Part shown: positions 1 to 64,000 of the stretch, piece after piece | How the letters are laid out: the number at the start of each line of letters is the position of its first letter | How positions within the stretch are numbered: position 1 is the stretch's first letter | The notes under the pieces: generated by a model | Databases searched by the model: none | Told to the model about the DNA's origin: nothing | What the model saw: only the letters and a program-made list of their open reading frames with translations | Position numbers and translations under genes: made by a program | Virus record (IMG/VR): IMGVR_UViG_3300045988_160427 | Source of the DNA: a virus | Reading direction: 5' to 3' (one strand) | Length of the DNA stretch: 64,000 bases

Positions 1-1
1 A

Positions 2-187
2 ATGGAAATAATGAAAACATTAAACGGGGCTGATGTTGGAGGGATAGGTTATTTTCAGTTTAATAGGGAACTTTCATCTTTTTGCCAGTCAAGAATGGTA
101 TTAGGTAACGATAAAACATTTACAGGAACATCTATTATAATGGGCACAAATTTGAGCAATATTAATGGTGGGAATTGTTGTGACTAG
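2..187 (+). CDS. hypothetical protein, 5'-truncated by window edge
   Basis: ORF open at window start; same strand/operon as structural genes. Confidence 0.3.
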   Translation: MEIMKTLNGADVGGIGYFQFNRELSSFCQSRMVLGNDKTFTGTSIIMGTNLSNINGGNCCD

Positions 188-1001
188 AGAAGAAATAGAA
201 GAATTAATTGAGCAATATGTTCCTTTTGATAGACCTATACCATATAAAACAAGAGCAAAAGAAACGATATTGATTTATCCAGTTTTGGTGAAAGATATAA
301 GAGAGTTTGAAGCAGGACAGGGAATGTTACATATTGATAAAAATGTGTCTGCTAATGTAGAAATTATTCAAATGTCTTATTTAAAATATTTATATTCTCT
401 GTTTTTGACCTTTGCTACAAATGGCGAGTTTTCATTGTTAGAATCTTTTCAAAATATGATGAAGATTTGTTTACATCTTGAAATTCCAAGTCAAAAATTA
501 GTGAATTTTTTTTCTTTGGATTTACAAGGTTCCTTTTGGCGCAGGAATAAAAGAAACGATATTTATTTAGATATTGATGGAATTATAATAACTTCAAAAG
601 ATTTTGATGATATTATTAGAATTATATTGTATCAAAATATAGAAGATTACGATGACCGAGTGGTGAGTAATGATGTAAAACAATTATATGCTGATTATAT
701 GAGATTGAAAAATAAAAATTCGGTACATGTTCCATTAGAAAAGAAATTTTTAGCAATTATGGGAGAAACAGGGTATAAAAAAAAAGAAATTTTGAATTTA
801 ACAGTGCGTGATTTTTATGGTTTGTTTTCTTTAACTGTTGACAAAATTGACTATCAAATTAGAGAAAATGCTCGGATACAAGGTGCTAAGTTTAAAACCA
901 AGCCTGAGCATTGGATTATAAAAGATAAAAAAGACAAATATGCTGAAATTTTTGTTGGTGAAAAAGAATTTACAAATAAACTTTCAAAAGTTTCAAAATA
1001 A
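165..1001 (+). CDS. hypothetical virion-module protein
   Basis: 278-aa ORF, tight spacing with downstream tail gene; no recognisable motif. Confidence 0.4.
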   Translation: MVGIVVTREEIEELIEQYVPFDRPIPYKTRAKETILIYPVLVKDIREFEAGQGMLHIDKNVSANVEIIQMSYLKYLYSLFLTFATNGEFSLLESFQNMMKICLHLEIPSQKLVNFFSLDLQGSFWRRNKRNDIYLDIDGIIITSKDFDDIIRIILYQNIEDYDDRVVSNDVKQLYADYMRLKNKNSVHVPLEKKFLAIMGETGYKKKEILNLTVRDFYGLFSLTVDKIDYQIRENARIQGAKFKTKPEHWIIKDKKDKYAEIFVGEKEFTNKLSKVSK

Positions 1002-1022
1002 TAAAATGGGAGGATAATATTT

Positions 1023-2081
1023 ATGGCAAATTATATTTTAGCTGGTGTTGGTAATATTGATTTGTATAACCAGGGCGATTTAATTGCTACATCTAAGACA
1101 TTAACAGAGAGTAGTATTTCCGTTGAGGTAACAGGAGAGGATGTTCGTGGGGGACAGTCCAATCCACTATTGGGACGTTATTTCCATGATTCCTCTTTAA
1201 CACTTACCTTAACTGATGCTCTGTTTAGTTTAGAATACCTTGCTCTTAACGTGGGTGGTACAATTGAAATTGGTGGTAATGTTCTAACTACAGAAGAAAT
1301 TACTATTGAAACGGCAAATACAATTACTGTTACAGGAACCCCTGTTGAGTTGTTTAATTGGGGAACTGTGGGGTATTATAGAATTGCGGGAGAAAACGAG
1401 TGGAATAAAATCACATTCACTGGAAAAACGGCTACTGTTTCCGATTTGCCGATTGGCACTGTTGTCTGTGTGAAATATAACACACAGAACGCGGGATTGC
1501 GTCAGTTCGTCATTCCGTCTAATATGATTCCTGCTGAGTGTACAGCTATTCTTACAATTGGTTTATTTAAAGCCGACAATGAAACTAAGGTTTCTGATTC
1601 TTCTTCTCGTGTTGGTACTTTGGTTATAGAAATTCCTCGGTTCCAGTTTGCAGGCAGTCAAGAACTTTCTTTGACTTCTGATGGTGTAGCCACAACAAAT
1701 CTAACTGGTTCTGCGCTTGCGGTTTACACTGGCACAAGTTGCGACGATGATGGATATTATGCGATTATCAAAGAAGTTGTTTCAGGTGCGAATTGGTATG
1801 ATGGTCTGCAAGCACTGGCTATTGCGAATGGTGCAGATATTGATTTGCAAGTTCCAAATACTGAAACCTTACAGGTTTATGCGGTATATGGTGGCATTGT
1901 GGCAAGCTCTATTGTAGACAATTCAAATCTAACATTTACTTCTGAGAATGATTCTTATGCTACTGTAGACAATACAGGCAGGATTACAGCAGTAGCAGCG
2001 GGTGAAACTAACATTAAGGTTGTAGCGACAGGTAAACCAGAGATTGAAGCGATTGCCAAGGTAACAGTTACCGCTGGTTAA
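1023..2081 (+). CDS. major tail (tube) protein with C-terminal Big_2 Ig-like domain
   Basis: RBS GGGAGG upstream; C-terminus '...SYATVDNTGRITAVAAGETNIKVVATGKPEIEAIAKVTVTAG' is a classic bacterial Ig-like (Big_2) fold as on lambda gpV-type tail tube proteins; position upstream of chaperone-like genes and TMP. Confidence 0.55.
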   Translation: MANYILAGVGNIDLYNQGDLIATSKTLTESSISVEVTGEDVRGGQSNPLLGRYFHDSSLTLTLTDALFSLEYLALNVGGTIEIGGNVLTTEEITIETANTITVTGTPVELFNWGTVGYYRIAGENEWNKITFTGKTATVSDLPIGTVVCVKYNTQNAGLRQFVIPSNMIPAECTAILTIGLFKADNETKVSDSSSRVGTLVIEIPRFQFAGSQELSLTSDGVATTNLTGSALAVYTGTSCDDDGYYAIIKEVVSGANWYDGLQALAIANGADIDLQVPNTETLQVYAVYGGIVASSIVDNSNLTFTSENDSYATVDNTGRITAVAAGETNIKVVATGKPEIEAIAKVTVTAG

Positions 2082-2120
2082 TTATTTACTTGGGGGTATT
2101 ATACCCCCTAATTACATATT

Positions 2121-2483
2121 ATGAAAGAGAGAGATTCTTTGATGTGTCCTTACTCATTTTATCAAAAGGAAAATGGGATAGAATATTTATATTGTTCTAA
2201 GTCAAACGATATTTGTGTTTATTCTCGATTTTGTACAACGAGAAATAAAGTCATTCCTACTGAATCTCAAAAATATTGTATGTTAAGAATGAAAAAAGAT
2301 GTTCCTGCTGGATATTATAATGTTCGTTTTGAGAAGAAAGGCAAATTATATGTAGATTATGAAAATAGAGTAGTTTGTGTTTCTAATCCCTATAATTTTG
2401 TTCCAGATTATGTTAAAATTGGAACAAGAAAAAAAACTGGGGAATTTTATGTAAGGAAAGAAAAATTATTAAATGGAGATTAA
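2121..2483 (+). CDS. Cys-rich hypothetical protein, translationally coupled partner of MazF-like gene
   Basis: 120 aa, six Cys, overlaps start of 2473..2820 by 11 nt; not MazE/RHH-like by eye. Confidence 0.45.
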   Translation: MKERDSLMCPYSFYQKENGIEYLYCSKSNDICVYSRFCTTRNKVIPTESQKYCMLRMKKDVPAGYYNVRFEKKGKLYVDYENRVVCVSNPYNFVPDYVKIGTRKKTGEFYVRKEKLLNGD

Positions 2484-2820
2484 GCGTGGGGGAATTTATT
2501 TGGCAAACCTTGGCAAAAGGGTTGGAAGTGTGCAGTTTGGTGTTAGACCAATTATAATTGTTGGGAATGATTATAGTTGTCAATACAGTACTGTGTTGTT
2601 ATCTGTCCCATTAACAAGTAAACAGAAAAAATTTTTGCCGACACATTATAATTTAGACAGTAATAAATATCCTTTTTTGTGGAAAGAATTAAATACAGTT
2701 TTAACGGAGCAAATTATGCCAGTAGAAAAAAGACGATTGTTGCAATATTTGGGTGATGTAGAAATTTATGATATGATAAATATAGGAAACAGAATGAGAT
2801 TAGCAATTGGTGTTTATTAA
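2473..2820 (+). CDS. mazF: MazF/EndoA (PemK-family) endoribonuclease toxin-like protein
   Basis: 'KRGGIYLANLGKRVGSVQFGVRPIIIVGNDYS...TVLLSVPLTSK...LPTH...TEQI...KRRL' aligns position by position with B. subtilis EndoA '[30 protein letters not shown]...LPTH...LEQI...KQRL'. Confidence 0.8.
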   Translation: MEIKRGGIYLANLGKRVGSVQFGVRPIIIVGNDYSCQYSTVLLSVPLTSKQKKFLPTHYNLDSNKYPFLWKELNTVLTEQIMPVEKRRLLQYLGDVEIYDMINIGNRMRLAIGVY

Positions 2821-2856
2821 TATATTATGATATTATAAAAAAAAGGAGGGGGGATA

Positions 2857-3240
2857 ATGGAGGGAGTTTCAGATATAAAAAATGATTATCGAAATTTAGA
2901 AAAACGAATTGGGAAAACTGAAACAGGGTTAGCAAGAACTGAAATTCAAATAGCCAATTTAACATCTATTGTAGAACATAATAATGCGACTTTGGATGAT
3001 TTAAATGAAACTATGATAAAAACGAATTATTTATTGGAGCAAAATATTAAAGATGTGGAATACAATAGACAAATTGTTAAGAAAATGGAGGAAAACCTAA
3101 CGAAAGTAGAACACAACATTGAAGAAGTTGATGAAAAGAGCAAGGTTGATATTTTGGGTTTTTTAAAGAAAAATTTTCTTGTTATTGTTGTTTTTGGGGC
3201 TTTTGTATTTTATTATGTAAAAAGTTTATTACCGCTTTGA
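2857..3240 (+). CDS. coiled-coil protein with C-terminal transmembrane anchor
   Basis: RBS AGGAGGGGGG; hydrophobic C-terminus 'FLVIVVFGAFVFYYVKSLL'. Confidence 0.45.
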   Translation: MEGVSDIKNDYRNLEKRIGKTETGLARTEIQIANLTSIVEHNNATLDDLNETMIKTNYLLEQNIKDVEYNRQIVKKMEENLTKVEHNIEEVDEKSKVDILGFLKKNFLVIVVFGAFVFYYVKSLLPL

Positions 3241-3259
3241 TTATGATAGGAGGATATAA

Positions 3260-3652
3260 ATGGAAACATTTAATGATGTTATTATGACAGCGTTGCAAAC
3301 AATTATTACTGTTACCGTTCCATTGATTTCTGCGTTGATTGTATATGGGATTAAGAAAGCAACAAATTGGTTAAAAAGTAAAACAGAAAATGAAACAGTT
3401 GATACTTATTTAAATCGTGCATATTCTATGTTAGAAGATATTGTTGTTACAACCACGGAGACTTATGTTAAGTCTTTGAAAGCCGATGGCAAGTTTGATA
3501 TTGAAGAACAACAAAAGGCATTTGAAATTACAAAGAGCGCTTTTGAACAGGTGGCTAGTGAAGAAATTAAGAACGCGATTAAAACAACTGTGTCAGATTA
3601 TGATGCTTGGGTTAAGAACACAGTTGAGGCTATTATTGCTAATACAAAATAA
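3260..3652 (+). CDS. membrane protein (N-terminal TM helix)
   Basis: RBS TAGGAGG; N-terminal 'ALQTIITVTVPLISALIVYGI' hydrophobic segment. Confidence 0.45.
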   Translation: METFNDVIMTALQTIITVTVPLISALIVYGIKKATNWLKSKTENETVDTYLNRAYSMLEDIVVTTTETYVKSLKADGKFDIEEQQKAFEITKSAFEQVASEEIKNAIKTTVSDYDAWVKNTVEAIIANTK

Positions 3653-3714
3653 AATATTTAGTTAATTAGCAATCAAGTAGGAAAATATAAATTCCTACTT
3701 TTACATATTATGGA

Positions 3715-4176
3715 GTGAAATACATGGAAAAGAAAATGAGAAAAATAGCGAAATTAAAACGTCCTGCTAATATTTATTTAGAAAATCTTGATATTGAGGT
3801 AGTTCCTTTTTTAACTTGGGAAGTTATTGAGTATATTGGAAATGTATTGATTAAGATGGATGGTTCTTATAAAGATAAAGAGATAGCCAAGCATGCTCTA
3901 TTACTAAAATTTTGCACTGACCTAAACGATGATGAAATTGCAGTATTAGACTTTGAAACATTGTGGGTAAATGGATATATTGATGAAATTGAATCGCATA
4001 TTTATGGTGTTGATAAAATTGAATGTTATATTAAAAATATGACCAATCCCAATCATCAAATGTGTCAGTTGCTTTCTGAGTTAGAAACTTTTATATCGAA
4101 AGCAAAAAAAATTAATTGGAAAAAAGTTACAAAAGAGTTGGAGAAAAACACTTCAAAAATATTGTCGGAGGCATAA
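3715..4176 (+). CDS. putative tail assembly chaperone (G-like)
   Basis: ~150-aa gene just upstream of TMP region; downstream ORF open in -1 frame for 61 nt overlap. Confidence 0.35.
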   Translation: MKYMEKKMRKIAKLKRPANIYLENLDIEVVPFLTWEVIEYIGNVLIKMDGSYKDKEIAKHALLLKFCTDLNDDEIAVLDFETLWVNGYIDEIESHIYGVDKIECYIKNMTNPNHQMCQLLSELETFISKAKKINWKKVTKELEKNTSKILSEA

Positions 4177-4178
4177 TT

Positions 4179-4646
4179 ATGCCAGCAAAGAATCCTAATG
4201 AATTTTATGCGTTGTTTAAGCCAGCTATAACAAAAGCCACACAATATGTTATGGAAAAAATGTTAGAGGAATACAAGATGGAAATAGATGATGTTATTTA
4301 TGGCAACTATGTGCCAACTGTTTATCAAAGAACAGGAGAATTTAGAGATAGTTGGGTAACAGAAGTAAGTTCGCAATCTATGGGGGCACAAGGAGAGCTT
4401 AAACAAGATACTTCTAAAATGACTGTGGATTTAGAGAATTTTCAACATGGGAGTCCTTATTCTGGGAGTGTTGTTGAAGCATTGGCAGAAATCATTTATG
4501 AGGGATTATCAGGGCCGCTCTTTGGTGAAGGGCCATGGAGAAATCCTAGAAATCCTTTTGTTATTTTGTTGGCGAAATTAGATAGTGGGAAAATTTCTCA
4601 ATGGTTTAAAGAAGGAATGACGCAACAGGGGATAAGAATGAAATAA
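4179..4646 (+). CDS. hypothetical protein (possible tail chaperone partner; -1-frame ORF opens at 4116)
   Basis: ATG at 4179 with GGAGG RBS; frame is -1 relative to 3715..4176. Confidence 0.4.
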   Translation: MPAKNPNEFYALFKPAITKATQYVMEKMLEEYKMEIDDVIYGNYVPTVYQRTGEFRDSWVTEVSSQSMGAQGELKQDTSKMTVDLENFQHGSPYSGSVVEALAEIIYEGLSGPLFGEGPWRNPRNPFVILLAKLDSGKISQWFKEGMTQQGIRMK

Positions 4647-4658
4647 AGGGAGACAACA

Positions 4659-5186
4659 ATGACTATTATGGGACTTGATGCTTCAACTAATTGTACTGGT
4701 TGGAGCATCTTTTTTAATGAAAAATTATTAGATTATGGGAAAATTGTTCCCTTACATAAAAATGAAGATTGGCGAGAAAGAATAGTTGATATTTTTCTTC
4801 AATTGGATATTCTTATTCAAAAATTTGAGCCTAATAAAATAATTATCGAAGATGTTCCTTTGTTTTCTCAAAAAGGAAAGAAAACATTAGTGCAATTAGG
4901 GGCTGTTCAGGGTTCTTTGCTTTTATTAAAAAAAGATTATCCGAACATGGAAATAGAGTTTATTCCTGTTTCTACATGGAGAAAAAATATTGGAATATTT
5001 AATGGTGAACGGAAAGATTTAAAAAGAGAGAAGCTAAAAGAAAATTCTATTAAATTAGCTAATACAATATTTAATTTGAATTTATCTTTTGTTTCGCCGT
5101 CCTCAGCTAAAAATGATGATGATATTTCAGATGCTATTTTAATTGCCGCTTCTACAATAAAAAAATACAAGACTAATAGTAAATAA
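4659..5186 (+). CDS. ruvC: RuvC-like Holliday junction resolvase
   Basis: 'IMGLDASTNCTGWSIF', 'IIIEDVP', 'DISDAILIA' match the RuvC/RNaseH-fold acidic catalytic residues. Confidence 0.7.
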   Translation: MTIMGLDASTNCTGWSIFFNEKLLDYGKIVPLHKNEDWRERIVDIFLQLDILIQKFEPNKIIIEDVPLFSQKGKKTLVQLGAVQGSLLLLKKDYPNMEIEFIPVSTWRKNIGIFNGERKDLKREKLKENSIKLANTIFNLNLSFVSPSSAKNDDDISDAILIAASTIKKYKTNSK

Positions 5187-5208
5187 GTAACCTTGTATAG
5201 ATAGTGAG

Positions 5209-8200
5209 GTGGTATGTTTGGCTAGTAGCAATAATTATCATATTTTAGTTAAAGCAATATTAGATGAAAGTAATTTACAAGGGCAAATAAATAAAGCTGC
5301 TTCAAAAATAAAGAATGTTAAAATAGGAGACGCTGGAACAAAAACCGCAACTTCTGGATTCAATAAAATGAATCAAGCGATTGACAAAACAAGTCAATCT
5401 ATGAGTGATATTATCAAAAAGACTGTTAAGTGGCAGGCAGGAACGCAAGCTATTGATGCCATATATAATTCCTTTAGAAGTGGCGTTTCGGCTGTGTTTG
5501 AGTTAGATGCCGCAATGACTGAATTAAGGAAAGTCAGTGACTTAACTGGTGATGAACTAACAGAGTTTGGCGATAAAGCGTTAAAGGTTGGCGAACGTGT
5601 AGCTAGAACAGCAACTCAAGTTATTGAGGCGGCTACTGAATTCACAAAATCAGGTTTCAATGATATAGAGTCGTTGCAATTGGCTGAAGTTGCTTCGATG
5701 TTTCAAAATGTTGCGGATGAAGAAGTAAATGCAGGAGATGCGGCTTCTTTCTTGATTTCGCAAATGAAAGCTTTTAATATTACAGCGGAAGAGTCAGAAC
5801 ATATAGTAGATGCGGTCAATGAGGTAGCCAACAAATTTGCTGTATCTTCTGGCGATTTAGCTACAGCGGTTCCTAAAGTAGCGGCAACCATGGCGCAAGC
5901 GGGTAATAGTATGGAACAAACATTAGGTTTGCTTACCGCTGGTGCTGAAATGATGCCAGGACAGGCAAGCCGCGTCGCTAGAGGTTTAAGAAGTATAACT
6001 TTAAATCTACAAGCCATGGATGATTCTGGGCAACAAGATTTAGAGTTATTAGCCTCTATGGAGAAAGATTTTAATAAAATCGGGATAACATTACAAGGAA
6101 CAGATGGACAATTAAAATCCACTTTTGATATTTTATCAGAACTTGCAGAAGTTTGGGATACTTTAGATCAAAATACTAAAAATTATTATGCATCATTAAT
6201 AGGTGGGAAAACCCAAGTTGATGTTGTAAACAGTGTTATTTCTAATTTTGATAGTGCTTTGGGTGCGACTGAGGCTGGAATGAACTCTTTCGGATCAGCG
6301 GCTAGAGAAAATGCAGCCTATTTGGATTCTATCGAAGGTCGTATGTCTGCTCTTACGGCTCAATTTCAAAGATTCTTTACAGAAGGTATTAGTTCTGATT
6401 CAGTAAAGAATGTTCTGGGTTTGGCAACTGCCATTTTAGAGGTGGTAAATTCCATTGGTGGTTTACAAACATTTTTACCTATTATAATTAGTTTTGCAAC
6501 CATTTTCATAGGGAAACAATTTCCTAACGGTGTTAATAATTTAAAAAATAGTTTTACTAATTTATTACAGCCTTTGAAGGACTTACCGACTGCTATAAGC
6601 TTGGCAATAGGTGAGTTTACCAGATTAAAATCTAGTGGTGTGTCTTCTTTTTCTGCACTGGCAGGATCGGCATCTAGTTTCTTTAGTTTAATTGGTCCTG
6701 GGGCAATTATAGGCATAGGAGCAACTTTGTTTAGTGTTATTAATGGTGTAATTAATGCACAAGAAGAAGCTCATGCGCAAATGATACAAGATGCTGAACA
6801 AAAAAATTCCGAACTAAAAAGGCAAAGAGAATCTTTAGAAAAAGAAATTGCTTCCTATCAAGAATTAGCGGAAAAAAGGAATGATAGTTCTTCTGATACT
6901 GAAAGATTAAAATACAATGAAGAAATAGCACAAGTTCAAGAGAATATCGTTGATTTAGTTGGTGCTGAGGCCAATGGATTGGATTTAGTTAATGGAAATT
7001 TAGATGAGCAACTTTCCAAACTTGGTTCTCTACATGAAATTTTAACGGATAATCAAAAATTACAATTAGAACTTTTGATGCAAGATGCTGAAACAGATTA
7101 TAATGAATCTCTTGGAAGTATGGAGCAATTTTATGATGAAATTGCCACTATAACAGGGAAAACAGAAGAAGAGATTAGATCAGCTTTTGAATCTGGGTCT
7201 GATGAGATTTATGATTATATTTCCCAAACCAATAAAGAATTACAAAGACAAGCAAAAGAAAATGATAATTTTTATTTAGCAAATAATTTTGCTAATATGT
7301 CTCAAGACTTTTTAACAAAACAAGAAGCATATTATGATTATCAAAATCAATTGTTAGAAGCGAGCACATATGAACAAGAACAGATTCTTTCTGATTTCAT
7401 CAATGAGCGAGATGATTTATTCGCTAATGGAGAAATTGATTCCAAAGAGTCCTTGATGAAATTAGTAGAAGCTATCAAAGATGGAACATTAGACGTTGGT
7501 GAAGCAGCTCTTGAGGCAGGGGTTGATGTCAACACTTATCGTCAAAGGTTGCTTGAGCTTGTAGAAGAAAAATATGGTGCCAAGTTTGCTAATTCAATTT
7601 CCGAACTAAGGACAGTTATAAATGCTGAAGGTGAAGAAATTACTGCGGCGGCTACAGGTTTTGCAAAAAAAATAGAAGAAGCTTTAAAAATAGAACCAGA
7701 AACAGCTTCTTTAGAGACCTCAGTAGAAGGATATAAAAAATTATTAGAGAATGTTTCTTCGGGGAATTGGGGAGCTCAAACACAAGAGTTAATGTCTCTA
7801 TTTTTTGGTGAAGATTGGGTTCAACAATTTGATGGAGATTTGGAAACCGCTGGCAAACATGTTAAAGAGAAATGGGGTTCTTTTTTTCAATACTTCCAAG
7901 ATGGCAATTTTGGGAATTTTGCAAATATTATACAAAATTCTGGCGTTGATGCTGCTCTAGCATCTGTCGGTGCCGATGGTAGTTTAAATATAGATTTTTC
8001 TAGGTTGGATGAATTAGCTGCGAAACTTGGTGTTTCCAAAGAAATGCTAACCACCATTATGAAAGCATATGAACAGACTGGTGGAGTTATTAATTACGAA
8101 TTAGATGATATGATTGCTCGTGCTGAGCAATTGGGATTAATTACGGAAACTGCTTCTGGTAATTTTATTTCTTTGGGAGCTAATGCTCAAGAAGCTTTAG

Positions 8201-10266
8201 GCATGACCGATTTACAATTTGCGAATTTTAAAAAACAACTACAAGAGGCTGGATATCAAATTTTAGACTTAAATTCTTCTACGGATGACTGGTTATCTGT
8301 GCTAGAGGGAAATCATATTGTGGAAGTTATTGGAGATGCTAAAATTGGTGATTTGCCCTCTCTTGTTGCTTACTTGGAAGATTTGGGTTTCACTGATTCA
8401 CAAATACATGATGTTGTTAATAATTTACAAGTAACAGCTGGTGTAACTTTTAATGCTGATGGGAGTGAAACAACACCTGAACAGGTTCAGTCTGAGATAG
8501 ATAAGCTCGACCAAGAAGAAGCAAATGTTTATGTATTGGTCGGCGTGGAAGGGGAAGAACAAGTTGATTCCGCAAAGGAAAAAATTGATTCTATACCAAA
8601 TCAACAAACTAAAACAGTAACCATTAATGTTAAAACAAAAACCACAGGTCCCTTTTCTACGGAAAAAACAATAGATGATATAGCCAGAGAAGCAGGATAT
8701 GGTCGATTTTTAACCGAGGGAAACTGGACAGGAACTTCAGCGAATGGTGTGCCCAAAAATGAATTATCCTGGTTAGGAGAAAAAGGTCCTGAATTAGTAA
8801 CTGATAAAAAGGGTAAAAATGCTTATATAGCTGGATTAAATGGAGCAGAACTGGGTTATCTTCGTAAGGGTGATGTAGTTTATAATGCTAAAGATACTAG
8901 GGATATTTTAAGTGGTGTTGGTAACGTAGAAGGATTAGGAGATATAGATGAAAATTGGTCTGCTCCATCCGTGCCGAAAAAGAATACTAATACTGGAACC
9001 ACGTCTACTAAAAAAACATCTTCGTCTTCTTCGAATAATAATTCATCTTCTGATTCTGATGCTGAAAGAGAACAAGAAGAGGCGTTAAGAAGACAGAAAG
9101 AAAATTTTGAAGATGCATTAGATTATATTCAAGATTTAGCTGATAAAGAGATAGAAGCATTAGAAGAGCAAAAAAAAGAAGAACAAGAGTATTGGGATGC
9201 CAAGATAGAGGCATTGCAAAAGCAAAATGAGGAACTAGACAAACAACTTGAATTAGAAGAAGCGTTAGAAAACCTTGCTAAAGCACAAAATACAAGAGTT
9301 AGAATATATAGAGAAGGCCAAGGCTTTGTTTATGAAAGCGATATGGCCGCTGTTAATGAAGCACAAAAAGAATTAGATGATATAAAAAGAGAACAGGCCT
9401 ATGAAGAAGAATTAGAAAATTTAGAGAATCAAAAAGAAGCGGCAGAAGAAGCGATTGATGCACAAATTCAATACTGGGAAGATTACAAAGAATTATGGGA
9501 AGATGCTGCTAATTCTTATGAAAATAATCAAAAGCGTTTAATTGCTGAACAGTTATTTGGATTAAATCAGGAGCAAGAAAATTGGGAAAAACGTCTGGGG
9601 AATTTACAGAGTTTTGTAGACCAATATAATGCTATTCTGCAACAATTGGATGACAACTACATTTCTCCAGGCGGTAGTGGTTCTTCTGTTGGCACTGGGA
9701 AGGTTTCTAGTTCTAGTGGCACATTAAAGTCAGGGAGTCGTGGTGATGCCGTCAAGGCCCTACAAAATGCCTTAAATTCGTTGGGGTATGGAAATTTAGC
9801 TGTGGATGGAATCATGGGTTCAAAAACAGTAGCAGCCCTTAAAAGATTCCAAAAAGATTCTGGAATTAGTGCAGACGGGATAGTTGGCACTAATACTCGA
9901 AATGCTTTTGCTGCTAAGGGTTTTGCGTCTGGGAGTTCGTATATTCCCCGCAATATGATAGGGCGAATAAACGAAGATGGTAGCGAACTTTATATTCCAC
10001 CTGAACAAAATATTTTGGCTCCACTTAGCAAGGGTGCTGGAATTGTCCCACATACCTTGGCACAAAATTTAATGGAAATTGGGAAATATCATCCTTCTCA
10101 ATTGTTGAACGCTAGTGCTGTAAGTAATAAAGATAGCATTAGCAAAAACAATTATTTTAATTTTGATAAGCTCGTTTTGCCTAATGTAACCAATGCTGAA
10201 TCATTTGTTTCTACACTAAAGAACAATTTTATGTCAACTGCTATCCAGGTTGGGAGTTTTAGATGA
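5209..10266 (+). CDS. tail tape measure protein with C-terminal peptidoglycan-binding (PG_binding_1) domain
   Basis: 1685 aa, GTG start, long coiled-coil/KE-rich stretches, Ser-rich low-complexity tract, 'GDAVKALQNALNSLGYGNLAVDGIMGSKTVAALKRFQKDSGISADGIVGTNTRNAF' PG-binding repeat. Confidence 0.85.
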   Translation: MVCLASSNNYHILVKAILDESNLQGQINKAASKIKNVKIGDAGTKTATSGFNKMNQAIDKTSQSMSDIIKKTVKWQAGTQAIDAIYNSFRSGVSAVFELDAAMTELRKVSDLTGDELTEFGDKALKVGERVARTATQVIEAATEFTKSGFNDIESLQLAEVASMFQNVADEEVNAGDAASFLISQMKAFNITAEESEHIVDAVNEVANKFAVSSGDLATAVPKVAATMAQAGNSMEQTLGLLTAGAEMMPGQASRVARGLRSITLNLQAMDDSGQQDLELLASMEKDFNKIGITLQGTDGQLKSTFDILSELAEVWDTLDQNTKNYYASLIGGKTQVDVVNSVISNFDSALGATEAGMNSFGSAARENAAYLDSIEGRMSALTAQFQRFFTEGISSDSVKNVLGLATAILEVVNSIGGLQTFLPIIISFATIFIGKQFPNGVNNLKNSFTNLLQPLKDLPTAISLAIGEFTRLKSSGVSSFSALAGSASSFFSLIGPGAIIGIGATLFSVINGVINAQEEAHAQMIQDAEQKNSELKRQRESLEKEIASYQELAEKRNDSSSDTERLKYNEEIAQVQENIVDLVGAEANGLDLVNGNLDEQLSKLGSLHEILTDNQKLQLELLMQDAETDYNESLGSMEQFYDEIATITGKTEEEIRSAFESGSDEIYDYISQTNKELQRQAKENDNFYLANNFANMSQDFLTKQEAYYDYQNQLLEASTYEQEQILSDFINERDDLFANGEIDSKESLMKLVEAIKDGTLDVGEAALEAGVDVNTYRQRLLELVEEKYGAKFANSISELRTVINAEGEEITAAATGFAKKIEEALKIEPETASLETSVEGYKKLLENVSSGNWGAQTQELMSLFFGEDWVQQFDGDLETAGKHVKEKWGSFFQYFQDGNFGNFANIIQNSGVDAALASVGADGSLNIDFSRLDELAAKLGVSKEMLTTIMKAYEQTGGVINYELDDMIARAEQLGLITETASGNFISLGANAQEALGMTDLQFANFKKQLQEAGYQILDLNSSTDDWLSVLEGNHIVEVIGDAKIGDLPSLVAYLEDLGFTDSQIHDVVNNLQVTAGVTFNADGSETTPEQVQSEIDKLDQEEANVYVLVGVEGEEQVDSAKEKIDSIPNQQTKTVTINVKTKTTGPFSTEKTIDDIAREAGYGRFLTEGNWTGTSANGVPKNELSWLGEKGPELVTDKKGKNAYIAGLNGAELGYLRKGDVVYNAKDTRDILSGVGNVEGLGDIDENWSAPSVPKKNTNTGTTSTKKTSSSSSNNNSSSDSDAEREQEEALRRQKENFEDALDYIQDLADKEIEALEEQKKEEQEYWDAKIEALQKQNEELDKQLELEEALENLAKAQNTRVRIYREGQGFVYESDMAAVNEAQKELDDIKREQAYEEELENLENQKEAAEEAIDAQIQYWEDYKELWEDAANSYENNQKRLIAEQLFGLNQEQENWEKRLGNLQSFVDQYNAILQQLDDNYISPGGSGSSVGTGKVSSSSGTLKSGSRGDAVKALQNALNSLGYGNLAVDGIMGSKTVAALKRFQKDSGISADGIVGTNTRNAFAAKGFASGSSYIPRNMIGRINEDGSELYIPPEQNILAPLSKGAGIVPHTLAQNLMEIGKYHPSQLLNASAVSNKDSISKNNYFNFDKLVLPNVTNAESFVSTLKNNFMSTAIQVGSFR

Positions 10267-10299
10267 AATTCTCAATCTGGATAAAAAAGAGGTATAAAA

Positions 10300-10545
10300 A
10301 TGAACAATGAAAAAATGGCAATGATAGAAATAATAAAAGGAATAGAGTATTTAATAAACAAAAATGATAGAAGTACTAAAATTTATACTGGAATGATAGA
10401 AAGTATAGACAATAATACTTATACTGTTAAAGTAAATGGAAAGAATTATCAGTTACCTTTATATGGTAACAACACATTGTCGGTAGGAAGTATTGTTAAA
10501 GTATTTATTCCACAAAACAATATGAATTTAGCTTTTATCATGTGA
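10300..10545 (+). CDS. hypothetical tail-module protein
   Basis: RBS AAGAGG; 81 aa. Confidence 0.4.
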   Translation: MNNEKMAMIEIIKGIEYLINKNDRSTKIYTGMIESIDNNTYTVKVNGKNYQLPLYGNNTLSVGSIVKVFIPQNNMNLAFIM

Positions 10546-10560
10546 AAGAGTTGATATTAA

Positions 10561-10941
10561 ATGTTTTGTTGTGAAAACGTTTTAAAAGGGGCAAACAGGA
10601 GTCCCCGCATAAAAGATGGAAAAATTTATTGGTATGAAGGAGATACATTTCTATGGTCGATGAAATTTGTTATCAAGAAATGTGATGGAACAGATTATAT
10701 TTTACAACCAACCGATAAAATAACAGTAGAATTTAAAAAGAATTTACATACTCCTGATAATATTTATAGTTTTGAGTTTCAAAATCAAGAATATCCTGAC
10801 AATACAATTACAATGGAATTTACTTCTGAAATAACATCTTTGTTTCCATATGGATTTTATAAAATAGGAGTAAAATTAGAAGATGATGATATTACGACTC
10901 TTTTACCAGCAACAACCATATGTGTAGAGAATGTGGTGTAA
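10561..10941 (+). CDS. hypothetical tail-module protein
   Basis: 126-aa ORF in structural operon. Confidence 0.4.
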   Translation: MFCCENVLKGANRSPRIKDGKIYWYEGDTFLWSMKFVIKKCDGTDYILQPTDKITVEFKKNLHTPDNIYSFEFQNQEYPDNTITMEFTSEITSLFPYGFYKIGVKLEDDDITTLLPATTICVENVV

Positions 10942-11324
10942 TTATGGAAAACATGATTATTTTGAGTGAAGAAGGAAATTGTGTTACTGATGTTGTTGTA
11001 GAATTTAATCGAAGTCGTGTTGTATATAAAGAAGGAGATTATAATAATTTAGAGAACTTACCTAGTATTAATGATACTATTTTAATGGGTAATAAAAGCT
11101 CTAGTGAACTAAAATTACTTGGTGAGTTACATAAATATGATACTTATTTAGAATTTCCTTCTATACCTGATAGTAATTATGTGAATGATATTTTTCTTGA
11201 TGTTTCTGAAAATATGATATATAGATGGGATTCACAAAATTTAAAATACTACTGTATTGGTTCTGATTATAGAAATATAGAAGTTATTAATGGAGGTAGA
11301 GCAATTTGGCACAAAGACAATTAA
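10920..11324 (+). CDS. hypothetical tail-module protein
   Basis: 134-aa ORF overlapping neighbours. Confidence 0.4.
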   Translation: MCRECGVIMENMIILSEEGNCVTDVVVEFNRSRVVYKEGDYNNLENLPSINDTILMGNKSSSELKLLGELHKYDTYLEFPSIPDSNYVNDIFLDVSENMIYRWDSQNLKYYCIGSDYRNIEVINGGRAIWHKDN

Positions 11325-12619
11325 CAAGCAGAATTATTATAAGAAATGACACATCCGCTAATTGGAAATTGGCAAATCCAGTTTTATTAAAAGGTGAAAT
11401 TGGAATTGAAACAGATACAGGTATAGCAAAATATGGTGATGGCGTTGTAACATGGGATAAAGCCCCAGAGCTAAATGCTTCTACAACCGTCGTAAAAAAT
11501 GCGGCACCTACATCAAGTGATAGTGGGTATAAGTTAGGAACATTATGGCTAGATACGACTAATTCAAAGGCGTATTTGATATACAACAATACCGCTTCTG
11601 AGGCTGTATGGAAACAATTAGTCACACCAGACGATTTGTCAGAACTAGGCGCTGGCGACATGCTTAAATCACAGTTTGCTAACAATCCTAAAGCTGAACA
11701 AGGATATGTAAATGCGTCTATTAAATCTGATACAACAGATGCTATAAAAAATAGTACTCCTGATACATCAAACAATTTAACTCTAAATGATAATGCAAGT
11801 GGAGTTGACGCAGATACAAATAATGCTTTGTGGTCTGCGAACAAAATTAAGGGGTTAATAGACCAAAAATTAGATGTAAATGGAACTGTTTCAGGTTCTA
11901 ATGTTTCTGTTACTCCCCCAAGTGGTATGGATACAAGTGCAACAAATGCACAACTTGCTATTAATGATTTACAGGAACAAATTTCTGAAAAACAAGATAA
12001 AATTACTCTAACTGCTGATAGAGCGGTAATTACAGGTAGTGGTGGCGAATTATCTGTTAGTGCTGTTACGTCGACAGAGTTAGGATATTTATCAGGGGTA
12101 ACAGGAGGAATACAAGAGCAAATTGACAACATCCCAAAGTATAATTTTGTGACTGGTGTTGCAATCAGTGTCGCAGATGGTACGAAGCAAACTGCGATTG
12201 ATACGGCGGCTATAGCCAAAATTAAAGAAGCGCATGAAAGCTCAGAAAAGTGGGATGCTTGCGACGTTCAAATCACTTTTACTCCGTCTGATGTTGTAAA
12301 AGATGCTATTTATTATTATAATGGTACTGATTGGGTATTTTTACATTATTCTACAACGGGAGTACAAGTTGCTAATGGTTCAACTGCTGGTATTGTAGAA
12401 AGCTCTGAGGATATTAGTTTTGTTAATGGGAAAGGTACGGTTTCTCCTAATTTTATTAAAGTCACTCAAATTGCTAGTATTTCTCAAGTTGGTGTTGTTA
12501 AAGCATCTAATGCGGGAAATGGTGTATCTGTTGCCTCTGATGGTGCCATGACTGTTGGAAGTGATGTTTTGCTTGCAACGGATACTTTTGTTTTGAATGG
12601 TGGAACTGCGACTGTATGA
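11306..12619 (+). CDS. tail fibre protein with HylP-type (streptococcal phage hyaluronidase-like) N-terminal domain
   Basis: TTG start; 'RIIIRNDTSANWKLANPVLLKGEIGIETDTGIAKYGDGVVTWDKAPEL' matches the conserved N-terminus of HylP/tail-fibre proteins ('LEGEIGFETDTGFAKFGDG'). Confidence 0.6.
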   Translation: MAQRQLTSRIIIRNDTSANWKLANPVLLKGEIGIETDTGIAKYGDGVVTWDKAPELNASTTVVKNAAPTSSDSGYKLGTLWLDTTNSKAYLIYNNTASEAVWKQLVTPDDLSELGAGDMLKSQFANNPKAEQGYVNASIKSDTTDAIKNSTPDTSNNLTLNDNASGVDADTNNALWSANKIKGLIDQKLDVNGTVSGSNVSVTPPSGMDTSATNAQLAINDLQEQISEKQDKITLTADRAVITGSGGELSVSAVTSTELGYLSGVTGGIQEQIDNIPKYNFVTGVAISVADGTKQTAIDTAAIAKIKEAHESSEKWDACDVQITFTPSDVVKDAIYYYNGTDWVFLHYSTTGVQVANGSTAGIVESSEDISFVNGKGTVSPNFIKVTQIASISQVGVVKASNAGNGVSVASDGAMTVGSDVLLATDTFVLNGGTATV

Positions 12620-12639
12620 TTATATAAGGGGACATAAGG

Positions 12640-12966
12640 ATGGCACAAAGACAATTAACAAGTAGAATTATTATAAGAAATGATACAGACAATAACTGGA
12701 AAACATCTAATCCTGTTCTATCAAAAGGTGAAATTGGAATTGTTACAAGTGTTCAGCCTTATAGAATAAAAATAGGGGATGGGGTTTCTAATTGGGAAAC
12801 CCTTCCCTATTTTAAATTAGAGGAACAATATGTAGAAGGATTAGTAGATAGTTTATCAGAGTTAAATAGTATGATTTCTTCTAACACTCAAAGAATAGAG
12901 GACAATACTACGCGAATTGATGCTTTAGAGCAAAAAGAAGATAGATTTACTTATGTAACTATTTAA
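12640..12966 (+). CDS. short paralog sharing the HylP-type N-terminal anchor domain (coiled-coil tail)
   Basis: 'MAQRQLTSRIIIRNDTDNNWKTSNPVLSKGEIGI' near-identical to N-terminus of 11306..12619; ~46-nt DNA repeat. Confidence 0.5.
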   Translation: MAQRQLTSRIIIRNDTDNNWKTSNPVLSKGEIGIVTSVQPYRIKIGDGVSNWETLPYFKLEEQYVEGLVDSLSELNSMISSNTQRIEDNTTRIDALEQKEDRFTYVTI

Positions 12967-12982
12967 GAAAGAAGGTGGGAAA

Positions 12983-14182
12983 ATGGCATTGGTGAAACCA
13001 GTGTTAAATACTGTTGATTCATTTGATGCAATAAATCAACAAGTGTTTACTTTTAATTATAACGGGGCAGAACAAATAGTAAAAAACAAATTAACAATTC
13101 GAGAAAATTTAAGGAATGAAGTTGTTTATTCTCAGTCTCAAAATGGTTTGAAGTATGAGCATATTCTTCCTGCTAACACATTAAAAAATGGCACTTATTA
13201 TAATGCTTATTTAACAGTGTTTGATTCCAATGACACAGAAAGTCCTGAAAGTAATGTTGTTCAATTTTATTGCTATGCTACACCTTCTTTTATATTAACA
13301 AATATGCCAACAGGAAATGTTATTGAAAATGCGTCATATAATTTTACCTTTCAATATACTCAGTCTCAAAATCAACCATTAAATATTTATGTGGTAAATT
13401 TATATGATAGTAATAAAAGATTGTTAAGTAGTAGTGGAGATTTGTATGCAGGAAGCACAAATGTTCCTTTAGATTTATCTTATACTATTGCTGGGTTTGA
13501 TGACGATACTACATATTACATAGAGATTACAGGCACAACTATAAATAATTTTTCTTTTGGGTCTGAATTAATTGAATTTACTGTTAATTATACAAGACCC
13601 AATATGTTTACATTACTAGAAATTACAAACTTGTGTAAAGAGGGTTATATAAACATAAAGTCAAACTTGATAAGTATTGACGGAGAAACAAATGCTAACC
13701 CGCCAAAATACATAGGAAATGAAGAAATTGATTTAACAGATGATGGAATATGGGCTAAGTGGACACAGGGTTTTGAAATTAACGGAGGATTTACCTCAAT
13801 GATATTGGGGCGTTCTTTTAATCCCTATACAAATATTGTTACTTATTCTAACACTAATGGGGATAAGATTGAATTATTTTATCAAAAAGGTTATAATGAG
13901 AATGATGAATATAAAGATTATGTATCAGCTAAAGTTACACCTTTGAATGGGTTATCATATTATATTTATAGCAATTATATAAATGAAGCGAATGGTTTGG
14001 AATATGTATTTATTTGGTTCAGAAGAATACAAAATCTTTATGAGCTACAAATAGAGAACTTAGGAATTGACAATGATAGATTACTATATTATATGGATAC
14101 GTTAAATCCTGATGTATATTTTGTTGATTCTGATAATTCTTATTATATTGGATATTGGGAGGGGGTAAACCATGGCAAGTGA
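12983..14182 (+). CDS. tail/baseplate structural protein
   Basis: 399-aa ORF, RBS GGTGGGAAAA; position in fibre cluster. Confidence 0.45.
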   Translation: MALVKPVLNTVDSFDAINQQVFTFNYNGAEQIVKNKLTIRENLRNEVVYSQSQNGLKYEHILPANTLKNGTYYNAYLTVFDSNDTESPESNVVQFYCYATPSFILTNMPTGNVIENASYNFTFQYTQSQNQPLNIYVVNLYDSNKRLLSSSGDLYAGSTNVPLDLSYTIAGFDDDTTYYIEITGTTINNFSFGSELIEFTVNYTRPNMFTLLEITNLCKEGYINIKSNLISIDGETNANPPKYIGNEEIDLTDDGIWAKWTQGFEINGGFTSMILGRSFNPYTNIVTYSNTNGDKIELFYQKGYNENDEYKDYVSAKVTPLNGLSYYIYSNYINEANGLEYVFIWFRRIQNLYELQIENLGIDNDRLLYYMDTLNPDVYFVDSDNSYYIGYWEGVNHGK

Positions 14183-14756
14183 CCAAACAAAACTATTGGC
14201 ATCGGTTGATAGTACTGTTTCTATGTTGACCTCTGATGGTTTTATCATAAATAACAATCAAAATATTAAACAAATTGAATTACAAGATATACAATCTTTA
14301 TGGAAAGCGGATATACAAAGCGCCATTCAATCTGCGATAAGCACTTTTACTAATTCCTTTTTCCCGATTGGAACAGTTATTATTCTTGATTCTGCCACAG
14401 CAAATCCTAATACTTATTTAAGCGGTACTTGGGAAAATATAGCATCAGGCAGTTTTCTAGTAGGGGTAAATAGTAATGATGATGATTTTTCTACTACAGG
14501 AAAAACAGGGGGCGAAAAAGAAGTAACCTTAACTGTATCTGAAATGCCTAGTCATAATCATGGATATAACGGAGTTAATACAGGCGCTAAAGTAACGGCT
14601 AAGTTTGGTGCATATCCTATTCGTTTATATCAAGATTATGCTGCTAACTGGTGGGGGCCAGGTAGTACAAGCGGAATTTCTTCATCAGGTGGTGGAGAAG
14701 CTCATAATAATTTGCCTCCTTACTATTGTGTTTATTATTGGAAAAGAGTGTCTTAA
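14172..14756 (+). CDS. phage tail collar-domain fibre protein
   Basis: 'LTVSEMPSHNHG' = tail-collar (MPSHxH) motif. Confidence 0.55.
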   Translation: MASDQTKLLASVDSTVSMLTSDGFIINNNQNIKQIELQDIQSLWKADIQSAIQSAISTFTNSFFPIGTVIILDSATANPNTYLSGTWENIASGSFLVGVNSNDDDFSTTGKTGGEKEVTLTVSEMPSHNHGYNGVNTGAKVTAKFGAYPIRLYQDYAANWWGPGSTSGISSSGGGEAHNNLPPYYCVYYWKRVS

Positions 14757-15662
14757 ATGTTTGAATTTTTGAATTATAATTTTTTTTCAGACAAAAATTG
14801 TTTAGACCCAGTACCAACTTCAATAGAAAATATTACGCAGGTTCAAATTCAAAATGGAATTTATGACGAGGTATACATTACAAAGGATGTAGAATCTTCT
14901 TATAGTACAAATATACCAGAATGGGATTACAATACAATTTTTGATGCTAAATTTCATAATAATTTAACAGCAGGCAATTTAGATTTTTTGTCTACACAAA
15001 TTTCTGAAATTAGAGTGAAAAGGCGTGTAAAGGGTACATTTAACTGGATAACTGTGGGAATATTTGAGGTTCATAGCTTTTCAGATATTACTAATTTAGT
15101 TTTTAATGATTATTTCAATAGGAATAATGTAGAATATGAATATGCTTTTGTGCCAGTAGTAGAAGGTATTGAGGGACAATATATTATAAACGATGTCTTT
15201 AGTCAATTTGATGGTATTTTTATTGCGGATATAAATTCTATTTATAAATTTTATTCAGACGTTAGCTATGGTTCTTCTACCAGGGTACAAAAAGTGGGTG
15301 TTTTTGAGCCGATTGGCAAAAAATATCCTATTATTGTCTCTAATTCATTGTTGAATTATAATACTGGTAGTGTAACAGGGAATATTCTTCCAAAAGATTA
15401 TTTAATTAACAGAGTTTTGGATAGATTTGAAATGGTGGAGGAACGCAAGGCAATAGAAGATTTTCTTACAACTAAAACTGCTAAAGTCTTAAAAGACTGG
15501 AATGGGAATATTTGGTGTGTTTTTGTTACTGATTCACCTACTGTAAATTATGTAGCCAATTATGGAATGGGAATATCTTCCGTTAGTTTTTCATGGACGG
15601 AAATTGGAGATTTAGATAACCAAGAAGATTGGGATACAAATAATTTAGTAAAGGAGGGATAA
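14757..15662 (+). CDS. tail/baseplate structural protein
   Basis: 301-aa ORF in structural operon. Confidence 0.4.
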   Translation: MFEFLNYNFFSDKNCLDPVPTSIENITQVQIQNGIYDEVYITKDVESSYSTNIPEWDYNTIFDAKFHNNLTAGNLDFLSTQISEIRVKRRVKGTFNWITVGIFEVHSFSDITNLVFNDYFNRNNVEYEYAFVPVVEGIEGQYIINDVFSQFDGIFIADINSIYKFYSDVSYGSSTRVQKVGVFEPIGKKYPIIVSNSLLNYNTGSVTGNILPKDYLINRVLDRFEMVEERKAIEDFLTTKTAKVLKDWNGNIWCVFVTDSPTVNYVANYGMGISSVSFSWTEIGDLDNQEDWDTNNLVKEG

Positions 15663-15665
15663 TGA

Positions 15666-17051
15666 ATGGTTTCCATTACCGGGTCGATGTATAATGATGC
15701 CAAGAGAAATATACGGGATTTGCGTGTGAAAATAAATTTATTAAATTTTGATATGCAAATAATTGATGAAATCACAGGAGTTATTTTAGATGGTAATATT
15801 ACTGTGGATGCAACTGCGGATATAAGAAGAACATGTAGTCTTTCATTGATTGTGAAAGACAGCACACTGGAATTACAACCAGGGGGGAGAATTTGGATAG
15901 ATAAATATTTTCAAGTATTTGTAGACTATCTAAATAATGGTAATTGGATAAATATGGGAATATATTTAGTAGATGCACCCTCATGGAGTTATGACCCAGG
16001 AAATTCTACATTATCTCTCCAAGGTTTAGATTTGATGTCTAAATTAACTGGACAAAGGAATGGTTATTTAGAAGGTATTCCAACTATTATTCCACAAGAT
16101 AGTAGCATAAGAAATTCTATGATTAGTGTTATCACAGAATTGGGCGGGTTTAAAAATTATATAATTGAAGATAATCCGCAAACTGTCCCTTATGAAATAA
16201 AAATAGACCAAGGTGGAACTGTGTACGATATTTTAGTAGAGTTAAGAGATATTACACCTAATTATGAAATTTTTTTTGATGTTGATGGTGTCTTTCACTA
16301 TCAACAAATTCCAAGTAGACAAAATGAATCTTCTTATATAGGGGATGATATGTGGACACAAATTGTTCTTTCAGAAACTACAAGTGTTGAATTTGGAGAA
16401 GTAAAGAATGTAGTTGAGGTTTATGGAATGTCTCATGACCCCTCTCATTATGGAGAAGCTACGGTGAGCGGAAACACATACAATGTAACAATGGCAGGTG
16501 TCGAAGGTTTAACAGATGGACTGATTTATGGTTTTACAGCCCCTACCATTGTAGAGAATCCAATGTTGAAAATCAATTCATTGCCTGCTTATCCGTTGGT
16601 TAATGAAGATGGGAGCAACGCTATTATTCCTCAAGAGAACACATTTTATGTTGTACAGTATAAAGGCCAGGATAATTTTTTGTTTTTAGGTTACCAACAG
16701 CCTTATGCTATCTCTAAAGATGAAAATCCTGAATCTCCTTTCTATATTGGTAGTATAGGGGAAATTAGGCAAGTATTTTATGGAGATGAATATGAAAATA
16801 TTTGGAGTAATGACCTCGCCCAACAACGTGCTGATTATGAACTATGGTTGCATACTCGTTTGAATGATAACATTACTTTATCAGTTGTTCCCTTGTATTG
16901 GTTAGATGTTAATATTTTAGTAGATTATACAAGAATAAACACAGATACTACCAATCAATATATTATAAAAAGTATCGACACTAACTTAGCCCCAGATGGT
17001 ACACAAACTATTAATATGATTAGATATTATCCCCTATATCCTGATATTTAA
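15666..17051 (+). CDS. tail/baseplate structural protein
   Basis: 461-aa ORF in structural operon. Confidence 0.4.
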   Translation: MVSITGSMYNDAKRNIRDLRVKINLLNFDMQIIDEITGVILDGNITVDATADIRRTCSLSLIVKDSTLELQPGGRIWIDKYFQVFVDYLNNGNWINMGIYLVDAPSWSYDPGNSTLSLQGLDLMSKLTGQRNGYLEGIPTIIPQDSSIRNSMISVITELGGFKNYIIEDNPQTVPYEIKIDQGGTVYDILVELRDITPNYEIFFDVDGVFHYQQIPSRQNESSYIGDDMWTQIVLSETTSVEFGEVKNVVEVYGMSHDPSHYGEATVSGNTYNVTMAGVEGLTDGLIYGFTAPTIVENPMLKINSLPAYPLVNEDGSNAIIPQENTFYVVQYKGQDNFLFLGYQQPYAISKDENPESPFYIGSIGEIRQVFYGDEYENIWSNDLAQQRADYELWLHTRLNDNITLSVVPLYWLDVNILVDYTRINTDTTNQYIIKSIDTNLAPDGTQTINMIRYYPLYPDI

Positions 17052-17063
17052 GAAGGTGAGAAA

Positions 17064-17804
17064 ATGAGCGCTACATATCAAGATTTGGAATTTACTACAT
17101 TTCCAGATGCGATACAAAATTTTACGACAATGCAAGATGTTACAGCGTCGGACGGTGTTTTAATTAAGCAATATCAAGAAGCAATGGAAAATGGAGATTT
17201 GGAAACCGCACAAAAAATTTATCAACAAATTCCAGATGCTAATGCAAAAATTATAAATAGTATTAAGATTAATACTATTCAAGATACAGCAATGGCTTTG
17301 GAGAGATTTTTCAAAAATGATTTAACCAATTATGTTTCACAAAAACAAGAAGAATGGTTAAATATCGTTAATCAATTTACTTTGATAGGGAATTATAATA
17401 ATCAATCGTCTTATTTGAAACATAATTTAGTATACTATCCTGATGAATCTTCTAATGTTGTTTATATGGCTATAACCGATGTACCTAGTGGAATCTCTCC
17501 TTTGAATCCTTCATATTGGAGACAATTAACAATTCAAGGTGAAAAAGGTGATAAGGGTGATGGGATTAGTTATGTGGGTGAATGGCAATCAACTGTCTCT
17601 TATGAAGAAAATGTTTTGGTTACATATAAAAATGGGCTATATTTATCTTTACAAAGTCCGAACATTGGTAATATTCCATCTAATTCTTTAACTTACTGGC
17701 GGTTAATTGGGGACTTGACCCCAGCAGTATATCCAATTGTTCCCATAAACACCCCTCCTTCTGACTTGGGCGAGGGAGATATTTGGTTCGGAATTGTGGA
17801 GTGA
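17064..17804 (+). CDS. tail fibre-like protein with short collagen-like GxKG repeats
   Basis: 'GEKGDKGDGISYVGEWQS'; paralogous motif in next gene. Confidence 0.4.
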   Translation: MSATYQDLEFTTFPDAIQNFTTMQDVTASDGVLIKQYQEAMENGDLETAQKIYQQIPDANAKIINSIKINTIQDTAMALERFFKNDLTNYVSQKQEEWLNIVNQFTLIGNYNNQSSYLKHNLVYYPDESSNVVYMAITDVPSGISPLNPSYWRQLTIQGEKGDKGDGISYVGEWQSTVSYEENVLVTYKNGLYLSLQSPNIGNIPSNSLTYWRLIGDLTPAVYPIVPINTPPSDLGEGDIWFGIVE

Positions 17805-18516
17805 TTTTATGAAAAAAGAAACAAATCCCAATACAGATATAAAACTGTCGTTAAAAGAAGATATTCATTTAAGTGATAAAGAAATATGGAATAATTTTCA
17901 ACAATATTATTTGGCTGGACAATATGAAGAAGCTATTAATTATCTAAACAATAATTTATCTTCCGTCAAAAACAAAATAACAAATGCTACTTTGATTAAC
18001 AATTTGAATAATGCTCTTGTTATTTTGCAAAATTATTATTATAATAATGTAGAAGATAAATTATCTGAATTAATGAAGTCTTATGATGACGAAATAGAAA
18101 ATTTTGTTAATAAAGGTGTATATACAATTGGAGTTACTTATTATCCATTAAATTTTGTTTTTGATAACAATGGGAATTTGTATATATGTATAAAAGAAAA
18201 TACTGGAAAAGAAGATGGATTAAATGACGTAACCAACTGGATATATATTGGGTTAAAAGGAGAGAAAGGTTTACTCGGATTTAATTGTACATATAAAGGT
18301 GTTTGGGATAGTACTACGACTTATTCCAAGAATGATTTATGCACAGATGGAGATTATCTATATTATTCTAAGCAAAATAATAATTTAAACAATAATCTAT
18401 CTCCAAATTCGCAGTATTGGGGAGTATTTTTTGAGTTTATAAAAGCAACAATAGAGGTATATACACAGACTCCTACAACTCCTTATCCTGGACAGGTTTA
18501 TTTATTACAAGTGTAA
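17794..18516 (+). CDS. tail fibre-like protein (paralog of 17064..17804)
   Basis: 'GLKGEKGLLGFNCTYKGVWDS' parallels upstream gene. Confidence 0.4.
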   Translation: MWSDFMKKETNPNTDIKLSLKEDIHLSDKEIWNNFQQYYLAGQYEEAINYLNNNLSSVKNKITNATLINNLNNALVILQNYYYNNVEDKLSELMKSYDDEIENFVNKGVYTIGVTYYPLNFVFDNNGNLYICIKENTGKEDGLNDVTNWIYIGLKGEKGLLGFNCTYKGVWDSTTTYSKNDLCTDGDYLYYSKQNNNLNNNLSPNSQYWGVFFEFIKATIEVYTQTPTTPYPGQVYLLQV

Positions 18517-18531
18517 AGAGGTGGAATATTA

Positions 18532-19587
18532 ATGATAAATGTTAAGCCTTTTGTTTATCAAAATGGACAAAACGTGGAGATGAACATGGCAACTGTTTCT
18601 TCTATGGTAATAATGGGAGATGGTAGTACAACACTAGAAGAAGAAATAACAAAATTAGAAAAGGGAACGAGTAATGAAAACCTACTTATCAACACTAATT
18701 TTTTAAATCCTGTTTATCAATATGGTACTGGTGATTTAGATGAATTAAATAGTTCAGAAGTGGGTTGCTCAGACTCGTCCTATTGGATTGATAGATGGTA
18801 TCCCGCACAAGGAACAACTGCTGATAATATTACTAATTATCGCAAAGAAAAAGGAATATACATTGAAAATGGGTTGTGCCAAGCAGTTTATGGGATGTCC
18901 GACTATGTTGGGCAGGTATTTACTTTGTCTATTGGGTTTGAAGATGGAACAATCAGCTCTGTAACAGGTACATTAAATGCTGGTGCTGGGAATAAAATAT
19001 CTAATAATTATTTATCGTTTTACTTTTTAACAGGTGTATCATCTGGCAATGCTGATGTCGCTATTGTGGAAATAAAATCGAAGAAAAATGGTACAGGTAC
19101 TTCTTTAACAGATTTTTATGCTATTCAATGGGCAAAATTTGAAAAAGGAGAGTTTTCTACACAATATCAGATACCAAGTTATACAGAAGAAGAATTAAAG
19201 TGTCAGAGATATTATATGCGATATGGTTACAAAAAAGTCAATGATTCTTCTAATGACAAAATTCCGTATACGCTAGGTTTGGCAACTTCTCAAACAACTG
19301 GAACAGCGATTTTTTATTTGCCAACACAAATGCGTATAACTCCAACCATTAAAATTGTTGGTACGTTTAATGTACAGTATCCAAATGATAACAATTCTAT
19401 GTTAGATTCCCCAGTAAATAGTGTAGAAGTTAACTATGTTAATAGCAATCAAGCGATTGCAGGTCTTGATTTTAGTGAAGGATATCCTGCCCTGACATAT
19501 GGACAAATAATTGCTTTTTATGCCTATGAGGGTGGTGCATACATTTATTTTGATGCAGAATATCATCCAATTTGGCAATCAAGATAA
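18532..19587 (+). CDS. putative receptor-binding/tail fibre protein, paralog A
   Basis: shares 'ELKCQRYY' and 'YLPTQMRITPT' motifs with 19607..20560. Confidence 0.45.
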   Translation: MINVKPFVYQNGQNVEMNMATVSSMVIMGDGSTTLEEEITKLEKGTSNENLLINTNFLNPVYQYGTGDLDELNSSEVGCSDSSYWIDRWYPAQGTTADNITNYRKEKGIYIENGLCQAVYGMSDYVGQVFTLSIGFEDGTISSVTGTLNAGAGNKISNNYLSFYFLTGVSSGNADVAIVEIKSKKNGTGTSLTDFYAIQWAKFEKGEFSTQYQIPSYTEEELKCQRYYMRYGYKKVNDSSNDKIPYTLGLATSQTTGTAIFYLPTQMRITPTIKIVGTFNVQYPNDNNSMLDSPVNSVEVNYVNSNQAIAGLDFSEGYPALTYGQIIAFYAYEGGAYIYFDAEYHPIWQSR

Positions 19588-19606
19588 TAATTAGGAGTAA
19601 GATTTA

Positions 19607-20560
19607 ATGGCTATTAATTATAGGGTTCAAGAAAATAATCAAACAGTTCATTTTGAGGGCGATGCACAAATTACTTTGACTTCCGATGGTTCTAATGTGC
19701 AAGCCAAATTAAATGAGTTAAACAGTATGCTCCGTTCCAATCCAAACTTATTGATTAATTCCAATTTCACAAATCCAATTAATCAGAGAAATGCTACTAC
19801 TTATGCGCAAAACAAATATTTTATTGATAGATGGAGACATGTGTCGGGAAGTTTAACCACTATTAAAATTTCTTCGACTTATGGATTATATATTAAAGGT
19901 ATCTCTATATCACAAGTTATAGAACTGCAAAATCCGATTGGGAAAACATTAACTGCTTCTGCACAGTTTTGTGACGAGTATGGCGCTACTAAAGTGGTTA
20001 CTTTTACTACTACATTGGGGACTTCAAGTAGTAGCAATACATATTTTTTATTCACACCTGACCCAGATAATAACTTTGTAGAATTTGCAATCAATAATTT
20101 CACTGTGCCCTTTGATTGGGGTTTTGGGAGTAGCTTGTATGTTACTTGGGCGAAAGTAGAAATTGGCAGTGCTGCAACAGTGTATTTTTATCCAGATTAC
20201 AGTAGTGAATTAGTAAAATGTCAAAGATATTACTATAAATTGACTTCTGATGGTTCGGCAAGAATATATCCTACCAATTCTTGGTGGACTACCACAATAA
20301 ATGCTGTTTTATATCTTCCTACAACCATGCGTATTTTGCCCACTCCATCTTTCAGTAATAATGTAGATATATGGTTTGGTACACAAGATGGCAATCAGGT
20401 TACTGGATATACACCTACACAAGTGGAAGCTGGTAGATTTTTGCCAAATCAAATAGAATTGACCATGACTACAAATAAGAATGTATCTGGATACGACCAA
20501 TGGAATTTATTGGTCGCAAACGGAGGATATATAGAATTGGATGCTGAAATTTATCTATAA
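19607..20560 (+). CDS. putative receptor-binding/tail fibre protein, paralog B
   Basis: 'ELVKCQRYYY', 'YLPTTMRILPT'. Confidence 0.45.
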   Translation: MAINYRVQENNQTVHFEGDAQITLTSDGSNVQAKLNELNSMLRSNPNLLINSNFTNPINQRNATTYAQNKYFIDRWRHVSGSLTTIKISSTYGLYIKGISISQVIELQNPIGKTLTASAQFCDEYGATKVVTFTTTLGTSSSSNTYFLFTPDPDNNFVEFAINNFTVPFDWGFGSSLYVTWAKVEIGSAATVYFYPDYSSELVKCQRYYYKLTSDGSARIYPTNSWWTTTINAVLYLPTTMRILPTPSFSNNVDIWFGTQDGNQVTGYTPTQVEAGRFLPNQIELTMTTNKNVSGYDQWNLLVANGGYIELDAEIYL

Positions 20561-20569
20561 AGGAAAGGA

Positions 20570-20920
20570 ATGAATAATATGGTTAAAGCTGAAAAAAATA
20601 CATATAAAATTTATGCAAGGGCAGATGAAAAAAATAGAATTATTAAATTCTTTTCTTCTGTTTTTGAAGAACCATTAGATACGGATATTCTTGTAGAAGA
20701 GGGGAACCAAGAGTATCATGTGCATGTTCAATTAAAATATATTGCTCATAATAGTAAAGGACAATATAGATATAAATTAGTGGATAACAAAGTTGTTGAA
20801 AGAACATTAGAAGAATTAAATCTTGAAATACAAGAGGAACAAAGTAAAATGCAACCTTCCTTAAATCAAAGAATGAACGATATAGAAGAAGCGGTTGCCT
20901 TAATTGTTTATGGAGGATAA
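20570..20920 (+). CDS. hypothetical protein
   Basis: 116-aa ORF. Confidence 0.4.
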   Translation: MNNMVKAEKNTYKIYARADEKNRIIKFFSSVFEEPLDTDILVEEGNQEYHVHVQLKYIAHNSKGQYRYKLVDNKVVERTLEELNLEIQEEQSKMQPSLNQRMNDIEEAVALIVYGG

Positions 20921-21110
20921 TAAAATGAGTATCAACGAATTGTCTAATGTTTTATTGAGGATTACTGGTAGAGCTATTTTAACCAGAATGACAGAAAGTA
21001 AGTCCACTTTTGACGAAATAATTAAATTATATCCCAAATTAACGAAAGAACAAATTGAAATTCTTAAAGAATGTGAAGAATTTCAAGGTTTTGATAGCGG
21101 AGATAAATAA
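20904..21110 (+). CDS. hypothetical protein
   Basis: 68-aa ORF, coupled. Confidence 0.35.
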   Translation: MFMEDNKMSINELSNVLLRITGRAILTRMTESKSTFDEIIKLYPKLTKEQIEILKECEEFQGFDSGDK

Positions 21111-21592
21111 TGAATATTCCAGTATTAAATTTGCGCAATGATTCAGGAGAATTTGTTCCATATGCAGTAATTCAAGGCCCCCCAGGCGAACAGGGGCCTC
21201 AAGGCCCCTCTGGAACAGACATAGAATCTTATGTTATCTCTGAGCCAATTGATAATGGAGAGAGGGGATATATTCGCTATAAGAATGGCTTACAATATGC
21301 TTGGGCGAGGGTATACTTTTCAACTTCTATCAGCAGTTCTTGGGGGAGTTTGTACGAAAGCAGCGACGTTACTGCCCCTGCATTTGCTGCAAGTTTTAGT
21401 GATACGCCCACTATAATTTGGGGTTTGGAAAATATGTCGGCTGGATGTATGATTGAATACTATTCCAGAACTAGCAGTGATGATGACAATACTAATAATA
21501 CCTATCCTGGATTTGTTAATTTAGTTAGACCAAGTTCATCATCATCTGTAACTGGATATTTAACATATTTGGCAATAGGCAAATGGAAATAA
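21110..21592 (+). CDS. collagen-like repeat protein
   Basis: 'GPPGEQGPQGPSG' Gly-X-Y run. Confidence 0.4.
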   Translation: MNIPVLNLRNDSGEFVPYAVIQGPPGEQGPQGPSGTDIESYVISEPIDNGERGYIRYKNGLQYAWARVYFSTSISSSWGSLYESSDVTAPAFAASFSDTPTIIWGLENMSAGCMIEYYSRTSSDDDNTNNTYPGFVNLVRPSSSSSVTGYLTYLAIGKWK

Positions 21593-21613
21593 AAGAGAAA
21601 AGGAGATAATGTA

Positions 21614-22990
21614 ATGGCTAGACAGACCTTAAAACTAACATCCCCCTTAATGAAAGGGGACGATGTTAAAGAGTTTCAAAACCTGGTAACAAACAGAGGT
21701 TTTAGTTGTGGTACTATTGATGGTAAATATGGCGAAAAATCTGTAAGTGCTTGTAAAAAATTTCAATCTTCTGCTGGCTTATCTGCCGACGGCATTTGTG
21801 GCCCTGATACATGGAATAAATTAGAGGGTAGACGAATGTTAAAACTAACATCCCCCTTAATGAAAGGGGACGATGTTAAAGAGTTTCAAACAAAAATCAC
21901 AAATCATGGATATAATTGTGGTTCTATTGATTCTATGTACGGTGAAAAAGCCAAAGCTGCGTGCATTTCTTTCCAAAAAGCTAAAGGATTAAGTGCGGAC
22001 GGGATTTGTGGTGATAAAACTTGGGCTGCATTAGATGGGTCTACATCATCTTCTGGAACAAGTGGAAGAAGATTGCTAAAAAAAACTAGCCCTTTGATGA
22101 AGGGAGATGACGTAACAGAGTTTCAAAATCTTGTAAAATCAAAAGGTTTTGACCCTGGAACCATTGATGGAAAGTATGGTGACAATAGTGTAGCAGCTTG
22201 TAAAGAATTTCAAAGTTATGCGGGGCTATCAGTAGATGGACAGTGTGGGACAAACACGTGGGCAGCATTAGATTCTGATATTGCACCATATTCACCTTCT
22301 ACATCAGGTTCTAACAGCTCTATTGGTGAAACAGAAATGGAAGTGCGCCAAAATGTCGTAAATGAAGCAAAAAAATATTTAGGATATAAGGAATCAGATG
22401 GTTCTCATAAAAAGATTATAGATATTTATAATGGACATTCTCCTTTAGCTAGGAACTATAGGGTTAAATATACAGATTCTTGGTGTGCTGTTTTTGTCTC
22501 AGCAGTGGCTATTCAATGTGGTTTGACAGATATTATGCCTACTGAATGTAGTTGCGGGCGTATGATTGAACTTTATCAAAAGCTAGGTTGTTGGGAAGAA
22601 AACGATGCCTATGTTCCCAATATTGGTGATATTATTATGTATGATTGGGATGATAGTGGAAAGGGTGATAATACAGGATGGCCTGACCACGTTGGTATTG
22701 TAACTGAAATTTCTGGCAATAAGATGAAAATCATTGAGGGCAATAAGTCTGATTCTGTATCTTATAGAACAGTAACAGTAAATGCTAAAGATATTCGCGG
22801 GTATTGTCTGCCAAATTACGCGAGTAAAGCGGGCACAAGTGAAACTTCTATTAGTTATACTGTGCAAAAGGGAGACACTTTATCGTCTCTTGCAAAAAAA
22901 TATAACACAACGGTTGATAAAATTTGTTCAGATAATAATATTTCAGACGCAGATAAAATTTATATTGGACAAGTGATTGTAATTAAATAA
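21614..22990 (+). CDS. modular endolysin: 3x PG_binding_1 + CHAP peptidase + LysM
   Basis: three 'LKLTSPLMKGDDVKEFQ...GxIDGKYG...SADGICG..TW' repeats; CHAP-like 'DSWCAVFVSAVA...GDIIMYDW...PDHVGIV'; C-terminal LysM 'YTVQKGDTLSSLAKKYNTTVDKICSDNNI'. Confidence 0.85.
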   Translation: MARQTLKLTSPLMKGDDVKEFQNLVTNRGFSCGTIDGKYGEKSVSACKKFQSSAGLSADGICGPDTWNKLEGRRMLKLTSPLMKGDDVKEFQTKITNHGYNCGSIDSMYGEKAKAACISFQKAKGLSADGICGDKTWAALDGSTSSSGTSGRRLLKKTSPLMKGDDVTEFQNLVKSKGFDPGTIDGKYGDNSVAACKEFQSYAGLSVDGQCGTNTWAALDSDIAPYSPSTSGSNSSIGETEMEVRQNVVNEAKKYLGYKESDGSHKKIIDIYNGHSPLARNYRVKYTDSWCAVFVSAVAIQCGLTDIMPTECSCGRMIELYQKLGCWEENDAYVPNIGDIIMYDWDDSGKGDNTGWPDHVGIVTEISGNKMKIIEGNKSDSVSYRTVTVNAKDIRGYCLPNYASKAGTSETSISYTVQKGDTLSSLAKKYNTTVDKICSDNNISDADKIYIGQVIVIK

Positions 22991-22992
22991 AA

Positions 22993-23034
22993 ATAGGGTA
23001 GATTGAGTTTATCTCTTTCTACCCTATTTTTTTT
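22993..23034 (+). terminator. rho-independent terminator after endolysin
   Basis: perfect 10-bp stem ATAGGGTAGA/TCTACCCTAT followed by T8. Confidence 0.7.
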
Positions 23035-23052
23035 GGTTGTTGAATATATCAA

Positions 23053-23190
23053 TTATTTTTTATTATAATTATTTACCTTATTTTTATTAATTTGTTTTTT
23101 GCTTTTTTCTAATTCTTTTTTAGTTTTTCTTTCTACGCCAAAAGTTTCACCTAATACATTGTCAATTTTTACCATATCAATAGCTTTCAT
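23053..23190 (-). CDS. small Lys-rich hypothetical protein (45 aa)
   Basis: ATG with AGGAG RBS; below ORF-track cutoff. Confidence 0.3.
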   Translation of the reverse strand: MKAIDMVKIDNVLGETFGVERKTKKELEKSKKQINKNKVNNYNKK

Positions 23191-23449
23191 GATAAACTCC
23201 TATTTTTAATTTTGAAATAAGTGGAAATTTTTTGACCGTTTAATGGTGCTGGGTTCCATTCCACTTCTCTTTTAAAATCGAATATTCGCATTCCTTCTTC
23301 AAATGTTATATTTAACACTTTTTCTACTCTCTGTGTCTCTATTCATTCACCTGAAAATAATTTTGTTAAAACATTTATCTTTTCTTCTTCTTCCACTTTA
23401 TTGTTTTTATTTTTTTCATTTAACTTTGACAAATTATATTGATTCCTCC

Positions 23450-23968
23450 TTATGAATTCTGGCAATTCATTTCAAAATAACTGCAATAATCATTTACATA
23501 AAAGTTTAAACTATATGAAGCACCTCCTTCATTATCAGTAGATATATAATCATTAGTGCATTCATAATTTTTAAAATGTTTACATTCTTTGCAACGTCCT
23601 ATAGGAGGAGTTGTACGATTGTTCCACGCACGCAATGCGGATTCTTTGTTATAGTGTGAACCACCTACACAAAGTCCGCATCCTCCTGCTAAATAATCAC
23701 AAACCACTACAAATTGTTTAGACATTATTTCAAAATTTATATTATCTCGATCAATATATTCTACATTAGCTACGGTATATATTTTGGCTACAGACATTCC
23801 ACAGCAAGGACATTTTAATATAATTCCTTGTTGCGTACACTTCTCTTGAGATTCTTTATCCCCCAATAATGCCTTTCGTTCTAGTTCTGTCATGTGGAAT
23901 CCTCTCTTAATCCATTTTTGCCCCACAGTTTGGGCAGTAGTTGTAATTACCACTGATAAATCCATCAT
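23450..23968 (-). CDS. Cys-rich hypothetical protein
   Basis: multiple CxxC pairs. Confidence 0.4.
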   Translation of the reverse strand: MMDLSVVITTTAQTVGQKWIKRGFHMTELERKALLGDKESQEKCTQQGIILKCPCCGMSVAKIYTVANVEYIDRDNINFEIMSKQFVVVCDYLAGGCGLCVGGSHYNKESALRAWNNRTTPPIGRCKECKHFKNYECTNDYISTDNEGGASYSLNFYVNDYCSYFEMNCQNS

Positions 23969-24251
23969 CTTCTATTCCACATATTGAGCATGTCCAGCAC
24001 TCATTCCATAAACTATCAGTTGTGTGGGTGTGTTCCCATCTTCCATGCATAACAGGGGCAATATCAATAGTTGTCTGCTCCTCTATGGCTTGGATGATTC
24101 CGTTTGTAAACATCCCATAATCTATAGAGTTTAATGTTGGATGTCTTAACAAATAATGATGATCTTTAATTATTTTTATCAATTCTTCCGCATCAATCAT
24201 CCTCATTGTGCATTCTCCTTCTTTGCCATTTCCATCATCAACCTTGCACAC
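23907..24251 (-). CDS. zinc-ribbon protein (paralog of 48160..48435)
   Basis: 'VMHGRWE' and C-terminal 'CSICG...NYCPNCGAKMD'. Confidence 0.45.
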   Translation of the reverse strand: MCKVDDGNGKEGECTMRMIDAEELIKIIKDHHYLLRHPTLNSIDYGMFTNGIIQAIEEQTTIDIAPVMHGRWEHTHTTDSLWNECWTCSICGIEDDGFISGNYNYCPNCGAKMD

Positions 24252-24493
24252 GCATGGGCAAGGTGGTTTTCTTTCTCCTCATCCTTTGGCAACTTCATCC
24301 CTGATTTCTGATTTCTGTATAAACAAAGATGGCGGATTGCATGGGCGAGGTTGTCTTGTGTACTTACTTTATCCCAGTTTCCCGTTCCGTGCTTTTCAAA
24401 TCCTTTTGCGCTTACCTCTGCAATCATCGGTAAGGCAGGAAGGATATATTCCCATACCTCAAAGTCAATTTTGTTTTGCTTGGCTTCACTCAT
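24203..24493 (-). CDS. hypothetical protein (possible NTP pyrophosphohydrolase-like helical protein)
   Basis: weak resemblance only. Confidence 0.3.
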   Translation of the reverse strand: MSEAKQNKIDFEVWEYILPALPMIAEVSAKGFEKHGTGNWDKVSTQDNLAHAIRHLCLYRNQKSGMKLPKDEEKENHLAHACARLMMEMAKKENAQ

Positions 24494-24857
24494 TTTTCTT
24501 ATTCTCCAGTACTTTTATTGCATCCTCTCTTGAAAGAAAAACTGTTTTTCCTATTGAGTTGCTAACAAAATTCCCGCCATAGTGTCCACCGCTTTCATAA
24601 TTTCCACGACAAGAGAACACTATCGTAAATCCATCCTGTTTTATTTTCATGTTCGATACTTTACATTTTATTATTTCTTTTTTCCTTGTGTATTCTGGCT
24701 TTTTTGTGATTACATAAACTATGTCATCTATTTTGCATGGTATTTCTATGAAATTTGATTTATCTAAAAAAAGAGAACATGTTTTACAAATCGATGGCAT
24801 AAACGGAATTAACGAAAACTTGCATATTTCATAATGTATGCAATTTTCTTTTGTCAT
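24486..24857 (-). CDS. hypothetical protein
   Basis: 123-aa ORF coupled to dut. Confidence 0.4.
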   Translation of the reverse strand: MTKENCIHYEICKFSLIPFMPSICKTCSLFLDKSNFIEIPCKIDDIVYVITKKPEYTRKKEIIKCKVSNMKIKQDGFTIVFSCRGNYESGGHYGGNFVSNSIGKTVFLSREDAIKVLENKKNE

Positions 24858-25297
24858 TTTCCTGTACTCCCAAAACCATTTTTTCCTCTATTTGTCGTAT
24901 CTAATGTTTCTACTTCAGCAGGAGTAATTTTTAAGTAAGGGAGAATAATAAGTTGAGCAATTCTTTCGTCAGGCTCAATTATTTGAGTTTGTTCCGAATG
25001 ATTATGTAGAGGCACCATAATTTCTCCTCGGTAATCAGAATCAATAATTCCTACACAATTAATTGGAGCTAATCCTCTTTTTGTAGAAATACCACTTCTG
25101 GCTACAAGGGCTCCAAAATAACCATTTGGGATACTTACCGCAATTCCTGTGGGCACTTTAATAGTTTCATGTGGGCGAATCATAGTTGTTTTATTAATGT
25201 TTGCATATAAATCCGCTCCTGCTGAATTTTCTGTTGCTACTAAAGGTTTTTTTGATGTGACAGATGTTTTTTTGAATTGTAAAATAGTTTGTTCCAT
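24854..25297 (-). CDS. dut: dUTP diphosphatase
   Basis: 'GIIDSDYRGEI' and C-terminal 'RGKNGFGSTGK' dUTPase motifs. Confidence 0.85.
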   Translation of the reverse strand: MEQTILQFKKTSVTSKKPLVATENSAGADLYANINKTTMIRPHETIKVPTGIAVSIPNGYFGALVARSGISTKRGLAPINCVGIIDSDYRGEIMVPLHNHSEQTQIIEPDERIAQLIILPYLKITPAEVETLDTTNRGKNGFGSTGK

Positions 25298-25449
25298 GGT
25301 TCTGTTCCTTTCTTTTTAAATAATTATTTTGTATGTTTATATTATCAAAACTATATTAATATGTCAATGCCATAACAAGTTTTTTTTAATAAAAAAATAA
25401 AAAAGCAATTATTCTAAATGAAACAATTGCTTTAATTATTATTTTTTAT

Positions 25450-25638
25450 TTAATTTTGAATTTTATAATATAATCCACATTCACAATATCCTTCTTCTTG
25501 ACTTTCGATAAACTCTTTACACATACATTTGGTTTCTGGGGTTTTTTTAATTTTACATAAGCAGTAATTATTATTTTTTTTCAATTGTTTTTTAAATTGT
25601 TTAACAAAGTCTGTGTCTGGGTTCATAAGAATAATCAT
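25450..25638 (-). CDS. small Cys-rich protein
   Basis: 'CLCKIKK...CMCKEF...CECG'. Confidence 0.4.
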   Translation of the reverse strand: MIILMNPDTDFVKQFKKQLKKNNNYCLCKIKKTPETKCMCKEFIESQEEGYCECGLYYKIQN

Positions 25639-26096
25639 AATATTTTTTTATTTTCCTTTCTGAATTGATGATTAATATTTTCCAAGTAGGTGTGATTTTT
25701 CATATTTACTATTTTATAAGTCTTGCCACGATCACAATAATTTCCTATTCGTATATAATCTAAATTTTTAGCTATAGATTCAAAATGCTTTATTTCATAT
25801 TCGTTTTTAGTATGATAACAACTATAATAAAAAGTCTTATATCCCTCTTTTTTACATAATAATACTACTTTTTCTAAATCGTCTTGGTTTATTTCTGTAT
25901 AAAATAGGTCATGATATATCTCCCAAAAACAAACACAAGTAATTTTATCTTTTTTATGTTTTTCTAATATAGAATGAATATCTTCTAAAAGTTTATTGTG
26001 TTCACAAGAAGACACTCTTTCTTGGACAGTGTTAATAATTAGAACCTTTTCTTTTGGTAGAATATCTTTAATAAAATATGATGAATATGTAAGCAT
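25635..26096 (-). CDS. NrdG-like paralog lacking the radical-SAM CxxxCxxC motif
   Basis: 'ITCVCFWEI...LDYIRIGNY' parallels NrdG 'ITCVCFFGGDH...LDYLKIGRY' but no N-terminal Cys triad. Confidence 0.5.
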   Translation of the reverse strand: MLTYSSYFIKDILPKEKVLIINTVQERVSSCEHNKLLEDIHSILEKHKKDKITCVCFWEIYHDLFYTEINQDDLEKVVLLCKKEGYKTFYYSCYHTKNEYEIKHFESIAKNLDYIRIGNYCDRGKTYKIVNMKNHTYLENINHQFRKENKKIL

Positions 26097-26111
26097 TTAT
26101 TACTCCTAATT

Positions 26112-26639
26112 TTATTTATTATAAAATAAAGATGTTATATCATATATTTTATAATTTCTTGTGTTGTTGCTATCAAAATGTACAATTTTATAAAAAATTT
26201 GATTTGTGTTTTTTGAATTTAATCCCCCTTTTAGATAATTGTATCTTCCTATTTTTAAATAATCTAAATATTGCATGTAAGTATTAAAATGTTCTAATTC
26301 TTTTTCAGCTTCTCCTAAGGTATGATAAGGTTTGCCATTTCCATATCCAGAATATAAACAAGTTTTTAATTTATGTTTTTTACAAATTTTCAAACATTTT
26401 ATTAGGTCTGATTCATTATGATCTCCCCCAAAGAAACACACGCATGTTATTAAATTTTCATATAGTTTTATAATGTTTTCAAGATTGTCCAGCAATGGTA
26501 TTCCTTCATCTTTCCAAAGGAATGGAGAGTGGCACCCCTTGCATTTATAGGGGCAACCACTAACATTTATTCCCAATGTTACTTCGTTAGGAACCTCTTG
26601 AAAAACTACAAAGTATGATTCATACTTTAGCATTATCAT
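26112..26639 (-). CDS. nrdG: anaerobic ribonucleotide reductase activating protein
   Basis: 'CPYKCKGCHSP' radical-SAM cluster motif; adjacent to nrdD. Confidence 0.75.
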   Translation of the reverse strand: MIMLKYESYFVVFQEVPNEVTLGINVSGCPYKCKGCHSPFLWKDEGIPLLDNLENIIKLYENLITCVCFFGGDHNESDLIKCLKICKKHKLKTCLYSGYGNGKPYHTLGEAEKELEHFNTYMQYLDYLKIGRYNYLKGGLNSKNTNQIFYKIVHFDSNNTRNYKIYDITSLFYNK

Positions 26640-27933
26640 AATACCTCTTTTTTTCCTCTGTCTGCCTTGCTTCGGAAAAACTAGAAACTCTTTTTAAATA
26701 ACCAATGACGCGAGTAATATAATCCAAATTATTACTACCACATTTAGGACATTTAGCTAATTTATGTTTAGACACATAACCGCAATCATTACATGCAGTG
26801 TTTGGAATATTGAATGTAAAATAACTACATCCTGTTTGAATTGCTACATTCAACAACTGTAAATATTGTTGTTTTGTCAAATGTTCTTCGAGGTTGGCAT
26901 GTAAAGCTGAACCACCATCTAAATATTTTGTTAACTTATCTCCGTGTAAAATAAATTTGTCTAATAAATTAGATTTAGTGTCCTCCACAATGTAGAAATA
27001 ACTGTTGTAACAGTCTCTTGGTACAAAATATCCATCTTCTTTATCCCATTTTGCATTTTTAACGCCTAAATTTTCTGCGGGAACAAACTCTGTATTGAAC
27101 ATAATTTCATTAGTTTTATCTTTTTTATTTTCCTCATAAATAGGTCTTAAAATAGCTTCTCCATAATTAAAATATTCTTCATTAGGAGAAATTTCAATGC
27201 CTAAAAATTCTGCTCCTTCCAAAAAACCATTAATACCAATAGTTAAATATTGTTTCTCTAAAGCAATATATCCAGCATCATATACAGGAAGCATACGAGA
27301 ATTAAAATTATCTTTAACAATCTCATTGTATGCTGTTAAATAACAATGAATTTTATGTGTTTGTTCTCTAACTGCTTTCTCAACATCTTTTAGTGTAGCG
27401 TTTTTATTTTTTCTGTATACATTTTGCACCAAACGATTGATGTTAATTGTAATTACGCCTTTAGAGCCAGTGGAAACTCCCCCTGCTCCGAGTGTGAAAG
27501 AAAAAGTATTATCTTGTAATTCATTTTTTAGACGGCAGCATGAAGAAAGGGAGTCGACACTATTACTTCGATAACAAAAGAAAGAATGTCCTTCAGTCCA
27601 CATTTCTGCCACAAAATCTTTCCATTCTTTGTCTACATAATCTTTTCCATCATCTAATAAGTTAACAGTTTCTACAGGGAAAGATAGGAAAGAAGTGGCG
27701 GTTTTTAATCTTTCTGCATTAAACCATTTCATAAAATCCTTTTGAAGCCAATTTACGCTCTCCCAACAAGGCTCAGAACCATCAGGAAAAACAAAATCTT
27801 CAAACATGCCGTTAAAATAAGGTTGGTCGAAATAAGCAATATTCCAAAACCCTTGTATTCCATACAATGCGCTACGTTGTATGCGTTCTCTTATGAACTG
27901 CTTTATGTCACCATAAAGAGTAGACCATATCAC
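26620..27933 (-). CDS. nrdD: anaerobic ribonucleoside-triphosphate reductase, 3' exon
   Basis: C-terminal 'CNDCGY...CPKCGS' Zn site and glycyl-radical motif 'RVIGYL'. Confidence 0.8.
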   Translation of the reverse strand: MIWSTLYGDIKQFIRERIQRSALYGIQGFWNIAYFDQPYFNGMFEDFVFPDGSEPCWESVNWLQKDFMKWFNAERLKTATSFLSFPVETVNLLDDGKDYVDKEWKDFVAEMWTEGHSFFCYRSNSVDSLSSCCRLKNELQDNTFSFTLGAGGVSTGSKGVITININRLVQNVYRKNKNATLKDVEKAVREQTHKIHCYLTAYNEIVKDNFNSRMLPVYDAGYIALEKQYLTIGINGFLEGAEFLGIEISPNEEYFNYGEAILRPIYEENKKDKTNEIMFNTEFVPAENLGVKNAKWDKEDGYFVPRDCYNSYFYIVEDTKSNLLDKFILHGDKLTKYLDGGSALHANLEEHLTKQQYLQLLNVAIQTGCSYFTFNIPNTACNDCGYVSKHKLAKCPKCGSNNLDYITRVIGYLKRVSSFSEARQTEEKKRYYDNAKV

Positions 27934-28841
27934 TATCCTTTGAAAGGATACTCCCCATTTCCACTATCAAACGCTTATAGTGTACTTGCTTTCGCAATGG
28001 TCGTTGAACGTTCCCTTTATAGGGCTTCGCTTCTGATTGTCTTATTATAATTATGAATTTTAAACAAGTGACAGTTTTTACAATAAGTAATTAAATTATT
28101 TTTATCTAAAAATCTAGGGTCGGCAATAATAATATTATATAATTCATCTACTTTATCAACAACATTTAATTCTTTATGTTCGTTACATATTTTTTTAATT
28201 ATTGTTGCAAAAGGAATGATATGATGTGTGTGTAAATTATTATGGCTCCCGCATATTTGACAAGTATAATTATCTCTTTTCCGAACTTCTGGAGAAATAT
28301 TGTTTTGATAAAACTGTCTACATCTTGATTCTAAGGTGCTTATTCCACCTTTCCAATTATGGTGTTCTTTACCTTTTTGTACCCCAATCTTGGCTTCCGA
28401 AATGTCTCTAACATGGATTTTAAATTCTTTTAAAACTCTATTTATTACATGAGGGGCACAATTAAACATTTTACCTAATTGTTCTTTTGTACAATGTTGT
28501 GTTATATATAAATCATACATTTTATTATAATCATTAAATTCAGGAGGAATTTCTTTATTGTTTTTAGCAAAGTGTGAAGCGCTTAGAGAGCGCCTCTCTA
28601 CTCCCATTTGTATTAAATGATTTAAAACACTTCTATGAGAGGTTTGTAATATTTTACCTATTTCTACACTTGATTTTTTTTGATTTATATATAAGTCAAA
28701 AATGATCTCATCATCTTTTTGGGTTAATTTTCTCCCCATTTGTATCACCTCCTTGTTTTAGAATGATAAAATTATAATCATAATAAGATTTTCCAGAAAT
28801 TAAAGGAGTTTGCTATATCTATTACTACATATAGGCGCATT
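27934..28841 (-). mobile_element. putative group I intron interrupting nrdD (approximate bounds)
   Basis: nrdD N- and C-terminal halves separated by ~0.9 kb containing a free-standing HNH ORF with its own RBS; exon ORFs run into in-frame stops shortly inside. Confidence 0.6.
28017..28748 (-). CDS. HNH homing endonuclease with tandem N-terminal HTH modules
   Basis: RBS AAGGAGGTGAT; 'CQICGSHNNLHTHHIIP...CKNCH' HNH motif. Confidence 0.8.
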   Translation of the reverse strand: MIQMGRKLTQKDDEIIFDLYINQKKSSVEIGKILQTSHRSVLNHLIQMGVERRSLSASHFAKNNKEIPPEFNDYNKMYDLYITQHCTKEQLGKMFNCAPHVINRVLKEFKIHVRDISEAKIGVQKGKEHHNWKGGISTLESRCRQFYQNNISPEVRKRDNYTCQICGSHNNLHTHHIIPFATIIKKICNEHKELNVVDKVDELYNIIIADPRFLDKNNLITYCKNCHLFKIHNYNKTIRSEAL

Positions 28842-29495
28842 TTAGTTTACGCTTTGAAAATTCCTCGCGGCGGCTGGCTGATTTAGCGAATAAACCACTT
28901 GACTAAATTTGTCATGAATAATTGAATGAATGGTTCTTTCTCTTCCTATTGCGTTTACTACTACATCTGGATTTAAGTAATAATTATCTCCATATTCTTT
29001 TCTGATAAAATAATCCATATACATTAAAAATTCTGGTGTACTTACAGCTCCTGCAAATTGCGAAGCAATAGCAAAAACCAAGTTAACAAAACTTCCGCAA
29101 AATGAATCTAAATTTTTTGGTGCTGTAGATAAACCTCCGATATTGGTTAAACCATCAAATAAAAATGGATACATAGTAATACTTACACAATAAGGCAACA
29201 TTGGATTGGTTTCGTCATGTCTATAAATTTCATGACCATCCAAAGAACGAATATACTCCTCTGCTAACTCTTCACCATAAAGCTCCGTAATTTTCTCAAT
29301 CATTAAAAGTCTATTAATACCTATGGCATCTTTTTTATACAATTCTCCAGTACAGGTAGTTACATTTTTATTTTCCACATTTGCATTCGAATCAACTTGA
29401 CTTCCGCTTGCGGCATTTGAAGCTACTCTATAGGAATTAATAAAATCAACATAGGAACGATATTTTTCTTTATAGTTCAATAAAAGATTTGACAT
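28842..29495 (-). CDS. nrdD: anaerobic ribonucleoside-triphosphate reductase, 5' exon
   Basis: N-terminal NrdD-like region; ORF tail 'SLNQPAAARNFQSVN*' likely intron-encoded read-through. Confidence 0.7.
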   Translation of the reverse strand: MSNLLLNYKEKYRSYVDFINSYRVASNAASGSQVDSNANVENKNVTTCTGELYKKDAIGINRLLMIEKITELYGEELAEEYIRSLDGHEIYRHDETNPMLPYCVSITMYPFLFDGLTNIGGLSTAPKNLDSFCGSFVNLVFAIASQFAGAVSTPEFLMYMDYFIRKEYGDNYYLNPDVVVNAIGRERTIHSIIHDKFSQVVYSLNQPAAARNFQSVN

Positions 29496-29501
29496 TTTTA
29501 C

Positions 29502-29717
29502 TCACCTTTCTCCATTAATAATTTTTTGATACGCTTCTGCATAAGTTAAAAAATCTTCATCAATTTGCAACACTGGAAGACTATAAATTTTTCTTGCTTG
29601 AATCTCCTCCAATTCATAGGTTTTTTTAAATTCAATACCTTTTTCAACTAATTTTCTTTCTAAGATTTTACATTTCGGACAAGATGGCGAAGAATACAAA
29701 ATAATTTGTTTACCCAT
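29502..29717 (-). CDS. nrdH: glutaredoxin-like protein NrdH
   Basis: 'YSSPSCPKCKILE' CPxC redox motif, 71 aa, adjacent to nrdD. Confidence 0.7.
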   Translation of the reverse strand: MGKQIILYSSPSCPKCKILERKLVEKGIEFKKTYELEEIQARKIYSLPVLQIDEDFLTYAEAYQKIINGER

Positions 29718-29728
29718 GATAACCTCCT

Positions 29729-29929
29729 TTATTTATATAAGAAAAAATAAATGAAACAAATTATTAATATTAACAATGTAAAGGTGAATGATATTAATAA
29801 TTCCAATACAATTTTTTGTAAAGTAATATTATGGTTTGGTTTATAAAACCAATAATAAAATATTATTATTAAACAAACAAGAATCAATACAGAATTAGTA
29901 TTTAATAAGGTAATTAATAAATTCGACAT
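29729..29929 (-). CDS. small two-TM membrane protein (holin-like topology)
   Basis: 66 aa, two hydrophobic helices. Confidence 0.35.
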   Translation of the reverse strand: MSNLLITLLNTNSVLILVCLIIIFYYWFYKPNHNITLQKIVLELLISFTFTLLILIICFIYFFLYK

Positions 29930-29946
29930 TTACAATATAATCTCCT

Positions 29947-32097
29947 TTATTTTTTTAATAATTCATACAAAAAAGTTTCTCTACAGTCAGTAGCTTCCAC
30001 TTTTATAGCATTATTGATGGTTTTTACGTCTCCAACTTCCACCAAGAGCTCTTTTGCTCTTGTATTAGCTACGTATAATAAATTTTTATTTAATAATTTA
30101 TTGTGCGAAGGATGAGTAATGTTAATAACACTTAAGAATTCAGAACCTTGTGATTTATGAGTGGAAATGGAATAGCCCAAAAGAAGATTGTTCATTTCAC
30201 TATATGTATAAACAATTGAATCATCTTGAAATTTCACAATTAAACATTTGTTTTCCACATCCACTTGTTCCACAACTCCCATATCTCCATTTACCACAGT
30301 AGCATTACCGAATTTTGCCCCTTTCTCATAATAATCTATATTTGTTACAGCGTTATAATTATTTTTAGTATTGATAACTTTATCTCCAACTCTGAATCGC
30401 ATTTCTATATTACCACGTTTGGTTGAAATTTTTTTTACGATTTCTTCTCCTTTTAATGGGTTACAAATGTTTTGTAATTCTGTATTTATAGCATATGTTC
30501 CCATTGAACCAACATTAAAAGGGGATAATACTACAATATCATTTTTACTATATTTGGTGAGCAAGTTTTTATATTCGTTAACAATTTGTTGCAATGGATT
30601 GTTTCCTATAGGAATGAATTTATATTCTTTATTTGGTTGATATCCATCAAAAATTGGTCCTTCTTGATTTAAATATTCTTTTTTATTTCGAATATCGGTT
30701 GCTACTGTTAATAAAGCATTTTCCCCATATCTGAAAATTTTGCTAAGTTTAACCGTTGGTATTTTTTGAGATCGTAAAATATCTCTTAACACATTACCAC
30801 AACTAATGGATGGTAATTGTTGCTCATCGCAAACTAATAAAATTTTAGACGAAGTAGAAATATTATTTAATAATTTAGAAAAAATTTTCACTCCCACAAA
30901 AGAAAATTCATCTATAATAACAACATCAGCATCAATATAATTATTTTTAGCAAGTTCTTTGTGTATGGTGCTAGTATATCTTTCGGTTACGTCTTTCAAT
31001 CTTTTGGCTGCAATTCCAGTAGGAGCTAAAAGGATGTAACTTAAAAATTCTGAGTCTAGCATTTCAATGAGTGCTTTAATAGTTGAAGTTTTACCAGAGC
31101 CAGCGGGTCCGCATAAAATCAATACATCTTCATTTAATATTTTTTTAAGAACTTCTTGTTGTTCCTCGCTTAGAAAAGATTTATACTTTTCATATTGTAA
31201 ATTTATATTTCTTGGGTTTTCTTTTCTTTCTAATAAATTATTAGCTATATTCCTCTCGGCTTGATAAGTCGACATTTTAGCAATAAATTTCGTATCGTTT
31301 TCATAGAAAAATGTGTCCCGCTCTTCAACTACTTTTTTAATTTTCGGAAAACACTCAGGAATCATTTCCAACGCTAAGCTAGCTACAACGTTAGCATTTA
31401 TTTTTGTGTTTCCTTCCGCTTCGTTCATAGTCAATATGTGTAATAAAAGGTACTCTGTTTGAATCTCACTCCCTAAGAAAGATGGGTTAATTTTTAAAAT
31501 AGTATTATTAGCACCGATAAAACCTCTTTCTAAAATATCAATTAAAACATGATACGGATTTTTCTCTAATTCTTCATAAATTTTATCATAATTATAATAT
31601 GCTTGGAATAATTTTTTACATTCTTTAAGGGTAAATTTATAATCAGGAAACATATTTATAATTTTTTGATAACGGTATACATGATTAATTTTTTCTACAT
31701 ATTCATTAAATCTTCTTTCTCCAACTCCTTTAATTTTATTTAAGTCAATTTCATTTTCTTTCCCGTCTACAATCATAGCTACAAAGTTTGGATAAACGCT
31801 ATGTATGTTGTCTGCTTGTTTTTGATTCATAAATGATAATAAAATAGGAATTTCATCTGCCGCAGTGATTTCTATATTGTCTAATGAAGGAACAGTAATT
31901 AATTCATATTGGATACCATAACGTGGATGCTCTATTTCTTTTACTACAATTTCATATTCTTGGTTTAATTGTAAACATCCAACGTTTCCAATCACTGTAA
32001 TAAAACTATCTTCGTCAATATCTTTACAAATTTTCACTCCGTAAGATTCATTTTCAAATAAAACTTTTTGTGGAACAACTTTTAATTTAATACTCAT
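29947..32097 (-). CDS. RecD/Dda-like SF1 DNA helicase
   Basis: Walker A 'CGPAGSGKTS', Walker B 'VVIIDEFSFV', RecD2-like N- and C-terminal domains. Confidence 0.75.
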   Translation of the reverse strand: MSIKLKVVPQKVLFENESYGVKICKDIDEDSFITVIGNVGCLQLNQEYEIVVKEIEHPRYGIQYELITVPSLDNIEITAADEIPILLSFMNQKQADNIHSVYPNFVAMIVDGKENEIDLNKIKGVGERRFNEYVEKINHVYRYQKIINMFPDYKFTLKECKKLFQAYYNYDKIYEELEKNPYHVLIDILERGFIGANNTILKINPSFLGSEIQTEYLLLHILTMNEAEGNTKINANVVASLALEMIPECFPKIKKVVEERDTFFYENDTKFIAKMSTYQAERNIANNLLERKENPRNINLQYEKYKSFLSEEQQEVLKKILNEDVLILCGPAGSGKTSTIKALIEMLDSEFLSYILLAPTGIAAKRLKDVTERYTSTIHKELAKNNYIDADVVIIDEFSFVGVKIFSKLLNNISTSSKILLVCDEQQLPSISCGNVLRDILRSQKIPTVKLSKIFRYGENALLTVATDIRNKKEYLNQEGPIFDGYQPNKEYKFIPIGNNPLQQIVNEYKNLLTKYSKNDIVVLSPFNVGSMGTYAINTELQNICNPLKGEEIVKKISTKRGNIEMRFRVGDKVINTKNNYNAVTNIDYYEKGAKFGNATVVNGDMGVVEQVDVENKCLIVKFQDDSIVYTYSEMNNLLLGYSISTHKSQGSEFLSVINITHPSHNKLLNKNLLYVANTRAKELLVEVGDVKTINNAIKVEATDCRETFLYELLKK

Positions 32098-32251
32098 TTT
32101 TTACTCCTTATTAAAACCGTACCTTTTTGATAACATTATATATTTTAATATGAAAATAGTCAAGTTTTAAATGATATATTTTCAAAAATAAAATATTTTA
32201 TTATAAAAGAAGCTCCTTTTTCATAAAGGGCCTCTTTTGTACGTTCCTATA

Positions 32252-32548
32252 TTATTTTAGATTAATTTCGTAATCGATCTTTTTTATTTGCGCTTTTTGA
32301 TTTTCAAACAATTTTTGGCTTTTATTGTTAAACCCCCAAATGGTTGTTTCTATTTTTGTCTTTTTTTTCAACCTAGCTTCAATTTTAATCATATTAATAA
32401 GAAGAGTTCCAATTCCTTTTCTAGCATAATGTTTTGTAATACACATATCTTCTATATATATACTTTCATTTTGCAAATAACATAGTATAAAACCAATGAA
32501 TTTTCCATTCTTTTTAACTTTATATCCAAATCTATTTGTATTTTTCAT
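32252..32548 (-). CDS. GNAT family N-acetyltransferase
   Basis: 'ARKGIGTLLI' acetyl-CoA binding motif. Confidence 0.6.
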   Translation of the reverse strand: MKNTNRFGYKVKKNGKFIGFILCYLQNESIYIEDMCITKHYARKGIGTLLINMIKIEARLKKKTKIETTIWGFNNKSQKLFENQKAQIKKIDYEINLK

Positions 32549-32690
32549 TAATAGATTAAAACTATATTCTTCTAATAGCTTTTTTCTTTTAATGACTCTG
32601 GGCAGAAAGTTAAATGATAATCATATTCCTCTTTGAATAAACTTTTCAAACAATTATAATCGTTTGCTGTGATTTTTGTAATTTCCAAAA

Positions 32691-35600
32691 TTATACTCCT
32701 TTTCTTTCACTTCTTATGATGAGGTCTGCATTATTTGAAACTTTTTCAATTAATAAAACAGTATGTTTGAAGATTGAGTTTTTATATTTTTTAGCTCTGA
32801 AATAATCATTATTTCTATAACCAACAATGCATAGTTTTGTTCCTCTTTTGAACCAACTATCATCTACCATGACTTTGTGTTCAACATCGCCCTGTGATAT
32901 TCTTTGCTCATAGTAACTATAAGTTTCATCATTGAATTTTACACTTATTACTTTATTTTGAGGTGTCAAAATTTCTATCGTTCTTTTATTTTTATTTTTA
33001 TCTACCACAGTTCCACAAATTCTATAAAGATCATACTGTTTCCATATAAACTCCTCCCCGTTTCTTTTTTTATAACTTTTGATTGCATAGCTTGGGTCTT
33101 CTGGAAGCAAATCAAAATTAATAATATTATACTTATCAAAATTAACAGACATTAGTTCATGTTGATCTTTGGGATAAAAAGACGTGGAAGAAAAAGCCCA
33201 CTCTAATTCATTATTTTCTTCTATGTTGTTTTCATATAATATTTTCTTACCTATATTATTAAAATTTTTAATAAAATCTTCATTGGAAATATATTGTTTT
33301 ATCTTCTCTGCATAAGGCTTCGTTGCACGATCTAAATTTTTATCAATAATTATCATATAATCATTTTCATAATAAAAATCCACATCCTCTTTTAAGTTAG
33401 GAAACCAGTATAACAAATCAGACTCAACTTTTTTCGGAACCATATAATGTTTTTTTGTTTTTATTTTTTCATCTTGTTTGTAAAAATTCATTTTATTTTT
33501 GATATTTTTACAAAGCATATACGGAGTTAATAAATTTTCTGGTATATAAATATCATATTCCAATATTTTATTAATATTTTGCAATGATAATTCTTTTTTT
33601 TCTTCATATTCTAATGAAAAAAATTCTTTCATTATTTCAATTCTGTTTTCATTGAATTCATCAAAACAACCAGCCTTTATTAATGTAATTATTTTTTGCT
33701 TCTTAATTAGCGATTCTTTATTATTTTTAATTTTGTTATAAAAATCTATAAAAGAATCATAAGGTCTATTATTAACTATTTCTCTAGCTACTTCGTTGCT
33801 AATTCCAGAAATACCACCTAATCCAAAAAGAATACTATTATCTTCTCTGTTTGGCGTGAAAGAAATGTTTGATTTATTAATTGATGGTGGTAAAATATTT
33901 ATTCCATGATGTTTCATTTTATAAATACTTCGCGCCATTTTTCCATAGTCAATAGCTGTCCTTTTATCTTTTTCATCGTCTGATTGACTTTCCACAGTTA
34001 AACAGGCACAATTCCAATAAACGGGCGGGTAATAATAATTCAAATTCAATTCTTGCAAAGCAATGATCGAATAAGATGCCGAATGTATTTGAGAAAAAGA
34101 ATAGCCAAAACTTGCAGCAAAAATTACATTCCAAATATACTCTAAAAACAATTTTCTGGTTCCTAGTTTTTCACCATATTCAAAAAATTGTTTTTTCGCT
34201 TCTTCTTGTAATTGTGCACTTTTTTTCGCAATACTTTTTCTAAGTTTATTACTTTCTTTTAAAGTATACCCGCTTACTCTTTTGTCCATGCTAATACGCA
34301 TTAATTTTTCTTGGCTATCTGCTAAACCATAAGAATCATTTAAGTACTCTTTTAAACAAGCTTGCTCATTTTCATTCAACCCATAACTTGTCATTTCTTC
34401 ATACCAATCATTTATATTTTGTTTAAATCTTGCATATTTTAACAATGGAGACTCTTGACCTGGTTGTGCCATTAATCTAAGCAAATTGTTAGTAGCAGAT
34501 AAATCCATAACGCTGTGAGGTTGTGTAAGGTTTAAAGCACGCTCACTTATTTTGGTATCAAATTGAAACACACTATAAATATTTTTAATTATATCCCACA
34601 TATTTTTATCATCATATTCTAAAATATCAGGATGAATATATTTTTCGTATGTTTTTTTCAGTGTTCCTTGCCACTCTATAATTCCATCTTTTAATAATAG
34701 ATTTAGTGTCGTATGAATTTTATCTGTGGCTATGGTTTTTAACAAATCAAACTTAATTTCTCCACAGTATTCAGAGTCTATTAAATCGTAACAAGAACAT
34801 AATTCTCCTTTAGGGGAACGCATAGAAGCAATATAGTTAGTATATGAGTCATTACCAACTAAAATACCAGCAGCATGTGTACTTCTTCCTGTAATCAAAC
34901 CTTCTAAAGAAAGAGCACATTCTTTCAAATTAGGATATTTTTCTACTTCACGAATAAAACTTTGGATAGGTTGCCTTTGTTTCTCTACGTTGCCCTCGAG
35001 ACAATCTCGCAAACTCCAAGTAAAACCTCTTTCTACTGGTATCATTGATTTAATATAATCTGCCACATCGTTGTTAATACCAAGCCCTTTGCAGCTTTTT
35101 TCTATGGCAGTTTTACTCGTTAGCGCAGAAAAAGTTGCTATACTTAAAACTCTGTCTTCACCAAAATATTCAACTACCCCTTGGATGATTTCATTCTTCT
35201 TAGATGATTCTGAATCTGTATCTATATCTGGTAATTCTACACCTCTATCTATATTCATAAATCTCCAAAAAGGCATATATTCTCCGAAAGGAACTGGGTC
35301 TATTTGAGTAATGTCTAGTAAATAACAAGACAGACATGCGCCGGCACTTCCTCTACCTGGCATTACTAAACTTCCAGCTTCCCATATGATATCTATAATT
35401 TTTGACATAGAACTGAAATAACAGGGAATAGATGTTCCCAATTCTTCACTTATTAAATGAAATTGTTCAAATTCTTCATCTAGTCTAGCAATATATTTTT
35501 CCAAATTTTCTTTTTTGGAATTAGTACAAATTTTTTCTTTTATTCCTTTTTCAACTTGGTAGAAAAAATATTGTTCATGCAATGTTCTTTGGGGATTAGC

Positions 35601-36620
35601 ATAATAGGCAAAATTATTATATTTAGAATAATAATTGCTAAAAGTATGCTCTATTTTAAAATTGGGTAATTTATTTTCTGGAATTTGAGGAATTATAGGA
35701 TTGTGTTTTAAATTATATTCATCTATTTTATTGAAAATTTCTTTAGTGTTTTCATAAAGAATATCAATTTCCTCATCGGTGAATAAAATTCTCAAAAATT
35801 GTCTTAATTCCTTTTCATCCATTAAATACGTTGTAGCATAAAAACTGTCTACTTCTCTATCGCCTTCTTTAGAATTTAGATAAATTTTATGAATAAAAGA
35901 TGATTCCTTAGTTAAATAGTGAGCATCAGTAGTAGGAATAATTTTTAAATTATAAGCTTTAGATAAATCAATCATAGCTTTATTAACAATTAATTGTTCT
36001 TGATTGGTTTCTTCACATGGTTGAATCTCTAGAAAGAAATTATTTTTCCCAAAAACTTCAACGCACCACGTAATAAAAGCATGTATTTCTAATTTAGCAG
36101 TTTCTTCCCCATTTTTCCATTTTAAAATCATTCTATCTAAAAATCCACCCAAACATGCGGTAGAAGCAATTATATGCCCTGTATTTCTTTTAATAATTTT
36201 TTCCACATCCGCATAATAAGTAGGAGTTCTCATAATTCCTCGAGAAAAATAAGCTCTTCCCCAAGCTAAACTTGAAAGCTCTCTTATTTGTTGATAACCT
36301 ACTTCATCTAAAGCGGTTAATATAAAATGATAATAAGGATAAATTGTATTTTTAGCCGCTCTGTTGGCTTCATCTTCTTTTTCATCCATCAAATATATTT
36401 CGTTGCCCAAAGCGATCTTAAAAGGTCTGTCTTTTTTCATTTTTTGATAGTATTGCAACGCTTTGATGTGCGAAGATAGACACTCATGATTGGTGATAGA
36501 AATTCCTAACAAACCTAAATCATAAGATTTTTGAATAACATCTTCGACTTTGTTGACAACATCTGGAAAACCTAGGGCGGCATTACTGTATTCATCATGA
36601 ACATGATTATTAAAATACAT
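32691..36620 (-). CDS. dnaE: DNA polymerase III alpha subunit (DnaE-type, PHP domain)
   Basis: 1309 aa; N-terminal PHP 'HVHDEYSNAALGFPD'; polymerase core length. Confidence 0.8.
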   Translation of the reverse strand: MYFNNHVHDEYSNAALGFPDVVNKVEDVIQKSYDLGLLGISITNHECLSSHIKALQYYQKMKKDRPFKIALGNEIYLMDEKEDEANRAAKNTIYPYYHFILTALDEVGYQQIRELSSLAWGRAYFSRGIMRTPTYYADVEKIIKRNTGHIIASTACLGGFLDRMILKWKNGEETAKLEIHAFITWCVEVFGKNNFFLEIQPCEETNQEQLIVNKAMIDLSKAYNLKIIPTTDAHYLTKESSFIHKIYLNSKEGDREVDSFYATTYLMDEKELRQFLRILFTDEEIDILYENTKEIFNKIDEYNLKHNPIIPQIPENKLPNFKIEHTFSNYYSKYNNFAYYANPQRTLHEQYFFYQVEKGIKEKICTNSKKENLEKYIARLDEEFEQFHLISEELGTSIPCYFSSMSKIIDIIWEAGSLVMPGRGSAGACLSCYLLDITQIDPVPFGEYMPFWRFMNIDRGVELPDIDTDSESSKKNEIIQGVVEYFGEDRVLSIATFSALTSKTAIEKSCKGLGINNDVADYIKSMIPVERGFTWSLRDCLEGNVEKQRQPIQSFIREVEKYPNLKECALSLEGLITGRSTHAAGILVGNDSYTNYIASMRSPKGELCSCYDLIDSEYCGEIKFDLLKTIATDKIHTTLNLLLKDGIIEWQGTLKKTYEKYIHPDILEYDDKNMWDIIKNIYSVFQFDTKISERALNLTQPHSVMDLSATNNLLRLMAQPGQESPLLKYARFKQNINDWYEEMTSYGLNENEQACLKEYLNDSYGLADSQEKLMRISMDKRVSGYTLKESNKLRKSIAKKSAQLQEEAKKQFFEYGEKLGTRKLFLEYIWNVIFAASFGYSFSQIHSASYSIIALQELNLNYYYPPVYWNCACLTVESQSDDEKDKRTAIDYGKMARSIYKMKHHGINILPPSINKSNISFTPNREDNSILFGLGGISGISNEVAREIVNNRPYDSFIDFYNKIKNNKESLIKKQKIITLIKAGCFDEFNENRIEIMKEFFSLEYEEKKELSLQNINKILEYDIYIPENLLTPYMLCKNIKNKMNFYKQDEKIKTKKHYMVPKKVESDLLYWFPNLKEDVDFYYENDYMIIIDKNLDRATKPYAEKIKQYISNEDFIKNFNNIGKKILYENNIEENNELEWAFSSTSFYPKDQHELMSVNFDKYNIINFDLLPEDPSYAIKSYKKRNGEEFIWKQYDLYRICGTVVDKNKNKRTIEILTPQNKVISVKFNDETYSYYEQRISQGDVEHKVMVDDSWFKRGTKLCIVGYRNNDYFRAKKYKNSIFKHTVLLIEKVSNNADLIIRSERKGV

Positions 36621-36627
36621 TTTTCAT

Positions 36628-37044
36628 CTACTCCATTTTAGTAATTTCATAAAATCTTTGATTAATTTTATTCCATTCTTTCTCGGTTATCCCACCACAA
36701 TCATATTTTTCTTGTAAGTTATAATAACATTGTAATAAATATCTTTCATTCATCTTTTTTACAAAAGTTTTAGCATTAGATAATAAGATTTTTTGCATTT
36801 CCTTATAATCTTTGATTTGAAAATAATCAATAAAATTTTTTAAATTAATGTTGTATCCTCTTCTTTGCATAGTTAAAATTACTTTTAAAGAATATAAAAG
36901 CAAATCTTTTTTAGGATATTCATAAATAAAATTAATTAATATATGTTTATCTTCTTTTTTATAAATGCTGTTTAATTCTCTCCATTGCCCTAGCAATTGT
37001 TGCCTAGGTAAAACTTCAATCAAAGATTCGTGCCAAAGTCTCAT
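36628..37044 (-). CDS. denV: pyrimidine dimer DNA glycosylase (T4 DenV/endonuclease V-like)
   Basis: 138 aa; 'MRLWHESLIEVLPRQQLLGQWRELNSIY' vs T4 '[27 protein letters not shown]'; 'RRGYNINLKNF' vs 'KRGFNIKDTTV'. Confidence 0.55.
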   Translation of the reverse strand: MRLWHESLIEVLPRQQLLGQWRELNSIYKKEDKHILINFIYEYPKKDLLLYSLKVILTMQRRGYNINLKNFIDYFQIKDYKEMQKILLSNAKTFVKKMNERYLLQCYYNLQEKYDCGGITEKEWNKINQRFYEITKME

Positions 37045-37055
37045 TGTAAACTCCT

Positions 37056-37544
37056 TTATAATATATATTTTTCTCCTGTTATATTGAAATATCCTGTAGT
37101 GATTTTATTCCAATCTTCTTCTGTAATTTTTACTGCTCCTTTAGGCCATTTATATATTTCATACAAAATAGCCATACAAACTCTTAGATATTCTTTATTG
37201 TGCCAATGAATAAATATTGGTGCATCTATTGGTATAATATCCATACCAAAATCTTCTAATGACAACTTTAATCTTTGTATTCTAGCACTGTATCTAGATT
37301 TTTTCTCATATACATTTATACATTTTTTAATATATGCAATCAATTCAAAACTATCGTAATTTTTCCAATAACCTTGCGCCCATTCTTCTTTAATTTTATC
37401 TCCTTTCTTTTTCCAAAGATCAACAATGTTTTCTAAAGAAGCAATTTGTTTTTTGAAATAATAAGGAGGCAAATATGGTAATAATTCATAATGCCATAGT
37501 CTTGTATTGCCAAAACGCCATAAAGTTTTTTTCATTGCTATCAC
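37056..37544 (-). CDS. DenV-like paralog (diverged, lacks the REL catalytic-Glu context)
   Basis: 'TRLWHYELLPYLP' and C-terminal 'ITEEDWNKIT' shared with 36628..37044. Confidence 0.4.
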   Translation of the reverse strand: MIAMKKTLWRFGNTRLWHYELLPYLPPYYFKKQIASLENIVDLWKKKGDKIKEEWAQGYWKNYDSFELIAYIKKCINVYEKKSRYSARIQRLKLSLEDFGMDIIPIDAPIFIHWHNKEYLRVCMAILYEIYKWPKGAVKITEEDWNKITTGYFNITGEKYIL

Positions 37545-38993
37545 CTAAAATAATTCTTTCCATGAGTTATATTTATTATATTTTTTAATTTCAATTTTGT
37601 CAATAACAACTTGCTTAATTTTGTGGTTGTTCCAATCATTAATTTTCAATTTCCCTACAATATTTAGAATAATTTTGTCTGATTCACCGTTGTATAATTT
37701 TTCTTTCAATTTTTGGTCGGCAAAAAAATAAATAAAATCTATATGATTAATATTCCATTTTAAAGTGGATTTATTTCTGCCTAAAACAGCAATATCTTTA
37801 GCAGATATTTCTATATTTTCTATATAAAAAATAGGTTCATTTAAGTTTTTACCCCATAGAGAAGCATATTTGTCCCAGTACCCAAATAAATTATCAGGTA
37901 TGTTATTTTTATTATAAATACAACATACTTCGGTGGGTTCTTCTTCGTATGAGATATCTGTATCTAAATATTTAATAAAATTATCAATATTGTTCTCTGG
38001 AATAGATATTCCGAAACTTTTTTGGTGTCCTTCTGCAAAATTAATTAAATTACTATTATTACAAAAGGTTTTTATATCTCTTGTAGAGCGACAAGAACCA
38101 TTATAATTATTGTTTTTCTTATAAAGACAAAAAGTAGGCTTTTCATACTTACTCATAATTTTTGAAGCCAATAAACCAGTGTAATTACTAGGTTGAATAT
38201 AAGCTAAAATAAAATTTTTATATTGTTTTATTTCACAATTGTCTAATAAAAGTTGAACATTTTTATTTTGATTGTTTTTTTCTCTTTTTATTTTTTTTAG
38301 AACTGAAGCATATTCTTCACTTGTGCCAATAAAACATTCGAAAATTTCTTTTTTTAACTCAAAGTTGTCTGATCTAATAACTGCATTTAATTTAGGAACA
38401 ACATCCCACGCTAATGTAGTGGGGGTAACAGCGCCTTTAGATAGTTCATTTATTAGAAAAGAAAGAAAAGAGTTTTTAATATTAGAAAATCCTATAAAAT
38501 TATAATAACGATTTTCTAAATTTTTCATATCCATAACATCAGCCACATTGCTCAATGCTACTAAATCTAACAAATCTTGATGATATAAATCATTATTTTG
38601 TTCGCAACAATATTTAATAAATTTATAAGTAACCCCAGCTCCACTTAAACTTTTATTTGTTACTTTATCACTATATTGATTATTAATACTAAACACCCCA
38701 TCATAAGGAGGTATTTCATGATGATCTGTTTGAATGATTTTTATGTTTTTATTTCCCAAATCTTCTACATATTGTTGACTAGAAGGATTGGCATCAGGAA
38801 TCCAAAGTAACTTGCAATCATTTTTAATTTCTTTCATTATATCCTCATTTAACCCATGCCTTTTATCTTTGTGATATAACACAATAATATTTTCATGCTT
38901 TACACCTAAATGAATTAAATATTTATATACTAAAACAGATGATATTAAACCATCTACATCACAATCTTGTAAAATATAAATTTTATTTTGCAT
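37545..38993 (-). CDS. DHH-family phosphoesterase (RecJ-like exonuclease)
   Basis: 'DCDVDG' motif I and 'DHHE' motif III. Confidence 0.65.
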   Translation of the reverse strand: MQNKIYILQDCDVDGLISSVLVYKYLIHLGVKHENIIVLYHKDKRHGLNEDIMKEIKNDCKLLWIPDANPSSQQYVEDLGNKNIKIIQTDHHEIPPYDGVFSINNQYSDKVTNKSLSGAGVTYKFIKYCCEQNNDLYHQDLLDLVALSNVADVMDMKNLENRYYNFIGFSNIKNSFLSFLINELSKGAVTPTTLAWDVVPKLNAVIRSDNFELKKEIFECFIGTSEEYASVLKKIKREKNNQNKNVQLLLDNCEIKQYKNFILAYIQPSNYTGLLASKIMSKYEKPTFCLYKKNNNYNGSCRSTRDIKTFCNNSNLINFAEGHQKSFGISIPENNIDNFIKYLDTDISYEEEPTEVCCIYNKNNIPDNLFGYWDKYASLWGKNLNEPIFYIENIEISAKDIAVLGRNKSTLKWNINHIDFIYFFADQKLKEKLYNGESDKIILNIVGKLKINDWNNHKIKQVVIDKIEIKKYNKYNSWKELF

Positions 38994-39004
38994 TTTTACC
39001 CTCC

Positions 39005-40102
39005 TTAAAAAATATTTTCTTTATTTTTATACAAAATATTCCATATATTCTCTCCCTTATCCGAGGGAGAATCTTTGTATTCTAATAAATTGCTCCTGTC
39101 ATAAATAACATTAACTTTACAAAACCCTTTAAATTGTTCAGCTATTTTCACAACAGTTTTTTCCCATCTTGAATATTCTTTTTTTTCTTCTTCATTTTTT
39201 GCATGATTGAAAATAGCATGATATTGTTTGTCTAGACATATGTTTACCACATCTATACCTAAATCCAACAATAATTTTTTCTTATATTTAGTTAAATTTA
39301 CTCCAAAGAGTGCTACACTATTATTATTTTTAGCTATAGTTTCCATTTGAAGTACAGACTTTGGAGCTTCGAATATATTAACCTCACCCTGATTTTTTAT
39401 GTTATATTGATTCATATTTACCCCATACAAAACTTGGCCTGTAGAAAAAATATAATCACTATTATCTAACATTTTAACAGGCATATATTTATATCCATTT
39501 TCAATCATTTCTGGGTCAAGATTTCTTCCATGTATTCCTATTAAATTTCCATCTTTATCAAATACAGGAATTGTTATCATTTGTTTCAACGGATAAAAAC
39601 CAATATGAAATTTCTCCATGGTTTCTATTGTTATTCCTTCTTTAATCCATGAATAGTCATAGATTTTATCAAAAAAATCTAATATTTTAGGATCATAAAT
39701 TTTTATATTTTTCTGTCCTCTTTTTATTTTTAAATATTTAGATAAACTTTCTTCCCAGTAATCTTCTTTTTTCCCTTCTGTATATCTTTCAATTTCATGG
39801 GTTTCAATATTACAAACCGTACATACATATTTAATAGAATCAGAGAAAGAAATTTTTTTAACTTTCATTACTAAATCAAAAATGCTATAAGCTCTATTGC
39901 AGCGAGAAAAACAAAAAAACTGTTTAGAATCCTTATACCAATATAATTTATGACTAGAAGAATTATGACACACTGAAGAAAAAATTATATATTTTTCTGT
40001 TTCCTCTTTGTCATAAACAATTCCACCTAAAGATATAACAATTTTTTTAACATTGATATCACTTATATTATTTTTCAATTGTTTAAGATTTATTTTTTTC
40101 AT
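39005..40102 (-). CDS. dnaG: DNA primase (DnaG-like, CHC2 zinc finger + Toprim)
   Basis: 'CHNSSSHKLYWYKDSKQFFCFSRC' zinc-binding motif; position next to dnaB. Confidence 0.6.
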   Translation of the reverse strand: MKKINLKQLKNNISDINVKKIVISLGGIVYDKEETEKYIIFSSVCHNSSSHKLYWYKDSKQFFCFSRCNRAYSIFDLVMKVKKISFSDSIKYVCTVCNIETHEIERYTEGKKEDYWEESLSKYLKIKRGQKNIKIYDPKILDFFDKIYDYSWIKEGITIETMEKFHIGFYPLKQMITIPVFDKDGNLIGIHGRNLDPEMIENGYKYMPVKMLDNSDYIFSTGQVLYGVNMNQYNIKNQGEVNIFEAPKSVLQMETIAKNNNSVALFGVNLTKYKKKLLLDLGIDVVNICLDKQYHAIFNHAKNEEEKKEYSRWEKTVVKIAEQFKGFCKVNVIYDRSNLLEYKDSPSDKGENIWNILYKNKENIF

Positions 40103-40295
40103 AAAAAATACTCCTTATATATTGTATAGAAACCAAAAATATTGAATTATTATAACAATAGCAAAAATAATTAATAAAATATCTCTGATAAAAATATTAT
40201 ATCTTTTTTCATAAAAATTTATTATTAATAGTAGAATAAAGTTTACAATTAATAGATAAAAAACAAATATATTTTTACTTATAAATATAAACATT

Positions 40296-41810
40296 TTATT
40301 CTTCTTCTTTTATAAAAGTTTTTGGTATTGAATTTAAATAATTATTCTTTTCATCGGTGCAAAATAAATCCTTTGCCCTTCCAGTGTTGAAGTCAAAACT
40401 TTGCCAAACTTTAATGTTTTGTCCATATTGCGAATATCTAGCTTTATAGACATGAGTAATAATATTTGGCTCAGTTTTTTCTTCTAATCGTTTTCTATTA
40501 ATTATTGTTTGCATCAAAGATAATTCTGATTTTTTAGGTTTCAAAACAATACAGCCATTATCTAACTTTGTTTTCAATTGTTTACTTCCAAATAAACAAT
40601 TTTCATCAATAACATCGTTGTTTTTCTCGTTACCATTTAATTGAGTCATAGATAATAAACCCAAACTATAATCTTCGGCACACATTTTTAATTCATTAGC
40701 AATAGCTAACAATAACATATCTTGTCTCAATGATGTGCCTATTCTTTCTTTGTAATCCTTACCGACAATTCCGTTGTCCCATATATAATCAAATACGCCA
40801 AATTTACAATGATGAATAATTGCACATTCTTTAATAACCCTTCTTAAATTCGTTAAAGTGAAGTCAGGCATATCAATTAATCTTATATTTGATTTTCTTA
40901 AAATTTTCCCAGCTTCAATTAATCTATCTTTTTCTTCTTCTGTGAATTTGCCATCTAAAATTTTATGTGTGGGAATATCAGCTATATAAGCAATAAAGCG
41001 AGGCTGTAATTCTCTTTCTTGTTCCATTTCAGTATGAATATAAAAACCATTTCCTTGGTAATTATGATTTTTAACAAAATCTTTTTTATCTTTATCCCAT
41101 AAATGAGTAACACTAACTTTACATAAATCGCCTATTGCTGCCGATGTCTTACCAAAACCTGAAGGAGCCGAACGCATTAATAGATGTCCTCTTTGCCATC
41201 CTCTATAAATAGAAGTAAGATAAGGTGAATTTAAACAAGCACCAAAAGATGGTTCTTTTTGAAATTCTTCTAAAACTTTGGTAAACCCTTCTCCTGCCCA
41301 CATTTCAGCACGCACATTTCTATTATCAAATTTAGTTCTTAGTTGATTATATTTACTTTCATAAAAATTTAATATATCTTTAATAGAATATTGGTTTAGT
41401 TTTCCAAAATTTATTTCGCCTTTTTCATTTTCTTCGTAAATTTCTGAAATATCTACTCCCATTTCTTTATACTGTCTTAACAAACTTAATTTTCTAACAT
41501 TGTTATAATAAATTTCATAATTATTAGCGTTCGCTAATTCTTTGACTGTGGAAATAAATTCTAAAAAATTATTATCTTCTAAAACTTCGTATTGAGGTTT
41601 ATAATGTTTACAAAAATTATCCACCATTATTTCATCTATTTCCATAGCACCTTCAGAAGCTAAGTGCAGAATGGCTGAAAATAGTATCATGTGAAATGTA
41701 CAAGGTTCAAAATCATCTTTATTAATTGGAAACTTTTTGTTAAGTAGTAAATCTGTATTATTCATTAAACATCCAAGGGTCATATATGCGTCATTAAAAG
41801 AATAAATCAT
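40296..41810 (-). CDS. dnaB: replicative DNA helicase DnaB-like
   Basis: Walker A 'SAPSGFGKTSAA'; 504 aa. Confidence 0.75.
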   Translation of the reverse strand: MIYSFNDAYMTLGCLMNNTDLLLNKKFPINKDDFEPCTFHMILFSAILHLASEGAMEIDEIMVDNFCKHYKPQYEVLEDNNFLEFISTVKELANANNYEIYYNNVRKLSLLRQYKEMGVDISEIYEENEKGEINFGKLNQYSIKDILNFYESKYNQLRTKFDNRNVRAEMWAGEGFTKVLEEFQKEPSFGACLNSPYLTSIYRGWQRGHLLMRSAPSGFGKTSAAIGDLCKVSVTHLWDKDKKDFVKNHNYQGNGFYIHTEMEQERELQPRFIAYIADIPTHKILDGKFTEEEKDRLIEAGKILRKSNIRLIDMPDFTLTNLRRVIKECAIIHHCKFGVFDYIWDNGIVGKDYKERIGTSLRQDMLLLAIANELKMCAEDYSLGLLSMTQLNGNEKNNDVIDENCLFGSKQLKTKLDNGCIVLKPKKSELSLMQTIINRKRLEEKTEPNIITHVYKARYSQYGQNIKVWQSFDFNTGRAKDLFCTDEKNNYLNSIPKTFIKEEE

Positions 41811-41832
41811 TTTAATCTCCTTTTTAACATAA

Positions 41833-42321
41833 TTAAATTTTGTTTTTCAATCTTTGATAATAACTTTTAGATGTATTATTGATAAAAACAACTTTTTCAT
41901 TGAAATCAATATTTTTAAATTTTTCTTGATTATTTAAACATTTCTTGGTATAGTCCAGTGCTTCTTGATAATATTGTGGAAACACTTGCCCCAATCCCAA
42001 AGAAGTATCAAAATTTTTTTCTAAAATTAATACGTAATATCTAAGGGTGAGAAGTATTTCAGCATCAGTCCAACCATATTCTTTCTTATAATGTTTAATT
42101 TGTGACATAATCCAAGGCCAATTACACTGATTTTGATATAACTCTTGAATATAATCAGTTAAATTGTAATGATATTCAGTATTTTTTGTTTCGTTTTTAT
42201 TTTTTATATAGTTATTATAACAATTTAGATCACAAAAATACATTTTATCTTTTGTCGGATGTTTATAAGAATTCTCTTTTTTAATTTCTTTTTTGCAATT
42301 TCTACATTTCACAGTTTGCAT
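41833..42321 (-). CDS. zinc-finger hypothetical protein
   Basis: 'CRNCKK...CDLNC'. Confidence 0.4.
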   Translation of the reverse strand: MQTVKCRNCKKEIKKENSYKHPTKDKMYFCDLNCYNNYIKNKNETKNTEYHYNLTDYIQELYQNQCNWPWIMSQIKHYKKEYGWTDAEILLTLRYYVLILEKNFDTSLGLGQVFPQYYQEALDYTKKCLNNQEKFKNIDFNEKVVFINNTSKSYYQRLKNKI

Positions 42322-42409
42322 ATTAAATCTACCTTCTTATAATTATTTCTTATCAATAATTATATCAGAAAATATATAAAAGTCAACATGTTTATTAATT
42401 TTATAATTT

Positions 42410-42441
42410 AAAAATCCCTACGAATAAATGTAGGGATTTTT
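42410..42441. terminator. 12-bp perfect inverted repeat (bidirectional terminator/attenuator inside replication operon)
   Basis: AAAAATCCCTAC-8 nt-GTAGGGATTTTT. Confidence 0.55.
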
Positions 42442-42450
42442 AAATGTTAA

Positions 42451-43512
42451 TTAATATGAAATATCATAATCCATAGCTAAATTATTTAATTTTGTATAAA
42501 TGTTTGCTAATTTTTGTACCTCATCTTTTTGTGCTGAAGAAACTTTCCGAATGAGACCATTTTCATCCACACCCAATTCTTCTGCCACGATTTCTTGCAC
42601 TCTCTCGGGCGCCACAACGAAAACTTTTTCCATCACGGAAGGAATAATTTCTAAATAATCTTTTAAATCAAATTTATCATCAACTTTTTTAAACGGTGTC
42701 AGTTGACAATCTGCTTCTTCTGCGCTTTTTTTAATTGCTTCTAACATTGTTTTTTGAATAGTTTCAGCAGAAAAATTCTCAACAATCACTGGCATATTGT
42801 AACGACTTCTTGCAAAAATTGTTTGTGTTTGTTTACAAATAGCGCTAGAAGCGATGGGATCACCATCTTTATCGATTCCATTAGGTCTTGTATAAATGAC
42901 AAAATCACATAAATTTCTTAAAAATCTTGTTGACCCTTTTTCTTTTTCAGTCCCAAAAGGCACAATGAAATTTTTTGTCACAACTCTTGTTTTTCCATTG
43001 TTATCAATGATTTCTTCTTTCTTTTCCACTTCTTCTTCATGTGAAATAAAAATAACAGTATATCCACACGAAGTTAACATATTAATTTGATTTCGAAACA
43101 TTTTTCTTGCTAATAAATACCCATTTGGATTTCTATTATTCCTATCATTTGGATTCTGCACTAAACCAATATCATTCACATCATACATTTTGCACACTTG
43201 CGCTTCACAAATATTAACCAATTCCTCTGCTGTGTCAATAATAATGGTATTATATAATTCATGTGCTTTATCATACATATTTACTAATTGATTATTAATT
43301 GTTACGAAAGTATTCCAATCTCTAATAGCAAATTTAGGACAATTTACTGCATTCCCCCCATTTTCTGCCATTAATAGAAGAGGTTTCGGAAATTTACAGG
43401 ATTGTTTCGTTTTTCCTGTATCATTAGGACCATAAAACATAATCTTCTGTCCAGATAAATCCATAACCATTTCTTTATTTTGCACTGCAAAAATATTAAT
43501 TTTACTACTCAT
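42451..43512 (-). CDS. AAA_24 (Sak4-like) phage recombination ATPase
   Basis: 'IMFYGPNDTGKTKQ' Walker A directly at N-terminus, 'IIIDTAEEL' Walker B. Confidence 0.6.
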   Translation of the reverse strand: MSSKINIFAVQNKEMVMDLSGQKIMFYGPNDTGKTKQSCKFPKPLLLMAENGGNAVNCPKFAIRDWNTFVTINNQLVNMYDKAHELYNTIIIDTAEELVNICEAQVCKMYDVNDIGLVQNPNDRNNRNPNGYLLARKMFRNQINMLTSCGYTVIFISHEEEVEKKEEIIDNNGKTRVVTKNFIVPFGTEKEKGSTRFLRNLCDFVIYTRPNGIDKDGDPIASSAICKQTQTIFARSRYNMPVIVENFSAETIQKTMLEAIKKSAEEADCQLTPFKKVDDKFDLKDYLEIIPSVMEKVFVVAPERVQEIVAEELGVDENGLIRKVSSAQKDEVQKLANIYTKLNNLAMDYDISY

Positions 43513-43531
43513 TTATTTTCCCTCCATGAAA

Positions 43532-44503
43532 TTAGAATGGCATATCTTCCATAGTAATATTCTTAACACGATCTCTAATGGAACTTTGTTCTGTATTGAG
43601 ATTATTTTCTTTTCCTGCTCCATTTTGCATCATTTCATCAAAACGAATGTCCATTTCTTTCTTTAATTGTTCAATAGTTTGTTCATCATAAGCTTTTTCT
43701 AATTCTACTGGATTTCCACTTTTATTTTTAGGAATATCGGCGCCGACAAGTAAGTATTCTTGCTTAAAGAATCCTTGTCTCAAATTAATTTTACGACCAA
43801 AACCACTATGTGCTTGCGGTTGTTGAGATGTACTATTGTTTTCAATAGAACAATATAAAGTAATAGTATCATTTGGTTCTAATTTTTCAACAAAACTTCC
43901 ATTCATTTCATCTACATAACCATTCATAACAGCATCGAAAAATTCTTCTGGAACATAAACTTCTACCGTATGTAAATTTTTATAATAATCTACAACAAAA
44001 GTTTCAATAATAGCACGACCTGTTTCAGTTTGATTTTTCACTTCAGGCTTAACATTTTTCACAATACAATCCATAGAAAATTCTGCTTTAGCTTCCTCTA
44101 AATTTAATTCTGGAACTACGGTAATAAAATTACCACTCAAATTTGAATAGGTATTAATTTTTTTAGTATTTTCATTATACTTTTCATAAACATTAAGTGA
44201 AATTGAACACGATACCATGGAAGGAGTCTCGTTTTTCAAAATTGCATTTTTTTTATCAAGAGCCTTATCCATGAAACCAATCCAATTCTTCCAACTCTTT
44301 GTTTCATTTTCTTCAATTTCTTCAACATCTTTTTTGTAATGAAAAATATTATTTACATTAATTCTATAAATACCTTTTTTATTTTCAATACTAATTGTTC
44401 CTTGAATTTTTTCTCTTCCATCATTTAATTTTTGAATTTTAATATTTTTCTCAGACAAAATTCCCTCAATTACACCATAGCTTCTAGTTTGTAATACTTC
44501 CAT
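43532..44503 (-). CDS. putative ssDNA-binding protein with SSB-type acidic C-terminal tail
   Basis: C-terminus '...NITMEDMPF' resembles SSB 'DDDIPF' tip; location beside Sak4-like ATPase. Confidence 0.35.
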   Translation of the reverse strand: MEVLQTRSYGVIEGILSEKNIKIQKLNDGREKIQGTISIENKKGIYRINVNNIFHYKKDVEEIEENETKSWKNWIGFMDKALDKKNAILKNETPSMVSCSISLNVYEKYNENTKKINTYSNLSGNFITVVPELNLEEAKAEFSMDCIVKNVKPEVKNQTETGRAIIETFVVDYYKNLHTVEVYVPEEFFDAVMNGYVDEMNGSFVEKLEPNDTITLYCSIENNSTSQQPQAHSGFGRKINLRQGFFKQEYLLVGADIPKNKSGNPVELEKAYDEQTIEQLKKEMDIRFDEMMQNGAGKENNLNTEQSSIRDRVKNITMEDMPF

Positions 44504-44521
44504 TTTTTTCTCCTTTATATT

Positions 44522-44788
44522 TTAATCACAATTTGGACAATAATATGTTACAATTTTTTCTTGAATTAGTTGTTCTCCTATTTCATAAAATTCTGTTCCT
44601 TCTATTTTTTTTAATTTCTCACAACAATAAGGACATATTTGTTTGTTTAATAAAACATTTTCTAATGTAGACTTTGAATCAATATCTTGAATATTTTTTA
44701 ATAGATAATAAATACAATCAATATATGTTTCTTCTTCTCCTACATTTTCATACGTTTCTTTCAGGGCTTCTAAAATTTCATTCAACAT
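44522..44788 (-). CDS. zinc-ribbon protein
   Basis: 'CPYCC...CPNCD'. Confidence 0.4.
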   Translation of the reverse strand: MLNEILEALKETYENVGEEETYIDCIYYLLKNIQDIDSKSTLENVLLNKQICPYCCEKLKKIEGTEFYEIGEQLIQEKIVTYYCPNCD

Positions 44789-45038
44789 TTTTAATTTTCT
44801 CTACCAAAAGATTTTTATTCTCTTTCATAAGTACGCACCAATTCATTATTTCTTTCTTTGTTTTACCTTCGTTAAACATTTTTTTCACTGTGCATAAACA
44901 AGAATAAAAACCATCAATAAAAGAATTTACTTGGACTTCTTTCATTTTCTTTTCTACATAATCCAACAATTGTTCCATAACTACATCTTTTTCATCATTC
45001 ATTTTTTTCCTCCTTCCATATAAGAGATTTAACTCCAT
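44778..45038 (-). CDS. hypothetical protein
   Basis: 86-aa ORF. Confidence 0.35.
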   Translation of the reverse strand: MELNLLYGRRKKMNDEKDVVMEQLLDYVEKKMKEVQVNSFIDGFYSCLCTVKKMFNEGKTKKEIMNWCVLMKENKNLLVEKIKNVE

Positions 45039-45405
45039 TGTGAAATTCTGTGATAAAATTCAACCCTTTCACACCTCTTTTATAAACATTAAACCTCCTT
45101 TCATCTGTAGCTTGTATAATAATCCAACTATTATAACGAGAAAATCTTTCTTTTTTAATAAAATCTATAAATTCAATTATCGCTTTTTTAGCAAATAATA
45201 AATTTAAAATACCATTTTCAAAGGTTGTTTCTTTATTAAACATCATGCTATCAGCTTTTTTTCTTTTTCTATAAACCCATAAAACTACATACCATTCTAA
45301 TCTTTCATGTTTTTTAATATACTCTTTTTGAAATAAAACAAAAATAGTATATTTATTAATTTTCTCTTTGACATAATATCCAGAGCCACAATTAATAAAA
45401 TCCAT
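44995..45405 (-). CDS. hypothetical protein
   Basis: 136-aa ORF. Confidence 0.4.
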   Translation of the reverse strand: MDFINCGSGYYVKEKINKYTIFVLFQKEYIKKHERLEWYVVLWVYRKRKKADSMMFNKETTFENGILNLLFAKKAIIEFIDFIKKERFSRYNSWIIIQATDERRFNVYKRGVKGLNFITEFHNGVKSLIWKEEKNE

Positions 45406-45423
45406 AAATACCTCACAATTAAA

Positions 45424-45469
45424 ATATGTAATTTCTTATGAACATATATTATCATAAGAAATTACATAT
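45424..45469. repeat. 18-bp perfect inverted repeat with 10-nt spacer
   Basis: ATATGTAATTTCTTATGA-acatatatta-TCATAAGAAATTACATAT; 12 nt past the stop of the SleB-like gene. Confidence 0.7.
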
Positions 45470-45480
45470 GTCAATGTTTT

Positions 45481-46176
45481 TTATTCACTTTTTCCAAACC
45501 ATTGATTTCCTATTTTAATTCTATCCACGCCTCCGCATTTCCCCGCTGAAAAGAATATATAATTCCCATTTAAAACAGTTGCACCATGCTCTAACACATA
45601 ATCAACGGCATCATAATTTTCTTGTGTTGGTTTTGTAGAAGATAATTTAGAAGCAGTAGAAAACTGTCCTTTTTGATAAATAACTCCTCTAATTGTGTCT
45701 GGATACTTAGAATCTAATACACGATTTAAAACTACTTCTACCACTGCTTTCTGGCCTTTAAAACTTTCACCCCCAGCTTCTCTTTTTACCAATTGAGCCA
45801 ATAGTTTTCTATCACTTTCACTCACTTTAATATTTTTATATTTTCCATTTCCATTAATAGATTCATCTATATTTGTATCTTCTTCTAGCTGATAGTTTTT
45901 AGGATTTTGACTTGTAGTATTAACTTCCTGTGTAATAGTAGGTTGTGGAGTACTCGTAGGTGTCGCAGTGGGTGTGGAAACAGGTGATGTAATAGCACTC
46001 TCTGTAGGCACAGGTATAGGTTCTTGCGTTACTGTTGAAATTGATTCGGTCACAATATTTTCAAAATTAAAATCTTTTTTAAATCTTGTAAATATTGCCA
46101 CCCCTATGATAATACTAAACAATATGATACATTGTACCACCTTCTTTTCAATAATCAATTTAATAATTTTTTTCAT
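45481..46176 (-). CDS. SleB/CwlJ-like cell wall hydrolase with N-terminal TM and Pro/Thr-rich linker
   Basis: 'VVLNRVLDSKYPDTIRGVIYQKGQFS' Hydrolase_2 signature. Confidence 0.65.
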   Translation of the reverse strand: MKKIIKLIIEKKVVQCIILFSIIIGVAIFTRFKKDFNFENIVTESISTVTQEPIPVPTESAITSPVSTPTATPTSTPQPTITQEVNTTSQNPKNYQLEEDTNIDESINGNGKYKNIKVSESDRKLLAQLVKREAGGESFKGQKAVVEVVLNRVLDSKYPDTIRGVIYQKGQFSTASKLSSTKPTQENYDAVDYVLEHGATVLNGNYIFFSAGKCGGVDRIKIGNQWFGKSE

Positions 46177-46194
46177 TTATAATAAACTCCTTAC

Positions 46195-47010
46195 TTATAA
46201 TGCAATAGACAACATTACATTTTTAATTTTTTCTTCTTTCACTTTGGAATATCTTTCAGTTGTTTTTATAGACTTATGACCAATTGTTTCTTGGGCAACT
46301 CTAATACCATAATTATCACAAATATCACTGACAAAAGTATATCTTAAACTATGATTTGTAATATTTTTGGTCATTCCTGCTCTTTTCGCAATATTTTTCA
46401 ATGTTCTATTTATACACTCTGGGCGCATTGGAGTCCCTTGATTGGAAACAAACAAATTCTCTGCGCCATTTTTCCTAGTTTCAAGATATTTATCAACATA
46501 TTCTTTACAAGATTGATTTAAAAAAATTCGTCTAAAGCTTCCACCTTTTGTTTCAATATAAATATCATTTTGTAGATATTGCTCCAAAGTGATTCTTATT
46601 AACTCGGAAACCCGCAATCCTGTACTTAAATACATTGCAATAATAGCTTTATCTCTTGCATTTTTTCCATAGGAAATTAAAGCAGTTGCTTCTTCCATTG
46701 GAATATAAGGTTTTTCTTTATTTTTAACCTTTACATTTTTCAAGTTTTTTGCTGGATTTAATACTATTCTATTAATATCATATAAAAAATTAAAATATCC
46801 TTTAATAGCACTAATTTTTCTATAAATAGAAGATGAAGCATATTTGTTTAAATTTGCTTTCCATAAAACTAAATCTTCAACTGTAATTTCATCTTCTTTT
46901 TTGTTTACAAAAGATAACATATCTCGAATATCATTTTGATAATTTACTAATGTGTTTTTTGACTTTCCTTCACCTTGTAAATTCCTCAAATACAATTCCA
47001 AATTTTCCAT
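46195..47010 (-). CDS. tyrosine site-specific recombinase (XerD-like)
   Basis: 'GLRVSEL' (Arg), 'HSLRYTF', 'GHKSIKTTERY' (His/Tyr) catalytic signature. Confidence 0.8.
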   Translation of the reverse strand: MENLELYLRNLQGEGKSKNTLVNYQNDIRDMLSFVNKKEDEITVEDLVLWKANLNKYASSSIYRKISAIKGYFNFLYDINRIVLNPAKNLKNVKVKNKEKPYIPMEEATALISYGKNARDKAIIAMYLSTGLRVSELIRITLEQYLQNDIYIETKGGSFRRIFLNQSCKEYVDKYLETRKNGAENLFVSNQGTPMRPECINRTLKNIAKRAGMTKNITNHSLRYTFVSDICDNYGIRVAQETIGHKSIKTTERYSKVKEEKIKNVMLSIAL

Positions 47011-47131
47011 TTTTTCTCCTCGCTTTCAATGATATTATAGCATAGAACATCACCCCTTTCAATAGTAAAATAAATAATTATTAATAAAAATTTTTATCAA
47101 ATTTATTTTTAAAACAATATATCCCGCTTAT

Positions 47132-47683
47132 TTATACCTTCCATATCATGTCCTCGTTTAGATCATATTCTTCTTTTGGTAATTTTGTAAAAACATTATT
47201 TTGATCAATCATATCTTCTATAAATAAAGGGCTATGATTTTTATTAGAAAAATAATTCTTCATATCACTAGGATCAATTATACAATTTCCTCCCGGCCGA
47301 TAAGCAATGCTCCAAGGTGATCCACTTACGTGTGTCATATCTACAAGAGTACTCGCAGTATATTTTCCGTAATTAACCGCAACACACATCAATAACGAAA
47401 GTTCTTCTTCATCAAACATATCAACATCAAAAGCATCATCAACAACATCTATTGCCGATTTACCGCAGTACTGATACTTTTTGTAGACATCTCTTACAAC
47501 AGGGCCTAAATCCCAAGCTTCTATTTTGTCAGAAAACAATGAGCGACCTAATTTTGCATAAGCATATCCTTGTGCAAAATACAATAATTCATTTAGTTTT
47601 AAGTTAGACACAGCATCTTCTGTATCTTTCCATAATAAGATAAAATAGTTTGCTACATCATAAGCTTTTTTCAATTTAATCAC
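47132..47683 (-). CDS. Panacea-domain (DUF4065, SocA-like) antitoxin-type protein
   Basis: 'AYDVANYFI...SNLKLNELLYFAQGYAYAKLGRSLFSDKIEAWDLGPVVRDVY' matches the conserved Panacea core (KLxKLLYFAQ...G.PLF...EAW..GPV). Confidence 0.7.
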   Translation of the reverse strand: MIKLKKAYDVANYFILLWKDTEDAVSNLKLNELLYFAQGYAYAKLGRSLFSDKIEAWDLGPVVRDVYKKYQYCGKSAIDVVDDAFDVDMFDEEELSLLMCVAVNYGKYTASTLVDMTHVSGSPWSIAYRPGGNCIIDPSDMKNYFSNKNHSPLFIEDMIDQNNVFTKLPKEEYDLNEDMIWKV

Positions 47684-47756
47684 CTCTTTTTTATATTTTT
47701 GTTGCGATTAAAAAGAATTAAATTATAAAATTACTTATATTAATTCTAATAAATAA

Positions 47757-47787
47757 TTTTAGAACCTATTTTTCATAGGTTCTAAAA
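47757..47787. terminator. 13-bp perfect inverted repeat hairpin between small ORF and Panacea gene
   Basis: TTTTAGAACCTAT-ttttc-ATAGGTTCTAAAA; overlaps 3' end of small ORF. Confidence 0.5.
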
Positions 47788-47921
47788 TTATAAATATTAA
47801 AAAACATTGTAGCAATTTGATGAGCTCTAAGGTGTTCTAAACTTACGGTTGCACCATCTTTATCACCTTTGCGGATACCATTTTGTTTTAGCCATTTAAT
47901 CATTTTTCCTTTTGTGTTCAT
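47766..47921 (-). CDS. small protein (51 aa) upstream of Panacea gene; candidate cognate partner
   Basis: ATG with GAGAGGAG RBS; 'MIKWLKQNGIRKGDKDGATVSLEHLRAHQ' loosely HicA-like; below ORF-track cutoff. Confidence 0.3.
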   Translation of the reverse strand: MNTKGKMIKWLKQNGIRKGDKDGATVSLEHLRAHQIATMFFNIYNFRTYEK

Positions 47922-47996
47922 TATATTGCTCCTCTCAAAATATTACAAAAATGTAACATCTATATTTATATATTCGACATAAATTCTATTTTCCCT

Positions 47997-48156
47997 TTAT
48001 TTGCTCACTCTTTCAAGTTCGTCTAAACAGTTTAAAAGACTTCTAATGTGTTCTATATTATCCATATTTTTATCATCACGAATGTTTTGAAAAAAATACA
48101 TCTTAATAAACTCTACTAGATTTTTTGCATCACCTTTATCAATTTTAAGTTCAAAC
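47997..48156 (-). CDS. small hypothetical protein
   Basis: internal Met of listed 47997..48254 ORF; higher local GC. Confidence 0.3.
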
Positions 48157-48159
48157 ATT

Positions 48160-48435
48160 TTAATCCTCCAAATCCATCTTTGCTCCGCAATTGGGGCAAT
48201 AGTTTGATTTCTGTTTTGTTTCATGCCCACAACATTTGCACATCCAACCCTCAAGTTCCCTATATGCGTTAATTATAGGTTCCCATTCTCCATGCATAAC
48301 AAGCGCAACATCAACAGTTGGCACATCCTGTAGCAAGTAGACTGACCTTACCCACGTTTCGCAATCTATTTCTTTTCTATTCGCCGCTATTGTTATCGTA
48401 TTCTCCAGTTCTTTCCATTCTATGCATTTAGCCAT
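48160..48435 (-). CDS. zinc-ribbon protein (paralog of 23907..24251)
   Basis: 'VMHGEWE' and 'CKCCG...NYCPNCGAKMD'. Confidence 0.45.
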   Translation of the reverse strand: MAKCIEWKELENTITIAANRKEIDCETWVRSVYLLQDVPTVDVALVMHGEWEPIINAYRELEGWMCKCCGHETKQKSNYCPNCGAKMDLED

Positions 48436-48498
48436 TGTTTAACCCTCCAACATATCCAGCGCTTCCATTTCCGGCCCGGCAATGTATAGTTTCATTCA

Positions 48499-49041
48499 TT
48501 ATACCTCGTTTCCCCAACAGTCCCAACCGCTAACTTCTTGTCTTGCGAACAATTCTATTCGCGGCGCGTAAGAGACTTTTTCTATCATTTCTCGCATTGT
48601 TTCCGGCTTTCTGCTATGAATTGTTTTTGGCTCATAAAAACCCGTTATCCCCTGTTGCCGTTTTTCATCAATCACCTTATACGGCAGGCGTTTATGTGTG
48701 GACGCGAAAATACAATGTTCTGTAATTCCTCTAAAATACTGTCCTAGCCCTATCTTGTCCTTTGTCCACGTTATCAAGGTAATATATTCAAATCCCCATT
48801 TTTTGAGAAGGTAAAAAGCATCTTGGAGAAAATTGTTTGTTGCCCACATATACAGGTGGCATCCTTCCGCATCTGCTAACCGCTCAACTGGAATTTCGGC
48901 AATATCTTTTGTTTTCATCAGCGGATAATGATTGTCCGCTCCTCTTTTGATTTTCCCACCACCTCTCTCCATCCATGGCGGGTCAAGATAGATTGTTTTA
49001 TATCGTTTTTGAGTTGCGTATATATCAACTTTCATTTTCAT
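48499..49041 (-). CDS. MT-A70 family N6-adenine DNA methyltransferase
   Basis: 'IYLDPPWMERGGG' DPPW catalytic motif. Confidence 0.75.
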   Translation of the reverse strand: MKMKVDIYATQKRYKTIYLDPPWMERGGGKIKRGADNHYPLMKTKDIAEIPVERLADAEGCHLYMWATNNFLQDAFYLLKKWGFEYITLITWTKDKIGLGQYFRGITEHCIFASTHKRLPYKVIDEKRQQGITGFYEPKTIHSRKPETMREMIEKVSYAPRIELFARQEVSGWDCWGNEV

Positions 49042-49044
49042 TTC

Positions 49045-49497
49045 TCACTTTCCAAAATATAACCACCAACGATAAAAGGACGCATTGACAGTCATGTTTT
49101 TAAGCTCTTTAATCTCCTTATTGTTCTCGATGTAAACCTCAATTTGAGACTGAACAAGAGTATCGGATTTAAGCTCAGGGTAAAGGGTAACAAGTGTTAT
49201 AGCACTTTCAGGAGCAATATCTTTAAAGATGCCACTTTCGTATTCCTGATATTGCTTTACCACATCTGTAATTTGCTGCTCGATTCCGACATTTTCCTCC
49301 TCATACATGGCAATTTTTTTGTCAATGCCAATTCGGTCAACTACACATCCAAGCAACAAAACGACAACTATAATTGAGGCTAAGCTGACAACGGCACCAA
49401 TGATTTGAAACGCAACGCCAACAATCGGTTTATCGAGTTCGAGCTTAATTCCCCAAACAGCCATTAGAATACCCAGGACGAGAATGACAATAATCAT
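49045..49497 (-). CDS. membrane protein
   Basis: two N-terminal hydrophobic helices. Confidence 0.4.
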   Translation of the reverse strand: MIIVILVLGILMAVWGIKLELDKPIVGVAFQIIGAVVSLASIIVVVLLLGCVVDRIGIDKKIAMYEEENVGIEQQITDVVKQYQEYESGIFKDIAPESAITLVTLYPELKSDTLVQSQIEVYIENNKEIKELKNMTVNASFYRWWLYFGK

Positions 49498-49512
49498 ATT
49501 TAATCTCCTTTC

Positions 49513-49695
49513 TTATTCCTTTTTAGTCATCACATCAAATTTTGTGAGACAACTTTTACAAATATTTTCTTTGATGTACATATTTGAAATTTTCTTCCAG
49601 ACCTTTGCTTTTCTATAGCCTTCTAGCCAAATATAACGTTTGCATTCAAGGCATAAATGCGGAACGAACGCAAATCGATTACAAGAAAGCATCAT
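49513..49695 (-). CDS. small Cys-containing protein
   Basis: 'CLECK...CKSC'. Confidence 0.3.
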   Translation of the reverse strand: MMLSCNRFAFVPHLCLECKRYIWLEGYRKAKVWKKISNMYIKENICKSCLTKFDVMTKKE

Positions 49696-50317
49696 TATTT
49701 TCTTCTCCTAATACAATTTCTTTAAAATGAGGCAATGCTTCAATCCAGTCACAAAAATTTTTCCATTCTTCTAAACGATGATTTTTCCTTGCGTGATAAA
49801 TATTATAAAGCACTTCATAATTAGCACACCAAGTATATTTTACATTATATCCTTGTGGTAATAATTCTCTAATCATTCTAAAAATTTTAATATCTTTATT
49901 TTTCAAATAATTTTCTCTTAAAAAATTCAATGTATTAATTATTTTTAACAATTCAGATTCAGCACCATTTTCAATACTAAAATCTTCTAAAGAAAAAGGC
50001 TTTGATACTCCTTTGTGCATGAAACTACATGAATTTCTTGTGGTTCCAATTTTATATGTATCATGTTCAGCAACCCAAAATAGCGGTGCAACAATGTTAC
50101 ATTGCACTGGCAACATTCTCATGAACTTCCTATGATCTGGACCTGCTTCACAAAGTTTTTTCATAAGATTTTTATCATTTTTCCCCAAAACAAAAAGTCC
50201 ATCTAAAATAACACTATCACTTTTTTCCCACGAGTTTAATGGATTTCTTGCTCCTAATATAACATTTTTCCACTGTTCCGCACTGGGTGTGATTACATTA
50301 TTAATTTGAATAGACAT
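49679..50317 (-). CDS. ThyX-like (flavin-dependent thymidylate synthase fold) protein, divergent
   Basis: 'HRKF...IVAPLFWVAEHDTYKIGTTRNSCSF' parallels ThyX 'H..PFEH...[25 protein letters not shown]' but RHR/SxRY residues not conserved. Confidence 0.3.
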   Translation of the reverse strand: MSIQINNVITPSAEQWKNVILGARNPLNSWEKSDSVILDGLFVLGKNDKNLMKKLCEAGPDHRKFMRMLPVQCNIVAPLFWVAEHDTYKIGTTRNSCSFMHKGVSKPFSLEDFSIENGAESELLKIINTLNFLRENYLKNKDIKIFRMIRELLPQGYNVKYTWCANYEVLYNIYHARKNHRLEEWKNFCDWIEALPHFKEIVLGEENNDAFL

Positions 50318-50524
50318 ATTAACTCCTCCATCGCTTAAATTATTGATTTTTCATTTGCAATCAAACATAAATTCCATTCATCTCTTTTAAAACAGAAAAA
50401 ATATCATCGATACAAACTTTTTTTGATTCGGGGGCAATAAGACACCATTCTAGGTATAATAAATCTACAATCTTTGCAACAAAGAACAGATTTTTTATTT
50501 ATCATCATTACTCTTCTCTTTCTA

Positions 50525-50866
50525 TTAATCTGGTAATTCAATGTAACAAATAATCGCCTTTTTCCATAATGTTTTCAAATATTCTTCTGCCTTTTTCCAA
50601 TTTTCTTCTTTTGTGCAATCTCCAAATTTATGTTCTGCAATTCCTTCAATTATAATGTCATCGTCACCATCGCTTTTGAATCTTACACACCCATTACCGT
50701 ACCACTCATCGAACACAAATTCATCAACCATTGGTCTTGAAAAACAACCTATCCAATAAGCAAAATCACCTCCACGAACCTCATAATTTACCATTGGTAA
50801 AATTGGTAGATCGGGATTCTCTTTTATCAGTTCTAATAATTCTTTTGTGTTTTTATCCAATGTCAT
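50525..50866 (-). CDS. hypothetical protein
   Basis: 113-aa ORF. Confidence 0.4.
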   Translation of the reverse strand: MTLDKNTKELLELIKENPDLPILPMVNYEVRGGDFAYWIGCFSRPMVDEFVFDEWYGNGCVRFKSDGDDDIIIEGIAEHKFGDCTKEENWKKAEEYLKTLWKKAIICYIELPD

Positions 50867-50915
50867 CGCTCCTTTTAGAATAATCAGAATAAATTAATTT
50901 TGTGTTGATGAAGAA

Positions 50916-51149
50916 TTATTTAATTTTGAAAATATTATCTTTACTACAATTGAATTCCTTTCCAATGTATCTACTATAAAAACAATTTACACACTTTACT
51001 TTTATAAATTTGTTTGTAAATTTAATAATCTCTCCTTCGTATTGTACCAATCTAGTTGTGCTACTACCTGTTCTCATACTGTTATAGTAAACACATAAAT
51101 CACCTATTGCAAGATTTTCACCTAATCTATCTTTTATTCCACTCACCAT
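50916..51149 (-). CDS. hypothetical protein
   Basis: 77-aa ORF. Confidence 0.35.
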   Translation of the reverse strand: MVSGIKDRLGENLAIGDLCVYYNSMRTGSSTTRLVQYEGEIIKFTNKFIKVKCVNCFYSRYIGKEFNCSKDNIFKIK

Positions 51150-51454
51150 GAAAACTCTACCTCCATCTTAGTACCACAATCTTCACAATACTTTTTCGTC
51201 GGTTTTTCCCAGCTTCCTTCTGTGGAGATTACGAATCCACATTCACTACAACACCATTCATCTCCTCCAATATGTACCCACTTTCCTTTCGATGTAAATT
51301 CTTCAAATAATTGACAATCATGATTTATCTTATATTTAATCCGATAAATCATATCATCGTCAAGGTAACCAGCAAATCTATCTATTACTTTTTCGACATC
51401 TTTAAGTTTTATATACTTACTCATAATTACCCTCTCAATATTTTTATTCCACAA
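51143..51454 (-). CDS. zinc-ribbon protein
   Basis: 'CCSECGF...CEDCGT'. Confidence 0.4.
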   Translation of the reverse strand: MWNKNIERVIMSKYIKLKDVEKVIDRFAGYLDDDMIYRIKYKINHDCQLFEEFTSKGKWVHIGGDEWCCSECGFVISTEGSWEKPTKKYCEDCGTKMEVEFSW

Positions 51455-51609
51455 ACAGGGCGGTAATCAAGATTATGAGAAATAAACTCCTCATTCCCTG
51501 CTTCGAGCTTTGCTCCTATTTTGTCATCTTTCAGAGTTTTCTCCCATATAACGTACAAAAACACAATGAATCCACTTCGTCATTACCAAAATCTCCTTTA
51601 TCTTTTTTA

Positions 51610-51801
51610 TTATAAATAACAATTAAAATCACTATCTTCTTCTAATAACTGCTCTATATATAGTCTAACTGTTTGAAAAGAAATTAAGTGCGCCATATCT
51701 AGTAAAATCACTTGAGAATCTCTTTCTCTCAGCGATTTTTCCCAATAATAATCTTCTTTCTTTACTACAAAATTATAAAGAATCATAATTTTTTCATCCA
51801 T
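51610..51801 (-). CDS. hypothetical protein
   Basis: 63-aa ORF. Confidence 0.3.
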   Translation of the reverse strand: MDEKIMILYNFVVKKEDYYWEKSLRERDSQVILLDMAHLISFQTVRLYIEQLLEEDSDFNCYL

Positions 51802-51833
51802 TGTTTACTCTCCTTGCGTAAAATACATTTTTT

Positions 51834-52247
51834 CTAATTTCCTAAAAGTAGTTGTCCCGATTGATATACTTGATAGAGCGTCCTTCCTTTTCCATCTGTT
51901 AGATAAGGGAGAAACACCTCATCCACCTCTACATTCCCAGCCTCTACAAACGCCATTTGTGCCAACACCCAATCCCGTATATTCCTCCATGCCGTCCGTT
52001 CTGCCTGCTCTCTGTCTGGCTTTACCTTCTGCTTTGCAAATACCTTTAATACTCCCTTGATGTTTGCAGGCAGCAAAAAACCTAGTGAACCTTGTGGAGT
52101 GTTTATTCCAAAAGTTACACCAACAGGATTACCTTTTTCATCATAATCAATCATAATTTTACGTGCGCCATTCTTCGCAAGAGCTCCTTGTATTTCACCT
52201 AAACTTTGATATACGTCTACTTTTGTTGTGTAATTTTTAATTGGCAT
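51834..52247 (-). CDS. hypothetical protein (higher GC than neighbours)
   Basis: 137-aa ORF, ~48% GC. Confidence 0.4.
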   Translation of the reverse strand: MPIKNYTTKVDVYQSLGEIQGALAKNGARKIMIDYDEKGNPVGVTFGINTPQGSLGFLLPANIKGVLKVFAKQKVKPDREQAERTAWRNIRDWVLAQMAFVEAGNVEVDEVFLPYLTDGKGRTLYQVYQSGQLLLGN

Positions 52248-52405
52248 AATTTCAATCCTTTCTTATAGTGGGGTAGGTTTTGGATTTTATATAATTACTA
52301 TAATATTTTATTTTTCAAAAGCGATTTAAATTTTCTGAATTGATTTTGTTTAATAGTTTTATAAAATATTTTTGTTTATTGTTTTTATTTATTTTCACAT
52401 CAGTA

Positions 52406-53002
52406 TCAAGCACAATTTAAAATCGTTTCAAAAAATAGAGCACAATATCTCAAAAATGTAAAATTTTCTTTTTTAATTATATGCTCAGTAACAATACCAG
52501 CAAATCTTTGCTTAATTATATAGTTCATTAAATTTTCGTAATTATCTAAATCCTTCAATGCATAGATGTCTAAAAATTCTTTCCATAAAATGTGTTTTAA
52601 ATTAATTAATGCATTATTTTTGATTTTGTTATTTATTTTAATATTATTATTATTTTGACACAGTATGCTCCTAACAAAAAAATTCAATATTTGTTTATCA
52701 AAAATTTTATAAATATATTCTTTTTTTTCAAAAATATTAGAACCAATAGATTTATAATTATAATTGTTAATAAAAATATTTAACAAAAAACAATATGGGC
52801 ACAAACATAATTTTTCATTTTCTTCTTCTAAGAATACATCTATATAATCACCCATTAAATTTTTCTCGTTGCTTTTTATATTATATAAAAACAAAGGTTC
52901 TCCACAAATGTTGCATGTGTTATCATTTTGAAAAGAAAATTCCTCATTAATAATCATATATTCTTTTATTGTTCCTTGCTTAATTTTTCTTATACTGTTC
53001 AT
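52406..53002 (-). CDS. Asn/Ile/Lys-rich Cys-containing hypothetical protein, first gene of leftward operon
   Basis: RBS AGGAG; 'CNICGEP...CLCPYC'. Confidence 0.4.
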   Translation of the reverse strand: MNSIRKIKQGTIKEYMIINEEFSFQNDNTCNICGEPLFLYNIKSNEKNLMGDYIDVFLEEENEKLCLCPYCFLLNIFINNYNYKSIGSNIFEKKEYIYKIFDKQILNFFVRSILCQNNNNIKINNKIKNNALINLKHILWKEFLDIYALKDLDNYENLMNYIIKQRFAGIVTEHIIKKENFTFLRYCALFFETILNCA

Positions 53003-53061
53003 GAAAAATCTCCTTCTTTAATTATTTTTATATATTTTGTTTTTGTTTCTATTTAATTTTA

Positions 53062-53090
53062 ATAATATAATAAAAAAACAATTTTGTCAA
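53062..53090 (-). promoter_or_regulatory. sigma70-like promoter for leftward operon
   Basis: TTGACA (rc of 53085-53090) with TATATT/TATTAT -10 at 15-17 nt spacing. Confidence 0.5.
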
Positions 53091-53110
53091 TATAATTTTT
53101 TATTTTCACC

Positions 53111-53181
53111 GGGAAATTTTTATCTCGCTATTACATTATCCCCCCGAAATTTTAGTTCTCGCTATTACCTTTTATCTCCCC
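53111..53181. repeat. tandem ~34-bp direct repeat x2 containing TCTCGCTATTAC core, between divergent promoters
   Basis: 'GAAATTTTtatCTCGCTATTACattATCCCCCC' / 'GAAATTTTagtTCTCGCTATTACcttttATCTCCCC'; related 'CTCGCGCTATTACCC' at 57785. Confidence 0.6.
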
Positions 53182-53457
53182 AAGCACACAAGAGCAATGT
53201 ATTTTATGCATAATTTTTGTATAAATATTAAAAATATTATTGTATTTTATACAACAAAAAAGGACACAAGCAAACAAAAAGAAAACTCCTTTTGCCTGTG
53301 TCCTTTTGGATTTTATAACGGCGTTTATTTTTGTTAAAAGTGTATCACTTAAACAATGAAAAGTCAATAACTAAATAGAAAAAATATTTTATTTTTTATA
53401 TATATAATGTATATAAAAATTTTTTCTATTCTTTATTGAAAAATTTTAAAAAAAACA

Positions 53458-53485
53458 TTGACATTTACAAAATAATCCTTATAAT
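53458..53485 (+). promoter_or_regulatory. consensus sigma70-like promoter for rightward operon
   Basis: TTGACA-16 nt-TATAAT, ~35 nt upstream of ATG 53522. Confidence 0.6.
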
Positions 53486-53521
53486 AATAATTGTAAAACA
53501 CAAAAAGAAAGGAAGAAAAAA

Positions 53522-53869
53522 ATGGTACAAACAATTAACAGTGCTTATGCGCTGCAAGAAATTTTCAAAGACTGGAACAGAGACTATTATACTATAGAAG
53601 CATATGAAACAATGCTAGAATTTTATAATAGTATAGATGAAAACATGGAACTAGATGTCATTGGAATTTGCGGAGAATGGACAGAATACACCGCCGAAGA
53701 TTTGTACAACGATTATGGAAATTATTGCTATTCATACGATGAAGAAGAGCAATTGCAAATGGTGGAAAACGAAGAATATGAAGAACTGGCGGAAGATATT
53801 TTACAACAATTAGAGCGTAAAACAACTGTTTATATTTTGTCGGATACTTATTTAGTAATGAGTTTTTAA
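53522..53869 (+). CDS. highly acidic small protein (candidate DNA mimic/anti-restriction)
   Basis: ~28 Asp/Glu vs 4 Lys/Arg in 115 aa; first gene after strong promoter. Confidence 0.45.
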   Translation: MVQTINSAYALQEIFKDWNRDYYTIEAYETMLEFYNSIDENMELDVIGICGEWTEYTAEDLYNDYGNYCYSYDEEEQLQMVENEEYEELAEDILQQLERKTTVYILSDTYLVMSF

Positions 53870-53882
53870 GGAGGTACGAAAA

Positions 53883-54494
53883 ATGATTATATGCGCAAGG
53901 CAAGTAAATCCAGAATATCAAAATTCGCCAATATTCGAAAATGGTTTTTTAGCTAGCTCGTTAGATTTTGCATTTTTTGGCAATAAAGATTATCATGAAA
54001 GAGTGCCGGCCCATATGAGGGATGTTATTTATTATTTAGATAGTTTTGATATTGAAAGTGTAGAAGACATTAATTCTTATTTCCCTGGGGCAAGAAAAGA
54101 AACCGAAAATAAAATTTTATTAGAATTGTGTAAAGAATATCAAAATAATTTTGATATAGAAATTTTTTGCAAAATATATTCTTTAATAACCGGGGAAAAA
54201 TGGACATATACAACCATTAGAGGATGTACACAAAGGGAATGGCAATACTTTTTATATATTCATTCTCACTATAATAATGATTTATTAAATCGAATAGAAA
54301 TTGAATATTTTAATTATGGCACGCAATGGATCATTGAGAATGGTAAAAATAAAGGTGATAGTATTTATTGTATATCTTTAGATTTTGATAATATTAAAAA
54401 AGAAATACGAAAGCAACTACAATTAGAATCTAACGACAGCATCATATTAAAAACATTCACAACAACAAAGTGTATTAAATATGTGGAGGTATAA
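53883..54494 (+). CDS. hypothetical protein
   Basis: RBS AAGGAGG; 203 aa. Confidence 0.45.
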   Translation: MIICARQVNPEYQNSPIFENGFLASSLDFAFFGNKDYHERVPAHMRDVIYYLDSFDIESVEDINSYFPGARKETENKILLELCKEYQNNFDIEIFCKIYSLITGEKWTYTTIRGCTQREWQYFLYIHSHYNNDLLNRIEIEYFNYGTQWIIENGKNKGDSIYCISLDFDNIKKEIRKQLQLESNDSIILKTFTTTKCIKYVEV

Positions 54495-54497
54495 AAA

Positions 54498-54815
54498 ATG
54501 TATTGTGAATTCATCAAAAACAGCAGCGGCAACGTAGTAAAAAATCAAGTTATAATTTTTGACGGTGATTGTAATCAGTTTGCAGTTTTTCAAAGTTATA
54601 ATAGTATTATATGTGAATATGATAAAGATATGAAAATTTTAACCTTAGATAATAACGCCTTTGGCTATAGCAAAACAACAAGTAAATATTTGAATTTATT
54701 TTTACAAGATTATGTCGGATTAAATGTTGACCAAATTAAAAAAATAAAAAAAGGCGAATCAATTAAACTTAGTAATGGTTTTATTCTGCAAACAAAATTT
54801 GATCAATTAAATTAA
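54498..54815 (+). CDS. hypothetical protein
   Basis: RBS GGAGG; 105 aa. Confidence 0.45.
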   Translation: MYCEFIKNSSGNVVKNQVIIFDGDCNQFAVFQSYNSIICEYDKDMKILTLDNNAFGYSKTTSKYLNLFLQDYVGLNVDQIKKIKKGESIKLSNGFILQTKFDQLN

Positions 54816-54816
54816 A

Positions 54817-54836
54817 AGAGGGGCAACCCTCTTTTT
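54817..54836 (+). terminator. rho-independent terminator
   Basis: AGAGGG-gcaa-CCCTCT + T5. Confidence 0.6.
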
Positions 54837-54992
54837 ATATTTACTATATAAAAAAATATCATTCTTGCGTTATAATTTATTAATAGATAATTATATATAT
54901 GTTAAAGTAAAAAATTCATTTTATGTATATTTTTTATATAATTATTATGAAAAGTCAAGGGGGAAATGCGAAAAAGTGCAAAAAATTTTAAT

Positions 54993-55240
54993 TTAGGCAG
55001 ATAAAAGGCTATTTACGCACGCCTCGTAGAGGTCTGCGGAGGTAAAATAGTCAAAAATCCCTCTCGGATAATTGTTAATCCATTTTTCAAGCCTGCGGGT
55101 GTCGGCAGGCGTTACCCGCTCAAGGCTAACGCCTTTCGGGTAGTGGCGGCGTATCATTTTATTTTGATTTTCATTTGAGCCGCGCTCGTAGGAGCTGTGC
55201 GGGTGGCAATAGTAAACCTTTGTACGGGTACCGTTCCGGC
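54993..55240 (-). pseudogene. IS30-family transposase C-terminal remnant
   Basis: 'HPHSSYERGSNENQNKMIRRHYPKGVSLERVTPADTRRLEKWINNYPRGIFDYFTSADLYEACVNSL' vs IS30 '[28 protein letters not shown]...LNTRPRKTLGFKTPAEVF'; N-terminal 2/3 of transposase absent. Confidence 0.6.
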
Positions 55241-55721
55241 GGGGATCATTGGTCTGCTGTTTGAGGAAAAAATCAATGCGCTGTTTTACAACCCGACCAC
55301 CGTGGCCATTACGCTGATTGTCTATGGCGTAGGGTTTATCGTGGTAGAAAGCCAGAAAAGAAAGAGACGCATTCGCTCCTTTGCACAAATGAGTGCCCGA
55401 ACGGCAGCGCTGATCGGCGTATTTCAAGTGCTGGCGCTGATTCCGGGGACGTCGCGGTCCGGCGCTACGATTTTGGGCGCGGTGATGCTGGGCTGCACCC
55501 GTACGGTAGCGGCAGAATTTTCGTTTTTCCTTATGCCGACCTATTGGTGGGCCCACAGCTTTTGACATTGTTGGTGGACACGGTGGTGGCCTTTGTGGTT
55601 TCGCTGTTTGCCATCCGGTTTTTGATGAAATTCATTCATACGCATACCTTTAAGCCTTTCGGCTATTACCGCATTGTGCTGGGCGTAGCCGTGCTGCTTT
55701 ACTTTTATGTGCTTGCGTAAA
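55197..55721 (+). pseudogene. uppP: undecaprenyl-diphosphatase (UppP/BacA) fragment, 5'-truncated and frameshifted
   Basis: 'PAGIIGLLFEEKINALFYNP' and 'LIPGTSRSGATILG' BacA signature; stop at 55565 then conserved C-terminus '...AFVVSLFAIRFLMKFIH...YRIVLGVAVLLYFYVLA*' continues in another frame. Confidence 0.7.
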
Positions 55722-55730
55722 AATAATAAA

Positions 55731-55757
55731 AAAAGAGGCTTCGGCCTCTTTTTTTTA
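55731..55757. terminator. bidirectional rho-independent terminator
   Basis: A7-GAGGC-ttcg-GCCTC-T9. Confidence 0.75.
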
Positions 55758-55827
55758 TTTGCGCAGCCATGGCAATTTTTTCAAAAGCCTTTCAACGAGC
55801 AGCATCAAGGGCAGGCAGCTACGGGCA

Positions 55828-55989
55828 CTAAGTCCTCCGGCAAACGATGCGGATCCAGCGGCGCTTGGCTGTGGGGCATAGCTCTTTTGAAACATCAAAA
55901 GCAACCGAGAGTTTACCGCTTTCCGCCGATACCGTCCATTTGTCGCGGTGCTCGGTTACGGTGTAGGTCTTTCCGTTTTTTTCTATAAT
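55828..55989 (-). CDS. small hypothetical protein
   Basis: internal Met of listed ORF with GAGG RBS. Confidence 0.3.
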   Translation of the reverse strand: MIEKNGKTYTVTEHRDKWTVSAESGKLSVAFDVSKELCPTAKRRWIRIVCRRT

Positions 55990-56038
55990 CATATTAGCCT
56001 CATTTCTGCCCGTATAGCCGATAGCGCAGCTCTCTTTA

Positions 56039-56581
56039 TTATTTCGTCCAATAGTTACCGATACAACCGCCTGTGCTATTCCAAGTATCAAATACTTTGT
56101 GTTCGTAGTCGTGTATTTTGATACATACAATATGATGTCCGCCGATTTTAGCTATAACGGTATCTGTTGAGCTTTGATAGGGTAGTATATACTCGCAGTT
56201 TTCGGAGTCGAGGAGCTCGCAAAACTCCAAGCCCGTGTATTTCGTGTTGTTGTCTTTGCGGGGCTGTTTTTCTTTTTTCCAACCGAGACTCTCGAGGTAT
56301 CTACTGTAGCACTTGTCATCATTTGGCATTAACTTAAATTTTAACGCTATTTCGGTTAGCCCTTGTAAAACCTCCTCCCAAGTTTTGCCCGTGGCGGCTG
56401 ATATGGCACGCACTACGCAATCGTTTGTCCGCTTGCCTTTCGGGTTGGCGTTGTAAAAATGGTAGCTCGGTGTTTCGTTTGGAATTTTTCTAATCATACC
56501 TTTAAGTCCTTTCCGTGTACTTGATTTTTTATAAACCTCTTTGTCCCTGTTTGTAATTCTATTATACGAAAAATGCCGCAT
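56039..56581 (-). CDS. papain-like/C39-like cysteine peptidase domain protein
   Basis: 'NDCVVRAISAATG' (Cys), 'GGHHIVCI' (His), downstream Asp/Asn; GC-rich. Confidence 0.4.
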   Translation of the reverse strand: MRHFSYNRITNRDKEVYKKSSTRKGLKGMIRKIPNETPSYHFYNANPKGKRTNDCVVRAISAATGKTWEEVLQGLTEIALKFKLMPNDDKCYSRYLESLGWKKEKQPRKDNNTKYTGLEFCELLDSENCEYILPYQSSTDTVIAKIGGHHIVCIKIHDYEHKVFDTWNSTGGCIGNYWTK

Positions 56582-56756
56582 AAAATCAATAGTTTTTTAA
56601 AAAATAATTGTGAAAAACAGCAAAGGCTGCGGGGAATTCTTATCATATCTTCTTTAATATTATAATCCACACAATATATTTTTTTATAAAAAGTATTGAG
56701 TTTTTATAATTATAATATTATAATATATATGTAAATAAGATAAAGGAGTGAACACA

Positions 56757-56948
56757 ATGACAAAAACAGAATATAACCGCATAATGTTTGCACTTGACAA
56801 CGTAGAAGAAAGAGAAAAAAGGCTTTGTAAAAAATACTGTGAACTAAACCCGCAAGACAAAGAAAGAAGAGAAAGAGACAAAGATATTTATTTATTAGGT
56901 CTTTATACTGCCCGCAAAGAAATAAAAAAGATGACGAACATAAAATAA
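56757..56948 (+). CDS. small coiled-coil protein (63 aa)
   Basis: AAGGAG RBS; promoter-like TTGAGT-17-TATAAT upstream. Confidence 0.35.
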   Translation: MTKTEYNRIMFALDNVEEREKRLCKKYCELNPQDKERRERDKDIYLLGLYTARKEIKKMTNIK

Positions 56949-56965
56949 AAAGGAGAAATAAAAAA

Positions 56966-57118
56966 ATGAAAAAATACAAAGTTAAAGAAAAAAGCCTTGC
57001 CGCTTTATTTGTTAATATTTGGGATTCTAAAAAAGAAATCGCTGAAATTATGGGTTTTTTGTTTATGTTGTTTGCTTTCTCTTTTGGCGCGCATTGTTTG
57101 TGCGCTTTGATTAACTAG
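56966..57118 (+). CDS. small hydrophobic peptide (50 aa)
   Basis: AAGGAG RBS; 'IMGFLFMLFAFSFGAHCLCALI' TM segment; below cutoff. Confidence 0.3.
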   Translation: MKKYKVKEKSLAALFVNIWDSKKEIAEIMGFLFMLFAFSFGAHCLCALIN

Positions 57119-57245
57119 GAGGAGACGCAATGATGTATTGGACACAAGATGAACGGGCACAATAATTTTATATAATTTTATAAAAAAGGGGCCTGACTTT
57201 GCGCCCTTTTTTTGTTATTATAAATACAGAAAGGAGATATCAAAA

Positions 57246-57413
57246 ATGAAAGAACCAAAAGTCATTAAAGTTATGGAACATTACGAGGCATATGAACCCG
57301 ATAAACCAATTTCAAAAGAAACGTTCCTTTGCTCTGGTGACTATGAATGGGAAGCCATAGAGGACGCAAGAGCCATCCTCGAACAAAGGGAAAGCGAAAA
57401 GAAAAGGGAATAA
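57246..57413 (+). CDS. small acidic protein (55 aa)
   Basis: AGGAG RBS; below cutoff. Confidence 0.3.
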   Translation: MKEPKVIKVMEHYEAYEPDKPISKETFLCSGDYEWEAIEDARAILEQRESEKKRE

Positions 57414-57807
57414 AAACCCTTTTCTTTTTTTGTTTTTGTATTTTAATTTTAATATTTATTATTATTCTTTATTATTTTTTTATGATTGTATCCCGGCATA
57501 TTATGCCGTAGTTTGCACAAGGATTTTTTTTATTGCAGTATTATATATATATTATATGTTCTGTATTGCCCACAGAATAGCACACAAAGGGAATAAAAGT
57601 ATTGTATAATAATTATTATATAATATAAAATAATATTATATTATGTTTTTATTCGCTCTCATTTGCTTTGTGTTGCGTCGTGTTGGTTGAAGGTATAAGG
57701 ACTCAAGGGCTTGAGGTATTGGGCTTGTATGGCTTGTTATGTGGTTATATTGTTTTTTTGTTTTGTTGTATTATATAATTTCGGCTCGCGCTATTACCCA
57801 TGCGAAA

Positions 57808-57861
57808 ACAAAGTGGAATTTTAATAACTGTATTTGAAAGAATATATATACAAAGTGGAAT
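57808..57861. repeat. 12-bp direct repeat ACAAAGTGGAAT x2, 42 bp apart
   Basis: 57808-57819 and 57850-57861 in non-coding region. Confidence 0.6.
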
Positions 57862-57907
57862 ATAAAACACCAAAAAAACCCCATTTTTTTCCGGAAGTGG
57901 TCAAATA

Positions 57908-57946
57908 AAGTCCTTATAATATCTATTATAAGGACTTATTTTTTCC
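57908..57946 (+). terminator. 14-bp perfect inverted repeat followed by T-run
   Basis: AAGTCCTTATAATA-tc-TATTATAAGGACTT-ATTTTTT. Confidence 0.55.
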
Positions 57947-58181
57947 CAAAAGCTGAATAACGGGGGCTAGGTTATGAAATTTGATTGAATAAATATACTA
58001 AAAAAGCGTTGTAGCTGTACAAATAATCCAATAAAACAAAAAAACACAACAAAACGCAAAAACAAAAAATCATCCTCGAAATCGCCATTCTGATCAGGGC
58101 ATTTCGTCTTAATATAAAACAAAATTACTAAATTATGTCAAAAGTACACATTCTTGCCATATTTCTGAAAGAAAACTTGTC

Positions 58182-58220
58182 CAGACGTGTATATAATATA
58201 TATATATGGATACACGTCTG
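58182..58220. repeat. 11-bp inverted repeat flanking 17-nt AT-only spacer
   Basis: CAGACGTGTAT-ataatatatatatatgg-ATACACGTCTG; just downstream of minus-strand operon end. Confidence 0.6.
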
Positions 58221-58265
58221 TACAAATTTTACTTTAGGTCAAGAGTCTGGCCAAAATTTAGTTAA

Positions 58266-58529
58266 CTAAAGCGCTTTCCATTCAATGTCTTTGAACAAAT
58301 TTTTAATGTTGTCTTCTGTCTCATAGTAAAGCACACTATCATACAAAAGAAAAAATTCTTCAAGGGAAAGAATGTCGGGATTATAAATTTGGCAATAATA
58401 ATAAAAGGATTTATATAGGTCCATTTTCAGAGGAAAAGAGATGCCGAGATTATCAAGGTCTAACAAATATTGTTTTCTTATGTCCTCATATTTATCGAAC
58501 ACTTTTTTAAACTTAAAATACTCTTCCAT
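58266..58529 (-). CDS. hypothetical protein
   Basis: 87 aa; last gene of coupled operon. Confidence 0.4.
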   Translation of the reverse strand: MEEYFKFKKVFDKYEDIRKQYLLDLDNLGISFPLKMDLYKSFYYYCQIYNPDILSLEEFFLLYDSVLYYETEDNIKNLFKDIEWKAL

Positions 58530-58543
58530 TTTGCCGACCCTCC

Positions 58544-59035
58544 TTAGTCTTCGTAGTCAAATTTGAGATGTTTTGGGAGCGTTTTTTCCATATAATATTC
58601 TTTATCTCTTTCGTAGCACATAAAGCTTGACATTCTTAAAAGATAATATTGCATTGAGCACACAAGTCTTGCGAGCTTATATTCATCTTTAGTTTTTGCG
58701 GCGAGTTCTTTGACAAGTTCTTTTAAAAGGTTGGTGACCGTTTCGACCCCTGTGATATGTTCATACTCAATAACTGGCTCTTTTAAATAATCGATTGCGG
58801 CGCATAATTGTTCATAAAAAACAAAGTAGTCTGATAACGAATAATTATTTTTCAATATTTTTTTTATATTTTCTCTTACAAAATATCTTTGCACATCATG
58901 AATTTTGCCCTGTCTGCGCCAACCTATCTTTTTATCACTGAACAAAAGAAGCGGCTCAAAATGAATAATTTTCTTCATGTTATTGGTTCCTGTCCACAAC
59001 TGTAAATCCATGAGGAATACCAAAATAATCAACAA
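58544..59035 (-). CDS. hypothetical protein (likely true start at Met codon 58978)
   Basis: overlaps upstream gene stop. Confidence 0.4.
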   Translation of the reverse strand: MLIILVFLMDLQLWTGTNNMKKIIHFEPLLLFSDKKIGWRRQGKIHDVQRYFVRENIKKILKNNYSLSDYFVFYEQLCAAIDYLKEPVIEYEHITGVETVTNLLKELVKELAAKTKDEYKLARLVCSMQYYLLRMSSFMCYERDKEYYMEKTLPKHLKFDYED

Positions 59036-59219
59036 TGATTTCTTTGTGCCTTTTGTTAGTTAGCTCTCCATGCATGGACTCCCATTCTCTTACATAAAAG
59101 GACGGGATCATAATAGTATTTTTAAAAACATCTGTAATGATAAAGTACCCTGTTTCTGTATAAGCGTTTTGCGTTGAAGTATAAATTGTTTTTTTCATAG
59201 TGCGCCTCCTTTTTATCAA
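58980..59219 (-). CDS. hypothetical protein
   Basis: 79 aa, coupled. Confidence 0.35.
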   Translation of the reverse strand: MIKRRRTMKKTIYTSTQNAYTETGYFIITDVFKNTIMIPSFYVREWESMHGELTNKRHKEIIVDYFGIPHGFTVVDRNQ

Positions 59220-60229
59220 TCAAAAACTTTTTGATAATTAATTATGTCCGTTTTAAAATCGTATTCTGTTTTTTCATCTATCATTGCATCGATAAAAATT
59301 TTTCTATTGACATTGGTTAAGGTATCTAAAGATTTTGCAGTCAAGACTCTGTTTTTAATTTTTTGATTTAATTCTTTTTTTAATTCTGTAATATTATATT
59401 GTATTCTTTGCGTGTTCACCACCATTGCATAACAATTATAGAAACCATCATACCCAAGCAAATCTTTACATTTTTCATTGGCTAAAGCACGATATTTAGC
59501 CTTGAGATTTTTTTTATTAAACATAAGTTCTGTTGTGCTTTTGATGCCAAGTTCGGTATAACAATCTGCCTCAATTTGCGACAAAACTTTTCCTTCATAG
59601 CTGGTAGAAAGAACTTCTTTATATTTTGTCCATCCGTCCGAACGTGAATATAATTTATATCCTTTGTTTATTGTTATGGATTTTTTATTATCCATAGATT
59701 TTAATGCAGATCGCACAATGGGCTTCAAGATTTTTTCATAAGTATTATCTATGAAAAAATTAAGCTCAGCTAAATTGAAATTATTCATCACACAGACTGC
59801 AATTTTAGAAAAGTCATTTGAAGATTTTACCTCTTTGTAGTTTTGATTTACCATATTGCACCAAAACAAAAGTTCCATAGTGTTAAAAAATATAATATTA
59901 TCTTTTTTACCCTCTTTATAAAATAATTGTGAAATAATATATTCTATATATGGAACATAAATCGATCTATTATTATAAAGATTCATTTCTTCCATTGAGC
60001 GCATTTTCAGAAATAAATATTTAGTTCCTCTTTTTTCATATTCACAAATACTATCCAATTGATTTAGTTGTTTTATTTTTGAGTTACCGCTCAATTGAGG
60101 AATATTCAAAAGCTTACATAGTCCCGCATATGTAATTTCTTTTTTTTCAGAAATCATTTGTTTTAATGCACTATAATCCAATGTTTGCAATGAATTAATT
60201 TCTTTTTTATTTTCTCTGCTCATTTTCAA
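59216..60229 (-). CDS. hypothetical protein with N-terminal HTH-like segment
   Basis: 'ITYAGLCKLLNIPQLSGNSKIKQL' helix-turn-helix-like. Confidence 0.4.
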   Translation of the reverse strand: MKMSRENKKEINSLQTLDYSALKQMISEKKEITYAGLCKLLNIPQLSGNSKIKQLNQLDSICEYEKRGTKYLFLKMRSMEEMNLYNNRSIYVPYIEYIISQLFYKEGKKDNIIFFNTMELLFWCNMVNQNYKEVKSSNDFSKIAVCVMNNFNLAELNFFIDNTYEKILKPIVRSALKSMDNKKSITINKGYKLYSRSDGWTKYKEVLSTSYEGKVLSQIEADCYTELGIKSTTELMFNKKNLKAKYRALANEKCKDLLGYDGFYNCYAMVVNTQRIQYNITELKKELNQKIKNRVLTAKSLDTLTNVNRKIFIDAMIDEKTEYDFKTDIINYQKVFD

Positions 60230-60546
60230 TCCACGAAAATAATTCTATACCCGTTTTCTCGTGTAAAATCTTTTTCTACATATTCTCTAAAAAAGGCTGA
60301 CCAGAAAATGCTATCTCCTACACAAAACATAATTTTAATGGCATTCAAACAAATTTCGTCATCGTCCTCGCCTTTAGATGTATATTTAACCAAGTTATCC
60401 CACCCAATGGCATAAGTGTAAATATATTCATTTAATAATTTTCCATCAATTAATAATTTTTCATCAATGAATTCAAAACTTTTGTAATTGTTTTCTGTGA
60501 AATTTTCTTTATTCATTTTCAAGATGAAAGATGTATTTTGTTTCAT
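60226..60546 (-). CDS. hypothetical protein
   Basis: 106 aa, start/stop overlap. Confidence 0.4.
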   Translation of the reverse strand: MKQNTSFILKMNKENFTENNYKSFEFIDEKLLIDGKLLNEYIYTYAIGWDNLVKYTSKGEDDDEICLNAIKIMFCVGDSIFWSAFFREYVEKDFTRENGYRIIFVD

Positions 60547-60758
60547 TATTCGTCTCCATAAATTTTATATTTTTTATTTTCTAGTTCTTTGCCGATTCCC
60601 GTTTTAATACCATTCATCCATTGAAAAATATAATATGTTTCTGTCTCTTCTATAATATTATATTCTTCATCAACTGCCCAAACTTTATCTGAATTTATTG
60701 GGTTATAAACATTTTCTATAAATTTAATTTTTTTCTTTTTCGTCAAATACAATCCCAC
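60546..60758 (-). CDS. hypothetical protein
   Basis: 70 aa. Confidence 0.35.
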   Translation of the reverse strand: MGLYLTKKKKIKFIENVYNPINSDKVWAVDEEYNIIEETETYYIFQWMNGIKTGIGKELENKKYKIYGDE

Positions 60759-61134
60759 CCTTTTTCACTATTGTTTCAATCAAAGTTAAAAACATTTGTT
60801 GAATTAAAGAATCTTCTTTAGATTTAATGCAGCTTTTATCAAGAAAATTATCAAAAACATAGGGGCATAATTTATTGTTTCTTTTTCTGAAGAAATGAAC
60901 TTTAACGGGGCCACCATATAAAGTATTATCTTTATAAATATGAAATTCTACTAAGTTGAAATTGTCTACATTTTTGTTGTAATAATTTGTATTTAGCGTA
61001 CAGCCCCATGATTTTGTATATCTATCATAAGTAAGCTGATGAATATCATTTAATTTATCATAATTAATGTTTTCACTTTTTAAATTTCTTATTTTGTCAA
61101 CGTTCAATAAAATATTTTTTCCCAAATTACACAC
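60724..61134 (-). CDS. hypothetical protein
   Basis: 136 aa. Confidence 0.4.
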   Translation of the reverse strand: MCNLGKNILLNVDKIRNLKSENINYDKLNDIHQLTYDRYTKSWGCTLNTNYYNKNVDNFNLVEFHIYKDNTLYGGPVKVHFFRKRNNKLCPYVFDNFLDKSCIKSKEDSLIQQMFLTLIETIVKKGGIVFDEKEKN

Positions 61135-61396
61135 CTCTTCTTGAGTCGTGATATTTTTTCATTCTTTCCGAGGCAGCTTTCCTTTGCTCTTCTTTGATAA
61201 CCTTCTTAGGTCTAGGAAATTTGAACCAATCCATGGGTAAATTAGCACAAAACCATCCATCCGCATTTTCAATCAAAGAAACTTCGGTTGGATATTCTTT
61301 TTTTAATTTTGATAATTTGTTACAAAATTTTTTATCGTTTGTACTAATAGTAATATGAGAGTTTTCCGAAATAAATTCTAAATAAAATTCTTTCAA
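61127..61396 (-). CDS. hypothetical protein
   Basis: 89 aa; AT-rich, abuts GC-rich segment. Confidence 0.4.
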   Translation of the reverse strand: MKEFYLEFISENSHITISTNDKKFCNKLSKLKKEYPTEVSLIENADGWFCANLPMDWFKFPRPKKVIKEEQRKAASERMKKYHDSRRGV

Positions 61397-61541
61397 TTGT
61401 TTTCATACTCCTTTATTTTTTTCCCTATTGCTTCTACCACATTGACCGTGACTCCGTTGCCAGCCTGCTTGTCCGCCAGCTGCTCTTCCAGCTCCATCAG
61501 CTTTACTGTCAGCTCCTCTATCCGGCTTTGGTTGGCTTGGT

Positions 61542-61967
61542 TCATTTCCCCGTGCTCCCAAATCCGTTGTTTCCACGCTGTGTTTTTTCCAGCGCTTCTA
61601 CCAGTTCCAATTCAGGCGTTAAAATCGGCACAATCACAAGCTGGGTGATCTTGTCTCCTGCGTTGACCTTGTAATCCTTGCCGCTGTGGTTGTACAGCTT
61701 GGCCACAATGCTCCCGGTATATCCCACATCGATCACACCTTCGCTTGTAATCCCGTGCTTTGTATTCATCCCGCTTTTGCTTTTCAAAAGCCCTGCTGTT
61801 CCCTCCGGCAGCTCTACATGCACCCCTGTATCAAATATGGCGCTTTCCTTGGCCGGGATGATCTGCGTTTCCCGTGCATATAGATCCAGCCCCGCGTCCG
61901 TGCTGTGCGCTCTTGTCGGGATTCTTGCGCCCTTGTCCAGCGTTATTTTCATATCTTTTACCCCCAC
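61542..61967 (-). CDS. dut: dUTP diphosphatase (second copy, GC-rich)
   Basis: 'GVIDVGYTGSI', C-terminal 'RGNNGFGSTGK'. Confidence 0.8.
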   Translation of the reverse strand: MGVKDMKITLDKGARIPTRAHSTDAGLDLYARETQIIPAKESAIFDTGVHVELPEGTAGLLKSKSGMNTKHGITSEGVIDVGYTGSIVAKLYNHSGKDYKVNAGDKITQLVIVPILTPELELVEALEKTQRGNNGFGSTGK

Positions 61968-62623
61968 TGTTCTGCCATTGCCTTTGCAATTCCCTCAAAT
62001 GTTTTACTACGTGTTTTTGCCCGTTCTTTTGGTGGTAAATTTATCGTATTAAAATGCCACGCACAATCGGTACTTTTTCCGTTTTTTGCTTTGATAATCT
62101 CTGGTTCGACCGGGTTTGTCTTTTTCAACACAGGAAGCCCTTTCAGCCAAAGACATGTTGATTTTCTCTGCGGTTCTCCAAACCACCAAGGCTGTATAAT
62201 ACAATCCGGTTTTCTGTATGATGTGCTCATACACCCTATTGGATTTTCAACCGCTATCTTTTCACAGTTTGCATTTATGAACTCCATGAAAAACAAAATA
62301 GCATCTTTTCTTAATTTTCTTCTTTCAACAGCTTTTGTTCCATATCTTTTTTCTGAAAACCATCTGTTCCCTGTTACAGTTAGATATGTACATGGTGGAA
62401 AAGCCAATATCATATCCCACTGCCCTTCTATCCTGTGCTTTTTTCCATCCATTGTCTCTATCTCGCAGTTCCCGTTCAACAGCGGAAGCACGTCTCCCAT
62501 GACATGCCATTCCGGATGTCCGCCGCTGCACGGCTCTATGTCGCAGCTGTAAGCCTCGTGCCCTTTCTCCCTGAACGCCTTGCATACCCTTTGTGATTCC
62601 TCACAAGCTACCAATATCTTCAT
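61958..62623 (-). CDS. putative phage DNA methyltransferase-like protein (PPC motif family)
   Basis: 'MKILVACEESQRVCKAFREKGHEAYSCD' and 'ILAFPPCTYLTVTG' resemble small phage MTase family; unverified. Confidence 0.4.
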   Translation of the reverse strand: MKILVACEESQRVCKAFREKGHEAYSCDIEPCSGGHPEWHVMGDVLPLLNGNCEIETMDGKKHRIEGQWDMILAFPPCTYLTVTGNRWFSEKRYGTKAVERRKLRKDAILFFMEFINANCEKIAVENPIGCMSTSYRKPDCIIQPWWFGEPQRKSTCLWLKGLPVLKKTNPVEPEIIKAKNGKSTDCAWHFNTINLPPKERAKTRSKTFEGIAKAMAEQWG

Positions 62624-62656
62624 TCTCTTCTATCTCCACATTTTTATTTCTTATTT

Positions 62657-63502
62657 CTAGAACAATTTTAATTGAATCTCTTCTAAATATTTCCATCTCC
62701 ACTTTTCTTCTTTGGTTACAAATCCGTCATCTTCCATCTGAAACCGATTATCGAAGTCATGTACCGTATGTCCATCAGCACGGAATGTAACTGGACTATC
62801 ATCGTCCCATTTCAGCATAAGCGCCCATAATTCCAGATAATTCTTCCGAAGCAGTCTAAGCTGATCCACGCTTTGATTATGGCAAAACCAGCAACCGCCG
62901 CGGGTAGCGGTAGTATAAATCGGTGAAAGCAGGTCGTTTTCTTCGCACCATTTACGGCAATATGCTTCATCCCAACCAGCCTCAACAAGCGGAGATTTTT
63001 TAGTTTCTGTTAGATTGTGAAAGCGGTTCGGCTCGTCGGCGGCAATGCCTATGTAGACTATATTTCCGCCTTTCTCAACCGCTTTTAATGGAGGCATTTT
63101 AACGTCGCTGTTGCACCACGCCCCGCTAACGCTAAAAGGCCACCCATAAATCGCCCCTGCACGATGCTTTGCCGTCATTTTTTTTATGCGATAAAAACAT
63201 TGTTCGTAAGTTCTTTTTGCTCGTGCATGCTCCACCTCAATCCCCCACCGTCCTTTGATGATTTTGTCTGCTTTCTCCTTAAACTCTACCATCGGAGGCA
63301 AATCGGCCGGTATTGTATCGGTTGCCCAAACTTCTGTATGAACTATACGGTCAAGCGGCCAACCAAGTTTTTCAATCGCTCCAAGACAAGCTAACGAATC
63401 TTTTCCGTAAGACAAAGACAAAATGTGTTCCTTCTTTAATGTTTTCATAGATTTATCTAGCGTTATTTCCATTTTTCTGCTTCCCCTCTCTTGACCGCCC
63501 AT
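62657..63502 (-). CDS. PAPS reductase-like PP-loop ATPase family protein
   Basis: 'LSLSYGKDSLA' PP-loop (SGGxDS-type) motif, C-terminal 'CWFCHNQS'. Confidence 0.6.
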   Translation of the reverse strand: MGGQERGSRKMEITLDKSMKTLKKEHILSLSYGKDSLACLGAIEKLGWPLDRIVHTEVWATDTIPADLPPMVEFKEKADKIIKGRWGIEVEHARAKRTYEQCFYRIKKMTAKHRAGAIYGWPFSVSGAWCNSDVKMPPLKAVEKGGNIVYIGIAADEPNRFHNLTETKKSPLVEAGWDEAYCRKWCEENDLLSPIYTTATRGGCWFCHNQSVDQLRLLRKNYLELWALMLKWDDDSPVTFRADGHTVHDFDNRFQMEDDGFVTKEEKWRWKYLEEIQLKLF

Positions 63503-63595
63503 CTGCCGAGCGCCTTGTTTCAGGCACCCGGCTTCTTTGAAGGAGGCTCTTCCCGGGCGTATGGCTTCACCCGGCAGACAGGCGGTCTTGTGTGT

Positions 63596-64000
63596 TTAAT
63601 ACCTCTCCGCTTCTTCTCTCGTGATAAAGTGGTGAATGCCAGTTGAACACTCGTTCCATCTATCCTCGTCAAAATCTTTCACTTCAACCGTCTCTCCAAC
63701 TCTGTAGACAAACGATTGATCCCGGCTGCTCTTTGCCTCTTCAAAGTGTTCTTTTCCGTCTATGCTTGTGATAGACAATACCTTGGCCTTGCTGGCTCTG
63801 CATTTTCTTGTTGTTGCTGAGGATCGCTTTGCATCCGCCTGTATTACCAGCTCTACTATTTTTCCTTCTGCCTTTTTGTATCCGATATACGCCCCTTTTT
63901 CCGGGCATTGCATGGCATAATAGGCCGTTTGTTCGTTATATCTGACACCACACAGGTTTGCACCACACAGGTTTGCATAACGCAGGTCTGCACCACACAG
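63596..64000 (-). CDS. pentapeptide-repeat protein, 5'-partial (continues beyond window)
   Basis: frame of 63596..63913 stays open upstream to window end: '...LCGADLRYANLCGANLCGVRYNEQTAYYAMQCPEKG...' = A(D/N)LXX repeats encoded by 15-bp tandem repeats. Confidence 0.5.
   Translation of the reverse strand: MCGADLRYANLCGANLCGVRYNEQTAYYAMQCPEKGAYIGYKKAEGKIVELVIQADAKRSSATTRKCRASKAKVLSITSIDGKEHFEEAKSSRDQSFVYRVGETVEVKDFDEDRWNECSTGIHHFITREEAERY
63946..64000. repeat. 15-bp tandem repeat x3.7 (CACCACACAGGTTTG), coding for pentapeptide repeats
   Basis: 63946-60, 63961-75 identical; 63976-90 variant; truncated copy to 64000. Confidence 0.8.

Follow-up and report, generated by a model that had tools for sequence, protein, structure and literature searches.

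The nrdD gene of a phage of gut origin very probably carries a 998-nt group I intron of subgroup IA2 that houses an HNH homing endonuclease gene, with both splicing and homing predicted from the sequence. The window, that is, the whole 64-kb stretch of DNA that was analyzed, is from a gut phage of Firmicutes type, as judged by its DnaE-like polymerase. A megablast search with 24 kb of the window returned no match in INPHARED, and the phage is therefore not among the deposited genomes. An earlier note, made by reading the sequence alone, had described an interrupted nrdD and stopped short of placing the splice sites and the class of the intron; these are now set at 28848..27851 and IA2, respectively (Table 1).

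Table 1. Coordinates of nrdD, nrdG, and the predicted intron with its helices and endonuclease gene
Feature	Position	Strand	Details and basis
nrdD exon 1	28849..29495	-	215 codons + 2 nt, 3' end CAA AGC GU; Pfam NRDD 8-158, homologue junction
nrdD exon 2	27850..26620	-	1 nt, then 409 codons + stop; Pfam NRDD 169-560
nrdG activase	26112..26639	-	Fer4_12 and Radical_SAM matches, PHROG 626
Group I intron, IA2 (predicted)	27851..28848	-	998 nt; Rfam RF00028, nhmmer profile, covariation
HNH homing endonuclease gene (predicted)	28017..28739	-	240 aa; two N-terminal HTH modules + C-terminal HNH/zinc domain
Shine-Dalgarno of endonuclease gene	28744..28754	-	AAGGAGGUGAU; sequence
P1	28835..28852	-	exon GCGU + intron A1 paired with IGS UGCGC (28839-28835); U·G at 5' splice site, U28849
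P2 hairpin	28813..28834	-	covariation, folds
P3	28803..28809 / 27956-27950	-	ACUCCUU / GGGGAGU; pairs across the ORF; covariation
P4	28793..28798 / 28036-28031	-	UUCUGG / UCAGAA; covariation
P5	28780..28788 / 28048-28040	-	UCUUAUUAU / AUAAUAAGA; loop contains endonuclease gene
P6/P6a	28008..28030	-	loop includes endonuclease stop codon
P7	28002-27998 / 27927-27923 (27923..28002)	-	GACCA / UGGUC; encloses P7.1, GUA, P7.2, P3', P8
P7.1, GUA linker, P7.2, P8	27997-27986, GUA, 27982-27962, 27949-27935	-	covariation
P9, conserved CAGUUCAUAAGAGAACG, P9.2, terminal G	27918-27901, 27883-27861, 27851 (27851..27918)	-	covariation, sequence
P10	28843-28839 / exon-2 start	-	AAAAU / GUUUU; 5 bp, sequence

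The interrupted gene and its junction

The split in nrdD is borne out, as both halves match the Pfam NRDD profile and the spliced junction fits uninterrupted homologues. The two ORFs lie where the earlier note had placed them, at 28842..29495 (minus strand, 217 aa; profile positions 8-158) and 26620..27933 (minus strand, 437 aa; positions 169-560), but they are not the true exons, as 7 nt of the first and 83 nt of the second are intronic. Both frames also end inside the insert as had been read, the first at UAA 28844-28842, two codons past the start of the insert, and the second, going upstream, at UAG 27966-27964, 114 nt within it. Only the length of the insert, given as ~0.9 kb, needed correction.

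Cutting out 28848..27851 yields a single ORF for a 625-aa NrdD, and the comparison of this product with NrdD that the earlier note had called for gave a Pfam NRDD match over positions 8-560 of 562 (E=3e-93). Along with this near full-length match, the spliced protein possesses the Zn ribbon (CNDCG...CPKCG) and the glycyl-radical motif (RVIGY) of a class III NrdD, both of which are encoded, together with the catalytic Cys region, by exon 2. The protein junction, NQPAAARNFQSV|FWNIAYFD, aligns without gaps to uninterrupted homologues, one of which (L002) reads NQPAAARNFQSVFWNISYFD at the same place. In the predicted ligated RNA, ...AGCGU is joined to GUUUUGG... (CAAAGCGU|GUUUUGG), and the insertion interrupts a codon (GU|G, Val216). 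The longer junction sequence predicted for the ligated exons of nrdD is ...UUUUCAAAGCGU|GUUUUGGAAUAUUGC... An intein was ruled out, the insert being out of frame and having stop codons on both sides. Downstream, nrdG is intact and overlaps the stop of nrdD, as in an operon. On the sequence evidence, nrdD is a single functional gene in two fragments, which splicing is predicted to join, and no pseudogene.

Fold and classification of the intron

The insert folds from P1 to P9.2 with a P3/P7 pseudoknot, P7.1, and P7.2, and this fold is established by covariation among ten introns, namely that of the window and nine other phage introns, the ORF-less relatives in this set coming from phages of Bacillus, Staphylococcus, Enterococcus, and Clostridioides. 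In the alignment, 92.5% of the pair cells are paired, as compared to 36-42% with the partners slid; changes on both sides of a pair (compensatory) occur in 45 of the 63 pairs, and none of 500 shuffles matched the observed pairing and covariation values. All columns that are invariant in the nine other introns are kept here. The earlier note would have read nrdD as a pseudogene in two fragments had no P3-P7 core been detectable and the transcript been found unspliced only; the group I core is present.

Two introns inserted at the same site in other contigs, L103 and L104 (77.6% and 68.6% identical at the nucleotide level, respectively), have compensatory changes in P1, P3, P4, and P5, as well as in P7, P7.1, P7.2, P8, P9, and P9.2. 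For example, P5 reads UCUUACC/GGUAAGA in L103, and P4, four of whose six pairs covary, reads UGCUAG/CUAGCA in L104. P1, which also forms in minimum-free-energy folds, changes from GCGU/GCGC to CCGU/GCGG in L104, the guide thus covarying with the exon. P7 of the window intron carries a double compensatory change of its own, GACCA/UGGUC versus GACUA/UAGUC in the 11 other introns compared, and this lineage-specific replacement of U-A by C-G is also kept in the near-identical contig L008. The splice sites follow the rules for such introns: the 5' site lies in a U·G pair, the last intron nucleotide is a G, and a P10 helix can be drawn. Introns of subgroup IA2 have P7.1 and P7.2 between P7 and P3', joined by G-U-A (PMC3428280), and the same arrangement, UUGCGAAAGCAA-GUA-CACUAU...AUAGUG, is found at 27997-27962, where both helices covary.

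The Rfam search proposed in the earlier note gave a divided answer. RF00028 matched the intron when 1.4 kb was searched (E=1.5e-9, 43.9 bits), but this score is below the gathering threshold (50 bits), at which the whole window gave no match, and in E-value mode across the whole window the intron was dropped by the speed filters. That default Rfam misses the intron is due to the large ORF inserted in L5 (723 nt), which is beyond what the covariance model can model. As a control, the T4-type nrdB intron annotated in phage HY03 scored lower still at 35.6 bits, which weakens the objection of a sub-threshold score, and it was the sole match among nine related loci, suggesting that Rfam is a poor judge of such introns. 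An independent nhmmer profile made from the nine other phage introns had two matches in the 64-kb window, 28839..28780 (E=2.5e-8) and 28046..27856 (E=2.5e-39), and since these lie solely at the flanks of the endonuclease ORF, the match is not due to chance. No further intron of the same family was found across the window by nhmmer; similar introns are present in 488 phage records.

Two readings without splicing have to be set against this evidence. The core could have decayed, leaving nrdD as a two-piece pseudogene, and the Rfam score under threshold might be taken that way; however, the invariant columns have been kept, the P7 double change has been maintained in L008, the exons are intact with a product that spans Pfam NRDD end to end, and nrdG is intact as well, making decay very improbable. 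It is also conceivable that a free-standing endonuclease gene merely splits nrdD and that the halves act as separate polypeptides. Such a gene division has a precedent in Aeromonas phage Aeh1, whose nrdA is divided by mobE (PMC3653736), and larger relatives of the present endonuclease do stand free beside nrdD, but what fills the gap is a group I fold, complete and covarying, with a guide that pairs to the ends of the two exons, and the exon-2 ORF has neither a start codon nor an RBS at the junction, where the break falls within a codon. This arrangement is scarcely credible here.

If the insert is a splicing intron, as we prefer to read it, its transcript would fold such that P1 offers U28849, in its U·G pair with the guide sequence, and an exogenous guanosine held in P7 would attack the bond at this nucleotide. 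P10 would position exon 2, the freed 3'-OH of exon 1 would attack after the terminal G, and ligation would restore NrdD. Ribosomes translating exon 1 would halt two codons into the intron, within the P1 loop, and should therefore leave the core folded. Translation of the endonuclease and folding of the intron are probably mutually exclusive, since the endonuclease frame extends into P5'-P4'-P6.

The endonuclease and the mobility of the intron

An HNH endonuclease ORF with tandem HTH modules does lie between the nrdD halves (28017..28748, minus strand), as the earlier note had it, together with the RBS it named (AAGGAGGTGAT, 28754-28744, 8 nt ahead of the ATG at 28739). The gene is placed in the P5 loop (L5), with its last ~11 codons overlapping P5', P4', and P6. 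Its product matches PHROG 8446, an HNH family (E=6e-26), while Pfam HNH and HTH models remained sub-threshold (HNH 21.3 versus a cut-off of 21.4). Residues C160, C163, H172/H173, N215, C220, C223, and H224 are invariant across 56 homologues and are all kept in the window protein. A sequence search against PDB gave no significant match; a structure model (pLDDT 87.5) had the T5 SciA HNH endonuclease as its best PDB match, with a probability of 1.0 but E=0.05, and the modeled N-terminal part is similar to the paired/Mos1 bipartite HTH domains. Sequestering of the Shine-Dalgarno by the 5' strand of P3 or a local hairpin, in the style of T4 intron endonucleases, was considered and rejected for the window, where the hairpin is weak (-4.3 kcal/mol, z=-0.9); it is strong in L103 (z=-4.1) and L104 (z=-5.4).

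Filled and empty alleles of the insertion site both exist. Seventy-four related loci are uninterrupted there, and in L044, whose NrdD is 84% identical, the site is without an intron and the junction 39-mer is 1 nt off the window's ligated exons. The empty-site sequence of the L044 type is GCGAGGAATTTTCAAAGCGTATTTTGGAATATTGCTTAT. Introns at the same site are found in L103, L104/L105, and L007-L009, which are unannotated metagenome contigs of no described family whose nrdD genes have extra inteins elsewhere. These introns share the insertion point (QSV|FW or QAV|FW), the fold, and the ORF in L5, and their endonucleases are homologous to that of the window (59-100% identical). At least nine distinct intron/intein positions in nrdD were found among the relatives examined. 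Sporadic presence, empty-site alleles, and an ORF in a peripheral intron loop are together the marks of a homing element. In a mixed infection, the endonuclease would presumably nick or cut intron-less nrdD near ...CAR NNN GU|N UUY UGG AAY..., and repair of the cut allele would copy the intron in.

It is less expected, and on balance unlikely, that the intron splices but is immobile and passed on by vertical inheritance only, its endonuclease being inactive or its target lost. The T4 nrdB intron with its truncated I-TevIII is a precedent for such immobility (PMC2988022, PMC1865063), and the near-identical contigs L007-L009 all bear the intron, a transfer event not being directly seen. However, the endonuclease ORF is of full length and retains all of the family's invariant catalytic and zinc residues, its homologues at the same site are 59-80% identical in nrdD genes that are just 54-74% identical, and a close relative, L044, has the empty allele.

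Relation to known introns and significance

The earlier note had likened the locus to the T4 nrdD intron, and this comparison does not hold in its particulars. Although the T4 intron (sunY) shares the host gene and the general type (group I, IA, mobile) and gives a weak match to the intron profile used here (53 bits), it occupies another site and encodes the GIY-YIG endonuclease I-TevII, whose ORF follows P9 near the 3' end (PMC2988022), whereas the window's HNH ORF is in L5. By tblastn, the window NrdD was too distant from that of T4 for alignment around the junction, and the sites were mapped by Pfam NRDD profile coordinates, which are accurate to about a codon: T4 is interrupted at ~144 (Tyr180 codon) and the window at ~158 (Val216 codon), 14 codons downstream. 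Among the characterized introns compared, the closest by sequence is that of T-even nrdB (84% at intron positions 5-62, 79% at 888-965), likewise an IA2 intron in an RNR gene with an HNH endonuclease (I-TevIII; truncated in T4, full length in RB3/HY03). Its host gene differs, being nrdB of class Ia, and BLASTP found no similarity between the window endonuclease and HY03 I-TevIII, which have the motif type alone in common. The HY03 ORF begins ~155 nt into its intron; the window ORF lies in L5, and the ORF of the T4 nrdB intron is located in P6a.

IA2 introns with HNH endonucleases, in which the ORF may enter core helices, have been described in SPO1 (I-HmuI), Bastille (I-BasI), Twort nrdE, and Pf-WMP3 (I-PfoP3I) (PMC3428280). 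These introns of Gram-positive phages and cyanophages reside in other host genes (DNA polymerase, nrdE, capsid, and others). In I-HmuI the HNH domain is N-terminal and the DNA-binding modules C-terminal, an order opposite to that of the window endonuclease. In the Jug (jumbo gut) phages, group I introns and HNH endonuclease genes break up nrdD, and splicing there is backed by metatranscriptome reads (PMC12880540); the likeness to these 360-402 kb phages of Bacteroides/Phocaeicola is one of described gene arrangement. In Lak megaphages (Lak-C1, Lak-B), this conserved stretch of nrdD is likewise interrupted by a group I intron with a homologous HTH + HNH endonuclease (40% aa identity), but the insertion point lies 2 nt downstream of that in the window (GCAU|UUG), and the endonuclease gene is in the P1 loop, ahead of the guide. 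TAG is a sense codon in Lak phages.

Group I introns with HNH endonucleases have been known in phage ribonucleotide reductase genes since the 1980s, and the present intron, though well supported, is an ordinary case of a mobile element type long known in phages, leaving concepts unchanged. With it, the already crowded nrdD gains a further insertion site, and annotation gains an exact splice junction. Since a default Rfam scan misses an intron with a large ORF, the number of such introns called in phage metagenomes is probably too low. The filled/empty pair and the diverged same-site introns can be used to study homing-site recognition. Finally, homologous endonucleases occur in three settings: as a free-standing gene immediately after an intact nrdD in L106, within the P5 loop in the window's IA2 intron, and within the P1 loop in the Lak megaphages of Prevotella, whose IA-type intron is a different one and lies 2 nt away. 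They may represent one lineage with HTH repeats and a C-terminal HNH domain, specialized on the nrdD stretch ...NQPAAxR..QSxF(W/V)N... and intron-borne more than once, a tentative reading to which we give slightly less than an even chance. If true, these settings would form a natural series showing how mobile group I introns are put together out of two parts, a pre-existing intron and a free-standing endonuclease that is site-specific, and would connect the phages of Firmicutes with those of Bacteroidota.

The nrdD halves and their predicted ligated product

Three ORFs lie on the minus strand of the window at 26620-29495, and their Pfam and PHROG matches (see the table) bear out the earlier note's reading of nrdD in two halves around an HNH ORF. 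The latter has, as also claimed there, a ribosome-binding site of its own, AAGGAGGTGAT at 28754-28744, 8 nt upstream of the ATG at 28739. Excision of 28848..27851 (998 nt) fuses ...CAA AGC GU with G UUU UGG... into a single open ORF of 625 aa that covers Pfam NRDD positions 8-560 of 562 (E=3e-93) and retains the Zn ribbon and RVIGY glycyl-radical motif. Alignment of this product to NrdD, which the earlier note had proposed as a check, is gapless at the junction: spliced NrdD reads NQPAAARNFQSV|FWNIAYFD, the equivalent stretch of the uninterrupted nrdD of MT835470 (61% identical) is NQPAAARNFQSVFWNISYFD, and nrdD of one crAss-like phage likewise runs through without a gap. Among the loci fetched up to this comparison, 74 have an uninterrupted nrdD. 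Moving the boundary by 1 nt yields an identical protein but puts A instead of U at the 5' splice site, and the GU|...G|G boundary is therefore preferred.

Features of the nrdD locus in window coordinates
Feature	Coordinates	Strand	Remarks
ORF, 217 aa	28842..29495	-	N-terminal part of Pfam NRDD, profile 8-158
ORF, 243 aa	28017..28748	-	sub-threshold Pfam HNH and HTH matches; PHROG 'HNH endonuclease' phrog_8446, E=6e-26
ORF, 437 aa	26620..27933	-	C-terminal part of Pfam NRDD, profile 169-560
nrdG	26112..26639		overlaps nrdD stop
Endonuclease gene, 240 aa	28739..28017	-	inside P5 loop
P1	GCGU|A 28852-28848 / UGCGC 28839-28835	-	U·G pair at splice site
P10	AAAAU 28843-28839 / GUUUU	-	GUUUU, first five bases of exon 2
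P2	28834-28813	-	
P3	ACUCCUU 28809-28803 / GGGGAGU 27956-27950	-	
P4	UUCUGG 28798-28793 / UCAGAA 28036-28031	-	
P5	UCUUAUUAU 28788-28780 / AUAAUAAGA 28048-28040	-	
P6	28030-28008	-	
P7	GACCA 28002-27998 / UGGUC 27927-27923	-	
P7.1	27997-27986	-	then GUA linker
P7.2	27982-27962	-	after GUA linker
P8	27949-27935	-	
P9	27918-27901	-	
P9.2	27883-27861	-	
Terminal G	27851	-	

An IA2 group I intron

The nrdD insert is a real, well-formed group I intron of subgroup IA2, and it is predicted to splice. Its helices were worked out by hand and the coordinates then checked against the sequence; P7.1 and P7.2 are joined by G-U-A, the criterion for IA2 (PMC3428280). Rfam returned no match at gathering thresholds, and an E-value scan of the whole window gave none to the intron. 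The Rfam check proposed in the earlier note succeeded in part, in that a search limited to 27700-29100 matched RF00028 at 28119..27901 (43.9 bits, E=1.5e-9) but below that model's threshold of 50 bits. Since the nrdB intron annotated in phage HY03, which is of T4 type, reaches just 35.6 bits with the same tool, this threshold is uninformative for the family of the window intron. By BLASTN, 463 phage records have core similarity to the full intron and 488 match its ORF-deleted form, 27 of them with query coverage of 80% or more. Among the introns retrieved are the T-even nrdB intron (84% over intron positions 5-62, 79% over 888-965) and many ORF-less introns from Bacillus, Staphylococcus, Enterococcus and Clostridioides phages. 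Nine of the latter, without the window sequence, were made into a nucleotide profile, which has only two matches in the 64-kb window, 28839..28780 (E=2.5e-8) and 28046..27856 (E=2.5e-39), which are the flanks of the endonuclease ORF.

When the ORF-deleted intron was aligned with nine ORF-less relatives, the 63 proposed pairs were paired in 92.5% of cells, against 36-42% with partners slid by 1-3 columns; 45 of them change on both sides, and none of 500 shuffles reached the observed values. The structure was taken from one alignment member, which biases the test somewhat in favour of the fold, but the compensatory signal is far beyond what such a bias could produce. Independent backing for the long-range helices across the ORF comes from three diverged introns at exactly the window's nrdD site, found on metagenomic contigs through endonuclease homologues (L103, 77.6% nucleotide identity; L104/L105, 68.6%). 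In these same-site introns P4 changes from UUCUGG/UCAGAA to UGCUAG/CUAGCA, P5 from UCUUAUU/AAUAAGA to UCUUACC/GGUAAGA, P3 from ACUCCUU/GGGGAGU to ACUCUUU/GGAGAGG, and P1 from GCGU/GCGC to CCGU/GCGG, the guide sequence tracking the exon codon change. That the window's ribozyme has decayed is argued against by a compensatory P7 change specific to its own lineage (GACCA/UGGUC, vs GACUA/UAGUC in all 11 other introns compared).

The endonuclease and its settings

As read from its sequence, the endonuclease gene is intact and encodes a predicted HNH homing enzyme. A database search gave 103 homologues, in which two to four HTH modules at the N-terminus precede a C-terminal HNH domain; C160, C163, H172, H173, N215, C220, C223 and H224 are invariant in an alignment of 56 sequences, and the catalytic and zinc sites of the window's enzyme are therefore intact. 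Its last codons (…IRSEAL*) are decoded from P5', P4' and P6, with the stop codon within the P6 loop, and the 'SEA/SQA' motif conserved at the C-terminus of intron-borne homologues simply reflects translation of P4'/P6 nucleotides that are themselves conserved. AlphaFold gives a confident model (pLDDT 87.5), for which SciA, the HNH nuclease of phage T5, is the top match in the PDB; the N-terminal half of the model resembles Pax/Mos1-type bipartite HTH domains, all E-values being weak (>=0.05), as expected of a multi-domain model. Similarity to I-TevIII was not detectable. In the 5' part of the P5 loop of L103 and L104, the ribosome-binding site or start codon of the endonuclease lies within a stable hairpin (-11.6 kcal/mol, z=-4.1, and -12.2 kcal/mol, z=-5.4, respectively; the window equivalent is weak), an arrangement that recalls the regulation of T4 intron endonucleases.

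The earlier note's likening of the locus to the T4 nrdD intron is right just in outline, because both insertion site and enzyme differ. In T4, a 1033-nt intron (locus coordinates 7848..6816) interrupts nrdD and encodes, after P9, the GIY-YIG enzyme I-TevII (PMC2988022). T4 and window NrdD are too distant for direct alignment; compared through Pfam NRDD coordinates, the T4 intron interrupts the codon of profile position ~144 and the window's falls at ~158, 14 codons downstream. The T4 position is also that of a 1372-nt insert in the Lak megaphage Lak-A2 (L004 3033-4404), after the first nucleotide of a Tyr codon (~144); its product is a distant HTH-HNH protein (26% identity) whose reading frame contains TAG codons. 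Lak-A1 lacks this insert.

Members of the endonuclease lineage are found in three settings: free-standing, in L5 of the window intron, and in the P1 loop of a Lak intron. Larger relatives (358 aa, extra HTH modules; L106 2501-3577, L107 825-1901) stand free, directly downstream of nrdD, which is intact there (778 aa, with an ATP-cone), and the profile found no intron core at these two loci. Lak-C1 (L005 ~2467-3864) and Lak-B1 (L101 ~1739-3169) carry an intron inserted 2 nt 3' of the window's site, whose P1 loop holds the homologous endonuclease (40% aa identity), upstream of the guide, whereas that of the window lies in L5; the guide, GUGCUGA, comes after the ORF, and its partner in the exon is UCAGCAU. 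This looks like one nrdD-specific endonuclease repeatedly associated with different introns, and is offered as a lead. The first 10 nt of the Lak-C1/Lak-B1 intron (AAACUAAAAU) are those of the window intron. Lak-B1 has a further ~820-nt insert (3342-4162) near NrdD residue ~275, whose 3' core resembles the window intron more than any other Lak sequence does (77% over 160 nt).

Signs of mobility, and nrdD as an insertion target

In near-identical contigs the intron is present too, at 97.6-98.7% identity. The related locus L044, whose NrdD is 84% identical, lacks it at the window's site and over the 39-nt junction departs from the window's ligated exons at one third-codon position; L044 is an empty site. 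Across 83 alleles, the insertion site (…CAR NNN GU|N UUY UGG AAY…) is among the best-conserved stretches of nrdD. From these observations we infer homing of the window intron.

The phage itself (~30% GC) is absent from INPHARED, and the DnaE-like polymerase it encodes shares 51% identity with the Enterocloster phage enzyme. The polymerase gene is a single intact ORF (32691-36620, minus strand, 1309 aa); among the six Enterocloster phage records listed, the match to it falls into three pieces in five, and four have 'DNA endonuclease' genes annotated there. Directly downstream of nrdG, a 153-aa ORF (25635-26096, minus strand) encodes an NrdG paralogue (32% identity, E=1e-13) without the CxxxCxxC radical-SAM cluster and without a Pfam or PHROG match, which may represent an activase-like protein, either degenerate or accessory. 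In crAss-like phage cr116_1 (L001 2835-3086), a complete IA2-type core (scored at 152 bits by the family profile) stands upstream of nrdD, directly after a CDS labelled 'mobile intron protein', and the neighbouring gene is probably split by an unannotated intron. The related phage contig L047 has an Rfam match to RAGATH-18 RNA at 813-885, far above the cut-off (75.9 bits, threshold 44.9), ~1.6 kb upstream of nrdD.

Among the fetched relatives, nrdD insertions lie at aa 102/103, ~150 (intein), 202, 216, 216+2 nt, ~275, 321 (intein), 422, 473/474 and 528. Those of L043, L044, L047-L049 and L061 are at aa 102/103 (1.2 kb), 422 (1.3 kb), 528 (250 nt) and 473/474 (286-906 nt), the L047-L049 inserts weakly matching the nine-intron profile. 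In-frame, intein-like insertions occur in Lak-C1 (L005 3915-5714) and L103 (3383-5635), both at SSCC|...HNC|RLKN, and in L104 (612-2411) at ~aa 150; Pfam Intein_splicing is recorded for L103 and L104. Phages commonly have nrdD in pieces, and in a 2013 survey it was the ribonucleotide reductase gene split most often (PMC3653736). In 95 of 104 genomes of the gut 'Jug' jumbo phages, group I introns and HNH genes break up nrdD, with splicing backed by metatranscriptome reads (PMC12880540). The window intron and its endonuclease gene add one case to a type already known from phages.

Follow-up and report, generated by a model that had tools for sequence, protein, structure and literature searches.

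The window analysed here, a 64,000-nt stretch of IMG/VR virus record IMGVR_UViG_3300045988_160427, carries on its minus strand an intact Panacea-domain antitoxin gene (panA, 47132..47674) with no toxin gene beside it. Comparison with prophage loci that encode nearly the same antitoxin indicates that panA very probably descends from a PanA-PemK toxin-antitoxin (TA) pair whose toxin was lost. That the orphan would neutralise PemK-type toxins in trans, as a counter-defence, is a reading drawn from sequence and analogy that we regard as evenly poised. The gene belongs to two known groups, the PanA antitoxins and the phage orphan antitoxins.

A preliminary description of this DNA had placed a phage-encoded Panacea (DUF4065) protein lacking an obvious toxin neighbour at 47132-47683. 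The ORF list contains exactly this frame (47132..47683; 183 aa with a GTG start) and puts it on the minus strand, a detail which that description had not given; the phage encoding and the missing toxin neighbour hold as well. A Pfam profile search confirmed the family, with PF13274 (SocA_Panacea) matching at E=5.9e-18 and 66.3 bits against a cutoff of 25.7 and covering profile positions 1-112 of 113. The domain spans residues 30-124 of the 183-aa ORF (47312..47596, minus strand) and contains the W-x-x-GPV and T-H motifs; the motif quoted originally (NLKLNELLYFAQGYAYAKLG...EAWDLGPVV..VY) is indeed present, GPV signature included. A PHROG family of unknown function, phrog_1281, covers residues 5-178 (E=1.5e-42). 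In a 20-sequence alignment the columns W54, G57, P58, V59, T114 and H115 (180-aa numbering) are invariant, and G57, P58 and V59 are unchanged in all orphan alleles too. The GPV signature is critical for neutralisation (Kurata et al. 2022, PMC8832971).

Because the GTG sits inside a Shine-Dalgarno sequence, GAGGTG (47681..47686, minus strand), located 6 nt upstream of a TTG at 47674, and relatives are annotated from the equivalent TTG or ATG, the real panA product is probably 180 aa long and starts at TTG 47674 (47132..47674 with the stop codon included, as supported by the ORF list and PF13274). In a three-way alignment the same GAGGTG is found in contig L002, and L001 has GAGGCG at this position. 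No convincing promoter was returned by a scan directly upstream of panA, and Rfam and tRNA scans around the gene gave nothing relevant, with no RNA antitoxin or toxin detected. No PADLOC defence-system model matches PanA or the 51-aa ORF that precedes it.

Two other signals at this locus were discarded. A 51-aa antisense ORF inside panA (47452..47607, plus strand) is not a gene, since its conservation only reflects the conserved coding sequence opposite. Likewise, a phmmer search with PanA matched WD40-repeat proteins in the PDB (E=2.5e-09), an artefact in which the score is the sum of sub-threshold repeat matches to a single 32-residue stretch, residues 113-144 (SPWSIAYRPGGNCIIDPSD vs SVWGVAFSPDGQTIASASD).

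The origin of the gene can be read from its edges. By blastn, window positions 47717..47117 correspond to 2009..2612 of L001, a stretch of 600 bp in common; in L001 the toxin gene has its start at 2585. Homology sets in 34 nt upstream of the mechanical GTG, or 43 nt ahead of the TTG, which places the ribosome-binding site in the captured piece; the upstream region that belongs to the cassette itself is absent from the window. At the other end, homology stops 28 nt into the toxin gene. What is left there is a PemK/MazF-like toxin gene remnant (47117..47144, minus strand, from blastn and the three-way alignment) whose GTG overlaps the panA 3′ end. Its 9 codons, GTG-GAA-GGT-ATA-AAT-AAG-CGG-GAT-ATA, read M-E-G-I-N-K-R-D-I against M-E-G-I-N-T-W-D-I in the intact toxin, and the residual frame ends after 11 codons at 47109. 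This junction is common to all orphan relatives. Beyond the stub the window diverges into A+T-rich sequence with a strong promoter-like site. A tblastn search with the PemK toxin returned no homologue elsewhere in the 64-kb window, which may lack a few kb of the genome, and no close PemK homologue was seen in IMG/VR contigs, including the 70-kb relative of the window phage. A complete PanA-PanT (PanAT) module is thus not what the window holds: there is no adjacent cognate toxin and only 9 codons of one are left, whereas the module is intact in relatives.

These relatives define the likely source. In a large protein database the window PanA has three close protein clusters, P0001, P0002 and P0003, with 94%, 89% and 84% identity, respectively. 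P0001 is encoded after an endolysin and a holin, and its gene overlaps a 108-aa downstream gene matching PemK_toxin. A toxin 96% identical to the P0001-linked one (P0020) is found on at least 24 gut-metagenome contigs; in the listed places PanA is immediately upstream of it, its 3′ end overlapping the toxin start (10/10), and the pair stands behind a holin wherever the contig reaches that far. The more complete contigs are prophages with ends that abut bacterial genes and tRNAs, or an integrase. The PemK assignment comes from Pfam (1.6e-07 and 1.5e-09); phmmer of P0020 against the PDB gave no match. PemK-paired panA copies are 0-5 nt apart from each other and differ from the window gene at 18/543 nt, equivalent to 10/180 residues at the protein level, with a nearly identical core.

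The cassette has 34% G+C within prophages of 46-60% G+C and is bracketed by 92-109-nt direct repeats, which are duplications of the holin 3′ end and terminator (1774-1865 and 2928-3019 in L001; 5183-5291 and 6339-6447 in L021). Given its near-identical copies, its composition relative to the surroundings and these repeats, the cassette is by all appearances a recently and widely transferred moron of low-G+C origin, and evidently circulates almost clonally behind the lysis genes of gut Firmicutes prophages. Diverged PanAs are also accompanied by homologous PemK toxins (L010 at 45% identity, P0005/L037 at 38%), which argues that PemK pairing is ancestral for the subclade and that the toxin-less state is derived. 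Other distant PanAs pair with a ParE-like toxin or an unknown protein, and the PanAs of cultured temperate phages are likewise paired. In L001, a RelE-like and HTH_3/MqsA-like TA-like pair lies on the opposite strand (3043..3707) directly after PanA-PemK, so that the two pairs make up a small TA island.

To our knowledge, PanA is the most promiscuous antitoxin family, and its members are known only as halves of TA pairs. The window protein agrees with the type II PanAT systems (Kurata et al. 2022, PMC8832971; Ernits et al. 2023, PMC10440598) in its PF13274 domain with GPV and T-H motifs, in its size and single-domain architecture and, through its relatives, in a position upstream of and overlapping a PemK_toxin gene. 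The closest PanA:PanT pairs involve the MazF/PemK-like RNase toxins of P. moraviensis and B. ruminantium. Some PanAs possess a neutralising C-terminal extension, and an extension of similar kind is predicted here. Unlike PanAT, the window is without a toxin gene, and the carrier, instead of being a chromosome or a moron site in a prophage, appears to be a self-replicating and probably virulent phage. The Panacea domain is also shared with SocA, the type VI antitoxin of Caulobacter that acts as a ClpXP adaptor for SocB. The NCBIfam SocA_antitoxin model (NF047745) matched with E=1.9e-20 and 73.3 bits against an equivalog cutoff of 190; since 73 bits fall far below that value, the window PanA is a Panacea protein and not a SocA orthologue. 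No SocB-like toxin is present beside panA, the cognate toxin family being PemK.

Panacea folds are compact and α-helical, with helices α1-7 and a two-strand β-hairpin β1-2 (PMC10440598), and an AlphaFold2 model of the window PanA built with 20 homologues has this fold (pTM 0.81, core pLDDT above 90). The predicted core consists of helices plus a β-hairpin that holds the GPV signature (strands E52-54 and E57-59) and is confident to about residue 148. A fused domain in the C-terminal 70 aa, which the preliminary description had suggested looking for, does not appear in the model; after the core there is a weak short helix (152-160) and then a disordered tail over residues 159-180 with pLDDT below 50. 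Foldseek of the PanA model against the PDB returned nothing with E below 1, that is, no solved Panacea-like structure.

The predicted tail (47135..47200, minus strand; ...VFTKLPKEEYDLNEDMIWKV) is acidic and aromatic, and we regard it as the candidate PemK-binding element. It resembles the disordered, tryptophan-containing C-terminus of MazE that occupies the MazF groove, a likeness that serves as a lead. A tail motif, h-x-h-L-P-[KR]-[DE], is common to three diverged PemK-paired PanAs and is lacking in two further PanAs examined, one paired with a ParE-like toxin and the other with an unknown toxin. Both modes of neutralisation have precedents: a stand-alone Panacea domain can neutralise directly via its β-hairpin/T-H surface, and in other PanAs neutralisation can fall to a C-terminal extension such as Phd-C (PMC10440598).

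Orphan copies are intact 180-codon ORFs in 9/9 cases, corresponding to 5 distinct alleles, and the ribosome-binding site is identical in one relative compared (L002). The flanks are 98-100% identical to those of L008, and within panA identity drops to 84-90%. The differences are block-wise, falling in nt 120-300, 300-420 or 420-540 depending on the pair. The alleles look like recombinant mosaics and point to repeated recombination with an unsampled PanA allele pool. Pairwise dN/dS is 0.14-0.43 for most panA pairs and the deeper comparisons show a synonymous excess (p=0.0001-0.014), a purifying signal that is not assignable to the orphan state because much of the mosaic divergence was probably imported, perhaps from paired alleles. 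On the window branch 11 substitutions are unique, 7 non-synonymous and 4 synonymous, and are indistinguishable from neutral. Nine of the 11 fall in codons 144-173 (p=2e-5), most simply explained as another imported tract. Of the amino-acid changes, 5/7 are in or just before the putative toxin-binding tail and could represent decay rather than adaptation. In a neutral simulation about 75 substitutions leave the frame stop-free in 13% of cases, and the intact ORF was consequently rejected as a proof of selection (P=0.13 under neutrality). The orphan is present and intact in every sampled relative, among genomes in which the accessory genes just upstream come and go, and selection on the orphan state is short of proof. 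When the window panA is compared with those of L002, L004, L008, L009 and L020, stretches of 120-180 nt at 10-17% divergence are found beside stretches at 0-2%.

Judging from its gene content, the carrier is a phage that brings along its own genes for replication. Encoded in the window are a tape measure protein, tail proteins, an endolysin, DnaB, RecJ, a RecD-like helicase, an anaerobic NrdD and a PolIII-alpha-type polymerase of 1309 aa; the G+C content is 31%. Polymerases of Enterocloster bolteae phages share 51% identity with the window enzyme and those of SPbeta-like phages 41%, the closest being that of Enterocloster phage PMBT24, which is reported as virulent and has 32.1% G+C (PMC11035940). 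At the panA locus the PMBT24 backbone (L030) matches that of the window, with a SleB-like hydrolase, a XerD-like recombinase and, further upstream, a DNA methyltransferase. PanA was not found in PMBT24 at this same backbone locus, so that for these phages it counts as an accessory insertion. The window phage is probably virulent, a lifestyle read solely from similarity to PMBT24 because a Pfam scan of 10 early-region proteins gave no hits to a repressor or lysogeny module.

No match to the 3.7-kb neighbourhood was obtained by megablast against cultured phages. The order 51-aa ORF, panA, recombinase, hydrolase is the same as in the window on the contigs that encode P0002 (a cluster of 167 member sequences) and P0003, as well as on the IMG/VR contigs L008 (70 kb) and L009.

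The immediate downstream neighbour of panA is a XerC/XerD-like tyrosine recombinase (46195..47010, minus strand) with a Pfam Phage_integrase match (1.1e-26) and a SAM-like N-domain, for which all NCBIfam Xer models are below cutoff. Since a syntenic XerD is found in the virulent PMBT24, this gene is poor evidence for lysogeny; it is probably not a lysogeny integrase and may resolve dimers or concatemers. It is probably driven by the promoter-like site in the sequence that replaces the toxin gene (47034..47062, minus strand), a consensus match of 11/12 with the form TTGAAA-17-TG-TATAAT. The short XerD-like recombinase and the SleB-type cell-wall hydrolase next to it (spore-cortex-lytic-enzyme family) occupy 45481..47010 of the window and are syntenic with 41635..43152 of PMBT24.

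On the other side, a four-gene block (47998..49738) consists of an 85-aa ORF, a 91-aa zinc-ribbon protein, an MT-A70 DNA methyltransferase (48499..49041) and a 150-aa protein; it is missing from the otherwise 98%-identical L008 and L002, and L009 has the block plus an extra insert. The region directly upstream of panA is a hot spot for accessory genes, possibly an anti-restriction or counter-defence islet.

An anti-defence role had been proposed for this gene from the outset, and the proposal now has a concrete basis in the near-identical antitoxin of the prophage PanA-PemK pair and in the toxin stub, the function itself being one that we infer. In a cell with the PanA-PemK cassette or with a PemK toxin related to it, infection by the phage would normally release the RNase and be aborted. 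PanA made by the phage would then refill the antitoxin pool and bind the toxin directly, in type II fashion, and the phage would escape PemK-based defence. Binding could occur through the disordered acidic, aromatic C-terminal tail, and the globular Panacea core, with its GPV β-hairpin and T-H motif, could stabilise or add to the PanA-toxin complex. The captured piece of 600 bp, comprising the ribosome-binding site, the full antitoxin and 28 nt of the toxin, lies amid leftward-transcribed replication and accessory genes.

PanA is known to neutralise MazF/PemK-like RNases by direct binding (PMC8832971). For the case at hand we infer further that the orphan is expressed and still binds a PemK toxin, that the prophage cassette defends against phage and that this phage meets the cassette. 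Contact of that kind is plausible, as the 34% G+C of the cassette is close to the 31% of the phage, unlike the 46-60% of the prophages in which it now resides, and PMBT24, with 32% G+C, illustrates that phages of such composition infect gut Lachnospiraceae (PMC11035940).

Other explanations for the orphan have to be weighed against this. The preliminary description had alternatively put forward a compact TA pair in which the 51-aa ORF upstream of panA encodes the toxin, an arrangement that we now find very improbable. This small conserved phage protein (47766..47921, minus strand) is encoded next to panA and in the same direction, both in the window and in all close relatives, and PanA does pair with many unrelated toxins, small ones included (PMC8832971). 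However, in every paired relative examined the toxin gene lies downstream of panA and overlaps it, never upstream like this ORF, which is a backbone gene and lies beyond the 600 bp that the window has in common with the true cassette (homology begins at 47717). It is moreover parted from panA by 82 nt and by a strong hairpin with a 16-bp stem (47754..47790, minus strand) that overlaps its stop codon. The hairpin has a predicted fold of -25 kcal/mol over 107 nt (z = -6.68, with 0/200 shuffles as good) and would be a terminator-like or processing element, missed by a consensus terminator scan because the stem is A+T-rich. The ORF has its own kin, a family of 44-52-aa proteins with the consensus TKGxMIKxLKxxGIRKGDKxGAxVxLEHLK, one member of which occurs without PanA (L035). 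Its AlphaFold2 model is a confident soluble helix / β-hairpin / helix (pLDDT 91.6) with no membrane segment; Foldseek gave no significant fold match for it, and searches of Pfam, PADLOC, PHROG and NCBIfam linked it to no toxin.

The main rival, which we consider unlikely, is that a cassette or a fragment of it was once acquired, the toxin was lost or never captured, and the antitoxin is a functionless, neutral remnant that has not yet decayed. The 7:4 ratio on the window branch fits the neutral expectation of a 0.30 synonymous fraction, an open frame would survive about 75 neutral substitutions with P=0.13, the unique changes are concentrated in the putative toxin-binding tail and immediately ahead of it, and there is no clear dedicated panA promoter; the backbones, at 0-2% divergence, may also leave little time since capture. 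Against such a remnant, all nine copies are intact and the L002 ribosome-binding site is the same even though the upstream accessory genes turn over, the full-length gene is still there after repeated allele exchange at the locus, and the synonymous excess in the deeper comparisons is significant. Phage genomes of this kind, besides, rarely keep useless DNA. Still less probable, in our judgment, is that the orphan neutralises a non-PemK host toxin, or that its Panacea core has a toxin-independent part in sensing or regulating a process of the phage or the host. PanA specificity can be redirected by two substitutions (PMC8832971) and a sensory role for Panacea was proposed by Ernits et al. (PMC10440598); most of the other orphan alleles have clustered changes (K50D/N, A53V, D55E and 69-86) by the GPV β-hairpin, which forms a neutralisation interface in stand-alone PanAs (PMC10440598). 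The window allele, in contrast, is only 10/180 residues away from a PemK-paired antitoxin, and the gene neighbourhood indicates no alternative partner.

Phage orphan antitoxins of other folds offer the closest parallels to the proposed counter-defence. The window resembles them in encoding an antitoxin homologue with no cognate toxin along its 64 kb (a few kb of the genome may be lacking), the matching TA pair being found on at least 24 contigs, the fuller of which are prophages of gut bacteria, the putative hosts. AimX and YosL are MazE-like orphans with which SPbeta-like phages block the host MazF of B. subtilis, and MazEF defends against phage lacking them (bioRxiv 10.1101/2023.04.27.537455); their target belongs to the same PemK/MazF superfamily as the toxin matching the window PanA. 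T4 Dmd, acting against RnlA/LsoA, is likewise a phage antitoxin without a toxin, as are the orphan DarG-like enzymes of T4-like phages and chimalliviruses (PMC11825919, PMC13309987), those of T4-like phages countering DarTG (PMC11825919). As in these phages, panA sits among accessory and anti-restriction-type genes. The fold differs, Panacea as opposed to MazE, Dmd or a macrodomain, and so does the unusually explicit trail, made of near-identical DNA and a toxin stub.

In the literature searched we found no paper linking DUF4065/Panacea to anti-defence. We tentatively advance, at slightly less than even confidence, a fuller picture in which Panacea would serve as a counter-defence for the first time: a gut phage, probably virulent, took the antitoxin alone from a prophage PanA-PemK module of the abortive-infection type and expresses it under its own programme so that the toxin is defused. 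The mosaic alleles at this single locus, in genomes that are 98-100% identical elsewhere, would then be the trace of a continuing arms race with variants of the toxin or sensor, and the orphan alleles could even be "trigger-blind" versions of a sensor-antitoxin. The locus offers a natural matched set, namely a near-clonal prophage PanA-PemK cassette and phages with the same antitoxin, no toxin and mosaic alleles, that bears on what Panacea senses and on whether PanAT modules act against phages under natural conditions. Should the orphan prove able to neutralise the toxin, Panacea would become one of the few antitoxin folds employed by phages for counter-defence, the result would argue that the prophage cassette is a real anti-phage system, and the alleles would make a series for specificity mapping, C-terminal tail versus the region of the GPV hairpin. 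Otherwise the locus is an ordinary TA remnant.

Elsewhere in the window, a C-terminal segment (residues ~1498-1570) of the tape measure protein (5209..10266) matches an endolysin-associated repeat that is found three times at the N-terminus of the phage endolysin (21614..22990). The repeat is probably a cell-wall-binding module shared by the two proteins.
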